64,000 nucleotides of DNA from Methylocystaceae bacterium (GTDB lineage: Bacteria > Pseudomonadota > Alphaproteobacteria > Rhodospirillales > Terasakiellaceae), in contig JABXIG010000003.1 in assembly GCA_013373205.1 (NCBI GenBank), forward strand, positions 969,853-1,033,852, given 5' to 3'. How positions within the stretch are numbered: the first letter of the stretch is position 1; each line of letters starts with the position of its first letter. Positions 1-64,000 of this stretch are shown here, piece after piece. A model generated the notes under the pieces. It was not told where the DNA came from. It was given only the letters and a program-made list of their open reading frames with translations, and searched no databases. The position numbers and the translations under genes are program-made.

Positions 1-52
1 TGATCCTGACCGTTAGGTACAGGCGCAAGAGCTTGAGAGCCGGGCTTGGAAT

Positions 53-418
53 CTACTCCCATTCCAGAGCTCCTTTCTTCCATTCGTAAACGAAACCGAT
101 GGTGAGAACACCAAGGAACACCATCATTGACCAAAAGCCAAACAGGCCTACATTCCCTAGTGAGATTGCCCATGGGAAGAGAAAGGCGACTTCAAGGTCG
201 AAAATGATGAAGAGAATGGCCACCAAATAAAAACGCACGTCGAATTTTGTACGGGCATCTTCAAAGGCAGCAAAACCACATTCAAATGCGGTATTTTTTT
301 CTGTATCGGGGCGCTGACGCACAACGATATAAGAGGCCCCAATCGCAATAACGGCAATAGCGATAGCAATGCCGAGAAAGATCAGGATCGGTAGATATTC
401 TTGCAGGAGTGCTTCCAT
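53..418 (-). CDS. nuoA: NADH-quinone oxidoreductase subunit A (first gene of the complex I operon, which continues off the left edge)
   Basis: 121 aa with three hydrophobic segments; KNTAFECGF loop, [21 protein letters not shown] and C-terminal [11 protein letters not shown] typical of NuoA. Confidence 0.97.
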
Positions 419-669
419 AGTAGCGTTCCTTTAATGCCTTAACCCCTATCCTTTTAACCTATTCCCATGAATTTGGAAATGGTTCGCTGTCAGGATATGG
501 TTACAGGCGCTTAACCAAAGAAAAAATGTATTAAGTGAATTTCGGTAATTAGCGTCGCAACGATTGCTGAATTTTTACAGGCGAACTCCCTCTTTGTTCA
601 TATCAGATGCATCTGTCACAAAGCATCTTCGTTGCATCGCCAGTCCTTTTTTTGAACTGTCCGACAAAA

Positions 670-746
670 TGGCGAGAGTGACGGGACTCGAACCCGCGGC
701 CTTCGGCGTGACAGGCCGACGCTCTAACCAACTGAGCTACACCCCC
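670..746 (-). tRNA. tRNA-Asp (GTC)
   Basis: Reverse complement GGGGGTGTAGCTCAGTTGGTTAGAGCGTCGGCCTGTCACGCCGAAGGCCGCGGGTTCGAGTCCCGTCACTCTCGCCA; 77 nt cloverleaf, anticodon loop CT-GTC-AC, encoded CCA. Confidence 0.97.
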
Positions 747-763
747 ATAATCAGGCAGACATG

Positions 764-792
764 GGATTATCGCACCGTCCGAAAACTGTCAA
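764..792 (-). promoter_or_regulatory. Putative sigma70 promoter of tRNA-Asp
   Basis: Minus strand TTGACA (792-787) followed by GATAATCC (771-764), about 20 nt upstream of the tRNA 5' end. Confidence 0.45.
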
Positions 793-1088
793 GTGGATGG
801 AAAACCCATGTCTTTGGTCTTACCATTTGTTTGCACTGAAAATAAGCGCCACAATCTTGCCCAAAAGCTTAGTATGTATATGCTTAAAAGCATTTTCTAA
901 TATAGCTTTTTTATACAGTTTGAATTTGATGAATGTTTTATTTTTTTTGGTGAAGCTGTTGAAAGAGAACAATTTCAGACTTATCGATGAAACATATGAA
1001 TTAGAAAGGATGCGAGTCCTTGAGAACTGTTCTTAATAAATGGTTAAACATTCTTTCCAAGGGTGATATCTAAATGACCAGAACGTGA

Positions 1089-1262
1089 TTACCACCCTTC
1101 AAACCAACCAAAAGAAAGAAGCCAGAAACCTGCTAACGATCCGATCAGATACATGGCACTACGGGTCTGCCATCCCTCAGGTTTGTTTTTAAACGTTCTA
1201 AGGAAAAGCCGACCCGCGAGTATAAATAGAATAAGCCCAGCAATTTCGGGCAAATTGGACAT
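1089..1262 (-). CDS. Small two-helix membrane protein, 57 aa, below the ORF-track cutoff
   Basis: Hand translation: MSNLPEIAGLILFILAGRLFLRTFKNKPEGWQTRSAMYLIGSLAGFWLLSFGWFEGW*; ATG lies 6 nt after the CBS gene stop; two hydrophobic helices separated by a basic loop. Confidence 0.7.
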   Translation of the reverse strand: MSNLPEIAGLILFILAGRLFLRTFKNKPEGWQTRSAMYLIGSLAGFWLLSFGWFEGW

Positions 1263-1268
1263 AAGATA

Positions 1269-1691
1269 TTAACCACGTTGGACGTTGTTAAACCGTTCAA
1301 AGAATGCTTCGGTTGCTCTTAAAACGCGACGGCGCGTGACAATACCAACCACATGACCATGATCCATTACGGGGTACAGACGATATGTTTTATCTTTGAA
1401 AACGGCGGCTGTATCAATCAAAGTTGCATCAACATTGATGGTATCGACATCAGTCGTCATATATTCGGCAACCATTCCCGGTGGACGTTCGTTATAAGAA
1501 GCATCCAGAACTACACGGATACAGTCTGTTTCGGATAAAACACCGACAAGTTTATCTTTTTTATCCATAACGACAGCTGCTGGAATTTCTTTATGCACCA
1601 ATGTTTGAACAGCATGGTACATGTCTTCTTCCGGGCTGAGACGGACAAAGTCTCGAACCATAAAATCTTTGACGCGAACTGTGTGTAACAT
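1269..1691 (-). CDS. CBS domain-containing protein (stand-alone tandem CBS pair)
   Basis: 140 aa with two CBS repeats (VKDFM...LVGVLSETD; VAEYMT...YPVMDHGHVVGIVTRR); strong GAGGAGG RBS. Confidence 0.9.
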   Translation of the reverse strand: MLHTVRVKDFMVRDFVRLSPEEDMYHAVQTLVHKEIPAAVVMDKKDKLVGVLSETDCIRVVLDASYNERPPGMVAEYMTTDVDTINVDATLIDTAAVFKDKTYRLYPVMDHGHVVGIVTRRRVLRATEAFFERFNNVQRG

Positions 1692-1783
1692 TGCTTCCTC
1701 CTCATTGTTTTTTTTATATTATGCTGTTCTTCTGAAAAGGAAAAACAGTTTTTGAGAAGATCATCAGATTGATGAATAAAACA

Positions 1784-3187
1784 TCAACCCTCCCCCCTTG
1801 ATGATAGCTTGAGCGGCGTTAGGTTAAGGCGGTACCAGCATTGGAACATAAGCCACAAAGACAAACCGCTAAGCGTAACCACCATAGACCAAGTCGCCCC
1901 TACGAAACCATAGGCCGGAACAAGCCAACTAAACAAGATAATTTCGATAAAAAGTGCAATCGCTATGGAACTAATTACAATTCTACGGTGTCCGGCAAAC
2001 TGCAGGAACGGTACGGAAAAGCCAGCAACAAAATTTAGGTAATATGCTGCCATCAGCATCATAAGGCTGTGGTAACCAATTTCATATTCCACACCAAATG
2101 CACGAAGCAATTCTTTCCCTTTAACGATGAACAGGATTAAGGGGATCAAGCCACCCCACAGAACTACATGCATGCTTGTGCCGTATAGTCGTTGAACCTT
2201 GTTATGATTGCGTTGCTGTAATGCCGGGGTGATATAGGGTAAGACACTGAAATTGACCGCCACGAAGATAATCAGCAGGAAACGTGCGTGCTTTACGAGA
2301 ACAGCATAGATGGCCACATCTTCTTCTCCACTCAGCAATTCGCACATATAGAGCCCCATTTGTTCCATCGCGATAAAGAGTACGGCCGACAGCATCAAAG
2401 TCAGCGCTGTGCCGGTCCATTCCCTGCTTTCCACTATGGGGATGGCTTGACGGATTTCGCCTTTCATGTGGTGTTTTAACAAAATGAGTTGGAACAAAAG
2501 AATGAACATAAAGCTGAGGGTGAAAACACCAACCAAGTCCCAGTCATCGACGCCCCCATGTTCAACCAGATAATACCCGCCACTCATGACCAGAATAGGC
2601 AGGCCAATATTTGTGGGGGCTGTTGCCATAAAAATATGATGAAAACAGCGCAAAGCCTTTGTACTTAATAAAACAAGGGAAATAACGGGAAGCGCAACAA
2701 ATGTGATTAAAATCGGATGGTCCGATTTAATAAAAGCAAAAGAAAAGCCGAGCATGCCAATTGCGACACTACTGCCTAAAACAAGGAGAAAGGAAAATTT
2801 TAAAATACCTTTGATACGAGGCCAGTCTTTTTCTTTTAGATATTGTGGCAGGTATTGCATCAGGGCCTGATCCGCCCCCAACATGGCAATCATTCCCCCG
2901 AATACGGCTGCCGAGGATGCAACGGAATAATCCCCAAGGTCTTCAGGGTTGAGCCATTGCGACAGCGCAAGGTTTAAAAAGTAATCGAGGGCAAAGCCCG
3001 TACAGGCGATCAAGATACCCAGCCAGCTACCACTTAGAACAGCCGGGTCCAGCCGTTTCAAGTGTCGTTGAACCGGAAATGTTTTTTTCACATTTTCTGC
3101 GTCTTTATCTTGTGCTTGATGGTCGCTCAAGAAAAAATCCTTTGAGAGATTGGCAGGCCCTAGAAACAGTTTGACCACGATCACCAT
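1784..3187 (-). CDS. Wzx-like oligosaccharide flippase / polysaccharide biosynthesis family protein (MOP superfamily); true start may be the TTG at 3130
   Basis: About 12-14 hydrophobic segments; LSQWLNPEDLGDYS and LGADQALMQYLP segments typical of Wzx/MOP exporters; AAGGA precedes TTG at 3130. Confidence 0.75.
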   Translation of the reverse strand: MVIVVKLFLGPANLSKDFFLSDHQAQDKDAENVKKTFPVQRHLKRLDPAVLSGSWLGILIACTGFALDYFLNLALSQWLNPEDLGDYSVASSAAVFGGMIAMLGADQALMQYLPQYLKEKDWPRIKGILKFSFLLVLGSSVAIGMLGFSFAFIKSDHPILITFVALPVISLVLLSTKALRCFHHIFMATAPTNIGLPILVMSGGYYLVEHGGVDDWDLVGVFTLSFMFILLFQLILLKHHMKGEIRQAIPIVESREWTGTALTLMLSAVLFIAMEQMGLYMCELLSGEEDVAIYAVLVKHARFLLIIFVAVNFSVLPYITPALQQRNHNKVQRLYGTSMHVVLWGGLIPLILFIVKGKELLRAFGVEYEIGYHSLMMLMAAYYLNFVAGFSVPFLQFAGHRRIVISSIAIALFIEIILFSWLVPAYGFVGATWSMVVTLSGLSLWLMFQCWYRLNLTPLKLSSRGEG

Positions 3188-3229
3188 TCGATGACCGTGG
3201 TCAATAAACTATCGCTACTTTGACACAGA

Positions 3230-4447
3230 TTAACCGAAGTCGTCGAGTAGAATGTTTTCGCGTTCAACACCCAGATCAAGCAGCATCTGAATAACAGATG
3301 AGTTCATGATGGGCGGGCCACAAAGATAGTATTCGCAATCTTCAGGCGCCGGATGTTCTTTCAGATATTCTTCAAACAGAACATTGTGAATGAAGCCGGT
3401 GTAGCCGTCCCAATTGTCTTCCGGTTGTGGATCAGACAGGGCGCAATGCCATTCAAAGTTTTCATTTTCAGCCGCCAGTCCGTCAAAATCTTCAACGAAG
3501 AACATTTCTTTAACAGAACGCGCGCCATACCAGAACGAAATTTTACGTTTGGATTTCAGGCGTTTTAGCTGGTCGAAAATGTGTGAACGCATTGGTGCCA
3601 TACCAGCCCCGCCACCAACGAAGACCATTTCATTATCGGTTTCGCGGGCAAAGAATTCACCATACGGACCAGAAATTGTCACTTTGTCACCTGGTTTCAG
3701 GTTCCAGATATAAGTGGACATGATGCCCGGTGGAATACCTTCAGACCCCGGTGGCGGTGTTGCGATACGAACGTTCAGCATGATCATGCCTTTTTCGTCC
3801 GGATAGTTCGCCATGGAATAGGCACGCAGGCAATCTTCCTCCTGCTTGTGGCTGATATCCCAGAAATTGAAGTGATCCCAATCGGCGCGATATTGTTCTT
3901 CAACGTCAAAGTCTTTGAAAGAGATATCATAAGGTGGGCATTCAATTTGAATATAACCACCTGCGCGGAACGGGACGTCTTCGCCTTCAGGCAATTTAAA
4001 GATCGGGCATTTGATGAAGGTCGCCACGTTTTCATTGGAGACAACTTCACATTCCCATTTCTTCACACCGAAGACTTCTTCAGGGACGTCGATTTTCATA
4101 TCCTGTTTCACAGCAACTTGACAAGACAGACGGCAGCCTTCTCGGGCTTCGCGCTTGTTAATGTGTGATTCTTCTGTCGGCAGAAGTGATCCCCCGCCTT
4201 CATGTACATTTACTGTACATTGACCACAGGATCCCCCGCCGCCACAGGCAGACGGGATAAACAGACCATTATCGGCCAGTGTTGTCAGGAGCTTCCCACC
4301 GGGGGCAACTTCAATGGTTTTTTCGTTGTTAATCAGGATCGAAACGTTGCCTGATGGTACCAGCATCTTTCTGAAGACCAGAATGATGAGGACCAACGCC
4401 AGAACGATGGCTGTGAAAACAACGACACCTGCTGTAAATTCTTGCAT
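3230..4447 (-). CDS. nqrF: Na(+)-translocating NADH-quinone reductase subunit F
   Basis: N-terminal TM helix, 2Fe-2S motif [10 protein letters not shown]...C, RAYSMAN FAD motif, [11 protein letters not shown] motif, C-terminal LDDFG. Confidence 0.97.
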
Positions 4448-4476
4448 GGTTTTTCCTACTCGTTTCTTTCTTCAGC

Positions 4477-5085
4477 CTACAGTTTCACGCCTGAGAAGGC
4501 CATGAAACCCATGGACATCAGGCCCGCGGTGATAAAGGTGATCCCCAAGCCTTGCAGGCCAGCAGGCACGTCACTGTATTTCAGCTTTTCACGGACGCCA
4601 GCCATTGCTGTAATCGCCAAAGCCCAACCAATGCCGGAACCAAAGCCATAGGTAACAGATTCACCAAAACCATAATCACGTTCTACCATGAACAGGGATC
4701 CCCCCATGATTGCACAGTTCACCGTGATCAATGGCAGGAAGACACCTAGCGCGTGGTATAATGCCGGGAAGAATTTATCGAGAACCATTTCAAGGATTTG
4801 AACGATCGCGGCGATAACCCCGATATAACAGATCAAACCGAGAAAACGCAGGTCGATATCCGCAACGCCAGCCCAAGAGAGTGCCCCTTCTTTCAAAAAG
4901 AGGGATAGAACCAGATTGTTGGCCGGAACCGTAATGGCTTGGACAACCACAACCGCAATCCCCAGACCAAGGGCTGTTTCGATTTTCTTTGATACGGCCA
5001 GAAAAGTACACATACCAAGGAAAAACGACAGGGCCATGTTTTCGATAAAGATCGATTTAACAAAAAGGCTAATATGAGCTTCCAT
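4477..5085 (-). CDS. nqrE: Na(+)-translocating NADH-quinone reductase subunit E
   Basis: [23 protein letters not shown] and [10 protein letters not shown] motifs; position in the nqr operon. Confidence 0.96.
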
Positions 5086-5087
5086 GA

Positions 5088-5735
5088 TTAGTACCTCACC
5101 GGGAAGGAAATCTTGAAGTCACGTTCTTCCACCTGCTCCGGCTTGTAAGAGCGAACCGCCCAAATCAGCAGACCGATGATGAAGAACGCACTTGGTGGCA
5201 ACAGTAAAAGACCATTTGGCACATACCAGCCGCCATCGTTTACCGTTGGCAGGATGGTGATACCGAGCAGCTTGCCCGCACCAAAGAGTTCGCGAATAAC
5301 CGCAACAGAGACCAGAACCAAGCTATAGCCGAGACCGTTACCGATACCATCCAGAAAACTGGGGATCGGCGGGTTGGACATTGCATAGGCTTCTGCGCGC
5401 CCCATTACGATACAGTTGGTGATGATCAAACCAACGAAAACAGAGAGTGTCTTGCTGATCTCATAGGCATAGGCCTTAAGGATTTGATCCACCACGATAA
5501 CCAAAGACGCAATAATAACCATCTGCGCGATGATACGAATACTGCTTGGGATTTGGTTACGGATCGCACTGATTAAGAAGTTTGAACATGCAACAACCGA
5601 GGTCAAGGCTACGCACATGATGAGTGAGACTTGCAACGAAGATGTTACAGCCAAGGCAGAACACACGCCAAGGACTTGCAACATAATCGGGTTGTTATCG
5701 ACTAATGGGTCCGTCAGGACATTTTTCTTTGCCAT
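5088..5735 (-). CDS. nqrD: Na(+)-translocating NADH-quinone reductase subunit D
   Basis: [18 protein letters not shown] and [14 protein letters not shown] motifs. Confidence 0.96.
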
Positions 5736-5744
5736 TGTTCCCCC

Positions 5745-6521
5745 CTATTGCTTCTGATTGCGCAGGAAAGGACCAAATCCTTTCTCTCCGACCCAAAATT
5801 GGACGAGATTGTTAACACCGTTACTGGTCAAGGTTGCCCCTGCCAATGCATCTACCTGATATTCACCAGATGCACCGCCTTTAACGACAGAAATTTCAAC
5901 ATTCCCTTCGTCGTCATAAAGCTTTTTACCTGGCCAGAGGTTGCGCCATTTCGGGTTATCGACTTCACCACCCAGACCGGGTGTTTCGGCATGTTCATAG
6001 AATTGGAGGCCCGAAACCGTGTTCATATCTGGTTGCAGAGCCACAAAACCGTACAAAGTGGACCAAAGACCATACCCATGGATTGGCAGAATCAGCTTTT
6101 TCAGCTCGTCGCCTTCTTTGACTAGATAAACACTGGCAAGGTTGGCTTGACGCTTAATACTGGCCTGATCTTCTGCTGTCGTTAATTTTTCGCTTTGTGC
6201 AGGATCTTTGGCTGCTTTTCGTTGATCATATGTCGCAGGGTCTACAGCGTCGCTATATTCACCTGTTTCCAGATCAATCACACGCGGTTCGATTTTGCTT
6301 TGGTAAGCCGCTTCAATATCGGCGCCTTCTTCCATAAGTCCGGCAACTTCAAGAATGATTTTCTTTTTCGCCAGACTTTTGTTCAATTCTTGGGTCGGTT
6401 TCAGCATCACAGCTGCCGCAGACACTGCAATTGATGCAATGAGGCTCAACGCGACGGCAACAATAATTGTGCGAACCGGCGTTTCTGCGGGTGCTGATGT
6501 GTTTTGTTCATTATCAGACAT
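5745..6521 (-). CDS. nqrC: Na(+)-translocating NADH-quinone reductase subunit C (start taken at MSDNEQ, overlapping the nqrB stop)
   Basis: GYGLWSTLYGF, ETPGLGGEV and flavinylation site VDALAGATLTS; ATGTCTGA overlap with the nqrB stop. Confidence 0.95.
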   Translation of the reverse strand: MSDNEQNTSAPAETPVRTIIVAVALSLIASIAVSAAAVMLKPTQELNKSLAKKKIILEVAGLMEEGADIEAAYQSKIEPRVIDLETGEYSDAVDPATYDQRKAAKDPAQSEKLTTAEDQASIKRQANLASVYLVKEGDELKKLILPIHGYGLWSTLYGFVALQPDMNTVSGLQFYEHAETPGLGGEVDNPKWRNLWPGKKLYDDEGNVEISVVKGGASGEYQVDALAGATLTSNGVNNLVQFWVGEKGFGPFLRNQKQ

Positions 6522-7722
6522 TTCGACGCAGCCTCCTCTTAACATTAGCTTTGACGACAAAGTGGTCGATCAGCGGTGCAAAGATGTTACCAAACAAGAT
6601 GGCGAGCATCATGCCTTCAGGGAAAGCAGGGTTCACAACACGGATCAGAACCACCATGATGCCGATCAAGGCACCATAGACCCAACGACCTTTGTTGGTC
6701 ATTGCACCAGAAACGGGTTCGGTTACCATAAAGATCAGACCAAACGCATAGCCACCGATGACGAGATGCCAGTACCAAGGCATCGCAAACATTGGATTGG
6801 TGTTACTACCGATCATGTTGAACATATAGCTGGTTGCGATCATACCGATGAGGCAGCCTGCAATCAGGCGGTAGTTTGCAATCTTGGTAAAGACCAGGAA
6901 GACCCCGCCAATGAGACAAGCCAGCGTGGATGTTTCACCCAAAGACCCAGGGATGAAGCCAAGGAAAGCATCCATCCATGTAAAGCCCATTTCAGGCAAG
7001 GCAGCAAAACCTTTTTCATTGGCAACGCTAAGCGCAGTTGCACCGGAATAGCCATCAACCGGGACCCAGACTGTGGCACCAGATTGGCTTGCCGGATAAG
7101 CAAAATACAGGAAGGCACGACCAACAAGGGCCGGGTTCAAGAAGTTTTTACCTGTACCGCCAAAGACTTCTTTACCGATGACAACACCAAAGGAAATACC
7201 AAGTGCAACCTGCCAAAGCGGCGTGGTTGGCGGCAGGATCAGGGTGTAAAGCATGGAAGTTACAAGGAAACCTTCGTTGACTTCGTGCTTTCGTACTACC
7301 GCAAACAAAACTTCCCAAAGACCACCGACCACAAGGGTCACCACATAAATGGGTAAGAAATACATTAACCCATGGATCATGTTGGCGATGATGTTATCCG
7401 GGTTAAACCCAATGCCCAGTAAGTTGATAATGTGGCCTGCGACTGTATTTGGTGCGGTAATGCCCATAGACTGCAAGGCCGTGTTGGCTTGCAGGCCTGT
7501 GTTATACCAAGCAAACAAAATACAAGGGATCGCAGCGACGACCACATAACTCATCATGCGTTTCAGATCTAGGTGATCACGTGCATGCGGGGCTTTGTAA
7601 GTGACATCCTTTGGAGAATAAAGGAAGGTATCCACCATTTCGTAGAGAGCATAATATTTTTCATATTTGCCGCCGACGTCGAAATGATGATGCATACTGT
7701 CAAAGAAATTACGGAGTCCCAA
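6514..7722 (-). CDS. nqrB: Na(+)-translocating NADH-quinone reductase subunit B
   Basis: VFGGTGKNFLNPAL motif, FMN site DGYSGATAL, PGSLGETS. Confidence 0.97.
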   Translation of the reverse strand: MGLRNFFDSMHHHFDVGGKYEKYYALYEMVDTFLYSPKDVTYKAPHARDHLDLKRMMSYVVVAAIPCILFAWYNTGLQANTALQSMGITAPNTVAGHIINLLGIGFNPDNIIANMIHGLMYFLPIYVVTLVVGGLWEVLFAVVRKHEVNEGFLVTSMLYTLILPPTTPLWQVALGISFGVVIGKEVFGGTGKNFLNPALVGRAFLYFAYPASQSGATVWVPVDGYSGATALSVANEKGFAALPEMGFTWMDAFLGFIPGSLGETSTLACLIGGVFLVFTKIANYRLIAGCLIGMIATSYMFNMIGSNTNPMFAMPWYWHLVIGGYAFGLIFMVTEPVSGAMTNKGRWVYGALIGIMVVLIRVVNPAFPEGMMLAILFGNIFAPLIDHFVVKANVKRRLRRNV

Positions 7723-7724
7723 GA

Positions 7725-9068
7725 TCAGCCCTCCTTCTCAATTTGTGTGAGGCTTTCACGCAAGGCTTCGCCGTAACAGTATTTACTGTGACAGACAAAG
7801 CTACAAAGCGAGAGATCTTCCTCGTCCAATTCCAAGGCGCCAAGCGCCTGCGCTGTATCTGTATCCTTAACCAATAAGGCACGCAGTAACTGCGTCGGCA
7901 AGATATCGAGCGGCATAACTTGTTCATAAAGCCCAACAGGGACCATTGCACGATAGCTGCCGTTGCGATTGGTTGTCAGGTTAAAGAGTTTTTTCGGTGT
8001 CAGGGCAGACAGGTTGACGCGCGCGAAAGAGAATTTATCAAATTTCGGGATCAACCAGCCAAGAATGTCACGATCACGACCTTCATGCATTACGGTGACT
8101 TGTGTATGGTAACGCCCAAGGAAAGAGAAAGTATCTTCCGCCGTATCACCCGACAAAAGTGAACCAGAAATCACGCGGCAATCATCAAAGTTAAGTTCAT
8201 TAGCAGTCAGTTCTTCAAGGTTCGCCCCGATACGTGTACGTACAAGACGCGGCTTTGTTACACCCGGACCTGCAAGCGAAATAACACGGTTTGGAGAACG
8301 TTGCCCATCGACAAACAGTTTACCAATGGCAATGACATCTTGATAATTGATGGTCCAGACAGATTTAGATGCACTGACCGGGTCCAGGAAGTGGATGTGC
8401 GTTCCAGCCAGACCTGCAGGGTGCGGACCTTCGAAGTCTTCAAAACGGACGTTTGCAATATCAGAACCCGGAATGTTACCACCGGGATATTTACAAACAA
8501 AAGTCGGACCTTCTGTGAGTTTGGAGATAAGCACCAAACCGTTATAAAAATCCTCTTTTGACTCTTCGATCACGACATTTGCATCAGCAGCCAACGGATT
8601 ACTGTCCATGGCGGTGACGAAAATTGAACGTGGTGTATCGTCTGAGTGCGGCACTTTACTGTAGGGGCGTGTTCTGAAAGATGTCCAAGCACCAGAGACA
8701 GTCAGCTGTTCTCGGATTTTTTCAACAGACAGGTTAGCCAGGCTTTCCGGGCTGTGTTTATCAAATTGAACAGCCTCTTCGTTATCATCCAGTTCGATGA
8801 CAACAGATTCAAGCGCGCGGCGATGACCGCGGTTAATGGCAACGACTTTACCGCCGCCAGGTGAGGCATATGTGATGTCCGGGCATTGCTTATCAACAAA
8901 CAAAGCCTGGCCCCTCTTAACCTGATCGCCAACAGCGACCCGCATAGAAGGTTTAATCCAGGCAAAGTTCGGACCTAGCAAAGCGACTGTTTTAACCGGA
9001 TTGCCATCATAGATGCGCTGTTCCGGTTCCCCTATTATCGGGATATCCAAGCCATTCTTAATTTTCAT
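7725..9068 (-). CDS. nqrA: Na(+)-translocating NADH-quinone reductase subunit A
   Basis: [13 protein letters not shown] start, [27 protein letters not shown]. Confidence 0.96.
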
Positions 9069-9429
9069 TCCTTAACTCTGTCCCCTCATTCGATTGAATT
9101 GACGACCCAACACTGAGTTTTTCAACATGGACGTAAATAACCGCAAATATAAATGCCCTTAAAGGCAGGACACGAAAACGCGCTGAGATACCATGGATAT
9201 AGGGATGCGCGCAAATAAGATTTAGCTTTTTTTTGGTAAGACCAATTATGCTTTGTAACTATTTGATAATAATATATTTTATGGCACGGAAACAAAGCTG
9301 ATTATGGTTGTTTTTGTCACGAAATGGGCAAGAATACGTAATCTACCCTAGAAAGAATCTAGATTTTTGTGCATTTGCACAATGGTCTTTTAAGATAAAC
9401 ACCAGAAAAAAGTTGCGAATAAAGATTAT

Positions 9430-9642
9430 TTATTCAGCCATGCCCATTTTTTTACGCAAGTTTCGTTGATAGCAGCTATTTGGGTCGTGAGGGCGTTTGC
9501 AAACGACGCAATGATCAGCATCTGAAATGGCGTTTAACCCCCCACAGCTGCCTTGAATAGGTTTACGTTTAAACATCACACCTACGGCCATGCCTGCAAT
9601 CATAACGACTACAATTCCGAAACTTAAAAAGAAGATTTCCAT
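9430..9642 (-). CDS. nqrM: Na+-NQR maturation factor NqrM (DUF539)
   Basis: 70 aa: N-terminal TM helix, then KPIQGSCGG...C..C...C cysteine pattern; adjacent to apbE and nqrA. Confidence 0.88.
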   Translation of the reverse strand: MEIFFLSFGIVVVMIAGMAVGVMFKRKPIQGSCGGLNAISDADHCVVCKRPHDPNSCYQRNLRKKMGMAE

Positions 9643-9669
9643 GGTAAATTCCTTTCTTGGGGTACAATG

Positions 9670-10701
9670 TTATTTATTCAAGGGTTGAACAAAAGCGTGA
9701 AACTGTGATGTTTTCTTCTCAATAAATTGATCCTGGCTCCGTATTAAGAAATACGCTGCAATGCCGTTATCCTCTGCCCATTTTAGGCCGTCTTCTTCCC
9801 CCATAACTAATAAGGTAGTTGCTAGGGCATCTGCCGTCATCGCATCTTTTCTCAGAACGGTAACGGAAGCAAGCTTGTGGCGGATTGGCCTTCCATCCAG
9901 TGGATCAATAATATGTGAAAAACGTACCCCATCCTTTTCAAAATAATTTCGGTAATCGCCTGATGTGGCCATACCTGTGGTTTCAACATCAATGATGCTA
10001 TGCAGGCTGCGGCTATCAGCAGTTGGTGTTTCAATCGCAATTTTCCAAGGCTGGCGATGCGCATTGCTGCCTTTTACCCGCAAGTCACCGCCAATTTCAA
10101 CCATATAATGCCCCACCCCTTTACTTTCAAGGTAGCGTGCAACCTGATCTATGCCAAAACCTTTGGCGATTGCCGAAAGATTGATGGTTAAGTCTGGTTC
10201 ATCTTTCTTAATTCGATAGGATTTTTGGTCCAGATGGATCTTTTTATAGCCGATTGCTTTTAAGGCTTTTTTGATTTCATCACTTTGTGGTGGTTCATGC
10301 TCTCTCTTTTCCTTGGAAAAGCCCCAAAGCTTGATTAAAGGTTCTAGAGTGACATCAAAGCGACCATTACTTTGCAAACTGATTTCATTTGCTGATGATA
10401 TGACGTTAAAGAGGTCATAAGAAACCTGCTGCCAGTCTGTTTCTTTTGACTGGTTAAACCTGACGAGCTCTGAATCTGCGACCCACAAAGACATTTTATC
10501 GTTTACGTCTTTTAGGACTTTATCAATCTCGGCCTTTATTTCTTGTGGTTTAAGGGCATCCGGTAAATCAATGACCTTGACCATGAAGGTGGTCCCCATG
10601 GTCGAGCCTGTAAAAACAGTTTCAGATTTGACATCAACCTGTTCTTCACAGGCAGTTATCATAAAAAGAAGCAAAGAAATTAATATCGGGCGCATGAACA
10701 A
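9670..10701 (-). CDS. apbE: FAD:protein FMN transferase (lipoprotein)
   Basis: Lipobox ITAC, TMGT, NLSAIAKGFGID, MATSGDYRNYF, SHIIDP, ADALAT motifs. Confidence 0.95.
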   Translation of the reverse strand: MFMRPILISLLLFMITACEEQVDVKSETVFTGSTMGTTFMVKVIDLPDALKPQEIKAEIDKVLKDVNDKMSLWVADSELVRFNQSKETDWQQVSYDLFNVISSANEISLQSNGRFDVTLEPLIKLWGFSKEKREHEPPQSDEIKKALKAIGYKKIHLDQKSYRIKKDEPDLTINLSAIAKGFGIDQVARYLESKGVGHYMVEIGGDLRVKGSNAHRQPWKIAIETPTADSRSLHSIIDVETTGMATSGDYRNYFEKDGVRFSHIIDPLDGRPIRHKLASVTVLRKDAMTADALATTLLVMGEEDGLKWAEDNGIAAYFLIRSQDQFIEKKTSQFHAFVQPLNK

Positions 10702-10742
10702 ATCTCAAAATAAGGATGCCTGATAGAATAGAGGCAAAAATG

Positions 10743-10769
10743 AAAAAAGCCACCCGAAGGTAGCTTTTT
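10743..10769 (-). terminator. Intrinsic terminator downstream of the tRNA-Val pair (possibly bidirectional)
   Basis: AAAAAAGCCACC-CGAA-GGTAGCTTTTT hairpin with A/T runs on both sides. Confidence 0.75.
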
Positions 10770-10774
10770 CAAGA

Positions 10775-10851
10775 TGGTGGGCGTCGAGAGATTCGAACTC
10801 CCGACCCCCTCGGTGTAAACGAGGTGCTCTAACCAACTGAGCTAGACGCCC
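10775..10851 (-). tRNA. tRNA-Val (TAC), downstream copy
   Basis: GGGCGTCTAGCTCAGTTGGTTAGAGCACCTCGTTTACACCGAGGGGGTCGGGAGTTCGAATCTCTCGACGCCCACCA; 77 nt, anticodon TAC. Confidence 0.97.
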
Positions 10852-10885
10852 ATCATTTTGTGTACTTCTTGCCATCTAAGTAAGA

Positions 10886-10962
10886 TGGTGGGCGTCGAGA
10901 GATTCGAACTCCCGACCCCCTCGGTGTAAACGAGGTGCTCTAACCAACTGAGCTAGACGCCC
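10886..10962 (-). tRNA. tRNA-Val (TAC), upstream copy, identical to 10775-10851
   Basis: Same 77-nt sequence, offset by 111 nt. Confidence 0.97.
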
Positions 10963-10977
10963 TCAAGAAGTGAGCCT

Positions 10978-11005
10978 GTTATAAGCTTAAATTTGTCAAA
11001 TGCAA
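10978..11005 (-). promoter_or_regulatory. Putative sigma70 promoter for the tRNA-Val pair
   Basis: Minus strand TTGCAT-N16-TATAAC, 15 nt upstream of the first tRNA. Confidence 0.45.
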
Positions 11006-11110
11006 TAGTTAATTTACATAAATTTGACAAAAAAAATATCAGCTTGAAAAAAGTAAAACCGGTTACCTTTCAGCAACCGGTTCCACAGGATTCCAGAACT
11101 AAAATTAAGC

Positions 11111-11383
11111 TTAGTTCACAGCGTCCTTCAAGCCTTTACCAGCTTTAAATTTCGGCTGTTTAGAAGCCGGAATTTGAATTTTTTCGCCGGTACGAGGGTT
11201 ACGGCCTTCAGAAGCTGCACGTTGTGCAACAGAGAAAGTACCGAAACCGACGAGGCGAACCTCGTCACCAGATTTAAGTGCGTCAGTGATTGCGCCGAAA
11301 ACGCCGTCAACTGCTTTAGATGCGTCTGCCTTTGAAAGACCAGTGCCAGAAGCAACTGCAGCCACAAGATCGTTCTTGTTCAC
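11111..11383 (-). CDS. hupB: DNA-binding protein HU (GTG start)
   Basis: MNKNDL start, VRLVGFGTF, GRNPRTGE, PKFKAGK; follows lon. Confidence 0.96.
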   Translation of the reverse strand: MNKNDLVAAVASGTGLSKADASKAVDGVFGAITDALKSGDEVRLVGFGTFSVAQRAASEGRNPRTGEKIQIPASKQPKFKAGKGLKDAVN

Positions 11384-11670
11384 CTGGGCCCCCTATAAAA
11401 GTTGGTTATTATTTAAAAAGCGAAGACGATTGATTGTTTCCAACCAACTGTCGAAGAAGGGCAAAGTTTAATAAGGCTTTCAGGGCGCGTCAATCCAAGA
11501 TGCGCAGAATCTCTCAGTTTTTTGTAGTTTTTTCGTCTTTCACCTCACGGTTGTTACCGTGTGGTCACAAATCAGTCAAAAAAGAACGTAAAACGCGAAT
11601 AAATAGCTAAAACGAAAAAACGCCACTTTAGAGAAAGCAGCGTTTTTCCAAGAGAATCTGTGCATTAAGA

Positions 11671-14082
11671 CTAATGTGTCACAACACCATTCGAATCTTC
11701 ATCCTGTGCTTTTGCAGCCAGTGCAGCTTGCTCTTCCTTTTTTTCATCCCATTCGATAGGAACGAGCGGTGCGGCCAAAGCTTTTTCCAAAACTTCGTCC
11801 ACCCACTGGACAGGCACAATCTCAAGACCACGTTTGACATTATCAGGAATCTCTTTGAGATCCTTTTCGTTGTCTTTTGGAATCAGAACCAGTTTGATCC
11901 CGGCACGGTGCGCAGCCAACAGTTTTTCTTTCAAACCGCCAATGGGCAGAACACGGCCACGAAGTGTGATTTCACCCGTCATGGCCACATCTTTGCGAAC
12001 CGGAACTCCGGTCAGAGCAGAAACGATGGATGTTGCCATCCCTACCCCGGCACTTGGACCGTCTTTTGGTGTTGCACCTTCCGGAACGTGCACGTGCAGA
12101 TCCTTTTTCTGGAAGGTTGGTGGTTCAATCCCGAAATTGACAGAACGTGATTGAATGTAAGTCTTGGCTGCCTGAATCGATTCCTGCATGACGTCACCGA
12201 GTTTCCCGGTATATTTGATGCCACCTTTTCCAGCCAATGCAATGGCTTCAATCGACAGAATTTCACCGCCGACTTCCGTCCAGGCAAGGCCTGTGGTGAT
12301 CCCGACCAGATCATCTTCTTCTACTTCACCGTAACGGAATTTCTTCACACCAGCATATTTTTCAAGATTGCGGGTTGTTACTGTGACTTTATCGCATTTG
12401 TTCAAAAGAATGTCGCGTGTTGCTTTGCGACAAAGCATTGCGATTTCACGTTCAAGATTACGCACACCGGCTTCGCGTGTGTAGTAACGAATAAGATCTC
12501 GAATAGCTGTGTCAGAAATTGTCCATTCAGCATCTTTCAAGCCAGCTGCCTTTTTCTGCTTGGAGATCAGGTGACGATTGGCGATTTCAACTTTTTCATC
12601 TTCGGTGTAACCTGAAAGACGCAGGATTTCCATACGATCGAGAAGTGGTTGCGGCATGTTGAGCGAGTTTGCCGTTGTTACAAACATCACGTCAGACAGG
12701 TCGTAGTCCACTTCCATATAGTGATCCTGAAACTTGTCATTTTGTTCTGGGTCTAATACTTCCAGCAAAGCCGAAGCTGGATCACCACGGAAATCGTTGC
12801 CCATTTTTTCAATCTCATCGAGAAGGAAAAGCGGGTTGGAGGCTTTCGCCTTTTTCATACCTTGGATGATTTTACCCGGCATAGAGCCAATATAGGTCCG
12901 ACGGTGACCACGAATTTCAGATTCATCACGCACACCACCCAAGGCCATACGTACGTATTTACGACCTGTTGCGCGGGCAATTGATTTACCCAAAGATGTT
13001 TTACCTACACCGGGAGGGCCAACCAAACACAGGATCGGACCTTTCATTTTTTTGGTACGCTGTTGAACAGCCAAATATTCCAAAATACGTTCTTTGACTT
13101 TTTCCAGACCATAGTGATCTTCATTCAGAATATCTTCTGCACGTTGTAAGTCTTTTTTGACTTTAGAGCGTTTTTTCCATGGAACGGACAGCATCCAGTC
13201 AAGGTAATTGCGCACAACGGTGGCCTCAGCGGACATCGGGCTCATGGATTTAAGCTTTTTCAATTCGCCTTGTGCTTTTTCGCGTGCTTCTTTGGAAAGT
13301 TTGGTTTTCTTGATCTTTTCTTCAAGCTCGGAATTTTCATCTTTCCCGTCTTCGCCCTCGCCTAGTTCATTCTGAATGGCTTTAAGCTGTTCGTTCAGAT
13401 AATATTCACGTTGAGACTTTTCCATCTGGCGCTTTACGCGATTGCGGATTTTCTTTTCAACTTGAAGCACGCCAATTTCTGTTTCCATGAACGAGAAAAC
13501 ACGTTCCAGACGATCCGTGATCGCGGGCATTTCCAACAATTCCTGCTTTTCAGAAATTTTAAGTGCCAAGTGAGAGGCAACCGTATCAGCCAGCTTTCCG
13601 GAATCTTCAATCTGATTGATGGAGACCATTACTTCCGGCGGAACCTTTTTATTCAGATTCACATACTGTTCAAACTGTGTAACGACGGAACGACCAAGGG
13701 CTTCAATCTCTTCATCAGTCCCTTCATCTTCTGGAATCTCTGTAACTTGAGCCTGGAAGAATTCGTCTGTCTGGGTATAGGAATCAATGCGCGCACGGCG
13801 ACCACCTTCGACCAGAACTTTTACCGTCCCGTCAGGTAGTTTCAGCAGTTGCAGTACGGTCGAGACTGTACCGACATCATAGATATCTTCTGCTTTTGGA
13901 TCGTCATCAGTTGCATTTTTCTGAGCAACCAGCAGAATTTGCTTATCTTCCTTCATGACATCTTCTAAAGCACGCACGGATTTTTCACGCCCGACGAAAA
14001 GCGGCACGATCATGTGCGGGAAGACTACGATATCACGAAGTGGCAGGACGGGATAAATACCGTCAGAATCATTTTCGAACAT
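11671..14082 (-). CDS. lon: ATP-dependent protease La
   Basis: [11 protein letters not shown]-domain, Walker A GPPGVGKT, catalytic KDGPSAG and IGGLKEK. Confidence 0.98.
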
Positions 14083-14170
14083 AAGACCCTTTTTTATTAA
14101 ACTGTCTGTTCTATTGTGTGGCCCCGCTCAATCGGCAGCCACTTGCTAGGTCTATCTTAGACTAGAAAGA

Positions 14171-14198
14171 ATTTAGCTCCCAAGAAGAAAACTTCAAG
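14171..14198 (-). promoter_or_regulatory. Putative RpoH (sigma32) promoter of lon, embedded in an inverted repeat
   Basis: Minus strand CTTGAA-N15-GCTAAAT resembles the alphaproteobacterial RpoH consensus (CTTGAA...CCTATAT); overlaps the TTTAGCTCCC...GGGAGCTAAA stem. Confidence 0.4.
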
Positions 14199-14237
14199 GG
14201 AGCTAAAAAAATTGTGTTTTGGGCTGTAAAAAGGGCT

Positions 14238-15503
14238 TTATGCGCTTTCATCAGCCTCTTCAGCCTTGTCGGCATAGATCAAAAGCGGTTTTGCATCACC
14301 CAAAACAGCTTCGGAATTAACCACAACCTCTTCTACATTCTCCAAACTGGGCAGTTCAAACATGGTATCCAGTAGGATTCCTTCCATAATGGAACGAAGG
14401 CCACGGGCGCCTGTTTTACGTTCAATCGCCTTATCTGCGATTGATTCAAGCGCACCATCCGTAAAGTTCAAATCTGCGTCTTCCATTTCAAAGAGACGCT
14501 GATATTGCTTCACAAGTGCGTTTTTCGGTTCTGTCAGGATACGAACCAAGGCTTCGTTATCCAAATCTTCCAGAGTCGCAAGTACTGGCAGACGCCCCAC
14601 AAATTCAGGGATCAAACCGAATTTCAAAAGGTCTTCTGGTTCCATACCATGTAGGATATCACCGACACCGCGATCATCTTCGCTGCGCACATCTGCACCA
14701 AAACCAATCGACGTGTCACGGCCACGTGCTGAGATAATTCGATCAATACCCGCAAAAGCACCGCCACAAATAAACAGGATATTTGTTGTATCAACCTGCA
14801 AAAATTCCTGTTGTGGGTGTTTACGACCACCTTGGGGAGGAACAGAAGCTACTGTGCCTTCCATAATCTTCAACAATGCCTGTTGTACACCCTCGCCTGA
14901 AACATCACGGGTGATGGAGGGATTATCACTTTTGCGCGAGATTTTATCAACCTCGTCAATGTAAACGATACCACGTTGTGCACGTTCCACATTGTAATCA
15001 GCCGCTTGTAACAGTTTCAGGATGATGTTTTCGACATCTTCCCCCACATAACCAGCTTCGGTCAGTGTGGTTGCATCTGCCATGGTAAAGGGGACGTCCA
15101 GAATGCGTGCGAGCGTCTGGGCAAGTAATGTCTTACCGCAACCTGTCGGACCAACTAAAAGAATATTGGATTTTGCCAGTTCAACCTCGCCTGTTTTGCC
15201 CATATGGTTCAAGCGTTTATAATGGTTGTGAACGGCAACGGACAGGACGCGTTTTGCGAAAGCCTGACCGATTACATAATCATTGAGGACGTCAAAAATC
15301 TCTTGCGGGGAAGGTACACCTTCTTCTGATTTGGACAGGCTCGATTTATTTTCTTCACGGATAATATCCATGCATAATTCGACACATTCGTCGCAAATGA
15401 AGACGGTAGGCCCGGCGATCAATTTGCGGACTTCATGTTGGCTTTTGCCACAGAAGGAGCAATAGAGTGTGTTTTTTGAGTCGTCACCGGAAGACTTAGT
15501 CAT
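14238..15503 (-). CDS. clpX: ATP-dependent Clp protease ATP-binding subunit
   Basis: Zn-finger CSFCGK...CDEC, Walker [26 protein letters not shown]. Confidence 0.98.
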
Positions 15504-15649
15504 GGTTTCTCCGTTTTTATTTGACGCAAATCTTGCGTCTGAATTTGTTCCTCTACCTGTAGATTAGCCCGACTTTGGGGGGCACCACAATGCCTAAAAT
15601 GAGAAATACGGCTGTTTTATTACGTAGAAGGTCGTTTTTTGGATAAGTT

Positions 15650-15684
15650 AAAAGATCAAAACGCCCGCTATGTGAGCGGGCGTT
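15650..15684 (-). terminator. Intrinsic terminator or attenuating hairpin after clpP
   Basis: AACGCCCGCT-ATGTG-AGCGGGCGTT perfect 10-bp stem followed by TTGATCTTTT on the minus strand. Confidence 0.65.
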
Positions 15685-15691
15685 AAGGGGG

Positions 15692-16330
15692 TTATTTATC
15701 TGATTTACCGTCATCTTCTGACTTCGGTCTGGAGTCGACCACTTCATCAATCAGACCAAATTCTTTGGCTTCTGTTGGTTGCATGAAACGATCACGTTCC
15801 AGTGCAGCTTCGATGTCATCAAATTTCTGACCTGTATGATGAACATAAATTTCGTTCAATCGTTTTTTCAATGTCAGGATTTCTTGTGCCTGAATTTGGA
15901 TATCTGTTGCCTGCCCCTGAGCACCGCCAGAAGGTTGGTGAACCATGATACGTGAATTTGGCAGTGCATAGCGTTTACCCGCTGCGCCTGCAGCCAATAA
16001 CAAAGATCCCATAGAACAAGCTTGTCCTAAACACACGGTTGATACATCCGGGCGGATATATTGCATAGTGTCATAGATGGATAGTCCTGAAGTTACAACA
16101 CCACCCGGTGAATTGATGTACATGGCAATGTCTTTATCTGGGTTTTCCGATTCCAGAAAAAGCAGCTGGGCACAAATGAGACTGGCCATATGGTCTTCCA
16201 CTTGCCCTGTAATAAAGATGATTCGTTCTTTTAACAGGCGAGAATAGATGTCATAGGCGCGTTCGCCCCGGTTTGTTGTTTCAACAACCATGGGGACGAG
16301 GTTGCTCATTACGCTATACGGATCAGTCAT
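15692..16330 (-). CDS. clpP: ATP-dependent Clp protease proteolytic subunit
   Basis: [20 protein letters not shown], catalytic CSMGS, MVHQP, ERD. Confidence 0.98.
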
Positions 16331-16375
16331 TATGAATTCGTTCCTTAAAATTTGGTGTGCATGATCAGCTGCATT

Positions 16376-16411
16376 AAAAAACCCACCCTACAGGTGAGTA
16401 AGGTGGGTTTT
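16376..16411 (-). terminator. Intrinsic terminator after tig
   Basis: AAAAAACCCACCCTAC...GTAAGGTGGGTTTT stem-loop flanked by A/T runs. Confidence 0.65.
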
Positions 16412-16469
16412 AAATTACGAAGCCTTTTCCAATCCCGCAAGAGGGAACATGGAAAAAGTGTCAAAAAGC

Positions 16470-17903
16470 TTATTCTTCGTCAGCTTTTTCTTCTTTTTTC
16501 TTCGCCGGTGCCTTTTTCTTGGCTGGTGCTTTTTTCTTTGCAGCAGCTTTTTTCTTTGGCTTTTCTTCTTCTTCGGTATTCAGGGCACCCAAGAGTTCAT
16601 CTGCTGTTACTTCTTTATCTGTCACGTTTGCAAGTTCCAGAATGAAGTCGACAACTTTTTCTTCAAACAATGGCGCGCGAAGCTGTTCGATTGCTTGGGG
16701 ATTGTTTTTGAAATATTCGAAGACCATTTGTTCTTGGCCTGGATAGCGACGCGCTTCGTTCATCACTGCACCGTTCAGGTCGTCTTGTGACAGTTCGATT
16801 TCGTTCACACGGCCAACTTCTGCCAGTACCAGACCAAGACGGACACGACGTTCAGCGATTTCAGCATATTCTGCTTTCAATTCGTCATCAGACTTGTCTT
16901 TGTCGTCTTCGTCGATTTGTTCCGGGTTGTTTTTACGTGTTTCTTCAAACTGTGCCCAGATTTGGTCAACTTCGCTTGTGACCAAGCTTTCTGGCAGATC
17001 GAAAGAGTGACCTTCATCCAACGCGTCCAGCAAGTGCTTTTTGACGTATTGGCGTGTCATTTGTTCAAATTCTTTAGAACGTTCTTCACGAATCGCATCT
17101 TTCAGCGCATCCAATGAATCCATGCCAACTTTTTTAGCTAGATCGTCATTGATCTCTGCTGGAACAACTGTGCGAATTTCGTTCACTTTACATTTGAAGA
17201 CAGCGTCTTTACCGGCAAGGTTTTCAGCGCCATATTCGTCAGGGAATTTGACTTCAACGTCTTTTTCTTCATCGACTTTCATGCCGATCAGTTGATCTTC
17301 GAAGCCTGGGATGAATGTGTTGGAACCGATTTCAAGGCTGTAGTTTTCGCCCTTACCACCGTCAAATTCTTCGCCATCAACGCTACCAACAAAATCAATA
17401 ACCGCGATGTTACCTTTGGCAACTTTTTTAGCTTTGGATTTAGCTGGTTCTGAATCTTTGTTAGCATCTGCAATACGTTGCAGTGTTTCGTCAATTTCTT
17501 CGTCTTTAACTGGAACGACCAGACGGTCAAGGCTGATTTTTTTGAAATCCATCATGTCGAATTCTGGGAAGAGTTCAACAGTCATGGAATATTCAAGATC
17601 TTCACCGTCTTCGAATTTGGTGATTTCGATCTTCGGCTGTGCAACCGGACGCAGTTCATTGTCCGCAATTGTTTTAGAAGAAGTTTCGTTTACAGTACCT
17701 TCCAAAACTTCACCCATAATGGACTGGCCATATTTCTGGCGCAGGATTTTCGCGGGTACTTTACCGGGGCGGAAACCTGGGATTTTGATGGTTTTGGAAA
17801 TCTCGGTGAGGCGAGTTGTTACTTTTTCTTCGATGTCTGCGGCGGCAACAACAACATTATATTCACGTGTCAGGCCTTCGGCCTTGGTTTCAGTAACCTG
17901 CAT
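16470..17903 (-). CDS. tig: Trigger factor
   Basis: GFRPGKVP ribosome-binding motif, FKBP domain (FIPGFEDQLIG), Lys/Ala/Pro-rich C-terminal tail. Confidence 0.98.
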   Translation of the reverse strand: MQVTETKAEGLTREYNVVVAAADIEEKVTTRLTEISKTIKIPGFRPGKVPAKILRQKYGQSIMGEVLEGTVNETSSKTIADNELRPVAQPKIEITKFEDGEDLEYSMTVELFPEFDMMDFKKISLDRLVVPVKDEEIDETLQRIADANKDSEPAKSKAKKVAKGNIAVIDFVGSVDGEEFDGGKGENYSLEIGSNTFIPGFEDQLIGMKVDEEKDVEVKFPDEYGAENLAGKDAVFKCKVNEIRTVVPAEINDDLAKKVGMDSLDALKDAIREERSKEFEQMTRQYVKKHLLDALDEGHSFDLPESLVTSEVDQIWAQFEETRKNNPEQIDEDDKDKSDDELKAEYAEIAERRVRLGLVLAEVGRVNEIELSQDDLNGAVMNEARRYPGQEQMVFEYFKNNPQAIEQLRAPLFEEKVVDFILELANVTDKEVTADELLGALNTEEEEKPKKKAAAKKKAPAKKKAPAKKKEEKADEE

Positions 17904-17976
17904 GTCTGAAAATCTCTATGTAGATGAGTTATACGAATTCGTCTTATGGATTCTGATCGGCAGCTTGTCAGTTTTT

Positions 17977-18061
<85 letters not shown>

Positions 18062-18156
18062 AGGTACCAAAAAACTGTATCGATAGCGCCAAACGCCCGA
18101 TCCAATTGGCGGCACACTCTATACATTCCCAAAGGGAAGTCAACACCGAAGTCGTC

Positions 18157-19599
18157 TTATTTTTGCAAAGAATTGAGAACTTTGGGCAAAATGACCGGAA
18201 TATCTTCGGCAATTAGCCCTGCCCCATGGTGTTCAGCACATTTTCCATGCAACCATGCCGCCAGTGATCCGGCATCGAAAGCGTCCAGCCCCTGACACAT
18301 TAAACCAAGGCAAATTCCAGCCAGACAATCCCCGCTTCCAGCTGTTGCAAGCCAAGGGGTTCCGCTTGTATTTATGCGTGCGCGACCATCTGGGTGGGCA
18401 ATCACCGTATCGGGTCCTTTTAACAAGATAGTGTAGCCCGTTTGCTGTGCTGCCCTGCTTGCTTTTTCAAGTTTGCTCCCTGTCAGTTGTGGAAACAGAC
18501 GGGAAAACTCCCCTTCATGCGGGGTGAGCAAGGTCTCGCCATTTCTTTGCGGTAGTTTGTCTAAAGACGTCATCATTGTCAGGGCATCAGCATCTAACAC
18601 CAGTGATTTATCAGAGTGTAAAAGTGTTTTTATTTTTCCAGTGCGCCTTTTACTAATACCAAGACCAGGGCCAGCAAGGACAGCATTTTTCCTTGGATCA
18701 GACAAAAGGATGTCGAAATCTTCGTCACTGACAATATTGCCTGCATCAGCCTGTCGGTAAATCATATAGGCGGTGCCCTTGGCAGCAATGGTAATAAGTC
18801 CAGCCCCTACCCTGCGCGCAGATAAGGCTGCAAGACGACTTGCCCCTGTCATGCGTTGTCCGCCTAAAATGAGACCGTGTCCACGCTTATATTTATGGAT
18901 GTCATTTTCAGGCCATGGAAAAAGCTGTGCAGGGTTGTTTCGTTCGACAAGACAGTTTAAGTCGGCAACTGTTTTGTCACTGATTCCGATATCACTGATA
19001 ATTAAGTCCCCGCAATAATCTTTACCGGGGAAGAGATAGTGACCATATTTTGCCCGCGCAAATGTTACTGTCAGATCAGCTTTCAAACTTGTTCCGCGAA
19101 TTTGTCCTGTCTGTCCATCAACTCCGCTTGGTGTGTCAACGCCCACAATAGGCACGTTCATTCTGCAGGCTGCTGTTAGGGTGTCTGCGACAAGTCCATC
19201 TACATCTCTTGCGAGTCCGGCCCCAAAGACAGCATCAACAATCAATTCTGCCCGTTCTAAATTTTCTGGTGATAAATGAAAAGTCTCAAAGGGCCACCGA
19301 TCCGCATTTTCTTTGGCATCCCCTTTCAGGTTATCCCGCTCACCTAACAGTAAAATATCAACAGACCAGCCTTTTTGATGAAGCAAGCGGGCAACGACAA
19401 ATCCATCCCCGCCGTTATTTCCGGGGCCACAGAGAATAACAGTTTTGCGAGGTGACCATCGTTTCTGAATTTCACGAGCGATGGAGCTCCCCGCAGCTTC
19501 CATCAGCTGAAGACCGGATACACCGCTTTCAATGGTTCTTTTGTCGGCTTCATACATTTGTTTTACCGATAAAAGACAGTTTTTTGATGAAATCCCCAT
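18157..19599 (-). CDS. nnr: Bifunctional NAD(P)H-hydrate epimerase/dehydratase (YjeF family); start taken at MGISSK
   Basis: LCGPGNNGGDG, IVDAVFGAGL, HKYKRGH, LTPHEGEF, LATAGSGD; AAGGA RBS before ATG 19599. Confidence 0.93.
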   Translation of the reverse strand: MGISSKNCLLSVKQMYEADKRTIESGVSGLQLMEAAGSSIAREIQKRWSPRKTVILCGPGNNGGDGFVVARLLHQKGWSVDILLLGERDNLKGDAKENADRWPFETFHLSPENLERAELIVDAVFGAGLARDVDGLVADTLTAACRMNVPIVGVDTPSGVDGQTGQIRGTSLKADLTVTFARAKYGHYLFPGKDYCGDLIISDIGISDKTVADLNCLVERNNPAQLFPWPENDIHKYKRGHGLILGGQRMTGASRLAALSARRVGAGLITIAAKGTAYMIYRQADAGNIVSDEDFDILLSDPRKNAVLAGPGLGISKRRTGKIKTLLHSDKSLVLDADALTMMTSLDKLPQRNGETLLTPHEGEFSRLFPQLTGSKLEKASRAAQQTGYTILLKGPDTVIAHPDGRARINTSGTPWLATAGSGDCLAGICLGLMCQGLDAFDAGSLAAWLHGKCAEHHGAGLIAEDIPVILPKVLNSLQK

Positions 19600-19672
19600 G
19601 GCTATCCTTGCCTTTGACTGCAACAGCTTTTAAATACCACAGTCATTATAGCAATAAAATGAATGGATTGTC

Positions 19673-20926
19673 GTGCGGATCTTGGTCCTTGGCGCAGGTG
19701 TGGTGGGTACAACAACAGCCTTTTATCTTCAAAGGGCTGGACATGAAGTGGTGGTCATTGATCGCCAGAATGAACCAGGCATGGAAACAAGTTTTGCAAA
19801 TGGCGGACAGATTGCAGCGGCCCATGCTGATCCTTGGGCAAGCCCCGCAACACCTTGGAAAGCGTTAAAGTGGATCGGGCAGAAAGAGGCACCGCTTCTT
19901 TTTCATTATATGCGCTATGACCCAGCTTTATGGTCTTGGTGTCTGAAGTTTTTGTCCAACTGCACACAAAAGAAGACAGAGGTTAACACAGAACGGACAT
20001 TACGCATTGCGCTTCATAGTCGAGAGTGTCTGAAAAATATTCGCAAAAAAATCAGCCTTGATTACGATCACCGCGAAGAAGGGATTTTGCATTTTTATCG
20101 CAGTGAAAAAGAGTTTGAACTGGCTGTCAAGGCCGCTGAAACTATGCGTAAATATGGCTTGGACCGTAAAGTTCTGTCCCCGTCAGATTGCGTGAAAACA
20201 GAAAAGAACCTTGCTGGAATTGAAAGTGATCTGGTCGGGGGGATTTACTCTGCCAATGATGAAAGTGGCGATGCCCATCGTTTCACGCAGCAACTTGGGG
20301 CCTATTGCCGTCAGCAAGCGGTTGAATTTGCAACAAATCATGACATTCAGTCGTTGATTATTGAAGATGGTAAAGTTAAAGGCGTTAAAACAGATAAAGG
20401 TGACATTTATGGGGATGGTGTCGTCATCTGTTTGGGAAGTTTCAGTGCTCCGTTTTTGAAACCCTATGGTCTGAAACTACCTATTTATCCGGCTAAGGGC
20501 TATTCCATTACCCTTCCCCTGACGAAACCAGATAATGCACCGACGGTCAGCTTGACAGATGATGAATTCAAACTGGTCTTTAGCCGTTTGGGCGATCGTT
20601 TACGTGTTGCCGGAACGGCTGAACTCGGCGGATATAGTACGGATGTAAATCAAATTCGCAGCCGATTTATTCTTAAGAAAACATTGGAAATTTTTCCTGA
20701 CTGTGGCGACCCTATGGGGGTCGATTATTGGGCGGGTCTCAGACCCAAGACACCGGACAGTGTACCCATCATTGGCAAAACACCTATCGATTCCTTATAT
20801 TTAAACACCGGACATGGGACTTTGGGGTGGACCATGTCTTGTGGTTCTGCACAGGTTATTGCGGATATAATTTCGAAAAAAACACCTGAAATCGACCTTT
20901 CAGGGCTGTCTTTGGATAGATTCTGA
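19673..20926 (+). CDS. dadA: D-amino acid dehydrogenase
   Basis: VLGAGVVG FAD fingerprint, ETSFANGGQ, IYPAKGYSIT, WAGLRPKTPD, NTGHGTLGWT. Confidence 0.92.
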   Translation: MRILVLGAGVVGTTTAFYLQRAGHEVVVIDRQNEPGMETSFANGGQIAAAHADPWASPATPWKALKWIGQKEAPLLFHYMRYDPALWSWCLKFLSNCTQKKTEVNTERTLRIALHSRECLKNIRKKISLDYDHREEGILHFYRSEKEFELAVKAAETMRKYGLDRKVLSPSDCVKTEKNLAGIESDLVGGIYSANDESGDAHRFTQQLGAYCRQQAVEFATNHDIQSLIIEDGKVKGVKTDKGDIYGDGVVICLGSFSAPFLKPYGLKLPIYPAKGYSITLPLTKPDNAPTVSLTDDEFKLVFSRLGDRLRVAGTAELGGYSTDVNQIRSRFILKKTLEIFPDCGDPMGVDYWAGLRPKTPDSVPIIGKTPIDSLYLNTGHGTLGWTMSCGSAQVIADIISKKTPEIDLSGLSLDRF

Positions 20927-21014
20927 TCTTGCAACGCAGCATTTCCTTGCCAAGCCAACCCGTTAAGGTAACAATCACTTAAACTTTCGTGATTAAAGGT
21001 CAGGAGCTATCAAT

Positions 21015-21644
21015 ATGTCAGCCAAAATTCTAACCATCGCTCAACAAAAAGGTGGCGCCGGTAAAACGACGGTGGTTGCGCAATTGGCAACGACTTATGC
21101 TTCACAAAAGAAAAATGTCGCCTTGGTCGATATTGACCCGCAAGCAAGCTTAACATCATGGTTTGCGGAACGTAAACGCACTTTGGGGGAAGACAATCGT
21201 ATTGTCTTATCAAGTGTCGGTGGCTGGCGTTTAAAAAATGAACTGGATCGTTTGAAAAAAGATTTTGATGTGATCCTGGTGGACGCCCCACCCCATGCAG
21301 AAACTGAAGCCAATATCGCCATTCGGTATGCCGATTTGCTGGTTATTCCGGTCCAACCCAGTCCTATGGATGTATGGGCAACCGCACCTACCTTTAAGCA
21401 AGCTAAAAAAGAAAAAACAGAAGCTATTGTTTTGCTTAACCGAATTCCACCACGGGGTAAACTTCTAGAAAAAATTAAAACCATGCTGGAAGAAGATGAA
21501 CGCCCTATGCTGACAGCAACGCTTGGCAACCGTGTTGCTTTTGCGGCAAGCATGATTGATGGACTGGGGGTTGTTGAATCTGAAAAAAGTAGTGCTGCTG
21601 CAAAAGAGATCAAAGCACTTGCAGCAGAAATCTGGAAAAAATAA
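21015..21644 (+). CDS. ParA/Soj family ATPase (orphan, no parB nearby)
   Basis: Deviant Walker A KGGAGKTT, VDIDPQAS, LVDAPP, VIPVQPSPMD; 209 aa with no N-terminal HTH. Confidence 0.9.
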   Translation: MSAKILTIAQQKGGAGKTTVVAQLATTYASQKKNVALVDIDPQASLTSWFAERKRTLGEDNRIVLSSVGGWRLKNELDRLKKDFDVILVDAPPHAETEANIAIRYADLLVIPVQPSPMDVWATAPTFKQAKKEKTEAIVLLNRIPPRGKLLEKIKTMLEEDERPMLTATLGNRVAFAASMIDGLGVVESEKSSAAAKEIKALAAEIWKK

Positions 21645-22276
21645 TGGCTAAATCCTGCTCCGATCATGTTGATTTTAATATTAATGATGTAGAGGTATTG
21701 GAAAAAAAGGTCGCTTTCAAAGGCTATTTCAGTATCGAAGAATATACCCTTCGTCACAAAAAACACGATGGTGGATGGTCAGCACCCATTACCCGTGAAA
21801 TCTTTGAACGCGGTCATGCCGCCGCTATGCTTTTGTTTGACCCAAAACGCGATGTTGTTGTTTTAATCGAACAGTTTCGCCCGGGTGCCTTGGCAGCAGG
21901 ATATAACCCGTGGCTTTTAGAAGTCCCTGCCGGAATCATTGAAGAAGGCCAAACACCAGAAAGTGTTGCTAAACGCGAAACACATGAAGAAACTGGATGT
22001 GAAGCCAAACGTGTCGAATTTATTTGTGATTACCTTGTTAGCCCCGGTGGCACGACTGAATCGATGCACCTTTACTGTGTTGAAGTCGATTCGGAACAAG
22101 CATTTGAATTTGGCGGGCTAGAAGAAGAAGGTGAGCATATCGCTGTCGTTAAAGTGCCCCGCAATGAAGCGATTGAATTGTTAACATCTGGAAAAGTCCA
22201 TAATTCCATGACAATCATTGCCTTACAGTGGTTGCAAATAAATGGCAATTATATACATAAAAAATGGTGTGCTTAA
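21644..22276 (+). CDS. nudF: ADP-ribose pyrophosphatase (Nudix)
   Basis: Nudix box GIIEEGQTPESVAKRETHEETG, EQFRPG, SPGG; TAATG overlap with the ParA gene. Confidence 0.88.
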   Translation: MAKSCSDHVDFNINDVEVLEKKVAFKGYFSIEEYTLRHKKHDGGWSAPITREIFERGHAAAMLLFDPKRDVVVLIEQFRPGALAAGYNPWLLEVPAGIIEEGQTPESVAKRETHEETGCEAKRVEFICDYLVSPGGTTESMHLYCVEVDSEQAFEFGGLEEEGEHIAVVKVPRNEAIELLTSGKVHNSMTIIALQWLQINGNYIHKKWCA

Positions 22277-22373
22277 TTATATTACACACAAACATAAGAT
22301 TAAATATTGAACTCTTCTAAACTTGTGCCTATTTTCTGACTAAAGATAGCATGAGCATAGAGAGACATTTATT

Positions 22374-23372
22374 ATGGATATACGTGACGGCTTTGTCGGA
22401 ACTATCGGCAATACCCCTCTGATCAAACTAAAAAAAGCATCGGAAGAAACCGGATGCGAAATTCTGGCAAAAGCAGAATTCTTGAATCCCGGTGGATCAA
22501 TTAAAGATCGTGCGGCTCTTGCCATTATTCGTGATGCCGAAGCCAAAGGCCTTTTGCGCCCCGGTGGTGTAATTGTCGAAGGTACAGCAGGAAATACAGG
22601 TATAGGGATCGCCCTTGTGGGACGCGCCCTAGGTTACCGTAGTGTTATTGTGATGCCAGAAACCCAAAGCCAGGAAAAGAAAGATATGCTGCGCCTATGT
22701 GGGGCTGATCTTCGTCTTGTTCCGGCCGTCCCTTATAAAGATCAAAACAATTACGTGCATTATTCACGTCGTTTAGCCGAAGAGCTCGCGAAAACAGAAA
22801 AAAATGGAGCAATTTGGGCCAATCAATTTGATAATGTCGCCAATCGACAGGGGCACATTGACACAACGGCCCAAGAAATATGGCAACAAACAGATGGGAA
22901 AGTTGATGGCTTTGTATGTGCTGTTGGGACGGGTGGCACATTAGCGGGTGTTTCCTTGGGGCTAAAGGCCCATAACCCGAATGTGAAAATTGCGATTGCA
23001 GACCCTATGGGGGCTGCCCTTTACCATTATTACAAACATGGCAAACTGAAAGCAGAAGGCTCTTCGATCACTGAAGGGATTGGTCAGGGTCGCATTACGG
23101 CCAATCTGGAAGATGTCATAGTTGACTATGCTTATCAAATCCGTGACGAAATCGCGGTTCAGATTTGTTTTGAATTGCTGAAAAATGAAGGCTTGTGTGT
23201 TGGGGGGTCCTCTGGTGTGAATGTCGCCGGGGCAATCCAGTTGGCCAAGGAAATGGGGCCCGGCCACACGATCATAACCATATTATGCGATAGCGGGACA
23301 CGATATCAAAGCAAGCTTTTCAATCCGGAATTCCTGCGTCAAAATAATTTGCCAACCCCGGATTGGCTGTAA
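22374..23372 (+). CDS. cysK: Cysteine synthase (PLP-dependent O-acetylserine thiol-lyase family)
   Basis: IGNTPL, KAEFLNPGGSIKDR (PLP lysine), EGTAGNTGI, GTGGT. Confidence 0.88.
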   Translation: MDIRDGFVGTIGNTPLIKLKKASEETGCEILAKAEFLNPGGSIKDRAALAIIRDAEAKGLLRPGGVIVEGTAGNTGIGIALVGRALGYRSVIVMPETQSQEKKDMLRLCGADLRLVPAVPYKDQNNYVHYSRRLAEELAKTEKNGAIWANQFDNVANRQGHIDTTAQEIWQQTDGKVDGFVCAVGTGGTLAGVSLGLKAHNPNVKIAIADPMGAALYHYYKHGKLKAEGSSITEGIGQGRITANLEDVIVDYAYQIRDEIAVQICFELLKNEGLCVGGSSGVNVAGAIQLAKEMGPGHTIITILCDSGTRYQSKLFNPEFLRQNNLPTPDWL

Positions 23373-23465
23373 AAACGCAAGAAAGTCACTACTTTTTTCT
23401 TGATAAAACGCCCCGTAAAGTGCCCTATATAGCTATAGTGATAATAAAAACAGGGGGCACTTTAC

Positions 23466-24323
23466 ATGAGCTTTAAGAATTCACAGGGCTTGGTTTCAAC
23501 TGATTGGTTGGCTGAACATATGAACGCGCCAGATGTTCATATTGTGGATGCGACTTACTTTTTACCTGTTGAAGGTAAAGGGGCATATGATGCCTTTAAA
23601 CAAGCTCATATCCCTGGCGCTCAATTCTTCGATGTGGATGAGATTGCAGACAAATCAAGCACCCTGCCCCACATGGTCCCCAGTCCTGAAGAATTTGCAC
23701 AAGCTGTTGAAGAACTGGGTCTGGGCGATGGGTGCCGTATTGTTGTTTATGATGCACGAAATGGCGGATGTGCAGCTGCCCGCGTATGGTGGACATTCCG
23801 TTTGTTTGGGCATGAGGATGTGGCTGTCTTAGATGGTGGACTTGGTAAATGGATGGCCGAAGGTCGTCCCACAGAAGATGGCCCGGCAGAGAAACCGCAA
23901 CCTCGCAAGTTAACAGCCCGCCTAAATCATTTTATCTTGCGTGATAAAAAGCAAGTGCTTAACAACATCAAAGAACGTCGTGAACAAGTCGTTGATGCAC
24001 GTTCCAGTGAACGCTACCGCGGTGAAGGTCAGGAACCTTGGCCAGTTATCAAGGTTGGACGGATTCCCAACTCCTTAAATGTGCCATGGGACAGCCTGAT
24101 TGACTTGGACAATGGTGGTGTTTTTAAAACAGCTGATGAAATAAGCGACATTTTTGACAAAGCAGGCGTTGATCCGAGAAAACCGATGATCGCTAGCTGT
24201 GGTTCTGGTGTAACAGCAGCTGTCCTTGCGTTTGCCGCCTTTTTGCTTGGGAATAAGGATGCCGCTGTTTATGATGGGGCATGGGCTGAATGGGGCGCAT
24301 GTGAAGACACCCCCGTTGAATAA
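23466..24323 (+). CDS. sseA: 3-mercaptopyruvate sulfurtransferase (tandem rhodanese)
   Basis: VSTDWL, HIPGA, AARVWW, active-site CGSGVTA, YDGAWAEW. Confidence 0.93.
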   Translation: MSFKNSQGLVSTDWLAEHMNAPDVHIVDATYFLPVEGKGAYDAFKQAHIPGAQFFDVDEIADKSSTLPHMVPSPEEFAQAVEELGLGDGCRIVVYDARNGGCAAARVWWTFRLFGHEDVAVLDGGLGKWMAEGRPTEDGPAEKPQPRKLTARLNHFILRDKKQVLNNIKERREQVVDARSSERYRGEGQEPWPVIKVGRIPNSLNVPWDSLIDLDNGGVFKTADEISDIFDKAGVDPRKPMIASCGSGVTAAVLAFAAFLLGNKDAAVYDGAWAEWGACEDTPVE

Positions 24324-24342
24324 GATCAACCATAAAATTATA

Positions 24343-24375
24343 AGAAAACCCCGTAGATAACTTGCGGGGTTTTCT
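24343..24375 (+). terminator. Intrinsic terminator after sseA
   Basis: AGAAAACCCCGTAG-ATAA-CTTGCGGGGTTTTCT followed by GTTTG. Confidence 0.75.
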
Positions 24376-24431
24376 GTTTGTGCTATAGCTGAAACAAGCA
24401 TTAAAACTCAATACCAAAGGCCGTTTAGATT

Positions 24432-25598
24432 ATGAAAAAAGACACACAATTACTGCATGCCGGACGTCACCCAAAAGACAATTATGGCATTGTCAATCCA
24501 CCTGTCTATCATGCTTCTACGGTTACATTTCCCACGGTAGATGCCCTTTATCAAGCTGACAAAAACCCAACGGAAGGTATTTTCTATGGTCGAATGGGCA
24601 CACCCACTTCGCGTGCTTTCGAAGAAGCTGTAGCAACTCTTGAAGGCGGTGATAAAGCGATCGCTGTTCAATCCGGTTTAGCGGGGATTACCGGAGCTAT
24701 GCTAGCTTTTGTAAAAGGCGGGGATCATATCCTAGTCGCAGATAGTGTTTATTTTCCCACAAAGAAATTCTGTAATGAGTTTTTGAGCAACTTTGGTGTC
24801 GAGGTCACCTATTATGACCCCATGATCGCTGACGGGATTAAGTCCTTAATCAAGGATAATACGCGTTTGATATTTACTGAAGCACCAGGGTCATTGACCT
24901 TTGAGGTGCAGGATATACCAGCTATTGCAAAAGCTGCCCATGAGCGTGACGTTTTGGTAATGATCGATAACACATGGTCTGCAGGATATTATTTTAATGC
25001 ATTTGAACATGGCTGTGATGTGTCTATTCAGGCTGCCACCAAATATATTGGAGGACATTCTGATATTATGATGGGCACAATCACACTGCGTGAAGAACAT
25101 TATAAAATGGTCAAAACCAAGCTGAATGTCCTGGGGTATTGTGCAGGTCCTGATGATTGCTATCTCGCTCAACGTGGGCTTCGAAGCCTGCCTGCCCGAC
25201 TTGCTCGTCATGAAGAAAACGGACTGAAAATGGCTGCATGGTTAAAAGAACGCCCTGAAGTCACCAAAGTCCTGCACCCAGCTTTTGCAGACTGCCCTGG
25301 GCACGATATCTGGAAACGTGATTTTACAGGGTCCAGCGGTTTATTTTCTATCGTGCTCGATGGGAAATATAGCCCGAAGGCTGTTGCAGCCATGTTGGAT
25401 GGGTTAGAACTCTTTCCGATGGGATATAGTTGGGGCGGCTATGAAAGTCTAATCGTTCCCTTTAACCCAAAAGGTGCGCGCAACGTGACCACATGGGTAG
25501 AAGATGGCGCTTGCCTGCGCATTCACGCCGGACAGGAAAGTATTGATGACCTGTTGGTAGATTTGAATAGTGGCTTTGAACGGTTGAACAAGCCATAA
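24432..25598 (+). CDS. metC: Cystathionine beta-lyase
   Basis: VNPPVYHAST, YGRMGTPT, DNTWS, QAATKYIGGHSD (PLP lysine), YSWGGYESL. Confidence 0.93.
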   Translation: MKKDTQLLHAGRHPKDNYGIVNPPVYHASTVTFPTVDALYQADKNPTEGIFYGRMGTPTSRAFEEAVATLEGGDKAIAVQSGLAGITGAMLAFVKGGDHILVADSVYFPTKKFCNEFLSNFGVEVTYYDPMIADGIKSLIKDNTRLIFTEAPGSLTFEVQDIPAIAKAAHERDVLVMIDNTWSAGYYFNAFEHGCDVSIQAATKYIGGHSDIMMGTITLREEHYKMVKTKLNVLGYCAGPDDCYLAQRGLRSLPARLARHEENGLKMAAWLKERPEVTKVLHPAFADCPGHDIWKRDFTGSSGLFSIVLDGKYSPKAVAAMLDGLELFPMGYSWGGYESLIVPFNPKGARNVTTWVEDGACLRIHAGQESIDDLLVDLNSGFERLNKP

Positions 25599-25640
25599 AT
25601 ACGCCATATAATTGAAAAAGAAAATAAAAGGACGAAAAGC

Positions 25641-25934
25641 ATGACAAATGAAGTAACACAGACACGAACACGTAAAGAATCCCCCAATATTGGCGGTACG
25701 ATTCTGAAACTGGTTATTTTGTCTTTGCTTGTCGGCCTTGCAATGTCATTCTTCGACATTACACCAAAATCAATCATCGAAAATTTTGGCGACAGTGTTG
25801 TCAAAGCCTACAACGTTCTTACGGGCTGGGTGACCTGGATGGGGCCATATATCGCTTTGGGTGCCAGTATCGTAATTCCAATCTGGGCTGTTTTGACGTT
25901 GATCAAAATGTTTGGTGGCAGAAAGAAAGATTAA
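25641..25934 (+). CDS. Small membrane protein (DUF6460-like)
   Basis: 97 aa with two hydrophobic segments; LKLVILSLLVG...YIALGASIVIPIW pattern. Confidence 0.65.
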   Translation: MTNEVTQTRTRKESPNIGGTILKLVILSLLVGLAMSFFDITPKSIIENFGDSVVKAYNVLTGWVTWMGPYIALGASIVIPIWAVLTLIKMFGGRKKD

Positions 25935-28198
25935 AACTCTGCCATTTTTTTCAAATATCCATTGAAGTCAGTTGAGTTCAAGGGCTTGCTGTAATAGTAG
26001 CCTTGAACATATTCACATGCGTTTTCTTTTAGCATTTCAAGCTGTTGAATAGTTTCCACCCCTTCTGCAACGACTTTCAGTTTAAGGCTTTTTGCCATCG
26101 AAATAATGGCGTGCACGAGCGCGGCATCTTCGGGGTCATCTGACATATCTTTGATAAAAGCACGATCAACTTTTAAAACAGAAATCGGGAACTTCTTGAG
26201 ATAGCTCAAGGATGAATATCCCGTTCCAAAGTCGTCAATCGACAGCCCAACCCCCATCTCAGATAACAGTCGCAATTGCTCCATCGTTGTTTTGTCATCA
26301 TCAATGAGCAGGTTTTCTGTGATTTCAATCGTCAAACAATTCGTCGGGAGATTATGTTCGGACATAACTTCAGAAACCAGCATCGGAATATTGACCCGCT
26401 GGAATTGACGAATAGAAAAGTTTACAGAAATAGCTGGTGGATTTTTCAGGCTGTTGTGCCACATAGCAGCTTCTTTGCAGGCTTCGCGCAAGACCCATTC
26501 ACCAATGGGCAGGATCAGCCCAACCTCTTCAGCCAAAGGAATAAAATCAGACGGTGGAATAATCCCCTTTTGTGGGTGATTCCAGCGGATCAAAGCTTCA
26601 CAATTGGTTACGCGCCCAGTTTCTAAAGATATAATGGGCTGGTAATTGACCATGAACTGGCTTTTTTCCAAAGCGAGATATAGTGCATTTTCAAGCTCAC
26701 GACGCTTTTGGGCTTCCAAATCCATTTCATGGGTGAAAAATTGAAAGGCGTTGCGGCCTTTTTCTTTTGCGCGATACATGGCACTGTCTGCATTGCGAAA
26801 TAAGTTTTGTGGTGTTGCACCATCTTCTGGGTAGATGGTCACACCGATGCTGGCAGAGACAAAAGCATCATGTCCGTGTAACTCATAGGGCTCACTCACG
26901 CGTTTTAGAATCTTTGCGACAACTTCTTCGACATGGCGAACATCACTGATATCAGGTAAAAGAATCGCAAATTCATCACCGCCAAAACGGGCGCAGGTGT
27001 CATAATTGCGGGTCAGGCTTAATAATCTGGTTGCCACTTCGACCAGAAGCTCATCCCCTGTTGAGTGACCGAGCGTATCATTTATGTTCTTAAATCGATC
27101 TAGATCCATAAATAATAATGCCACCCTTTTTTGATCACGTTCGGCACGATATATTGCACAGGCAAGGTGATCCATAAATAGGCTGCGGTTTGCGAGATTC
27201 GTTAGATTATCGTAATTGGCCTGACGTTGAATATGGGCTTCGGCTTCTTTGCGTTTGGTGATATCACTGAAGATTGCGACATAGCCTTCTTTAAAACCCT
27301 TTTTGTCACGCAACACCGAAATCGTCAGGCGTTCAGGGTAAACCTCACCGGATTTACGTTTATTCCAGATTTCGCCTTCCCAAAATTCATTGGCATTTAG
27401 GCGATGATAAATTTCTTCATAGAAGTTTTGATCATGGAGTCCTGATTTTAAAATGTCAGGGGTCGTTCCCTTTACTTCATCCAGCTCATATCCTGTAATT
27501 TCTGTGAACGCACGGTTGACCGTTTGAATCTTATTTTCACGATCCGTCACCATTACGCCTTCTGTTGCTGTTTCAAAAACAGACGAGGCAAGGCGGAGTT
27601 GTTTTTCATCTTTACGCCTTTTGTTCATTACAAGAACAAGAATGATAATGACGATTAACAGGGCGGCAATGCTTGTCCCCATGACATAAACTGTCTGGCG
27701 GGCTTTATCTTCAATCACACGGGTTTGCTGCTCGACGATATCTTCAAGTCGTGCCTGATAATGCCACAGGTGTTGTTGGAGTTCACGTTGTTCAGAAATA
27801 TCACGAATGATGGAAAAAAGTAATATCCGACCGTCAAAGTTATGCGGGACAGAATGGACTTCTACGGTACGTGTATCCCCATTTCCCAATGCATGACGAA
27901 AAATAAAAAAATTACGCCCTTCTTCCTTTGCAAGCTGTCTTTCATTGGCAACCTGTTCAGGTGAAAGTTGATTAATCTGTTGAATTTTCATATTCACCAG
28001 AACGTCATGGGGATATTTATAAAACTTGCTGGCTGCGCTGTTGACATCGACAATTTCCCCGGTTACGGGGTCGATCAACATCATGACAATATTATGCTTT
28101 TCAAAAATATCTCTAAAACTTGGTGCTGCTGAAACGTTTGTTACTGATGTGATCAAACAGAAAGTCAGACAAATAAAAAGATAGTTTTTTCGCAGCAT
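25931..28198 (-). CDS. Membrane-anchored PAS-PAS-GGDEF-EAL diguanylate cyclase/phosphodiesterase
   Basis: Signal peptide, PAS/PAC, coiled coil, TM helix, second PAS/PAC, intact GGDEF with RNYD I-site, EAL and DDFGTGYSSLSYL. Confidence 0.93.
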   Translation of the reverse strand: MLRKNYLFICLTFCLITSVTNVSAAPSFRDIFEKHNIVMMLIDPVTGEIVDVNSAASKFYKYPHDVLVNMKIQQINQLSPEQVANERQLAKEEGRNFFIFRHALGNGDTRTVEVHSVPHNFDGRILLFSIIRDISEQRELQQHLWHYQARLEDIVEQQTRVIEDKARQTVYVMGTSIAALLIVIIILVLVMNKRRKDEKQLRLASSVFETATEGVMVTDRENKIQTVNRAFTEITGYELDEVKGTTPDILKSGLHDQNFYEEIYHRLNANEFWEGEIWNKRKSGEVYPERLTISVLRDKKGFKEGYVAIFSDITKRKEAEAHIQRQANYDNLTNLANRSLFMDHLACAIYRAERDQKRVALLFMDLDRFKNINDTLGHSTGDELLVEVATRLLSLTRNYDTCARFGGDEFAILLPDISDVRHVEEVVAKILKRVSEPYELHGHDAFVSASIGVTIYPEDGATPQNLFRNADSAMYRAKEKGRNAFQFFTHEMDLEAQKRRELENALYLALEKSQFMVNYQPIISLETGRVTNCEALIRWNHPQKGIIPPSDFIPLAEEVGLILPIGEWVLREACKEAAMWHNSLKNPPAISVNFSIRQFQRVNIPMLVSEVMSEHNLPTNCLTIEITENLLIDDDKTTMEQLRLLSEMGVGLSIDDFGTGYSSLSYLKKFPISVLKVDRAFIKDMSDDPEDAALVHAIISMAKSLKLKVVAEGVETIQQLEMLKENACEYVQGYYYSKPLNSTDFNGYLKKMAEF

Positions 28199-28295
28199 TA
28201 TTCCCCATCACGCCTTATTTTTTGTGGCAGGATAACATTTTATTTGGGGTTGTAAAACTGTTCGTAAGGATAATATATAGGTTAAATAAATAAAA

Positions 28296-28372
28296 TGGCG
28301 TGCCCAGAAGGATTCGAACCCTCGACCGTCCGCTTAGAAGGCGGATGCTCTATCCAGCTGAGCTATGGGCAC
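28296..28372 (-). tRNA. tRNA-Arg (TCT)
   Basis: GTGCCCATAGCTCAGCTGGATAGAGCATCCGCCTTCTAAGCGGACGGTCGAGGGTTCGAATCCTTCTGGGCACGCCA; 77 nt. Confidence 0.97.
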
Positions 28373-28403
28373 CCATTGGACAATTTAGACTGAAGAAGAT
28401 GGA

Positions 28404-28697
28404 TCAGATGATCCGATCATAGGCAAAATTGTCGGCGTAACTTTTGATTTGAAGCTTGCGTTGCTTTGGTTCTTTCACTTGATACGAAAGTCCCTTTTTC
28501 TTGGCAAATGCGATTGCCAGTTCTTTGCTGTCAAACTTCATTTGTAACTGTTTACGTGTGTCACCCCCGCCAGTCCAGCCCATTAATTCATCTGCACGTT
28601 CTGCCGCGATGGGCATAAACTCAAGAATCCATGTGTTGGTTTTGGCACGGCCTGACTGCATGGCATTTTTGGCAGGTTGGTAAATACGAACGTCCAT
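28404..28697 (-). CDS. ETC complex I subunit family protein (NDUFS4 / 18-kDa subunit homolog)
   Basis: RIYQPAKNAMQSG, LMGWTGGGDT, AIAFAKKKG, YADNF motifs. Confidence 0.9.
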   Translation of the reverse strand: MDVRIYQPAKNAMQSGRAKTNTWILEFMPIAAERADELMGWTGGGDTRKQLQMKFDSKELAIAFAKKKGLSYQVKEPKQRKLQIKSYADNFAYDRII

Positions 28698-28822
28698 ATC
28701 AAATACCTTTCAATTAAACAGCTTTATGGGTGAATGCCCCAATCCAAAGCGTGCGTCAAATAAAAAGTTAAAAATCATGCTTAAAAAGCATTTTAAGACA
28801 GATATTTTTCAAAAAATAGGAC

Positions 28823-28851
28823 AAAAAAATACCTTTGGAAAATCCAAAGGC
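28823..28851 (-). terminator. Intrinsic terminator after tRNA-Pro
   Basis: Minus strand GCCTTTGGA-TTT-TCCAAAGGT-ATTTTTTT. Confidence 0.7.
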
Positions 28852-28882
28852 ATCTTTCAAAGTTTCAACTCTTTAGAAGAGC

Positions 28883-28959
28883 TGGTCGGGGAGACAGGAA
28901 TTGAACCTGCGACCCCTTGTACCCAAAACAAGTGCGCTACCAGGCTGCGCTACTCCCCG
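28883..28959 (-). tRNA. tRNA-Pro (TGG)
   Basis: CGGGGAGTAGCGCAGCCTGGTAGCGCACTTGTTTTGGGTACAAGGGGTCGCAGGTTCAATTCCTGTCTCCCCGACCA; 77 nt. Confidence 0.97.
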
Positions 28960-29017
28960 ACGCGGCGCAAACTATGCAGTTTCGACGTGCTTGGCAAGAG
29001 AAAAATTTAAAAAAGTT

Positions 29018-29470
29018 TCACTTTCCTAAAATTACCTGGTCACCAACCTTGATTCCGTAGTCCTCTGCACTGCCTGCACGCAGTTCCAAAACCGCCATAA
29101 CCTGCCCTCCTGAGTTGATGTGACGGGTCGAGTTTGGCTGGGTTTTTTCTTCGATGTAACGGATTAGTCCATTTCTTTTGATAAAGAACATATCCAATGA
29201 CATGGGTGTGTCTTTCATCCACATGGTCACGGTTGTTGGTTTTTGATAGATGAACAACATGCCATGTTTTTTATCCATGGTTTTGCGAAACATCAGTCCT
29301 TTGGCTTTTTCTTCCGGCGTGATCGCATATTCTACCGTAAAGCTGACAGGCCCTTCGCGGGTTACAATTGTCAAGACCCCTTTACCTTGCGCATGTGCAT
29401 CCAGCGAAAAGGCGCAATATGTAGCGATAATCAGGCAAAATAGTGTTAGCTTTTTAATGAATGACAGCAT
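29018..29470 (-). CDS. DUF192 family exported protein (start taken at MLSFIKK)
   Basis: Signal peptide ending [33 protein letters not shown] motifs. Confidence 0.9.
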
Positions 29471-29736
29471 CCGAATCCGCTTTCTTTTTCGTTTAGCAAT
29501 CATGTTCTGGTTACATCAGAACGATTTTCTTATGATAAAACTACAGGATTATACTTATCGAAAAAATCATATAATCACCTAAAACTACCTTTTTTTAACT
29601 GAAATCAATGAATTGTATGTCGTTGTTGATACAAATGAACTTGATATCGTTTAACGAATTGTTATGTTTTAGTAGATTGACGTCCATCTCCGTTTTTGAT
29701 GGACCATAAAAATTATAATTTATCAGGGGATCTCCT

Positions 29737-30228
29737 GTGGCAAGTTCAATTAGCCTTTGGGTCTTTCTATTTGCATTTTGGTTTTTGCTCTCCGGGCATA
29801 CCGAGCCACTGCTATTAGGCTTCGGTGCTTTTTCATGCACGATAGTTGTTTATATCGCCCATCGTATGGATGTGATTGACCATGAAGGTCATCCCTCACA
29901 TCTTTCCTTTAAAATCATTCCCTACTGGGCTTGGCTGTGTTGGGAAATTGTCAAAGCCAATATTGATGTTGCAAAAGTGATTATCTCACCCAAGCTTCCA
30001 ATCAGCCCGGTGATGTTTAAGACCAAAGCCAGTCAGTCACGCGAATTGGGTCAAGTCATTTACGCAAATTCGATTACGTTGACCCCCGGTACAATCGCCG
30101 TTGATCTGGAAAATGGTGTGCTTGAAATTCATGCGCTCACGGTTGAAGGGGCAAAAGGGGTTTTAACAGGTGATATGGATCGCCGCGTCTGCAAGGTCAA
30201 AGGCGAGATGGAGGGGCATGACGAATGA
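29737..30228 (+). CDS. mrpE: Mrp/Mnh Na+/H+ antiporter subunit E
   Basis: IVKANIDVAK, YANSITLTPGT, LEIHAL. Confidence 0.93.
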   Translation: MASSISLWVFLFAFWFLLSGHTEPLLLGFGAFSCTIVVYIAHRMDVIDHEGHPSHLSFKIIPYWAWLCWEIVKANIDVAKVIISPKLPISPVMFKTKASQSRELGQVIYANSITLTPGTIAVDLENGVLEIHALTVEGAKGVLTGDMDRRVCKVKGEMEGHDE

Positions 30229-30524
30229 TGTTTGTTGCCGCAACTATCGCAGTGATTATTTCAATACTTCTCGGTTTAATTCGTGCATTTCTGGGCCCGA
30301 CAATTTATGACAGAGTTCTTGCCGGTAATATGATCGGCACCCTGACTGTTATTTTAATTTCTGTTCATGGTTTTTTGACAGAACGTCCGGAATTTCTTGA
30401 TATTGCCCTTGTTTACGCACTGATTAACTTTATTGGAACGATCGCCATTTTGAAATATTTCCGTTTTAAAGACCTTGGACACGCGGGCACGGACCATAGC
30501 GCGAATGAACAGGAGAATATGTAA
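30225..30524 (+). CDS. mrpF: Mrp/Mnh antiporter subunit F
   Basis: GPTIYDRVLA, LDIALVYALINFIGT. Confidence 0.92.
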   Translation: MMFVAATIAVIISILLGLIRAFLGPTIYDRVLAGNMIGTLTVILISVHGFLTERPEFLDIALVYALINFIGTIAILKYFRFKDLGHAGTDHSANEQENM

Positions 30525-30892
30525 TGGATCTTATTCTCGATATTCTTAGCTGGTTTTTCATCCTTCTTGGTTCCGCCTTTGTTTTGATTGGTGCAATTGG
30601 TGTTCTGCGTTTACCTGAAGTCTTTACGCGGTCTCATGCTGCCGGGATGGTGGATACTTTTGGGACGGGTTTGATCTTATTGGGGCTGATGTTTCAGGCC
30701 GGTGGTTTCAATCTGATTGTGGTCAAATTAATTATGATTGGATTTTTTCTGTTCTTTACCAGCCCAGTTGCCTGTCATGCATTGGTGCGTGCGGCGATTG
30801 TAGATGGTGCAAAACCCATGTTGAAAGAAGGTGTCGTACTTGAAGGCGAGTATAAAGACACCCCCAAAGACGAAGGAGACAAGCCATCTTAG
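30524..30892 (+). CDS. mrpG: Mrp/Mnh antiporter subunit G
   Basis: GVLRLPEVFTRSHAAG, TSPVACHAL. Confidence 0.92.
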   Translation: MDLILDILSWFFILLGSAFVLIGAIGVLRLPEVFTRSHAAGMVDTFGTGLILLGLMFQAGGFNLIVVKLIMIGFFLFFTSPVACHALVRAAIVDGAKPMLKEGVVLEGEYKDTPKDEGDKPS

Positions 30893-31473
30893 ATATATTA
30901 GATATTGTACTGCTTTTCTTTATGGCTGTGACAGCGATTAGCATCGTACGCATGAAGAATCTTTTTGCAGTCGTCATGATGGGGGGCATTTACAGCCTTC
31001 TGTCGGCTTTGATCTTTGTTAATCTGGACGCCGTTGATGTGGCTTTCACAGAAGCATCTGTCGGAGCCGGTATTTCAACCGTTTTAATGCTTGGTACTCT
31101 TGCCCTCACCTCGCGTGAAGAAAAGCAGGAAAAAAAGTCATCGCATAAGATTTGGTTGCCTTTGGCCGTTTGTATCGCAACAGGGGCTGCGCTCGTTTAC
31201 GGCACATTGGATATGCCTTTGTATGGCGACCCTAACGCGCCAATCCATCAGCATGTCGCCCCACGTTATTTGACAGAATCCATTGATGAAGTGGGCATGC
31301 CCAATGTCGTCACATCTGTTTTGGCGAGTTATCGTGGTTTTGATACGCTAGGTGAAACAACCGTGGTCTTTACCGCTGTTGTGGGTGTTCTCATTCTCCT
31401 GACCGGACGTCGACGTCGTGAAAAACATGAACCGACCCTTGAAGAACTGGAAGAACAGGAGGATGAGGTATGA
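30886..31473 (+). CDS. Mrp antiporter DUF4040/MrpB-like subunit; probable non-canonical ATC start at 30886 (first ATG at 30922)
   Basis: AVDVAFTEASVGAGISTVL, NVVTSVLASYRGFDTLGE; AAGGAG RBS 7 nt before ATC and no ATG/GTG/TTG in frame between the stop at 30853 and 30922. Confidence 0.85.
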   Translation: MLDILDIVLLFFMAVTAISIVRMKNLFAVVMMGGIYSLLSALIFVNLDAVDVAFTEASVGAGISTVLMLGTLALTSREEKQEKKSSHKIWLPLAVCIATGAALVYGTLDMPLYGDPNAPIHQHVAPRYLTESIDEVGMPNVVTSVLASYRGFDTLGETTVVFTAVVGVLILLTGRRRREKHEPTLEELEEQEDEV

Positions 31474-31889
31474 TACAACGCAAACCCATTTTACGGGTCA
31501 CTTCAAAAGTCTTCATGCCCTTTATTCTGCTGTATGCCCTCTATGTCCAATTTCATGGTGATTTTGGTCCCGGCGGCGGGTTTCAGGCTGGTGTAATTTT
31601 TGGTTCCAGTTTTATCCTATATGCACTAATTTTCGGATTGCATGATGCAAAACTGGTTCTCCCCAGTGCCGTTTTGGAAATTTTATCCGCTTTAGGAGTG
31701 TTGGTCTATGCCGGAACAGGTGTGGTCAGCTTCTTTATGGGGAGTAATTTCCTGAATTATAACGCATTGGCCCATGATGCCTTACATGGTCAACATTATG
31801 GTATTTTGCTGGTCGAATTAGGTGTTGGCATTACGGTCTTTTCATCTATGACATTGATTTTTTATGTTTTTGCAGGACGGGGGCGCTAA
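31470..31889 (+). CDS. mrpB: Mrp/Mnh antiporter subunit B
   Basis: FHGDFGPGGGFQAG, ELGVGITV. Confidence 0.92.
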   Translation: MIQRKPILRVTSKVFMPFILLYALYVQFHGDFGPGGGFQAGVIFGSSFILYALIFGLHDAKLVLPSAVLEILSALGVLVYAGTGVVSFFMGSNFLNYNALAHDALHGQHYGILLVELGVGITVFSSMTLIFYVFAGRGR

Positions 31890-31893
31890 GACT

Positions 31894-32265
31894 GTGCAGT
31901 ATTTAGACTTTCTGTCGCCCGGACTCTATAACTACTGGATCGTGATCTTTTTGATGATGGTCGGTTTTTATATTGTTATTTCCCGCGGCAATCTGGTTAA
32001 AAAACTGGTGGGGTTGAACATTTTTCAAACCTCGGTTTTTGTTCTTTATATTTCCATGGGGAAGGTTGAAGGGGGCACGGCCCCGATATTTGGCGAAGGG
32101 TTTAATACCTTTTCCAATCCCCTGCCCCATGTGTTGATCCTGACTGCAATTGTTGTGGGTATTGCCACAACAGCCCTTGGCTTGTCGCTGGTTGTTCGTA
32201 TTCGTGAAGAATACGGTACCATCGAAGAAGAAGATATTCATGCGCAGGAGGATGAATCTTTATGA
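31894..32265 (+). CDS. mrpC: Mrp/Mnh antiporter subunit C (probable GTG start; ORF track starts at 31864)
   Basis: NLVKKLVGL, NPLPHVLILTAIVVG. Confidence 0.92.
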   Translation: MQYLDFLSPGLYNYWIVIFLMMVGFYIVISRGNLVKKLVGLNIFQTSVFVLYISMGKVEGGTAPIFGEGFNTFSNPLPHVLILTAIVVGIATTALGLSLVVRIREEYGTIEEEDIHAQEDESL

Positions 32266-33737
32266 GTGCCCATCTTCCTATTCTGCAAATTCTTATCCCG
32301 CTAATGGCGGCACCATTTTGTGTGATCTTGCGTCATCGTGATATTGCCTGGTTAATATCTCTGATCGTCAGTCTGGCGTGCTTTGCTGTTTCCTTATTAA
32401 TTTTGGATCAGGTTCTGACGCAAGGGGTCATTTCCTATTTTATGGGCGATTGGCCGGCACCGTGGGGGATCGAATTCCGCATTGATGTTGTTAATGCCTA
32501 TGTTTTAGTGATTGTTGCTGCAATTGGCGCCATTGTCTCACTTTATGGTCGGCATAGCGTCAACAAGGAAATCCCTAAAAACCGGATTTACCTTTTTTAC
32601 ACAGCCTATCTTTTATGTCTGACTGGTCTGTTGGGCATGACCGCGACGGGTGATGCCTTTAACCTGTTTGTTTTCCTGGAAATCTCTTCTCTGTCCACTT
32701 ATGCAATGGTTTCATTGGGAAAAGATCGCCGGGCCCTGACAGCGTCTTATCAATATCTGGTGATGGGAACATTAGGGGCGACATTTTACGTTATCGGCCT
32801 CGGCCTTCTGTATATGATGACGGGAACCCTGAACATTGTTGACCTTCATGATAGGCTGGTCGGTATGGATGGGTCGATCCGTACATTACAGGCTGCCCTT
32901 GCCTTCTTAACCGTTGGCTTAAGTCTTAAACTTGCCTTGTTCCCGCTTCATCTTTGGTTACCAAATGCCTACAGCTATGCGCCAAGCACTGTCACAGCCT
33001 TTTTGGCAGCAACAGCAACCAAGGTTGCTGTTTATGTGATGCTGCGGGTCTTCTTTACGATCTTCGGCGTGGATATTTTTGAAGAAACCGGACTTGCTAA
33101 TGTCCTGATGATCTTTGCCATAGCAGGGATGTTTGTGGCATCAACCGTTGCGATCTTCCAAAACAACATTAAACGGATGCTGGCTTATTCTTCGGTTGCG
33201 CAAATTGGCTACATTATGCTCGGCATCAGTTTTTTGAATGCGACAGGTGTTTCAGCCGGTCTCGTGCACTTGCTTAATCATGCGATTATGAAATGCACCT
33301 GTTTCCTTGCTGTTGGTTGCATCGTTTACCGTATGGGAACTGTACGTTTAAGTGAACTCAATGGAGTGGGCAAAAAAATGCCCTGGACCATGGGGGCTTT
33401 TGTGATCGGCGGCATGAGCCTGATCGGGGTGCCTTTAACGGTTGGTTTTGTCTCTAAATGGCAGTTGATTTCAGCCGCTTTTGAAGCTGATATGATGCCT
33501 GTTGCAGCTTTGATCCTGTTAAGCTCTCTTCTTGCTGTCATTTATGTCTGGCGCGTGATCGAAATCGCATATTTCAGAGAGCCAACACAAAACACAGGTG
33601 TAAAAGAAGCGCCCCTGTCTATGTTGATCCCTTTGTGGATCATGGCGGGTGCCGCCATTTATTTTGGGATTGATACAGGTATGACCCTAGGCATTGCCGA
33701 AATTGCAGCAGATATGCTGGTTGGAGGGACGCCATGA
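32262..33737 (+). CDS. mrpD: Mrp antiporter subunit D family, paralog 1
   Basis: NuoM/MrpD-type membrane subunit: DAFNLFVFLEI, KLALFPLHLWLPNAY, KRMLAYSS. Confidence 0.9.
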   Translation: MSAHLPILQILIPLMAAPFCVILRHRDIAWLISLIVSLACFAVSLLILDQVLTQGVISYFMGDWPAPWGIEFRIDVVNAYVLVIVAAIGAIVSLYGRHSVNKEIPKNRIYLFYTAYLLCLTGLLGMTATGDAFNLFVFLEISSLSTYAMVSLGKDRRALTASYQYLVMGTLGATFYVIGLGLLYMMTGTLNIVDLHDRLVGMDGSIRTLQAALAFLTVGLSLKLALFPLHLWLPNAYSYAPSTVTAFLAATATKVAVYVMLRVFFTIFGVDIFEETGLANVLMIFAIAGMFVASTVAIFQNNIKRMLAYSSVAQIGYIMLGISFLNATGVSAGLVHLLNHAIMKCTCFLAVGCIVYRMGTVRLSELNGVGKKMPWTMGAFVIGGMSLIGVPLTVGFVSKWQLISAAFEADMMPVAALILLSSLLAVIYVWRVIEIAYFREPTQNTGVKEAPLSMLIPLWIMAGAAIYFGIDTGMTLGIAEIAADMLVGGTP

Positions 33738-35212
33738 GTTTGGAACTTTCAATCATTCTAGCCATGGCTATTCCGGCTATAGGGGCGATTTTAATTGCAC
33801 TAACAGGCAAAATACCGAACCTGCGCGAAACAGTTACCCTCTTTACGGCGGTTGCTCTGTTTTTAAACGTGCTTAACCTGCTCGGTCCGGTTTTGGATGG
33901 ACAAACGCCCGAAATTACTTTTGTGGAAATGTTCCCGGGATTGGCAATTGCCTTTAAGGTCGAACCATTGGGCATGATGTTTTCGCTGATTGCATCCGGC
34001 CTTTGGATTTTGAACTCGATCTATTCCATTGGTTATATGCGCGGCAATAAAGAAAAGCATCAAACCCGCTTTTATATTTGTTTTGCCATTGCGATCGCTG
34101 CGACCTTAGGTCTGGCTTATTCTGCAAACCTGTTAACCTTGTTCATTTTCTATGAAGTCTTGACCTTCAGCACCTATCCGCTGGTTTCTCATAAAGGGAA
34201 TGAAACGGCTGTTAAGGGTGCGCGCACATATCTTGGTATTCTGGTAACGACCTCGGTTGCTTTCTTGTTCCTTGCGATTGCGTGGACCTATGCGGCAACA
34301 GGCACACTTGATTTCACCAAGGGTGGTATTTTAGGTGGCCATGTTGAAGGCCCCATGCTGGGTCTGCTTTTAATGTTGTTTATCTACGGTATTGGTAAAG
34401 CAGCCGTCATGCCTGTTCACCGCTGGCTGCCCGCAGCCATGGTCGCACCAACACCCGTGTCAGCCCTACTGCATGCCGTTGCGGTTGTAAAATCCGGTGT
34501 TTTCTCTGTCGTTAAAGTGATCGTTTACACTTTCGGAATTGATAACCTTGTTGAATCAGGGTCCGCAGGCTGGTTGGTCTGGATTTCCGGCTTTACGATT
34601 ATCGCGGCCTCTATGGTGGCATTACGTCAGGATAACCTGAAACGCCGTCTGGCTTATTCAACAATTTCGCAACTATCCTATGTGGTTTTAGCAGCTGCAA
34701 TCCTGACACCGATTTCTGCTGTTGGGGCTGCGTTGCATATTGCCGCCCACGCCTTTGGCAAAATCACCCTCTTCTTTGCAGCTGGTTCGATCTATACGGC
34801 AGCACATAAGACAGAGGTCAGCCAGTTAAACGGCATTGGTTGGAAAATGCCGATTACGATGACAGCTTTTGCCATCGGGGCCCTGTCCATGATTGGACTT
34901 CCGCCAACTGCGGGCTTTATTTCGAAATGGTATATCATTCAGGGGGCCATGAGTTCTGAAAACTTCGTTGCCCTATCCGTCGTGGTATTGAGTACCTTGT
35001 TAAACGCAGGCTATTTCTTACCGATTATCTATGCGGCATTCTTTAAGAAAGACGATGGTAAACCTGATCATGGTCACCACGACGATCATGGGGAAGCGCC
35101 CTTACCCATCGTCATTGCCATTACCTCAACGGCATTATTAACCATTTTGATGTTCTTCTTCCCGGATGTGGCCCTTAATCTGGCCCAACAAATGATTGGG
35201 GGTGCACCATGA
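33734..35212 (+). CDS. Mrp antiporter subunit D family, paralog 2
   Basis: FIFYEVL, GKAAVMPVHRWLPAAMVAPTPVSALLH, KRRLAYST. Confidence 0.88.
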   Translation: MSLELSIILAMAIPAIGAILIALTGKIPNLRETVTLFTAVALFLNVLNLLGPVLDGQTPEITFVEMFPGLAIAFKVEPLGMMFSLIASGLWILNSIYSIGYMRGNKEKHQTRFYICFAIAIAATLGLAYSANLLTLFIFYEVLTFSTYPLVSHKGNETAVKGARTYLGILVTTSVAFLFLAIAWTYAATGTLDFTKGGILGGHVEGPMLGLLLMLFIYGIGKAAVMPVHRWLPAAMVAPTPVSALLHAVAVVKSGVFSVVKVIVYTFGIDNLVESGSAGWLVWISGFTIIAASMVALRQDNLKRRLAYSTISQLSYVVLAAAILTPISAVGAALHIAAHAFGKITLFFAAGSIYTAAHKTEVSQLNGIGWKMPITMTAFAIGALSMIGLPPTAGFISKWYIIQGAMSSENFVALSVVVLSTLLNAGYFLPIIYAAFFKKDDGKPDHGHHDDHGEAPLPIVIAITSTALLTILMFFFPDVALNLAQQMIGGAP

Positions 35213-35460
35213 GTGACAAACAAGACATTCACTGGCTGTGTCGCCCAGCCACTATTAAAAAACTATGGATTATCGGGATTATAATTCTAGTTATCACGGT
35301 TGGTTTGGAATTTACCATTCATCCCCACGCCTATTTTGGTGTCGATGGCTGGTTTGGCTTTAATGCCTGGTTTGGTTTTTTATCCTGTGCAGCGATGGTT
35401 CTATTTGCAAAATTACTTGGCATTTTCTTAAAGCGGGAGGACACGTACTATGATGATTAA
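35209..35460 (+). CDS. Small membrane protein within the Mrp cluster (83 aa)
   Basis: Two hydrophobic helices; overlaps both neighbours (ATGA-type coupling); HWLCRPATIKKLW and C-terminal LKREDTYYDD. Confidence 0.8.
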   Translation: MSDKQDIHWLCRPATIKKLWIIGIIILVITVGLEFTIHPHAYFGVDGWFGFNAWFGFLSCAAMVLFAKLLGIFLKREDTYYDD

Positions 35461-37165
35461 TAGTGCCCTGCCCCCCGGGCTGATCCTCATTCTTGGCGCA
35501 CTATTCCTGCCCTCCTTGGTCGGGAATGCCCGTAAGACAGCAATGTTGTTGTTACCCGTTTTGACCATGTATCTTATTTGGGCTGTGCCTGATGGGGTGC
35601 AATTAACGGTCCCGTTCCTTGATTACACACTTGAACCGTTGCAAGGTGATAAGCTATCGCGTTTGTTTGCGACCATCTTTACCTTAATGGCATTTGTTGG
35701 CGGTATTTTTGCCCTTAATCAAAAAAGCCAAATTGAACTAATGTCTGCATATGCCTATGCGGGCGGTGCTGTTGGTGTGGCAATGGCCGGGGACCTTGTC
35801 ACCGTCTTTATTTTCTGGGAATTTATGGCCGTTGCGTCAACCCTTGTGATCTGGTCAGCACGTACTAAAGAATCTTATGGGGCTTCCATGCGCTATGCCA
35901 TTGTGCATTTGTTTGGTGGTGTCATTTTAATGATCGGTGTGATTGGTCAAATTTATCATTCGGGTTCGGTTGAATTCTCAGCTATGAAAGCAGACAGCTG
36001 GTGGACATGGATGTTACTGGCGGGATTCTTAATCAACGCAGGTGCACCACCCTTTTCTTCATGGTTGCCTGACGCATACCCAAGCGCATCCTGGTCTGGT
36101 AGCGTGTTTCTGTCTGCCTTTACCACTAAGACAGCGGTTTATGTTCTGATCCGCAGTTTTCCCGGTGAAAACATTCTGATCTTTGTTGGTCTTTATATGG
36201 TGTTCTACGGGATTATCTATGCCCTTCTTGAAAATGACATGCGCCGTATTTTAGCTTATTCGATCATTAATCAGGTTGGCTTTATGGTCACTGGGATTGG
36301 AATTGGGACGGACATGGCGTTAAATGGCGCGTCTGCTCATGCTTTTGCCCATATCATCTATAAGGCACTGTTGCTGATGTCTGCAGGTGCTGTGATGTAT
36401 GAAATTAATAAGCGAAAATGTACGGACCTTGGCGGTCTTTACAAGGCTATGCCGCTTACAATGGTTTGCGGTACCATCGGTGCATTGGCGATTTCGGGCT
36501 TCCCGTTGACGTCTGGCTTTACGACCAAAACCATGATTGCCTCAGCGGCAGCAAGTGAACATATTGATTATGCGTGGTTCTTGCTGGAAGCAGCCTCAGC
36601 GGGTGTATTCCTCCACGCAGGGATCAAATTCCCGTGGTTTGTGTTCTTCCAACGCGCACCGGGCTATGTGGAACGTGAATTTGGTGCCAAGCCGAAAGAT
36701 CCACCGTTTAACATGAAACTAGCCATGGTCATTTTTGCTGGTTTTTGTATTGGTCTTGGTATCTATCCAGAACCACTTTATGCAATATTGCCTTACAGTG
36801 TAGATTTCGAACCCTATAAACCAGCCAAAGTCGTTCATATGCTGGAACTATTGCTCTTTTCCGGCTTTGCTTTCTTTGTCTTATTGAAGATGATGAAACG
36901 GACTTTAACCATCACACTGGATTTCGACTGGTTTTACCGTAAATTCTTCAATCTGCTGCATGAAGAATTTGTCATTAAACATGGTGGCGCGGCCTTTGCC
37001 GCCTTCAAAAGTGCTTCTTTGAAACGTGTTGATACCATTATCAAGCATGTCTTTAAACATCATGGACCAGAAGGTATCCTCGCACGGACATGGCCTACGG
37101 GCAGTATGGTTCTGTGGGTTGCTATTCTTTTAGGACTCTATCTGATAGTCTATTACGTCCTGTAA
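35450..37165 (+). CDS. Mrp antiporter subunit D family, paralog 3
   Basis: FIFWEFM, WLPDAYP, SAFTTKTAVY, RRILAYS, HAFAHIIYKALL. Confidence 0.88.
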   Translation: MMINSALPPGLILILGALFLPSLVGNARKTAMLLLPVLTMYLIWAVPDGVQLTVPFLDYTLEPLQGDKLSRLFATIFTLMAFVGGIFALNQKSQIELMSAYAYAGGAVGVAMAGDLVTVFIFWEFMAVASTLVIWSARTKESYGASMRYAIVHLFGGVILMIGVIGQIYHSGSVEFSAMKADSWWTWMLLAGFLINAGAPPFSSWLPDAYPSASWSGSVFLSAFTTKTAVYVLIRSFPGENILIFVGLYMVFYGIIYALLENDMRRILAYSIINQVGFMVTGIGIGTDMALNGASAHAFAHIIYKALLLMSAGAVMYEINKRKCTDLGGLYKAMPLTMVCGTIGALAISGFPLTSGFTTKTMIASAAASEHIDYAWFLLEAASAGVFLHAGIKFPWFVFFQRAPGYVEREFGAKPKDPPFNMKLAMVIFAGFCIGLGIYPEPLYAILPYSVDFEPYKPAKVVHMLELLLFSGFAFFVLLKMMKRTLTITLDFDWFYRKFFNLLHEEFVIKHGGAAFAAFKSASLKRVDTIIKHVFKHHGPEGILARTWPTGSMVLWVAILLGLYLIVYYVL

Positions 37166-37184
37166 AATAGGTCAGAAAGAATCT

Positions 37185-37217
37185 AAAAAATGGAGGCCAT
37201 TGTGCCTCCATTTCTTT
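37185..37217 (+). terminator. Intrinsic terminator after the Mrp cluster
   Basis: AAAAAATGGAGGC-CATTGT-GCCTCCATTTCTTT. Confidence 0.75.
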
Positions 37218-37374
37218 GTGATAATCATGATTTGAAACTTCATAATAGTAGTATTGTTTAATAATTTACACCCTTAGGCATTCTAATTTATAAAGAACAT
37301 ATTTGGAATTTATTCCTATTTTCTAAAGTGGCTCACAAGTTATTGAAATTGAATAATTATAAATTTGCTCGAAA

Positions 37375-37388
37375 TTGACTTAAGTCAT
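37375..37388 (+). promoter_or_regulatory. FNR/FixK-like box upstream of the cytochrome c peroxidase gene
   Basis: TTGAC-TTAA-GTCAT (near-palindrome resembling TTGAT-N4-ATCAA), with TACCAT at 37410-37415 placed where a class II -10 would lie. Confidence 0.55.
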
Positions 37389-37525
37389 AAGGTTTTTTTA
37401 GGACTCAAATACCATTGATGTGGTTATATTTTTTATAACCTCACAAGCCTAATAAGGTCAGTTGGAGACCAGAAGAAACTGACTTTATAGGGGGTATTGT
37501 TCTAACATGATCTAGGTGAGTTCTT

Positions 37526-38524
37526 ATGTTTAAGTATTCAAAAGCCGCAGCGATTGCTCTCGCTGTTTGCTTCCCACTTGTCTCACAGTCAGCCAGTGCG
37601 GAAGAACCAATTGAACCAATCACTGTAAAACCAGTTGAAGATGCAGCCATGGTTGAACTGGGTAAGAAATTGTATTTCGACCCACGTTTATCAAAATCTG
37701 GCTTTATCTCCTGTAACTCCTGTCACAATCTGTCCATGGGCGGGACAGATAACCTTAAAACCTCTATCGGACACAACTGGCAACAAGGTCCCATTAACTC
37801 CCCTACCGTTCTAAACTCTAGCCTGAACCTGGCACAGTTCTGGGATGGTCGCGCGATGAACCTGCAAGAACAAGCTGGTGGTCCGATTGCAAACCCAGGT
37901 GAAATGGCGTCAACACACGCCCTTGCATTGAAAGTTTTGCAATCAATTCCAGAATATGTTTCTGAATATAAAGCTGTCTTCAATACCGATAAAATTGATA
38001 TTGATGGTGTAACCAAAGCTATCGCAGCTTTTGAAGAAACACTGGTGACGCCGAACTCACCTTTTGACAAATGGCTGAAGGGTGACAAGAAAGCCCTGAC
38101 TGCACAAGAATTAGCTGGTTATGAACTGTTCAAAGATTCAGGTTGTACAGCCTGTCACAATGGCGCAGCTGCTGGCGGTAACACCTTTGAAAAAATGGGT
38201 GTTGTTGAACCATATCAAACCAAAAACGCTGCAGAAGGTCGTGCTGCGGTTACTAAAGATGAAGCAGACCGTTTCTACTTTAAAGTACCGACCTTGCGTA
38301 ACGTAGAACTTACCTACCCATACTTCCATGATGGCGAAGCTGCTACGTTAACAGATGCTGTTGATGTTATGGGCCGCATTCAATTGGGCAGATCCTTCAC
38401 TGATGAAGAAAACGCCAGCATTGTTGCATTCCTGAAGTCACTGACTGGGGAACAACCAACTTTTGCTATGCCGATCCTGCCACCATCAAACGATTCAACA
38501 CCTAAACCGCAACCTTTTGACTAA
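37526..38524 (+). CDS. ccpA: Periplasmic diheme cytochrome c peroxidase
   Basis: Signal peptide ending ASA; LGKKLYFDPRLS, two CXXCH (CNSCH, CTACH), QFWDGRA, FKVPTLRN, PYFHDG. Confidence 0.93.
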   Translation: MFKYSKAAAIALAVCFPLVSQSASAEEPIEPITVKPVEDAAMVELGKKLYFDPRLSKSGFISCNSCHNLSMGGTDNLKTSIGHNWQQGPINSPTVLNSSLNLAQFWDGRAMNLQEQAGGPIANPGEMASTHALALKVLQSIPEYVSEYKAVFNTDKIDIDGVTKAIAAFEETLVTPNSPFDKWLKGDKKALTAQELAGYELFKDSGCTACHNGAAAGGNTFEKMGVVEPYQTKNAAEGRAAVTKDEADRFYFKVPTLRNVELTYPYFHDGEAATLTDAVDVMGRIQLGRSFTDEENASIVAFLKSLTGEQPTFAMPILPPSNDSTPKPQPFD

Positions 38525-38549
38525 GGTCGTTCTGTCGTTTTAATAATGT

Positions 38550-38580
38550 ATACCCACGTTCTTTGATAGGACGTGGGTAT
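38550..38580. other. Intercistronic stem-loop between ccp and the TorC-like gene (no U-tract)
   Basis: ATACCCACGT-N11-ACGTGGGTAT perfect 10-bp inverted repeat. Confidence 0.7.
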
Positions 38581-38600
38581 TGCATTGATAATATAGGTTA

Positions 38601-39704
38601 ATGATGTCTAAGACGTTTCTGATTGCTTTTGTCAGTATGATTGCTGGTATTGTCCTGTGGGGTGGATTTAACACATTCATGGAAAAGACCAACACGCTAT
38701 CCTTTTGTATTTCTTGCCATGAAATGAAATCAACTGTTTATCAGGAATATAAGCAATCAAAACATTATCAAAATGCCTCAGGCGTTCGTGCCATTTGTTC
38801 AGATTGTCACGTGCCCAAAGACTGGACACACAAGCTAATCAGAAAAGTACAGGCAACCCGTGAATTATATCACTGGGCGGTCGGGTCGATTAATACACAA
38901 GAAAAATTTCAGACGGAACGATATACGTTGGCTAAACGCGAATGGAAACGTATGCGTGATAATGATAGCCGGGAATGTCGGAACTGTCATAGCTTTGAAG
39001 CGATGGCCTTTCATGAGCAAACCTTAAAGGCTTCTCGCGCCATGCAAGATGCCTATAAAAAAGGAAAAACCTGTATCGATTGTCACAAAGGCATTGCCCA
39101 TCAAATGCCGGATATCAACAAAGACAACCGCACTGTTTATCAAACTTTGTTGCAAAATGCCAAAACAAGTGTCCGCAGTATGCCGGATGATAAAACTGTT
39201 CTCTTCAGCAAAGCTATCTTTGTCAGCACAAATGCAGATAAACTCGGCCGTGTTGTTGCCGGGGCAACTGTTAAAACCATAAACGTTGAAACAGATTTTG
39301 TTCAAATACGGTTTAATGCCTGGCGCCGGCAGGCGCTTCCGGCAAAACTCTATACGGCACCAGAACGCAGACAAATGATTGCGCAGATAAGCGCGAGTGA
39401 CGATAAATCGATCCGGGTTTTAAAAACGGTTGAACCCGCTGATTCAAGTTACATATGGGAACAAGTCGAAGTCAGCGCTTGGACTGACAAAGGTGGTTTG
39501 TCCATTGAAGAAGATCGTATCGAAGAATATGCCGCAAAACTCTATGATGATAATTGCACATTGTGTCACACGAAATATAAAGCAAATGCCTATTCAGCAA
39601 ACGATTGGATTGGTCATTTTAATGCAATGAAAAGATTAACCCCGATGCAGGAACATGAGGCGGACATGCTTCTGTTCTACCTTCAGAACCATGCGAAGTC
39701 ATAG
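38601..39704 (+). CDS. NapC/NirT family pentaheme c-type cytochrome (TorC/DorC-like)
   Basis: N-terminal TM anchor, four CXXCH (CISCH, CSDCH, CRNCH, CIDCH) plus a fifth C-terminal CTLCH followed by the TorC-type tail ANDWIGHFNAM...LLFYLQNHAKS. Confidence 0.9.
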   Translation: MMSKTFLIAFVSMIAGIVLWGGFNTFMEKTNTLSFCISCHEMKSTVYQEYKQSKHYQNASGVRAICSDCHVPKDWTHKLIRKVQATRELYHWAVGSINTQEKFQTERYTLAKREWKRMRDNDSRECRNCHSFEAMAFHEQTLKASRAMQDAYKKGKTCIDCHKGIAHQMPDINKDNRTVYQTLLQNAKTSVRSMPDDKTVLFSKAIFVSTNADKLGRVVAGATVKTINVETDFVQIRFNAWRRQALPAKLYTAPERRQMIAQISASDDKSIRVLKTVEPADSSYIWEQVEVSAWTDKGGLSIEEDRIEEYAAKLYDDNCTLCHTKYKANAYSANDWIGHFNAMKRLTPMQEHEADMLLFYLQNHAKS

Positions 39705-39706
39705 AT

Positions 39707-40288
39707 TTATGTCTTTTTCTTCTTTTTCTGCTGAGAGGCCAGTGGCGTCGCCTGTGCCACTTTTCGTAAATTTGCCCCCCAGGACTTCACCTGAACGGGG
39801 CGGCCATCTTGTGAGCGCAAAATACGCGGTTTTAGCACCTTATCAACACCAGGTGCCTCTTTTGACTTGGTGAAGCTCTGAATCATCAGCTTATGGGAAA
39901 TTTCTACCCGATTTCCCTTTTGCTTGGCTTGTTGATAAGCAGGTGTTTTTTTACAAATGTCAGCCAACTTATCCGCCGAATATGAACCAAACCGCCGCCA
40001 GATCCCTTCCAGAAAGCTTTCTACGGGGCCAGGCATGGCTGTATTGAGGTAAAAAGAAGGTCTCCCCTGTTCAAAGGCACGAAAAACATGAGGTTCCAAC
40101 GGTCCCATGTCATCAGCGACAAAGACGCCTGGCGCTAGTTTACGGCCGTGGTAGGCAACACCAAAGTAACTTTGTGAAAGAAACAGTAAGCGATGCATCT
40201 TCATGGGTTGAAGATATTCGTTATCGTTTAAAGCGTGATCCATAAACCATGCGGCAACATCAAACATGGTTTCAACAGCTGCAGTCAT
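39707..40288 (-). CDS. Panacea/SocA-like (DUF4065, GepA-like) domain protein
   Basis: DVAAWF...LQPMKMHRLLFLSQSY...FVADDMGPLEPHVF resembles the DUF4065 pattern (KLQKLLYYAQ...F.A...GPV); basic C-terminal tail. Confidence 0.65.
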   Translation of the reverse strand: MTAAVETMFDVAAWFMDHALNDNEYLQPMKMHRLLFLSQSYFGVAYHGRKLAPGVFVADDMGPLEPHVFRAFEQGRPSFYLNTAMPGPVESFLEGIWRRFGSYSADKLADICKKTPAYQQAKQKGNRVEISHKLMIQSFTKSKEAPGVDKVLKPRILRSQDGRPVQVKSWGANLRKVAQATPLASQQKKKKKT

Positions 40289-40393
40289 TCGGCCCTCTAA
40301 ATCGCAAAGGAAAGCTTCTACTTTATATAGGATGACATAGAAATCCTTTCCAGCGGCTTAACAGTCGTGGATTTAAAAATTATGGAGATCGTC

Positions 40394-40837
40394 TTAAAGA
40401 GCGACGTTCAAAGACCCGCCTCTATATTTTGTTTCGCCATTGATGGCGCGGGTATTGAGGTCATAGGTCGAAGTTGCCCGGCTCATATAAGCCTGAAATG
40501 CCGGTTTATTGCCGCCAGCATAGGCCTGTTCATAGCCATTTCCCTCACCTGCAGAAGAACTATAGTCATCAACAGTGTCTTCAAAAAGCATTGCAAAAGT
40601 GCGTGATGTGCCATGAAGTTTGAGGGTTGGAGGTTGTTCATGTGAAGGATTGCGCTGACCCTGATTTTGGTCATATCCGTCAAAGCCGCGGTTATCTTCT
40701 TCACCCTTAACACCGGTTTGGGCATAAAGTTCAGAAACAGCACCATATTGAGAAGAAACCTGACGCGAGCTACTGCCCGGTCGACTGGAAGTCACCGGCG
40801 AGGTACTAGCAGCAATTGGCTTAGTTACGCTCGACAT
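40394..40837 (-). CDS. Hypothetical protein, Ser-rich and low complexity
   Basis: 147-aa ORF filling the gap, same strand as its neighbours; no recognisable family. Confidence 0.65.
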   Translation of the reverse strand: MSSVTKPIAASTSPVTSSRPGSSSRQVSSQYGAVSELYAQTGVKGEEDNRGFDGYDQNQGQRNPSHEQPPTLKLHGTSRTFAMLFEDTVDDYSSSAGEGNGYEQAYAGGNKPAFQAYMSRATSTYDLNTRAINGETKYRGGSLNVAL

Positions 40838-40999
40838 TGTTCAAGGTCTCTCTAAGGTTTACTAAAATTTCTGAAAGGCGTATTACCCATCAGATACATA
40901 CACGTACGTACTCTCTAATATATTTGAGGTAAAGCAACAGGTCAAGCTGTCCAAAGGAACTTTAGACATGGGCTAAAACTTCAACGTTAAGTATATGAT

Positions 41000-41512
41000 T
41001 TATTGAGGCTTTAAATCATCGGGTAATTCAGGAGGAAGATCTGGTGAAACTGGTACAGGCTGAGAGCTCTGACGTTTTTGTATCGAATCGGTTGCATTTT
41101 CATTATAGACACATTGGAATGTAATGCGATTAGGCGTCATTAACGGGCAATCCCATTTGTCATTGTTCATGTATTTTAATTGCAGCGAAGATACCATAGC
41201 CTGAATGCGTTTAGATCGTTGAACAGAGCCTTCGAAGGCTTGCCCATCGGCAGAATTCTGAAGACTTGCTCCTCTGGCCTTTGCCCGTTGAACCAGATTT
41301 TCCACTTCTGTAATACGTTGGCCGCATTCGTCTTGGGCAATGCCATAAACAGTTTCTTTGCTATGCTTAGTATGGTCGAAACAAACAGAAACAGTTATTG
41401 GTTCTGTGGGGATTTCTGTAATACGGTTTCTTTTCCAGTCTTCGACGTATGGATCAAAGGTACAGGCCTGTAGTGCAAGCCCTATAAAACCGATAGTGAT
41501 TATTTTTTTCAT
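41000..41512 (-). CDS. Hypothetical lipoprotein (start taken at MKKII)
   Basis: MKKIITIGFIGLALQA-C lipobox; four further cysteines; Pro-rich tail; starts 10 nt after the AsmA stop. Confidence 0.75.
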   Translation of the reverse strand: MKKIITIGFIGLALQACTFDPYVEDWKRNRITEIPTEPITVSVCFDHTKHSKETVYGIAQDECGQRITEVENLVQRAKARGASLQNSADGQAFEGSVQRSKRIQAMVSSLQLKYMNNDKWDCPLMTPNRITFQCVYNENATDSIQKRQSSQPVPVSPDLPPELPDDLKPQ

Positions 41513-41522
41513 CAAAAACTCG

Positions 41523-43397
41523 TTAATCCAATAAATCCGTTTCTTCCACAACAAGATCACCATCTATCGCAGGTTCTGCAAGTTTTTCATTGTTGGGGAT
41601 CAAGCCTGAATGTAACCCCTTTTCCTGAATAATTGGTTTATCATTGTTGGCTGAGGTACGCATCATCAATTGATTAATAGGTCCAACGATATGGACATAT
41701 CCTTTGTGCGCAGCTTTTCCATCCGTTGGTGGGATTGTGCTGGTCAACTGGACTGTCAACGTCCGATCCAGCATATTCAGGTTTGCAAGCCCTTCCACAT
41801 CGACAAAAGGGGCAACAAATTTGATATCATCAGAGGTAACTTCGCCACGTTCACCTTTGAAATGCCCCTTGATTTCGGCGAATTCAAACATACCTAAGTT
41901 TTGCCCGTTTAAGGATTGAATAACATCGGGTTGTTTAAAATGACCGTCCAAAATTGAAAATTCCCCATGCACTTTCGAGGTCTTTAAAAATTGCATTAAA
42001 TTGTGACCTTGGGACTGAATTTCAAAGAAAAAATTCAATGCCCCGTTGGTTTGTAAATCCATTCCGGTGGCTTTTTGCAATTCTTTGATGGAAACGGCAC
42101 GCACATCCATGCGTAAGTCCATCACACCGTTATCCATTCCCTTATTCCAGCGAAAACGAACATTACTGATACCACCTAAAATATTGAGCCGATCACTCGT
42201 AACCGTAAGGCGCCCGTCATTTACATTAAGGTTCACATTAGGTGATATTGTCTCACCATTTGCGAGTTGAAGGCCCAGATATTTCACATTTACATCAGCA
42301 TCGAACGTATCAAATAAAAAATTCTCAAAATTGATCTTTTTAATTTTTTCAAAGCTTGGTGCATTGGCCTGCACTGTTTGCGCAGGAACAATTAGGTCCC
42401 CTGTGATTAAAGGCAGAGCATATTTAAAATCCACGGCCACGTTTGCGCTAAACTGTGACGGATTATGGGTATAGAGCAGGTCTTCAAGCTGTAGGCGTTG
42501 ATCACGTAACTTTACATGGGATTTAATCAGGACATTTTCGCTTTTTTCTTCACAGAATTCGCGTTTGTTAAACCAGGTGCAATAATCATAAACCGAGGGT
42601 ATATCCAAACGGACATCGCCTTGGGCAACAAAGGATTGACGCCGCGCGGCATTGCCCTGAAAGTCAACTTTTAAAGGTGCCGAGTCCAGTTGGAATGCAA
42701 GATCACTTCTAAATCCACGCAAAAAATCATCTGGACGCTGTAAGCGCATGTTTAAATCAACACTTCGGTTATTGATGTACAGATTACTTTCTAACGTGAA
42801 ATCTTTGCCGCCACTGGGCTTTTCTAGATTGACCTCAAGCTTTTGAATTGTAATGACTTTATCTTCGCCCTTGTTCCACTGAAGCGTACCCTCATTGAGC
42901 TTGGCTTTTTCAAAGACAGAATCTTCCATGAAATGAAGCAAGACTTCGAGATATCGAATGTCTTCTTTTCGTGCAGCGCTCAGGTTCGTACGGATCACAT
43001 CTGGGAGATGAGGTGTAAAATCACCATTAATGGTCATGCGGGGATTATATAGCAGGAAATCATCAACATGAATGTCGCCAGTCAGAAAATCCAGACCGTC
43101 CAGCTCAAGACTAATTTTTTCAATCGATCCTAAAGTTTCTACTTCTCCAATCATGGTGCCGTAGAAATCGACATTTTCCGCCTCAAGAATGACTGTTGGG
43201 AATAAACTGAATGAGAACTCCCCTTTGAACTGAAAGTCCAGCCCAGTTGATTTATCAAGCTGTTGTTCAAGCAGGTTTTGATAAACACTGGAAGGCAAGA
43301 GGAACGGGGTCGCAATAAGTCCGAGCAGTATTACCAAAAAAATCATGGTAATCTTCGACCTTATCCACGTTACACTTAAGCCTTCGAACTGAAGCAT
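41523..43397 (-). CDS. AsmA family protein
   Basis: N-terminal TM anchor followed by LPSSVYQNLLEQQLDKSTG...FSLFPTV, long beta-rich body, C-terminal VHIVGPINQL. Confidence 0.8.
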   Translation of the reverse strand: MLQFEGLSVTWIRSKITMIFLVILLGLIATPFLLPSSVYQNLLEQQLDKSTGLDFQFKGEFSFSLFPTVILEAENVDFYGTMIGEVETLGSIEKISLELDGLDFLTGDIHVDDFLLYNPRMTINGDFTPHLPDVIRTNLSAARKEDIRYLEVLLHFMEDSVFEKAKLNEGTLQWNKGEDKVITIQKLEVNLEKPSGGKDFTLESNLYINNRSVDLNMRLQRPDDFLRGFRSDLAFQLDSAPLKVDFQGNAARRQSFVAQGDVRLDIPSVYDYCTWFNKREFCEEKSENVLIKSHVKLRDQRLQLEDLLYTHNPSQFSANVAVDFKYALPLITGDLIVPAQTVQANAPSFEKIKKINFENFLFDTFDADVNVKYLGLQLANGETISPNVNLNVNDGRLTVTSDRLNILGGISNVRFRWNKGMDNGVMDLRMDVRAVSIKELQKATGMDLQTNGALNFFFEIQSQGHNLMQFLKTSKVHGEFSILDGHFKQPDVIQSLNGQNLGMFEFAEIKGHFKGERGEVTSDDIKFVAPFVDVEGLANLNMLDRTLTVQLTSTIPPTDGKAAHKGYVHIVGPINQLMMRTSANNDKPIIQEKGLHSGLIPNNEKLAEPAIDGDLVVEETDLLD

Positions 43398-43484
43398 CTA
43401 ATCCCTAATCCATTGAATTTGCAACATTTGCAGTGATTTTGACAATAACTGTACAGACAGTTGTTTCCTAGAACAAGATTTGTC

Positions 43485-43907
43485 TTATACCGCCTTGGTT
43501 GGCAAGCCCTGCTTCTTCCATAATTTCAGACCACCTTTAACAACGCTGACATTGGTGAAGCCCAGGTTTTTCATGGTTTTTGCTGCCATTGCCGCACGTT
43601 GGGCCGTTAGACACATGATATAAACTTTGTTATTCATGTATGGTTTTTTAGCTTCAATATCTTCGCCCAATTGGTGGGGCTGCACATTAATGCTATCGGC
43701 TGCATGTTCGGCGGCATATTCTTCAGGTGTGCGCACATCAATCAGCACGGCATTTTCATCATCTTCCATACGGGCAACGACCGCGTCGGGACTGACAAAC
43801 GGAACACCTGCGATTAAACGCGGCAACAAACGAAAAGCTGCAAATGCAATAACAACGACAAGAACAGAACTGACGAGTGGTGATTCCATTTCAAAACCTT
43901 TATTCAA
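43485..43907 (-). CDS. Rhodanese-like domain protein with N-terminal membrane anchor
   Basis: LIDVRTPEEY, active-site loop MCLTAQRA, GGLKLW. Confidence 0.88.
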   Translation of the reverse strand: MNKGFEMESPLVSSVLVVVIAFAAFRLLPRLIAGVPFVSPDAVVARMEDDENAVLIDVRTPEEYAAEHAADSINVQPHQLGEDIEAKKPYMNNKVYIMCLTAQRAAMAAKTMKNLGFTNVSVVKGGLKLWKKQGLPTKAV

Positions 43908-44010
43908 ATAATCTCTTTGTTTAAGCCTATATAAGATAATAAAGCAAGGGGCTTGCTAAATCGTAAAACAATCTATATGTCACAGCTCAAACCATATGGG
44001 ATTTGGGAAT

Positions 44011-45363
44011 ATGACACAGACATTACATATTATCGGTGGCGGTCTTGCGGGTTGCGAGGCAGCATGGCAAGCAGCACAACGCGGCATTCAGGTTGTAATC
44101 CACGAAATGCGTCCCCACCGACCGACTGAGGCACACCAGACTGACACCTTGGCTGAGCTTGTCTGTTCCAATTCCCTTCGTTCAGACGATGCGCAATATA
44201 ATGCGGTTGGTCTGATGCATGAAGAAATGCGTAGATGTGGTTCTTTAATCATGCGTGCGGCTGATGATAATGCCGTGCCTGCGGGTGGGGCTTTGGCAGT
44301 GGATCGTGATGGATTTGCCTTGACTGTACAACACGCACTAGAAAACCATGAAAATGTGACCATTGTGCGCGAAGAAATAACCGAAATTCCAGGGGAAGAC
44401 TGGGATCAGGTTATTATTGCAACAGGACCATTGACTTCAGAACCCCTCGCCCAATCCATCAAAGCGCTAACCGACGAAGACTCGTTACATTTTTTTGATG
44501 CCATCGCACCAATCATCCACAAAGACAGTATCGATTTTTCAAAAGCGTGGTTTCAGTCACGTTATGACAAAGGCGACGGCAGTGATTACATCAATTTAGG
44601 CATGACACGCGAACAATATGATCGCTTTATTGATGACTTGATTGAAGGCGATAAAATGGAATTTAAAGAGTGGGAAAAAAACACACCATACTTTGAAGCC
44701 TGCCTTCCCATTGAAGTCATGGCCGAACGGGGCCGCGAAACACTGGCCTTTGGACCGATGAAACCTGTTGGGCTGACTAATCCCAATGATCCAGACACAA
44801 AATTGGCCGCGGTTGTTCAGCTGCGACAAGATAATAAGCTCGGTTCGCTCTATAATATGGTTGGTTTTCAAACCAAGCTGAAACATGGCGAGCAGGTGCG
44901 TATTTTCAAGACAATACCGGGATTGGAAAATGCAAGTTTCGCCCGATTAGGCGGCATTCATCGCAATACCTTCATTAATTCCCCTCGCCTCTTAGACGGG
45001 TCTTTAAAACTGAAAGGGCGCAACAACATTCGCTTTGCCGGACAAGTCACCGGCTGTGAAGGATACGTAGAAAGCACAGCCGTTGGTCTGATGGCTGGTC
45101 GTTTTGCTGCAGCAGAATTAAAAGGTGAAGAAATTTCTTGTCCGCCGGAAGTCACGGCCCTTGGCGGTATCCTTAATCATATTACAGGCGGGGCCGATGC
45201 CCTTACCTTCCAACCTATGAACATTAACTTCGGTTTGCTACCGCCCATGGATGTGCGTAATGAACGGGGGAAACGGGTCAAAGGTAAAGAGAAAAAGGCC
45301 GCCGTTTCTGCGCGTGCGCTTGAAGCTTTAGATAGCTGGATCAAAGAAAGTGGAACGATTTAG
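44011..45363 (+). CDS. trmFO: Folate/FAD-dependent tRNA (uracil-54-C5)-methyltransferase
   Basis: [58 protein letters not shown]. Confidence 0.96.
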
Positions 45364-46187
45364 TATCGACCACGCCAAGCCTTAATCATAAGCTTAACCT
45401 GACGCGACAACCGACCCCCACCGATATCTGGATTAAACGGGTCGTAAGCGACTTTCTTAAGACGTTTAAGGTAATCTTCTATTGCAATACTGGCCAAAAG
45501 AACAGCGTTTGTTTCCGCACGTTCCTGTCTTGCTTCTTCAATAAGACGGTGAGTTTCTGAGGCGAGCTCACGAACGCAAGAATTAAGGGCTTCATTTGGT
45601 TTGAAATCCTGAAACTCTTTCAGGCTCAGGCCATGTTTTTTCATCAAAGCCGTGGGAATTTTACAGCGTCCGGTTCTGGCTTGATAAGGTAAGGTTTTAA
45701 GTAGCTCACATAGCCCTTGCGCAGCCCCAATTTTAACCGCTGACGTTCCGCCTGCCCCATTTAAGTGATACGCTTTCAATTCAGCAATCGTACCACTTGT
45801 GGCTTCCAGATAGCGTAACAGGGCAGCAAGGTCGTCATGAGCCATGTCTTCCAGATCAAATTGGCGGGCATTGAGGTAACGCTCAAACAAAGCTTTATCG
45901 AGATGTTTTATACGGATGGTCTCGCAAAATTCGCGGTGCGTACCGTTTTCTGAATGGTCTTTTCTGCCTTTGTAAACAGCCTCAATCAAATCGCGCCACC
46001 ATTGCAAGCGGATGAGCCCCAGATGCGGTTCATTCACCATATCTCGGATACGTGCCGTTTCTTGAGCGAAAAGTTGGAGCGCGTAAAAACCATCGCGTTT
46101 ATCATCCGGGGTGTATAGCCCCAGCAGATACTGGTCATGATCTGATTTTTTAAGTTCTTGTGCACATAGGCTAAGACGGGAAGTCAT
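45360..46187 (-). CDS. Squalene/phytoene synthase family protein, NDUFAF6-like (catalytic Asp motif degenerate)
   Basis: [27 protein letters not shown]; lacks the first DDxxD motif. Confidence 0.82.
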
Positions 46188-46249
46188 GATAAAGGCTTTT
46201 GTTAATGATAGACGTGTGTCATATAGGTCCTAAATAGGGAGGAAGCCAA

Positions 46250-46972
46250 GTGACAAAAACGCATAATACGGAAAATTTTCCCGTCGCCAGCTTATTGTTG
46301 GCGAAAAAAGTGCGCGCGCAAGTCCTTGCCTTCTACCATTTTGCGCGCAAGGCAGATGATATTGCTGATGATCCTGACTTAAGCGCACAAGAAAAACTTA
46401 ACAAGCTTGACATTCAAACACAAAGCCCCTTTCAAGCAGACCTTTTACAAGCTTTTCGACAGGATTGCACCAAAAGCAGATATCAAACCTATCAGGAACT
46501 TCTGGATTATTGCACACATTCCGCCAATCCGGTGGGGCGTTTTCTTCTGGATGTCCACAACGAAGAAACTGGTTTTGAAGCCAGTGATGCCTTATGTACA
46601 GCTTTGCAGATCTTAAACCATCTTCAGGATTGTCAAAAAGATTTCCTCCAACTGAACCGGATCTATCTACCTGCTGATTTTTTAAAAGGCCCAGAAAATT
46701 ATGAAGAACTTTTAAAAAAGGATAAATGCACCCCCGCCTTTAGAGGGGTGCTGGATCAACTGTTGGATGAAACAGAAAAATTAATAAGAACAGCGGCCGC
46801 ATTGCCACAAATGATCAAAAATAAACGATTACGTTATCAGGCGAAATTAACATATTTATGCGCTGTGGCTTTAGCGTCTAAGCTTAGAAAAAATGATCCG
46901 CTTGCCATGCGTGTGGAACTGACTAAACTCGACAAACTGTTGATTGCCTACAGAGGTTTATATCCCCTATGA
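46250..46972 (+). CDS. hpnC: Hydroxysqualene synthase HpnC (compact)
   Basis: ENFPVAS, FYHFARKADDIAD, AFRQD, SANPVGR, LQILNHLQD. Confidence 0.88.
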   Translation: MTKTHNTENFPVASLLLAKKVRAQVLAFYHFARKADDIADDPDLSAQEKLNKLDIQTQSPFQADLLQAFRQDCTKSRYQTYQELLDYCTHSANPVGRFLLDVHNEETGFEASDALCTALQILNHLQDCQKDFLQLNRIYLPADFLKGPENYEELLKKDKCTPAFRGVLDQLLDETEKLIRTAAALPQMIKNKRLRYQAKLTYLCAVALASKLRKNDPLAMRVELTKLDKLLIAYRGLYPL

Positions 46973-47802
46973 CATCGCCTACGCATCAGGATTTTAATTT
47001 TGTAGAACAGGTTGTCCTAAAATCCAAAAGTTCTTTTGCGATGGGGATGAAGGCCTTGCCATCTGATCGACGTGGATATCTTTTTGCGATTTATGCTTAT
47101 TGTCGGGTCTTAGATGATATTGCAGACGAAGAAGGAACGACAGAAGGCAAACTAAAAGCCCTCGCACAGTGGCGACATAAGGTCGATCAGATGCTTGCAG
47201 GAAAACCGAATTGCCCCATTACTCGTGTACTTTATGAGGCGGTCCAAAAGTTCAATCTTCCCCGTGGCGAATTTTATAAACTAATTGAGGGCATGACAGC
47301 GGATGCAAAAGGTCCTATTCAGCGCCCCAGTTGGGATGAACTATATAATTATTGCCGCTGTGTCGCGGTTAGTGTTGGTTTGTTATCACTGCCCATTTTT
47401 GGGCGCACGGACCAGGCTGCACAGAATTTTGCAATAGAACTGGGATATGCCCTCCAACTGACCAACATTCTGCGCGATGTTGTAGAAGACTGGCAAATTA
47501 ACCGATTATATCTACCGACTGAAAGCCTTGAAAAACATAATGCCGGTTCAATTTCATCCCCACAGATCGCGCAGGTGCTAAAAGATGTAGCTGATCGTGC
47601 AGAAAGCCATTATTGCGCTGCTGAACGTATTCTGCACGATAAGGGAGCAAAGAATTTAAAGCCCGCTTTAATGATGATGGTTGTCTATAAAAAACTGTTT
47701 GAAAAAATGAAAGCACGTGGTTGGCATCAATTAGAACCACGCATGCGCTTATCGACCTTTGAAAAGACACTGTGTTTATCCAAGTTACTGGTTTTTAGAT
47801 GA
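46969..47802 (+). CDS. hpnD: Presqualene diphosphate synthase HpnD
   Basis: SSFAMGM, YAYCRVLDDIAD, YCRCVAVSVG, LQLTNILRD, RLYLP. Confidence 0.88.
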   Translation: MTSPTHQDFNFVEQVVLKSKSSFAMGMKALPSDRRGYLFAIYAYCRVLDDIADEEGTTEGKLKALAQWRHKVDQMLAGKPNCPITRVLYEAVQKFNLPRGEFYKLIEGMTADAKGPIQRPSWDELYNYCRCVAVSVGLLSLPIFGRTDQAAQNFAIELGYALQLTNILRDVVEDWQINRLYLPTESLEKHNAGSISSPQIAQVLKDVADRAESHYCAAERILHDKGAKNLKPALMMMVVYKKLFEKMKARGWHQLEPRMRLSTFEKTLCLSKLLVFR

Positions 47803-48908
47803 CAAACAAGACCTTGCATATTGTTGGGGCAGGACTTGCGGGATTGTCCTGTGCTGTTCATGCAAAAGCAAGAGGGTACAATGTTCGACTCTATGAGGCA
47901 TCAAGTCAGGTCGGTGGACGCATTAAACAGGTTGGCGATCATGATAACGGCACCCATTTGTTAGTCGGGGCGTATAAAGACAGTTTTGAATATCTTGAAC
48001 TGATTGGAAGTGTGGATCAGCTCCAACCTGTCCCCACCAACAGTTACCAACTTTGTGAAGGGCCGTTATATTGGGAAATACCTGCACAAGGCTTTTTTAA
48101 AGCAATCCTGTTAGGCAAAGTTCCGGGGGTTTCACTATGGAATCTCTTTGGGAAAACCGCACAGCGCAGATTATGGGACCCAATGGTTCTTGCTGTTTTC
48201 AACACACCCTTAAAGCAACTTTCAAAGAAACTCGCCTGGCAGACTTTACGTGAAGTGCTTCAATCCGGACCGGATGGTTTGACGCCTTATCTCTGTCAGA
48301 CAACTTTGCACAACGCCTTTGTTGCCCCGGCGCTTGTAGGTCTAGAGCTTTCACTCAACACGCGATTATTGAGCTTTGATAATAGTAATCTGTATTTTAA
48401 AGATAAAACGATCACGCTGGATGACCAGAATAAAGCAGTCCTGTGCCTTCCCCAACAAGCCTACAGCCATATCAAGGCGCCTTTTCAAATTCCCAAGGTA
48501 AAATCTTCACCCATTACCAATATTCATTTTTATGTGGATCATCCTGTGCGCACAGCTTTCTTTGGGATGATCAATACGACCAGTCAGTGGGTTAGGGCAA
48601 AAGGTAAATTAATATCTGTGACCATCAGCCATTTTGATCTGGATCGCACATCATTGGCAGATAAAGTCTGGCGGGAAATCTGCTTTCATCTGGATAAGGC
48701 CCAAACCCAGACCCCAGTGCATAAAATCATCCGCGAAAAACATGCCACACCTTTTCAGGATGATGCTTTTATCTCTAACAAACTTTCAACAAAATCCCCC
48801 CTTCCCCATGTGTTTATTGCCGGGGATTGTGTGAATACAGGACTGCCTGCCACAATTGAAAGTGCAATACGTTCAGGAAAATGGGCAGCACAGGCCATTT
48901 TTGAATAA
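47799..48908 (+). CDS. hpnE: Hydroxysqualene dehydroxylase HpnE (compact)
   Basis: IVGAGLAGL FAD motif, DNGTHLLVGAY, SPITNIHF, REKHAT, GLPATIESAIRSG. Confidence 0.85.
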   Translation: MTNKTLHIVGAGLAGLSCAVHAKARGYNVRLYEASSQVGGRIKQVGDHDNGTHLLVGAYKDSFEYLELIGSVDQLQPVPTNSYQLCEGPLYWEIPAQGFFKAILLGKVPGVSLWNLFGKTAQRRLWDPMVLAVFNTPLKQLSKKLAWQTLREVLQSGPDGLTPYLCQTTLHNAFVAPALVGLELSLNTRLLSFDNSNLYFKDKTITLDDQNKAVLCLPQQAYSHIKAPFQIPKVKSSPITNIHFYVDHPVRTAFFGMINTTSQWVRAKGKLISVTISHFDLDRTSLADKVWREICFHLDKAQTQTPVHKIIREKHATPFQDDAFISNKLSTKSPLPHVFIAGDCVNTGLPATIESAIRSGKWAAQAIFE

Positions 48909-49015
48909 AATATTGAAAAAAAATTGATTTTTTTGCCGTTTACCCCTTCTCTTTTAGGGTAGGTGCTCCTACTTTTTAGAAAGGTTCAAATGAAACGTTT
49001 AAAAGAGGTTATAAA

Positions 49016-49618
49016 ATGGCTTTCGAACTTCCTGCCCTTCCTTATGCACAAGATGCGCTCGAACCGCATATTTCCGCCAATACGCTCAGCTTCCATTACG
49101 GCAAGCACCACAACACATATGTTGTAAATCTGAACAACCTTTTGGGCGATGCTGCTGGCAGTTCAGACGCTGAGCTTGAAGCTGTCATTAAAGACTCCGC
49201 AGGCGATGCGTCAAAAGCTGGTCTCTTTAACAACGCGGCCCAAGTCTGGAACCATACATTCTATTGGAACTGTATGAAACCCAATGGCGGTGGTGCCCCC
49301 ACTGGTGAAATCGCAGCAAAAATTGATGCTGCTTTTGGGTCATATGACAAATTTAAAGAAGAATTCTCTCAAGCTTGTATCACAGCTTTCGGCTCCGGTT
49401 GGGGGTGGCTGGTCATTGAAAATGGCGAGTTAAAAATCACTAAAACAATTGGTGCGGATACGCCGCTCGTACATGGTCAAACGGCACTTTTGACCTGTGA
49501 TGTATGGGAACATGCATATTATCTGGACTATCAAAACCTACGCCCAAAATATGTTGAAACATTCCTCAACGAACTTGTGAACTGGGACTTTGTTAATGAA
49601 CAGCTTGCTGCTGCTTAA
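49016..49618 (+). CDS. sodB: Fe/Mn superoxide dismutase (Fe-type likely)
   Basis: HYGKHH, FNNAAQVWNHTFYW, FGSGWGWL, DVWEHAYY. Confidence 0.93.
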   Translation: MAFELPALPYAQDALEPHISANTLSFHYGKHHNTYVVNLNNLLGDAAGSSDAELEAVIKDSAGDASKAGLFNNAAQVWNHTFYWNCMKPNGGGAPTGEIAAKIDAAFGSYDKFKEEFSQACITAFGSGWGWLVIENGELKITKTIGADTPLVHGQTALLTCDVWEHAYYLDYQNLRPKYVETFLNELVNWDFVNEQLAAA

Positions 49619-49640
49619 TACAAACTCATAGCTAACAATC

Positions 49641-49675
49641 AAAAGAGCGTTCCTTAACCGGAGCGCTCTTTTTTT
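49641..49675 (+). terminator. Intrinsic terminator after sodB
   Basis: AAAAGAGCGTTCC-TTAACC-GGAGCGCTCTTTTTTT. Confidence 0.8.
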
Positions 49676-49758
49676 ATTAACAAGTCTTTAACGTATCTGT
49701 CATGGGTTTCCATTACATTAAAATAGCAGTAATTTAAATGCGGGTAATTTAAATTAAA

Positions 49759-50139
49759 ATGGTACGTCCTCTTCTTGTTCTGGCGGGGTGTCTGATTATA
49801 CCGTTTAGTGCATTTGCCTTTTCCCCCATGATCCTTATTGATCTCGATTTTAAGGTTATCAAGATTGTACTGGTAATCATGTTGGGGGTAATTGCTTATA
49901 GTACCGTTTTATTGTCCGCTTCGCTTAAAGATCCGGATATCGAGAACGGTTTGTCACAACTTGGTTATTTGCAGCGTGTGGCCAATTGCAACCTTTATGC
50001 AAAGGGCTTTGCTGAATATGCGATGAGAGATCCCAACTCCGTATGGGAAACATATGGCCATATTTGGAAAGAAAAACCGCATCTTTTCAATGAAATCACA
50101 TCAGAAGTAATGATGCGCCTTGAAAAAGATGCGGCTTAA
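49759..50139 (+). CDS. Hypothetical membrane protein
   Basis: 126-aa ORF with a signal-like N-terminus and a second hydrophobic helix; fills the gap between sodB and the Mth938-like gene. Confidence 0.6.
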   Translation: MVRPLLVLAGCLIIPFSAFAFSPMILIDLDFKVIKIVLVIMLGVIAYSTVLLSASLKDPDIENGLSQLGYLQRVANCNLYAKGFAEYAMRDPNSVWETYGHIWKEKPHLFNEITSEVMMRLEKDAA

Positions 50140-50145
50140 AAATTC

Positions 50146-50526
50146 TTAAACTGCAATGATTGCCGCGAGGGTACGACGATCTTCCGTTTGTAAAACAGTA
50201 AAGGTACGGGCCGCCGCGCCAGAATTCATCCATTCCAGCACAAGCCCCTTTTCTTTTGCCGCTAAACGTATGTCCTTGGGCGGCATTTTAGAAAGTTCCC
50301 CATAACCGATGATGAGAATATCATAATTCTCCGCAACATTTAGAAGAGGCTGTATGCTGTCTAGCGTGATCTCACTTGCTTCAGTTGCAGTCCAAGGTTC
50401 AACCCTGTTTTCATAAAGCAGGATAGAACCTTCAACCTTTCTATCGTTAACCGTAAAACGACCATCGCCATAAGATGAGATCATTAAACGGCCATCGCTG
50501 ACCAGAGGCGTGATGTCCAAAGACAT
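50146..50526 (-). CDS. Mth938-like domain protein (NDUFAF3 homolog)
   Basis: ISSYGDGRF, GSILL, LIIGYG, EWMNSGAAARTF; coupled to secF. Confidence 0.88.
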   Translation of the reverse strand: MSLDITPLVSDGRLMISSYGDGRFTVNDRKVEGSILLYENRVEPWTATEASEITLDSIQPLLNVAENYDILIIGYGELSKMPPKDIRLAAKEKGLVLEWMNSGAAARTFTVLQTEDRRTLAAIIAV

Positions 50527-51476
50527 TAAACAGTCCCCTCGCCTTCTACTTTTTCAACCTCAGTATTTTCATCCTCATCATCGCTACGACGAAGGGTGAA
50601 ATACGTCAGGATCGGAACGGCAAGGCAAATGGAAGAATATGTCCCGATGACAATCCCCCAAATCATGGCAAAGCTAAATCCACGGATCACTTCGCCACCC
50701 AAGATATAAAGGGCAAGCAAAGCCAGTAACGTGGTCAAGGATGTCATGACCGTACGCGATAGCGTTTCGTTGACAGACATATTCAACAGTTCGGGCAATT
50801 CCATCTTTTTATATTTACGTAAATTTTCACGAACCCGGTCATAGACAACAACCGTATCGTTAATGGAATACCCCGCAATCGTAAGCACAGCTGCAACAGT
50901 CGACAGGTTAAATTCCATACCCAACAGGGCAAAAATACCGATGGTGGAAATCACGTCATGGATCAGGGCAATAACGGCGCCCATCCCAAACTGCCATTCA
51001 AAACGGAACCAGATATAGACAAGGATTGCACCGATCGCCAATGTGACCGCCATCAATCCATCTTCAAACAGTTCTTCAGATACTTTGGGGCCGACAAATT
51101 CCGTACGGCGATATTCAACCGTATCCTTAAGAACACTTTTGACGGCTTCCACGGCGGCTTGTTGTGCCTTCTCATCGCCTTCTTGACGTTGAATTCGGAT
51201 CAGAACTTCTTCGGGTTCCCCAAATTCCTGAATAGAAACCTCACCTAAACCAAGGTCAGAAAGGTTGCTTCTATATTCAGCGATATCAGCAGGTCCGGTT
51301 TTGGATCGCACCTCCATCATAATGCCACCTTGGAAGTCGATGCCGTAGTTCAAACCATTAACACCAAACAGCCCAAGAGAGCTGGCAATAAGAATGATGG
51401 AAAAAGCAAAGAAGATGAACTTTTTACTGATGAAATCCAGTTTTGTCCCGGTTGGGACTAAATGCAAATGTTTCAT
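50526..51476 (-). CDS. secF: Protein translocase subunit SecF
   Basis: GIDFQGG, EFVGPKVS, GYSINDTVVVYDRVREN, TLSRT, GTYSSI. Confidence 0.97.
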   Translation of the reverse strand: MKHLHLVPTGTKLDFISKKFIFFAFSIILIASSLGLFGVNGLNYGIDFQGGIMMEVRSKTGPADIAEYRSNLSDLGLGEVSIQEFGEPEEVLIRIQRQEGDEKAQQAAVEAVKSVLKDTVEYRRTEFVGPKVSEELFEDGLMAVTLAIGAILVYIWFRFEWQFGMGAVIALIHDVISTIGIFALLGMEFNLSTVAAVLTIAGYSINDTVVVYDRVRENLRKYKKMELPELLNMSVNETLSRTVMTSLTTLLALLALYILGGEVIRGFSFAMIWGIVIGTYSSICLAVPILTYFTLRRSDDEDENTEVEKVEGEGTV

Positions 51477-51490
51477 TTTAATCCCTCTCC

Positions 51491-53050
51491 TTAAATGTTC
51501 ATCGTCTTAGGTTTATTGCGACGTAGCCACATGACAACCAGCAAACGGGTAACCATAATGGCTGTGAACATGGATGTTAAAATCCCAATCGCTAGTGTGA
51601 CCGCAAAACCACGAACCGGACCGGAGCCAAATTCAAACAGTAAAACAGCTGCGATCAAGGTTGTGACGTTAGCATCGACAATAGTTTTAATCGCGCGTTT
51701 ATAGCCGGAATCCACCGCTGCAATCGGCCCCATGCCGTTTCGCAATTCTTCGCGGATACGTTCAAAGATCAAAACATTGGCATCCACCGCCATCCCGATG
51801 GTCAGAACGATCCCGGCAATCCCCGGCAAGGTCAAGGTCGCTTGCAAGACAGATAAGGCAGCCGTGATCAAAATGATGTTAAACATCAAGGCAATATCAG
51901 CATAGACACCAAAGCGCCCATAAGACAGGATCATAAACCCGATAACTGCGATCAAACCAACCAAACAGGCAATTTCACCTGCAGCCACAGAATCTGCACC
52001 CAAGCCAGGCCCAACGGTACGTTCTTCAAGGATCACCAGCGGTGCGGGTAAGGCACCTGCACGCAGCAGCAGGGACAGATCATTGGCTTCAGCAACGCTG
52101 AATCGACCCTTAATAATACCGCTACCGCCCAGGATGGGGCCGTTGATGTTCGGCGCACTAATGACTTTACCATCCAGCACAATCGCTAAAGAACGATTAA
52201 CATTCTGTGTGGTCACTTGACCGAATTTCTTTCCGCCTAGCGCGTTAAAGGTAAAAGAAACGACAGGCTGGCCATCTTGGAATGTCGGCTGGCTATCGAT
52301 CAGCATATCACCGCTGACTTCTACTTTGCGACGAACCGCAATCAGGCGCTGTTCGTTTTCAGCATCTGGTAACGCAATCGTGCCCGGTGGGATACGGCCT
52401 GTTGCCAGATCTTCTGGTGTTACGTTGTGGTTCACCAAATGGAAAGTCATTTTAGCCGTCTTACCAAGCAAACGTTTCACATCTTCAGGGTTATCAATAC
52501 CTGGAAGCTGGATCAGGATACGTTCATCACCTTGGCGTTGGATGTTCGGCTCTTTCGTACCGGTTTCATCAATACGGCGACGGACAATTTCAATTGATTG
52601 CTCAACCGCACTACGTTTGGCATCAATAATCGCCTGTTCAGTCAGCGCAATTGTGATTTTATGGCCATTGACTGTTGTCTCAGAACCCGTATCGAGTTTA
52701 TGCAACAGGTCATAAGCTTGATCGACCTGTTCTATCTTTTTGATCTGCACATGGACAATATTATCTGTCTTGCCCAATCCTGTGTAACGGATCCGTTCAG
52801 AACGCAAAGAAGAACGAACAGAATCTACAATAGATTCCAGACGTTCATTAATAACGGTCTGTGCCTCAACTTCTAAAAGAAGGTGTGATCCGCCTTGCAG
52901 GTCAAGGCCGAGACTGATTTGTTGGTTGGGAAGCCATCCCGGGAGTTCAGCCGTTGTATTCCGGTCAAACATGTTGGGCGCAGCAAACGCCACGCCCAAC
53001 AAACAAACCGCAATCACAAGGGCAATTTTCCATTTGGCGAAGTAGACCAT
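51491..53050 (-). CDS. secD: Protein translocase subunit SecD
   Basis: LGLDLQGG, RRRID, VGPGLG, GMAVDANVLIFERIREE. Confidence 0.97.
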   Translation of the reverse strand: MVYFAKWKIALVIAVCLLGVAFAAPNMFDRNTTAELPGWLPNQQISLGLDLQGGSHLLLEVEAQTVINERLESIVDSVRSSLRSERIRYTGLGKTDNIVHVQIKKIEQVDQAYDLLHKLDTGSETTVNGHKITIALTEQAIIDAKRSAVEQSIEIVRRRIDETGTKEPNIQRQGDERILIQLPGIDNPEDVKRLLGKTAKMTFHLVNHNVTPEDLATGRIPPGTIALPDAENEQRLIAVRRKVEVSGDMLIDSQPTFQDGQPVVSFTFNALGGKKFGQVTTQNVNRSLAIVLDGKVISAPNINGPILGGSGIIKGRFSVAEANDLSLLLRAGALPAPLVILEERTVGPGLGADSVAAGEIACLVGLIAVIGFMILSYGRFGVYADIALMFNIILITAALSVLQATLTLPGIAGIVLTIGMAVDANVLIFERIREELRNGMGPIAAVDSGYKRAIKTIVDANVTTLIAAVLLFEFGSGPVRGFAVTLAIGILTSMFTAIMVTRLLVVMWLRRNKPKTMNI

Positions 53051-53076
53051 ATGTCCGGTCCCTTCCTTGCTTGTGA

Positions 53077-53478
53077 TTAGTCTTTTTTACCGCCGAAAAG
53101 CTTTTTCAAGCCGCCGGCTTCTTCGGTTTTCTCAGCTGCGCCATCTTTAGCGGCATCGCCTTTGGCCGGTTCTGTTTTATCGATAACAGACGCGATCATT
53201 TCACGGCGTACTTTAACAACTGTGTCCTTGGCGATTTCAACAGATACTTCAGTGTCACTGTCAACCTTGGTGACTTTACCAAGAATACCACCACTTGTCA
53301 GGATGTTGTCGCCACGACGCAGGGCCTCCAACATTTTTTTATGTTCTTTAGCACGCTTTTGTTGCGGACGAATCATCAGGAAATAGAACACAACAAAGAT
53401 GAGAATCAGCGGCAGAAACGCTTCGATACCGCCCCCTGCACCACCAGCAGCTTGAGCATAAGCCGGAGAAATGAGCAT
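53077..53478 (-). CDS. yajC: Preprotein translocase subunit YajC
   Basis: FYFLMIRPQQKR, GDNILTSGGI. Confidence 0.96.
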   Translation of the reverse strand: MLISPAYAQAAGGAGGGIEAFLPLILIFVVFYFLMIRPQQKRAKEHKKMLEALRRGDNILTSGGILGKVTKVDSDTEVSVEIAKDTVVKVRREMIASVIDKTEPAKGDAAKDGAAEKTEEAGGLKKLFGGKKD

Positions 53479-53611
53479 AGAAAACTCCTAAAGGTTAAGA
53501 TAATAGTCGTTGGGTACTCCCAAACTTGGCCGCAGACTATACAATGGGATGTTTACATTTTCCACAGGAATTCGTAGCTTTCTCAGACATTTTTTAGAAC
53601 AAGAGGACATC

Positions 53612-54466
53612 ATGCGCGATCAAGAATATTTAACGGTCCTGACCCGAATTGCAGATGCATTGGATCGACAATGCCCCAAGAAAACTTCCTGCAATGACCT
53701 TAATCAGGCTGATGCTTTTGTCTGGCAGCCCCTGACCAACAGTCTTGATCCTATTTTAAAGGTAAACCATATCGCCTTGGATATGCTGCAAGGCATTGAC
53801 CTTCAAAAAGAAATCCTTTTGAAAAACACCAAGCAATTCGCCGATGGCTTCAGTGCGAACAACGCTCTTTTATGGGGCGCACGTGGTACAGGTAAAAGCT
53901 CCATCGTCAAGGCCATCCATGCAAAGCTCAATAATGATACCCCCCATAGTCTTATATTGGTAGAAATCCATCGTGAAGATCTGGAAACCATGCCGGATCT
54001 GTTGAAAGTTTTAAAGCAAACAGATCGCCGATGCGTGCTTTATTGTGATGATTTATCCTTTGATGGCGGGGATACCAGCTACAAATCCTTAAAAGCCGTT
54101 CTGGAAGGTGGGATTGAGGGGCGCCCGGAGAATGTAATTTTTTACGCAACATCAAACCGACGCCACCTGATGCCCCGTGATATGATCGAAAATGAACGTT
54201 CCACTGCCATTCATGCTTCCGAAGCCGTTGAAGAAAAAGTCTCCCTCTCTGATCGGTTCGGTCTATGGCTCGGATTCCATAATATGGATCAGGAAACCTA
54301 TTTTGCCGCCATCCGTGCTTATGTTAGCGATTACGGCCTGAAAATCAGCGAAGAAGACTGGAAAGCAGAAGCCATTGAATGGACCGTTACCCGCGGCGGA
54401 CGTTCCGGCCGTGTGGCTTGGCAATATATTCAAGACCTTGCTGGTCGATTAGGTCAGAAACTCTAA
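53612..54466 (+). CDS. DUF815 family AAA+ ATP-binding protein (start taken at MRDQEY)
   Basis: LLWGARGTGKSS Walker A, CDDLSF, YATSNRRHL, SLSDRFGL; GAGGA RBS before ATG 53612. Confidence 0.9.
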   Translation: MRDQEYLTVLTRIADALDRQCPKKTSCNDLNQADAFVWQPLTNSLDPILKVNHIALDMLQGIDLQKEILLKNTKQFADGFSANNALLWGARGTGKSSIVKAIHAKLNNDTPHSLILVEIHREDLETMPDLLKVLKQTDRRCVLYCDDLSFDGGDTSYKSLKAVLEGGIEGRPENVIFYATSNRRHLMPRDMIENERSTAIHASEAVEEKVSLSDRFGLWLGFHNMDQETYFAAIRAYVSDYGLKISEEDWKAEAIEWTVTRGGRSGRVAWQYIQDLAGRLGQKL

Positions 54467-56103
54467 ATTTGGTAACCTAGCTTTTCGGTTATACCGCGCA
54501 GTGTTTCATAATATGGTGACAGCAGGAGATCGTAATTTTTCCATCGGTTTAGTGAATTATTATAAAGTGGTTGGACAACTTGATGATAGCTTGCTGTCTG
54601 AATTTGTTTTTTTTCTAACGCAACTTTATAAAATTCAGATGTTTTATCCGACCATTCCAAATCAAGAAAACTAAACAATTCTTTTGTTGTGTTTTCGAAG
54701 TCTGATACAAGGTCTTCATATTTGATAGTAAGGGTTGTGTCCTCTTTTGCCCTTAGAGGAACGTCTGCCATGACATGATTGAACACTTTTGCAATTTCAT
54801 TCAGTTTCATAAAGTCTCGGGTCAAGCTGCTAGGAACGAAAAATTGCATATAACAGGATAAGATAATATCCAACGGATGCCGATTAAGGATAACAATTTT
54901 TGCTTCAGGGAAGATTTCACGAATAAAATTGAGATAAATCATGTTTGGAGCACTGCGATCTATGAGTAATCTATCCCCGGTCCAGCCATAATCTTTTTTA
55001 TAGTAATCAAAAAAGGCCTTTTGCATTTTCTTACGTGATAATATCCGACCTTTTCGTATACTTTTCAGGTTATTGATAAAAACTTTACCCAAAACTGGGG
55101 TTTCTTCAAAAACCTGAACTGTTTTATTGGTTGACAGTACTTGATCAACCAATGTGGTGCCGGAACGCAAAAAACCAATAACAAATACAGGTGCTTTAAA
55201 AGAACTTTCCCCTTCCACCTTCAGCTTCTTTAGAAGCTCAACCGTTTCAATCGTTGTTAATTCCGCATCTTGTCCATACATTTGAAAAGCAAAATCATTG
55301 GCCGTTTGAAAAGCGACAATGGCATCTTGGTATTTTCCCATTTTATCTAAAAGAAAACCATGCTCATAAATAGCTTTTGTATATGCTTGTGCAGAAACAG
55401 TAGGTCTATGTTGGAAAAAGTCTTTGTAGCAAGCTTCGGCTTTATCAAACTCTTTTTCTCGGCTGTAGAATGCCGCGAGATGGAATAAGACGCCAGGCGC
55501 TTTTATGATTTCCTCATCTAGATCAGAAATTAGCTCGGCAATCTCTTTTTGTCTGTTTGTGCGGTCACAATGATTTAGAAAACTTGCAACAGTATTTATA
55601 GTTGGTTTGAACTGTTTAACCGCCTGTTTAAAAGATTCAAAAGCCTCATCTGGTTTGTCCAATTCAACATAGGCATCACCTAGTAAGCGATAGGTTTCTT
55701 CTCTAGCATAGCCATTTTCATTTAACTTATTTAGGATGATTGTAGATTTTTGAGCCTGCCCAGTCTTAATATAACAATCAGCTAGGGCTAGTTCTGCATC
55801 AACATTATTAGGGTTGTGTTTGAGAAGCTTTGCCAGAAATTTTATCGCTTCATCATATACTTCTTTTTGTAGACAGAACTGAAGATATTGATTTTTTAAA
55901 TCTGGATTAGATGGGAAAGCCATCATTGCGGATTTATAGAGCCTAACCACTTCTTTAATATTTTGTTGGCTTGAGGCAATTTCAATTGCACGCCGATAAA
56001 CTTCTATTGTTGCTTTCTTACTTTTTATTTCTTTTAGTAATCTTTTGGTCGCAACATCAACCCTACTTGCGCGTATAAGGTTGTCAATTTCATTTAAATC
56101 CAT
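54463..56103 (-). CDS. TPR-repeat sulfotransferase family protein
   Basis: N-terminal TPR repeats; PAPS-binding motifs VFVIGFLRSGTT and NRHPLDIILS; TASYHQVVQPLY...RWKNY C-terminus. Confidence 0.88.
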   Translation of the reverse strand: MDLNEIDNLIRASRVDVATKRLLKEIKSKKATIEVYRRAIEIASSQQNIKEVVRLYKSAMMAFPSNPDLKNQYLQFCLQKEVYDEAIKFLAKLLKHNPNNVDAELALADCYIKTGQAQKSTIILNKLNENGYAREETYRLLGDAYVELDKPDEAFESFKQAVKQFKPTINTVASFLNHCDRTNRQKEIAELISDLDEEIIKAPGVLFHLAAFYSREKEFDKAEACYKDFFQHRPTVSAQAYTKAIYEHGFLLDKMGKYQDAIVAFQTANDFAFQMYGQDAELTTIETVELLKKLKVEGESSFKAPVFVIGFLRSGTTLVDQVLSTNKTVQVFEETPVLGKVFINNLKSIRKGRILSRKKMQKAFFDYYKKDYGWTGDRLLIDRSAPNMIYLNFIREIFPEAKIVILNRHPLDIILSCYMQFFVPSSLTRDFMKLNEIAKVFNHVMADVPLRAKEDTTLTIKYEDLVSDFENTTKELFSFLDLEWSDKTSEFYKVALEKKQIQTASYHQVVQPLYNNSLNRWKNYDLLLSPYYETLRGITEKLGYQI

Positions 56104-56204
56104 AGCTGAACCTGTTTTAGAGTGTAAACGGGTTCCCTGTCAGATCAAACTCTTTGGTTTGTTACTTGATATTTTATAACATAGACTGAATTAATCAAGG
56201 ATGC

Positions 56205-56555
56205 TTATACCTCTGACCACACGGCTAATTCGTAACCGTCTGGGTCTTTAAATTCAAAACGTTTCCCACCTGGGAATTCAAAAATATTTTTCGTTATCTC
56301 GCCGCCAGAGGCTTGTATTAAATTTATCAACAATTCCAATTTCTTGCCATAAAGAACAATCAATGGACCACCGGGTTTTGAAGGGGCAACGACAAAGCCT
56401 CCTTTCATATGGCCATCATTGAATTCGCAATAGGTCGAACCATAATCTGTAAAAGTCCAACCAAAGACAGTGCCATAAAAATCTTTGCTACGTTGAATAT
56501 CGCTTACTGCAAATTCAATATAGTTGATTGTTTTATCAATTGGATCACAAACCAT
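56205..56555 (-). CDS. VOC family (glyoxalase/bleomycin resistance) protein
   Basis: INYIEF, FYGTVFGW, GGKRFEFKDPDGYELAVWS. Confidence 0.9.
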   Translation of the reverse strand: MVCDPIDKTINYIEFAVSDIQRSKDFYGTVFGWTFTDYGSTYCEFNDGHMKGGFVVAPSKPGGPLIVLYGKKLELLINLIQASGGEITKNIFEFPGGKRFEFKDPDGYELAVWSEV

Positions 56556-56556
56556 T

Positions 56557-57327
56557 TTACACCTCTAATTCGCACCAGACTGGGGTATGATCCGAAGCTT
56601 TTTCCCAGCCTCTCGGCGTTTTATCAATCCCGGCATCTATTAAAATATCAGTTGCTTGTGGGGACACCAAAAGATGATCAATCAGCACACCATGATCCTT
56701 GTTCCAGCCGCCGCCACGGTAATCCCACCACGAAAACTGACCGGGTTCTGGGTGATAGAGCTTAAAGGAGTTGGTCAGGCCGAGGTTGAGTTGTTCGCGA
56801 TAAAGTGCTCTGCCCTCTTCACGGCAAATGGCATCGCTGCCCATTTTTTGGATGTCATACACATCGCCATCATCTGGGGCGACATTATAATCCCCTGCCA
56901 ACACAAACGGGAGTTCTTCAGCCAAAAGTTCTTTTGTGCGGGCAATGACCCGCTTCATGAAGTCCAGTTTATATGTGAATTTTTCACTATCCACCGGATT
57001 ACCGTTGGGGAAATAAATGGAAGCAACGCGAATGCCACCAATGTCGGCTTCGATATAGCGTGATTGTTCATCCGAATCATCGCCGGGCAGTTTTGTCAGC
57101 ACAAGTTCAATCGGCAATTTGGACAGAATCGCAACGCCATTAAAAGATTTTTGTCCGACATATTCGATATGATAGCCAAGGTCTTTCAGTTCCATCTCTG
57201 GAACCGCATCGCCGGTGGTTTTAAGTTCCTGCAACAAAGCGACATCCGGGGCAAAGTCTTTAAGCCATTTAAGCAGATGTTCTGTACGAGCGTTGATGCC
57301 ATTTATGTTCCAGCAAGCGATTTTCAC
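56557..57327 (-). CDS. xth: Exodeoxyribonuclease III
   Basis: WNINGI, LQELK, GQKSFNGVA, PNGNP, GDYN, IDHLL, SDH. Confidence 0.95.
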   Translation of the reverse strand: MKIACWNINGINARTEHLLKWLKDFAPDVALLQELKTTGDAVPEMELKDLGYHIEYVGQKSFNGVAILSKLPIELVLTKLPGDDSDEQSRYIEADIGGIRVASIYFPNGNPVDSEKFTYKLDFMKRVIARTKELLAEELPFVLAGDYNVAPDDGDVYDIQKMGSDAICREEGRALYREQLNLGLTNSFKLYHPEPGQFSWWDYRGGGWNKDHGVLIDHLLVSPQATDILIDAGIDKTPRGWEKASDHTPVWCELEV

Positions 57328-57373
57328 TGAGATTTCTCCATTGAGCTTTTCTTTGTAGATAACATATACTGTA

Positions 57374-58060
57374 GTGATGAAGTTGCCAGCATTCCTTTTT
57401 GTTTTTTTTCTTTTGTCCGTTGTTTTTACGGATATATCGGCATGGGCAAAAAATGGTTGGCCGCAATGTCCTGAAGATGGCCGATATGTCGAGGTCTATA
57501 TGGAAAGGTCGATGGGGCAACTGCGCTATCACACGGGGTTAAATTCGGCTCAACTCTCAAGAATGCATAGCAATGCAGGAAAAAGGCTCGGTCCGATGTG
57601 GATACCGACAGGTTTAACGGTCGCAGATGAAAACTATCACCTAAAAACCAATACCAAAATATATTCCCTTGGCCATAATCGCTATTGTGCGGTTTTAAAG
57701 TCGGCAAATCTTTTTATCGGATATCGAAATATTGATGTTTATGTGAGCAATAAATACATGCCCGGTTCCTGCGAACATGAATCCATCATGAACCACGAAA
57801 ATATCCATGTGCAGATTTTTCGTGATACCCTCTATAAACATGCATTTGGCATTGAAAAAGCCATCCGTCAGCGTGCCAAACGGATCGGTCCTGTTTATTT
57901 ACGTTCAGCGGATGCGGCAGCCAATAAGATCGAACGGCTGTTGGATGCTCAAATCCGTCCGCTTTTTAAACGGATGAGTCAGGACATTACACGCAAAAAT
58001 GCCCGCATCGATACAAAGTCAAACTATCGACGCGAGCAAGCCATGTGTTCTAACTGGTAA
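57374..58060 (+). CDS. Exported hypothetical protein with HExxH motif (DUF922-like)
   Basis: Signal peptide (AWA), four cysteines, HENIH, C-terminal IDTKSNY. Confidence 0.6.
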   Translation: MMKLPAFLFVFFLLSVVFTDISAWAKNGWPQCPEDGRYVEVYMERSMGQLRYHTGLNSAQLSRMHSNAGKRLGPMWIPTGLTVADENYHLKTNTKIYSLGHNRYCAVLKSANLFIGYRNIDVYVSNKYMPGSCEHESIMNHENIHVQIFRDTLYKHAFGIEKAIRQRAKRIGPVYLRSADAAANKIERLLDAQIRPLFKRMSQDITRKNARIDTKSNYRREQAMCSNW

Positions 58061-58062
58061 AT

Positions 58063-58845
58063 TTAAAGGTGAATGCCACCCGATACTTCGATGCGCTGAC
58101 CATTTATCCAGGCACCTTCTTGGGTGCATAAAAATGTGATGATACCCGTCACATCCTCAGGCAGACCAATCCGTCCAAGCGCGGTACTGTCGGCAATGGA
58201 TTTGACGACTTCTGGGTTTTCATCAAAAAACGCCTTTGTAAAATCCGTATCTAATGCACCGGGGGCAACTGTATTAACCGTAATGCCACGCGGGCCAAGG
58301 ATCTTGGCGAGATAGGTTGCTGTGGTTGTCAATGCTGCTTTTGATGCCGCATATGCGATGTAAAAGTCATAACTAAAACGGGTCAATCCTGTCCCAATCA
58401 TAATGATGCGACCATTGTCATTCATAAAAGGCAGTAAACCTTGAGTGAGGAAAAATGGGGCTTTGATGTTGGTATTGAAGATCAGATCAAAGTCTTCATC
58501 GCTAAAATTACCAAAAGCGGCCTTTCTTTCAACACCTGCGTTATTTATCAGAAAATCCAGACCCGTTTTATGATCAAATTGTCCGAGTGCTTTTTCAACC
58601 TCATCAATAAAGCGCTTTAAATCAGTTGTCCCATTTAAATCCACCTGCAAAGCTGTTGCTTTGGCGCCCAGAGCTTTAATTTCTTGAACGACTTTATCGG
58701 CTTCATCGTTTTCCTTGCGATAACAGACGATAATATCGCAGCCTTCCTGCGCCATACGAAGGGCTGTTTCGCGCCCAAGTCCCCGGCTACTTCCCGTGAT
58801 CAAGGCGACTTTATTGCTTAATTTTGGCATGTCTTTTCCTTTCAT
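58063..58845 (-). CDS. Short-chain dehydrogenase/reductase
   Basis: TGSSRGLG, NNAG, YAASK, VAPG; ORF track uses a TTG start at 58845, ATG at 58827 is also possible. Confidence 0.93.
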   Translation of the reverse strand: MKGKDMPKLSNKVALITGSSRGLGRETALRMAQEGCDIIVCYRKENDEADKVVQEIKALGAKATALQVDLNGTTDLKRFIDEVEKALGQFDHKTGLDFLINNAGVERKAAFGNFSDEDFDLIFNTNIKAPFFLTQGLLPFMNDNGRIIMIGTGLTRFSYDFYIAYAASKAALTTTATYLAKILGPRGITVNTVAPGALDTDFTKAFFDENPEVVKSIADSTALGRIGLPEDVTGIITFLCTQEGAWINGQRIEVSGGIHL

Positions 58846-58921
58846 GTTTTGGACATAAAAGGATGATCACCCAGATCGACATATTTAAAAATAAATGATA
58901 ATGAATAATTAGTATTTAAAA

Positions 58922-59815
58922 ATGAATAGGTGTGTAATGTTAGGCAATTGGGATGACATAAAGCTGTTTGAAAAAGTTGTGGCATTGAAAAGTTATTCGA
59001 AAGCGGCAGAAAGTCTAAATATTTCCCAACCTACGGTCAGTCGCCGGATGAAGCTGCTACAGACTGATTTAGGTTTTACCTTATTTGAACGCAGTGAACG
59101 TGGCCTTATCCCAACAGAAAAGGCATTGGTGCTTTATAATCTTGCCGGCAACATGGTCAATCATGCCCAATCTTTTGAAATTGCGGCACGTTCCTTACGT
59201 CATCAAAAGCAGACCATCAACATTGCCTGTTCCCCACTGATCGGGCTTGCCATCAGCCGACATATCCCAATGCTGATTGATGGGTTGGATAAGGTCAACA
59301 TTGCCTTATTGACCTCCCCCAACTTTGTCAGTCTGGAAAAAGGCGAAGCCGACATCGCACTTCGTAATGTATTGCCGGAAAAAGGTAATTTGCTTGCAAA
59401 ATCTTTGGGGCAAAATCAGTTTGGAATTTTTGGTGGCGTTGACTTTATGGAAAAACATAAAGATCTAATTGATCAAGGTGAGTTAAGCACCTGTCCTTGG
59501 GTGGGGTATCCCAAAAGCATGGCCCATATGCCCAGCAACAAATGGCTGTCGCAAAATATCGGGATAAGCGCCCCGGATATTCAGTTAGATAGCTCGTTAC
59601 TGATTTTGGATGCGGTGGTCAATAACATGGGGCTTGCCGTACTGCCAACCTATCTTGAACAAACACATAACCTTATCGCCGTGCGTAAATCCTTGGACGG
59701 CTTATCTTTTAAAAGCTGGCTGGTATCTCATGCTCAAACAGCCCATGATCCTATGATAACCGAGGTTAAGCATCGGATAGAGGCTGTTTTTAAAAATGAG
59801 CTATACGAGATCTAG
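58922..59815 (+). CDS. LysR family transcriptional regulator, divergent from the SDR
   Basis: HTH SYSKAAESLNISQPTVSRRM...LFERS...PTE; LysR substrate-binding domain. Confidence 0.93.
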   Translation: MNRCVMLGNWDDIKLFEKVVALKSYSKAAESLNISQPTVSRRMKLLQTDLGFTLFERSERGLIPTEKALVLYNLAGNMVNHAQSFEIAARSLRHQKQTINIACSPLIGLAISRHIPMLIDGLDKVNIALLTSPNFVSLEKGEADIALRNVLPEKGNLLAKSLGQNQFGIFGGVDFMEKHKDLIDQGELSTCPWVGYPKSMAHMPSNKWLSQNIGISAPDIQLDSSLLILDAVVNNMGLAVLPTYLEQTHNLIAVRKSLDGLSFKSWLVSHAQTAHDPMITEVKHRIEAVFKNELYEI

Positions 59816-59821
59816 GTAAGA

Positions 59822-60151
59822 TCAAACAGAAAAAGACGACCCGCAACCACATTCACTTGTGGCGTTCGGATTTGTCATCTGGAAGGATGATCCCATCAGG
59901 TCTGTTACGTAATCAAGCTGTGCGCCTTCAACAAATGGAAGAGAGGCTTCATCGACTAGCACGTCCACATCCCCAAAATTAAAGACTTCATCATCGTCTT
60001 TGACCTGGTCGTCTAGGCTAAAATTATACGAAAAGCCTGAACAGCCGCCGCTTGTAATCATAATGCGCAGCTTAAGATTCGGATTGCCTTCCATGGCAAT
60101 AAGCTTTTGAACTTGCTCATTCGCACTGGGGGTTAAACCAACTTGGCTCAT
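59822..60151 (-). CDS. erpA: A-type iron-sulfur cluster carrier (HesB/IscA family, ErpA-like)
   Basis: SGGCSGFSY and CGCGSSF motifs. Confidence 0.9.
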   Translation of the reverse strand: MSQVGLTPSANEQVQKLIAMEGNPNLKLRIMITSGGCSGFSYNFSLDDQVKDDDEVFNFGDVDVLVDEASLPFVEGAQLDYVTDLMGSSFQMTNPNATSECGCGSSFSV

Positions 60152-60260
60152 TTATCTTCTCCTTAAAGGCATCAAATTTTGCTGCACCACATATGTAAGC
60201 TATCTTTTTCGTTTGTCAAACCCATTGCATCATCTGACACACAAGGCTACCTTCCTTGGC

Positions 60261-61451
60261 ATGAATGACTTTATCAATTTTGCCCCTTATGCCAGCCTCC
60301 CCCAAGAAAGCCGGGGCCGCTGCTTTGAAGAAGCCGAAAGTGCGACCAGAAGCTGTCATCAGCGTGACCGGGACCGCATTATACATTCGGCTGCTTTTCG
60401 ACGTCTGCAATATAAGACACAAGTATTTGTAAACCACGAAGGTGATTTCTTTCGTACTCGGCTAACTCATAGTCTGGAAGTCGCCCAAATTGCCAGAACG
60501 ACCTGTCGCTATCTTAATTTAAATCAAGAACTTGCAGAAGCCCTTGCCCTTGCACATGACCTTGGTCATCCCCCCTTTGGTCATGCTGGCGAAGAAGCCC
60601 TAGATAACGCCCTTGCCCCTTATGGCGGATTTGATCATAACGCACAATCCTTGCGCGTTGTGGCAGAACTCGAACAACGCTATGCAGAGTTTGACGGCCT
60701 TAACCTGACATGGGAAACGATTGAAGGGGTCGTCAAACATAATGGTCCCCTTTTAGGGCCAAATGCAGACCATGCCAAACCTGTGCCGCAAGCTATTTTG
60801 GATTATGATAAAAACGTTATGGATCTGGATTTGACAAATTATTCCTCACTGGAAGCTCAAATCGCAGCCCTTTCTGATGATATTGCCTATAATAACCACG
60901 ACATTGATGACGCCTTGCGAGGGCAATTGATCCGAATCGAAGACTTAAGTGATATCCCGGTTGTGGGTCAAACCTTCCGTGATGTTGCAAAACAGTACCC
61001 TGATTTGGATAAATCCCGGCTGATTTACGAGGCTGTACGCAGATTGATTGGCGATATGGTCAACGATCTCTTGCAGGAAACGCAAGCACGCATTAAAGAT
61101 GCCTCACCAAAAGACATCGGTGATATTCGTAACGCCAATCATGCCACAGCCTCTTTTTCGGAACGTATTCAACAATGCGACCGTGAACTGAAGGCTTTCA
61201 TGTTTGAAAACGTCTATCGCCACTATAAAATCAATCGGATGACCAGCAAGGCACGCCGTGTAGTGCAAGATCTTTTTGCCCTATTTATGGAAGAGCCAAA
61301 CTGTTTGCCAACCGAATGGTATAAACTCACCGATGGCAAACCGTCAGAACAGACCGCAAAGGTGGTCGCTGACTATATTGCCGGTATTACAGATCGATAC
61401 GCATTGGATGAACATTCACGTTTATTTGATGTACAGGCCAGAAACTCATGA
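60261..61451 (+). CDS. dgt: Deoxyguanosinetriphosphate triphosphohydrolase (start taken at MNDF)
   Basis: [52 protein letters not shown]. Confidence 0.93.
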
Positions 61452-63199
61452 ACTTTTTTAAATCTTTTCATTCAGAAATTTCCGCAATCGTTAACACCCT
61501 TTCTGCATCAGGTGACCTGCCTGAAGGGTTGGATACCAGCCGTGTGACATGCGAGCCACCGCGTGATGCCTCTCATGGGGATGTGGCGACCAATGCAGCA
61601 ATGGTTTTATGCAAACCAGCCAAAATGAAACCGCGTGATTTAGCTGATAAGCTGGCACCAAAAATTGCAGAAATCGACCATGTTGTTTCTGTCGATGTCG
61701 CTGGCCCGGGTTTCATCAACGTCAAGCTGGCTAATGATTTCTGGTATGCGCGTTTAAAAGATGTACTCAAAGCCGGAACCAATTGGGGGGACAGCGACAT
61801 GGGCGCTGGTCAGTCAGTGAATGTGGAATATGTGTCTGCTAACCCCACTGGCCCGATGCATGTAGGTCATGGCCGTGGTGCGGTTGTCGGTGATGCCCTT
61901 GCCCTATTGCTTTCAAAAGCAGGGTATGACGTGACCAAGGAATATTACATCAACGATGCAGGCGCACAGGTCGATGTGTTGGCGCGTTCTGCCTATTTGC
62001 GTTACCTCGAAGCACATGGCCAAGCTATTGAAATCCCTGAAGGCCTTTATCCCGGTGATTATCTGGTCGGTGTCGGTGAAAAACTAAAAGAAACCTACGG
62101 TGACAAATGGCTGAATGCTGAGGAATCTGACTATCTTGAAGAGATCAAAACTTTTGCCATTAATGCCATGATGGATTTGATCCGTGATGATCTGGCCGCC
62201 CTTGGCGTTACTCATGATGTGTTTTCCTCAGAAAAAGCCCTGGTCGAAAATGGTGGCGTGGATGCAGCGATCAAATATCTGGAAGATCGCGGACTGATTT
62301 ACACAGGTGTTCTCGAACCCCCCAAAGGAAAAACACCGGAAGACTGGGAACCTCGCCCGCAATTACTGTTTAAAGCCTCTGAATTTGGCGACGATGTAGA
62401 CCGCCCACTTAAAAAGTCCGATGGCTCAGGCACTTACTTTGCCTCAGATATCGCCTATCACTTTGATAAATTCAAACGCGGATCTGATCAATTGATCGAC
62501 GTGATGGGTGCGGACCATGGTGGTTATGTCAAACGCATGAAAGCTGCTGTCAAAGCCATGTCCGATGGCAAAGCTGACCTGGATATCAAGCTTGCCCAGA
62601 TGGTGAACCTACTTGAAAATGGCGAGCCTGTTAAAATGTCAAAACGTGCGGGTACCTTTATCACATTGCGTGAAGTGATCGATAAAGTGGGTAAAGATGT
62701 TGTGCGTTTTATCATGCTGACCCGTAAAAACGATGCACAGCTTGAATTTGATTTTGCAAAGGTAAAAGAACAGTCAAAGGATAATCCTGTTTTTTACGTG
62801 CAATATGCCCATGCGCGCTGTCATTCTGTTTTCCGTAAAGCCGAAGAAGAATTCGAAGGAATTGATTTATCAGTAGAAAACCTGATGAATGCAGATTTAT
62901 CACACCTAACCGATGAGTCAGAACTGGCCGTTATGCGCTTTATGGCGGAATGGCCCCGTATGGTCGAAGCGGCAGCAAAAGAACATGAACCGCATCGAAT
63001 TACATATTTTCTTTACGATTTAGCGTCAGAATTCCATTCTTTATGGAACAAGGGCACAGGTGATGTTTCTTTACGTTTCCTGCATGCTGATAACCCGGAT
63101 CTAACCAAAGCACGGCTAGCCTTGTTAAAAGCCGTTTCTTTGGTGATCGCATCCGGCCTTCTTGTTCTGGGTGTTGAACCTGTTAAGGAGTTGCGTTAA
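61448..63199 (+). CDS. argS: Arginine--tRNA ligase
   Basis: [15 protein letters not shown] (HIGH), [15 protein letters not shown]. Confidence 0.98.
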
Positions 63200-64000
63200 T
63201 GCCGCATCGCGATGATTTCGACGACGATTTATTGGACCCGTCAGAAGACGCTTATGATTATAAACCCGTCAGCAGTAATGAAGGCAGCGGTGGCAAGGCT
63301 GTAAAACTCCTTGTCGCTGTTACAGTTATTGCTGGTTTAGCGGGTGGGGCCTGGTATGTCGTGGGATCAAGTGATCAGACACAGGATAAAGTCCCCGTTG
63401 TGCGAGCAGAACCGACCCCGATGAAAGAAAAACCGTCAGACCCCGGCGGAATGGAAATCCCAAATCGGGATAAGACCGTCTATGATCGTCTCAGCGGTGA
63501 AAATAGTGAACCAAAACTGGAACGTTTATTACCTCGACCAGAACAACCGCTGGAAAAACCAGCCATGGGCACGGTCACGCAATCTTTACCGCCCCTGCCG
63601 GTTGAAGAACAGACACCGCAAACAAATACCGAATCAGAAAAAACTGCCGAAGCAGAAGTAACGCCTGCTGTAACAGTTGAGGAAACCAAAGAAGAGCTTC
63701 CACCTGTACCGCCTGCGGCAATTGCAGAAGAGATTACCGAACCTGCCCCTGCCCCCATTGAAGACCCAAATGCACCACGCGCTTTAGTAAAACGAAGTGA
63801 TCAACCCGCTGCTGTTGTTAAGAAAGATAAAGATGACCTTTCTGCAAAAATCGCAGAAGCACTGAACGAAAAAGTGGAAGAAACCCCAAGCCCCGTTCAA
63901 GTCACCAAAAAAGCGCCCCCCCCTGCACCGATAAAACCAAAACCGTCAGCAGAAAACCCTAGTTCTGGTTACGTAATGCAGCTTTTATCATCCAAAAGTG
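63199..64000 (+). CDS. SPOR-domain cell division protein (FtsN-like), partial; runs off the window end and is absent from the ORF track
   Basis: ATG overlaps the argS stop (TAATG); [10 protein letters not shown]...TM helix...VPVVRAEPTPMKEKPSDPGGMEIPNRDKTVYDRL, Pro/Glu-rich linker, then GYVMQL at the start of a SPOR fold; argS-SPOR synteny is typical of Alphaproteobacteria. Confidence 0.85.
   Translation, partial: MPHRDDFDDDLLDPSEDAYDYKPVSSNEGSGGKAVKLLVAVTVIAGLAGGAWYVVGSSDQTQDKVPVVRAEPTPMKEKPSDPGGMEIPNRDKTVYDRLSGENSEPKLERLLPRPEQPLEKPAMGTVTQSLPPLPVEEQTPQTNTESEKTAEAEVTPAVTVEETKEELPPVPPAAIAEEITEPAPAPIEDPNAPRALVKRSDQPAAVVKKDKDDLSAKIAEALNEKVEETPSPVQVTKKAPPPAPIKPKPSAENPSSGYVMQLLSSKS

Follow-up and report, generated by a model that had tools for sequence, protein, structure and literature searches.

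Two neighbouring genes in a 64,000-nucleotide stretch of an alphaproteobacterial genome (the window), encoding a di-haem cytochrome c peroxidase (Ccp) and a TorC-like pentahaem cytochrome, probably specify a two-protein quinol:hydrogen-peroxide oxidoreductase that bypasses the bc1 complex. A single helix holds the TorC-like protein in the inner membrane, where its NapC/NirT-type tetrahaem domain would take electrons from quinol. From the C-terminal mono-haem domain of the same protein the electrons would go to Ccp, which is soluble and periplasmic, entering it at the electron-entry (E) haem, and the second haem of Ccp would reduce H2O2 to water. Electrons would pass in this way from the quinol pool to H2O2 without the bc1 complex or a free soluble cytochrome c. 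The cell would draw on this route when oxygen is low or peroxide stress sets in, with the cytochrome expressed by read-through of an intercistronic hairpin.

The two genes and their products

The preliminary description had placed ccp upstream of the TorC-like gene on the same strand, with a 76-nt spacer, a convergent next gene and neither torA/dorA nor torD beside the pair. The coordinates confirm this layout (spacer 38525-38600, Table 1): the flanks are occupied by the mrp antiporter operon upstream and by a SocA-like gene downstream, which ends 2 nt past the TorC-like stop codon. The stretch first described opens at 37375, which is not where ccp begins: the first possible start codon is at 37526, and a palindrome in the promoter region, 151 nt ahead of that codon, has 37375 as its first base.

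Table 1. Features of the ccp/TorC-like locus and its borders, in window coordinates
Feature	Position	Strand	Details
Bidirectional intrinsic terminator, end of mrp operon, left edge of 2.5-kb insert	37185..37216	.	13-bp stem, T runs on both strands
AT-rich promoter/leader region of ccp	37217..37525	+	GC 0.30 over 350 nt upstream of ccp
Palindrome TTGACTTAAGTCAT	37375..37388	.	7/8 core positions of the FNR/FixK-type box TTGA-N6-TCAA
Di-haem cytochrome c peroxidase (ccp)	37526..38524	+	332 aa; ORF list, profile and structure-chain searches
Intercistronic stem-loop, then weak U tract	38546..38585	+	core TACCCACGT-11 nt-ACGTGGGTA at 38551-38579
TorC-like pentahaem cytochrome gene	38601..39704	+	367 aa; ORF list, PF03264, TIGR02162
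SocA/Panacea-like gene, outside the module, right edge of insert	39707..40288	-	same position in 9/9 genus relatives examined

The Ccp has two haem motifs only (CNSCH at residue 63, nt 37712-37726, and CTACH at residue 207, nt 38144-38158), with neither an extra N-terminal haem domain nor a transmembrane (TM) anchor. A Sec signal peptide covers residues ~1-24 with a predicted cleavage at MFKYSKAAAIALAVCFPLVSQSAS/AEEP, and the mature chain of the Nitrosomonas europaea peroxidase 1IQC begins at the position aligned to residue 25. The protein matches PF03150 (CCP_MauG) with an E-value of 7e-61, the alignment spanning positions 2-149 of 149 in the profile. The closest solved structure is 1IQC (E 1e-144, 68.5% identity over 308 residues without gaps), and Shewanella CcpA (3O5C) matches with E 1.8e-130 and 62% identity. 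By its sequence, the window Ccp is a classical soluble periplasmic bCcp, for which H2O2 reduction is predicted. The N. europaea Ccp and the Ccp of a Gallionella MAG are 68-74% identical to the module Ccp; the latter shares 74% identity with the window Ccp and has no TorC-like neighbour. A search for module-specific residues found E200 as the sole residue separating module Ccps from other Ccps, and a single residue is not enough to propose a specialised docking surface. The module Ccp is barely specialised, and this counts against the proposed two-protein system.

Motif positions and profiles confirmed that the second gene encodes a membrane-anchored protein with five CXXCH motifs (residues 36, 66, 126, 158 and 319) and a TorC-type C-terminal mono-haem domain, as had been described. 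A TM helix (residues ~4-30) is followed by a NapC/NirT tetrahaem domain (~31-175), a beta-rich middle domain (~195-300) and the C-terminal mono-haem domain, which contains CTLCH at residue 319 and an invariant Met343. Residues 5-171 align with positions 8-173 of 174 in the NapC/NirT profile PF03264 (3.5e-71). The torC model TIGR02162 aligns at full length (residues 10-366 with model positions 21-380 of 387) with a score of 349.9 bits, below the equivalog cut-off of 478.2, and NF011606 scores 272.3, below its cut-off of 455. The TM helix and the four-haem domain make the protein, at the sequence level, a member of the NapC/NirT family, and quinol oxidation is predicted. TorC-type quinol dehydrogenases are not electrogenic, so that any gain from 'respiration' would come solely from the upstream dehydrogenases. 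Comparison within the family showed that R243 is invariant in the ccp-linked clade and is Q in TorA-linked proteins, and that the ccp-linked clade has lost H330 and R355, both characteristic of the TorA-linked group. A sequence search of PDB chains gave no match for the TorC-like protein, and a Foldseek search of the PDB with its AlphaFold model gave no significant match (best E 0.086). The model (pLDDT 74) was used for the domain layout only; its haem domain is poorly modelled because the haems are absent.

A promoter-like site, identified as a consensus match only, lies at 37218-37246. FNR/FixK-type boxes like the window palindrome are enriched upstream of ccp in a set of 13 loci, being perfect in 3 (0.04 expected) and matching at least 7/8 positions in 7 (0.98 expected). 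The neighbours of the module include a catalase gene in Azospirillum, Dps in R. palustris, Irr-like Fur regulators at four loci and an OxyR-like regulator at one. Regulation of the module by low oxygen or peroxide is suggested. The intercistronic stem-loop has an MFE of -26.6 kcal/mol (z = -4.5 against shuffled sequences), and a strong hairpin is also present in the spacer of 13/13 other loci, with U runs in several. The presence of a strong terminator-like hairpin in every spacer makes separate or very unequal expression of the two genes possible, and co-transcription is therefore only putative.

Conservation and transfer of the gene pair

The adjacency of the two genes, seen at first in the window, is conserved. 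The ccp gene lies directly upstream of the TorC-like gene on the same strand at 15/15 loci of the clade, comprising the window and 14 others. The loci read are from Magnetospirillum, Azospirillum, Rhodopseudomonas, Rhodoblastus, Siculibacillus and uncultured Rhodospirillaceae. The flanking genes differ in every lineage, whereas the pair and its order are fixed, and no third gene is conserved with the module at the loci read. In a further 23 pairs of Ccp and TorC-like matches, the two members agree exactly in the length of the longest contig, which is indirect evidence of linkage. Correlated pairwise distances (Mantel r = 0.86, P = 0.0002) point to a shared history of the two proteins. The module is rare, with 0/400 carriers among genomes sampled evenly across the class. 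A scan of genome contigs gave at least seven close relatives among the matches listed, which were mostly NapC proteins.

Placed in a tree of TorC, TorY and DorC proteins, the ccp-linked cytochromes form one clade apart from all TorA-linked ones (SH-aLRT 100). The clade contains 103 rows, with no TorA-linked, multihaem-linked or orphan member. It nests among the alphaproteobacterial DorC-type proteins, and the groups sister to it consist of canonical torC-torD-torA loci. Elsewhere in the family, TorC-like subclades have 10-12-haem or 5-haem cytochromes as partners.

Comparisons with genomes of the same genus showed that mrpD and the SocA-like gene are adjacent, ~100 nt apart, in 8/9 genomes, with only an equivalent hairpin between them. 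In the window, a 2.5-kb insert between these two genes holds exactly ccp and the TorC-like gene. The pair was transferred as a unit, and the pairing is not a matter of chance. Conservation and joint movement of the two genes among alphaproteobacteria make it most likely that Ccp receives membrane electrons from the cytochrome.

Electron partners and alternative readings

The usual partner of a TorC protein, for which the preliminary description had proposed a genome-wide check, is missing from the window's genome. No unlinked torA/dorA was found in this genome, which is 100% complete, using PF00384 and TIGR00509. The PF00384 matches are limited to NuoG, an FdhA-like protein and a 685-aa molybdenum enzyme; the last has no Tat signal and would therefore be cytoplasmic and out of reach of the TorC-like protein. 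TIGR00509, whose cut-off is 1017 bits, reaches no more than 150 bits in this genome. Only 2/7 module-bearing genomes have a TIGR00509 match above the cut-off, and in both the reductase is accompanied by a tri-haem cytochrome of its own, encoded next to it; 4/6 carriers besides the window's genome also have no TorA/DorA-type reductase. An unlinked torA/dorA as the user of the TorC-like protein is thus ruled out for the window's genome and for 4/6 other carriers searched. Taken together, the conserved adjacency, the separate clade and the absence of an unlinked torA/dorA best support a repurposed TorC as the quinol donor, and we infer that electrons are transferred directly from the TorC-like protein to Ccp with quinol as their source.

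A conventional route is available, since the genome encodes a bc1 complex, from which electrons could reach Ccp through cytochrome c, and a second Ccp paralogue. Soluble carriers are also a natural consideration because small cytochromes or cupredoxins are the normal donors of classical bCcps (PMC10301912). The TorC-like protein could reduce such a periplasmic carrier, which would pass the electrons on to Ccp, or it could be a CymA-like hub with Ccp as one of several acceptors. The second paralogue, the near identity in character of the module Ccp and stand-alone Ccps, and the many small single-CXXCH ORFs in the raw ORF list of the genome are all in line with such an indirect link. However, the TorC architecture has a built-in mono-haem shuttle domain, the module has no third conserved gene, and the strict 15/15 linkage and the two-gene co-transfer point to a self-sufficient pair, and we regard an indirect link as unlikely. 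Somewhat less likely still is that the adjacency reflects shared regulation or inherited gene order, with bc1 and cytochrome c feeding Ccp and the TorC-like protein serving an unlinked, unrecognised reductase, either a non-molybdenum enzyme or the Tat-less 685-aa molybdoenzyme. The terminator-like hairpin between the genes at all loci and the presence of bc1 would fit this explanation, as would the promiscuity of the TorC-like family, whose other subclades have quite different partners. Against it, the pair and its order are fixed amid changing flanks, the pair alone was inserted into the window's genome, a periplasmic molybdenum reductase is absent from 5/7 carrier genomes, and the 685-aa enzyme has no Tat signal.

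The substrate of the di-haem protein might also be other than H2O2, with the protein carrying out a MauG/MbnH-like protein modification or acting on another oxidant and the cytochrome supplying or removing electrons. The CCP_MauG superfamily has non-peroxidase members, and the top NCBIfam matches of the window Ccp are the MauG and MbnH models. Both matches are far below threshold (173 and 154 bits against cut-offs of 444 and 363), and MauG chains in the PDB match with 1e-24 only, compared with the gapless alignment to 1IQC, a crystallised active peroxidase. A MauG-like identity is ruled out by these scores and by the much closer relation to 1IQC. Peroxide-stress genes are found as neighbours of the module and no gene for a substrate protein is linked to it, so that a substrate other than H2O2 is very improbable.

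The direct quinol-to-Ccp route can be set in a wider evolutionary frame, to which we give an even chance of being correct. A whole clade of orphan TorC proteins would have exchanged its molybdenum reductase partner for a haem peroxidase, giving rise to a horizontally mobile, self-contained two-gene quinol peroxidase. Microaerobic alphaproteobacteria could use it to respire H2O2, or to detoxify it, independently of bc1. With its sister subclades, the TorC scaffold would then be a general, re-targetable 'quinol dehydrogenase plus docking domain' platform rather than a Tor/Dor-specific one, and the conserved terminator would set a high peroxidase-to-donor ratio.

Relation to known quinol-linked systems

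If the two-protein quinol peroxidase is confirmed, a function could be given to a well-populated clade whose members are now named 'NapC/NirT family cytochrome c' or, wrongly, 'TMAO reductase subunit TorC', and whose carriers include Azospirillum, Magnetospirillum and Rhodopseudomonas. The pair would represent a third architecture coupling the quinol pool to periplasmic H2O2, besides the tri-haem YhjA/QPO proteins and the three-protein Shewanella chain, and would indicate that a classical di-haem peroxidase can own a dedicated membrane donor. The proposal bears on the use or survival of H2O2 by microaerobes at oxic-anoxic interfaces and is directly testable in genetically tractable carriers. 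Searches of the openly accessible literature on ccp with TorC, NapC or pentahaem partners, and on FixK and ccp, revealed no description of the pair.

The TorC-like protein has the five-haem layout of TorC, DorC and TorY, encoded in the torCAD, dorCDA and torYZ operons: a TM helix leads into a NapC-type tetrahaem domain, and a mono-haem domain forms the C-terminal end. Unlike these proteins, its partner is a haem peroxidase, no TorA/DorA/TorD is adjacent, and most carriers have no TorA/DorA genome-wide. Tri-haem peroxidases draw electrons from quinol (PMC10301912). Like Escherichia coli YhjA, A. actinomycetemcomitans QPO and Z. mobilis PerC, the pair would deliver electrons from the quinol pool to periplasmic H2O2 independently of bc1, using a membrane anchor (PMC10301912). 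Each of those enzymes is a single protein, its bCcp core extended by one N-terminal haem domain and a TM helix, whereas here a soluble two-haem Ccp is combined with a separate five-haem NapC-type protein, and the quinol site is of an unrelated type. In Shewanella, the NapC-family CymA reduces CcpA via the mono-haem ScyA (PMC4335978). The CymA-ScyA-CcpA chain of Shewanella oneidensis likewise combines a NapC/NirT quinol dehydrogenase, a mono-haem carrier and a classical di-haem peroxidase. However, its components are encoded by three separate genes and CymA is a general hub, whereas in the present pair the tetrahaem and mono-haem parts belong to one polypeptide whose gene is fixed beside ccp. 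The pair is best read as analogous to a fused CymA-ScyA-CcpA chain and to a tri-haem quinol peroxidase split in two.

Gene layout and identity of the two proteins

The ORF table bore out the arrangement claimed in the preliminary description: ccp, encoding a di-haem cytochrome c peroxidase, and a torC-like gene, encoding a cytochrome with five CXXCH motifs, lie on the same strand with a spacer of 76 nt, and the next gene is convergent. However, position 37375, given there as the start, has no start codon; the palindrome TTGACTTAAGTCAT begins there. The mrp antiporter operon upstream is followed by a strong bidirectional terminator, which means that ccp must have its own promoter in the AT-rich stretch beyond it. 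Further downstream, a 187-aa hypothetical ORF (41000-41563) overlaps the start of an AsmA-family gene (41523-43397, minus strand) by 41 nt; both are kept in relatives of the genus, the 187-aa protein being far more divergent (47-66% identity).

Features of the module and its surroundings (window positions, or residues of the TorC-like protein)
Feature	Position	Strand	Remarks
mrp antiporter operon	end at 37165		upstream of ccp
Strong bidirectional terminator	37185-37216		closes the mrp operon
AT-rich stretch	37217-37525		before ccp
Palindrome TTGACTTAAGTCAT	37375-37388		the window's FNR/FixK-type box copy, upstream of ccp
ccp	37526-38524	+	332 aa; CXXCH at residues 63 and 207; typical Sec signal peptide
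Intercistronic stem-loop	38546-38585		in the spacer; weak U tract
torC-like gene	38601-39704	+	367 aa; CXXCH at 36, 66, 126, 158 and 319; hydrophobic N-terminal helix
SocA/Panacea-like gene	39707-40288	-	convergent; weak profile match; ends 2 nt past the torC-like stop codon
TM helix	residues 4-30		AlphaFold model
Tetrahaem region			AlphaFold model; poorly modelled, haems absent from the model
Beta-rich middle domain	residues about 195-300		AlphaFold model; confident
Helical C-terminal domain			AlphaFold model; carries haem 5

The Ccp matches PF03150 at 7e-61 in the profile search. Sequence comparisons showed 68.5% identity over 308 residues with zero gaps to the crystallised di-haem peroxidase of Nitrosomonas europaea (1IQC) and 62% identity to Shewanella oneidensis CcpA (3O5C). 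The best E value against MauG chains is 1e-24, and the scores against the NCBIfam MauG/MbnH models are far under the cut-offs. Judged by sequence, the di-haem protein of the module belongs to the classical bacterial cytochrome c peroxidases. The same genome encodes a second classical Ccp paralogue with 43% identity (contig C9, 91589-92581) and, on contig C59 (1259148-1260356), a more distant di-haem CCP_MauG-family protein with 32% identity, both outside the window.

The TorC-like protein has a NapC/NirT domain match at 3.5e-71. Its alignment to TIGR02162, the TorC model, covers the full length but scores 349.9 bits against a cut-off of 478.2, indicating a TorC architecture rather than a TorC equivalog. 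Its AlphaFold model has a mean pLDDT of 74, and no solved relative was found in the PDB by sequence or fold search. The closest homologues share only ~50% identity with it and belong to Magnetospirillum, Azospirillum, Rhodopseudomonas, Skermanella and uncultured Rhodospirillaceae.

Conservation and joint transfer of the pair

The preliminary description had proposed placing the cytochrome among TorC, TorY and DorC. A tree of 149 pentahaem proteins, including E. coli TorC and TorY, placed all ccp-linked proteins in one clade (103 rows, SH-aLRT 100), in which no member has another known partner. This ccp clade nests among alphaproteobacterial DorC-type proteins, its neighbours being canonical torC-torD-torA loci; within the clade, the window's protein has a long branch, which leaves its exact placement uncertain. 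The adjacency of ccp and torC also proved conserved: in all 15 ccp-clade loci read, a CCP_MauG gene directly precedes the cytochrome gene in the same orientation. Besides the window, these include Magnetospirillum sp. XM-1, a JGI bin, Azospirillum sp. TSH58, Rhodospirillaceae UBA6219, two A. brasilense strains, A. isscasi, R. palustris XCP, three basal clade members, the nearest tree neighbour of the window and the locus whose Ccp is the most similar (86% identity). The genes flanking the module are unrelated between lineages. Indirect support for the pairing comes from 23 further Ccp/TorC-like match pairs for which the length of the longest contig is identical.

Every full-length homologue outside the ccp clade has a different partner: torD and torA (often with torS/torR), a 10-12-haem cytochrome, a 5-haem cytochrome, or none. 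It seems that the TorC scaffold works with several partners that are not molybdoenzymes. In loci read from related genomes, genes of other TorC-like subclades have as neighbours, instead of TorA, either 10-12-haem cytochromes of 720-810 aa, in L022 (7346-9520), L023 (7233-9665), L024 (3372-5807) and L037 (4323-6683), or 5-haem cytochromes of ~420 aa, in L026 (7362-8630) and L038 (3463-4722).

Divergence is much lower among the partner Ccps than among the cytochromes (mean pairwise distance of 0.22 vs. 0.45), and the two distance matrices are correlated (Mantel r = 0.86, P = 0.0002), indicating that the genes share a history. The ccp-linked form is absent from ten genomes of the same genus. In eight of nine mrpD regions from such genomes, mrpD, one terminator hairpin and the SocA-like gene follow one another, with mrpD and the SocA-like gene about 100 nt apart, and the genes downstream match those of the window. 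The 2.5-kb insert of the window, from the terminator to the SocA-like stop codon, holds exactly ccp and the torC-like gene, which is independent evidence for a self-sufficient functional unit acquired together. In the ninth relative, the junction is occupied by an unrelated gene encoding 510 aa (L115, 7237-8769). The mrpD/SocA-like junction (37166-39706, compared with L114-L122) behaves as an insertion hot spot. The SocA/Panacea-like gene is present at this position in all nine relatives (75-90% identity) and is thus a core gene of the genus rather than cargo of the insert.

Other partners and alternative readings

The absence of an unlinked torA/dorA held throughout the 100% complete assembly, in which PF00384 and TIGR00509 profile searches found no TorA/DorA. 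PF00384 matches only three proteins, by sequence NuoG, an FdhA-type formate dehydrogenase (939 aa) and an enzyme of 685 aa with the N-terminus MCSEIVKSVCPHDCPSVC and no Tat signal; for TIGR00509 (BisC/TorA/DorA family) the cut-off is 1017 bits and the best score 150. The genome has just one further NapC/NirT gene, which encodes a 180-aa tetrahaem protein in a sulfur-oxidation-like cluster on another contig (C53:101346-108671), together with an FccAB-like flavocytochrome pair, a SoxA-like di-haem protein and a 440-aa tetrahaem cytochrome made of two di-haem repeats. Among seven module-bearing genomes searched, five lack a BisC/TorA/DorA-family enzyme. In the other two, R. palustris XCP and A. 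brasilense BR 11650, the reductase directly adjoins a distinct tri-haem cytochrome (542-547 aa) whose C-terminal domain is TorC-like, indicating that the reductase has its own donor. At these loci (L125, 2514-7289, and L126, 4190-8942, respectively) the cytochrome precedes a Tat-exported TorZ/TorA-like reductase; its last ~170 residues are 31-34% identical to the E. coli TorC C-terminal domain, and its N-terminal part is not NapC-like.

Mere co-location of two genes with separate functions is weakened by the strict linkage amid changing flanks, the joint transfer and the lack of another periplasmic partner. A non-peroxidase role of the di-haem protein is very unlikely in view of its identity to 1IQC. 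Electrons might instead reach the Ccp indirectly through a soluble carrier, or the cytochrome might be a hub; both are plausible because the module Ccp differs very little from stand-alone Ccps. No TorC-like gene adjoins a Gallionella Ccp with 74% identity, and comparison of 14 module Ccps with three stand-alone Ccps showed a single module-specific residue, E200 (38123-38125), six residues ahead of the second CXXCH, which is invariant in the former and N, Q or K in the latter. In the TorC-like protein, R243 (39327-39329) is invariant in the ccp clade and is Q in TorA-linked proteins. The ccp clade does not conserve H330 and R355, which characterise the TorA-linked proteins. That E200 and R243 could form a contact pair is pure speculation.

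Expression and proposed electron route

FNR/FixK-type boxes (TTGA-N6-TCAA) upstream of ccp are far commoner than in shuffled sequence: three of 13 loci have a perfect box (0.04 expected) and seven match at least 7 of 8 positions (0.98 expected). In other genomes, several genes linked to oxidative stress or to iron and haem adjoin the module: the Azospirillum loci have a catalase, R. palustris has Dps, four loci have Irr-like Fur-family regulators, and one has an OxyR-like LysR regulator and a haemerythrin. These features would fit expression that responds to low oxygen and/or peroxide, a pattern known from other bacterial peroxidases. The ccp/torC-like spacer contains a strong hairpin in all 14 loci examined (z = -1.5 to -4.7 vs. 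shuffles), and in several spacers (L009, L027, L111 and L124) this hairpin, complete with a U run, is a textbook example of an intrinsic terminator. In the window and, judged by their spacer sequences, in L009 and L111, the cytochrome start codon comes only about 15-30 nt after the hairpin, leaving little room for an independent promoter. Thus, the cytochrome may be expressed by partial read-through, with the peroxidase much in excess of its donor. Separate transcription is the alternative, for which a promoter-like match at 38563-38592 overlaps the hairpin.

In the proposed route, the NapC-type tetrahaem domain would oxidise quinol and pass electrons to haem 5 in the C-terminal domain, from which they would reach the E haem of the peroxidase and then the peroxidatic haem, where H2O2 would become water. 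NapC/TorC-type quinol oxidation is not electrogenic, so energy conservation would rest on upstream dehydrogenases. Since the genome also encodes bc1 and the second Ccp paralogue, the module would be an additional, bc1-bypassing route rather than the sole one.

The proposed two-gene module has solid comparative support and is moderately surprising. No description of a ccp-torC pair or a TorC-type peroxidase donor was found in the literature open to searching, subscription-only reviews excluded; the components and overall chemistry are known, but not the architecture or the partner switch. Classical Ccps are described as drawing electrons from small soluble cytochromes or cupredoxins (PMC10301912). 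The reaction would be the same as that of the tri-haem quinol peroxidases YhjA, QPO and PerC (PMC10301912). Compared with the Shewanella chain of CymA, ScyA and CcpA (PMC4335978), the module would be a fused version, in which the TorC architecture joins a CymA-like domain to a built-in mono-haem carrier, whereas CymA and ScyA are separate proteins in Shewanella.
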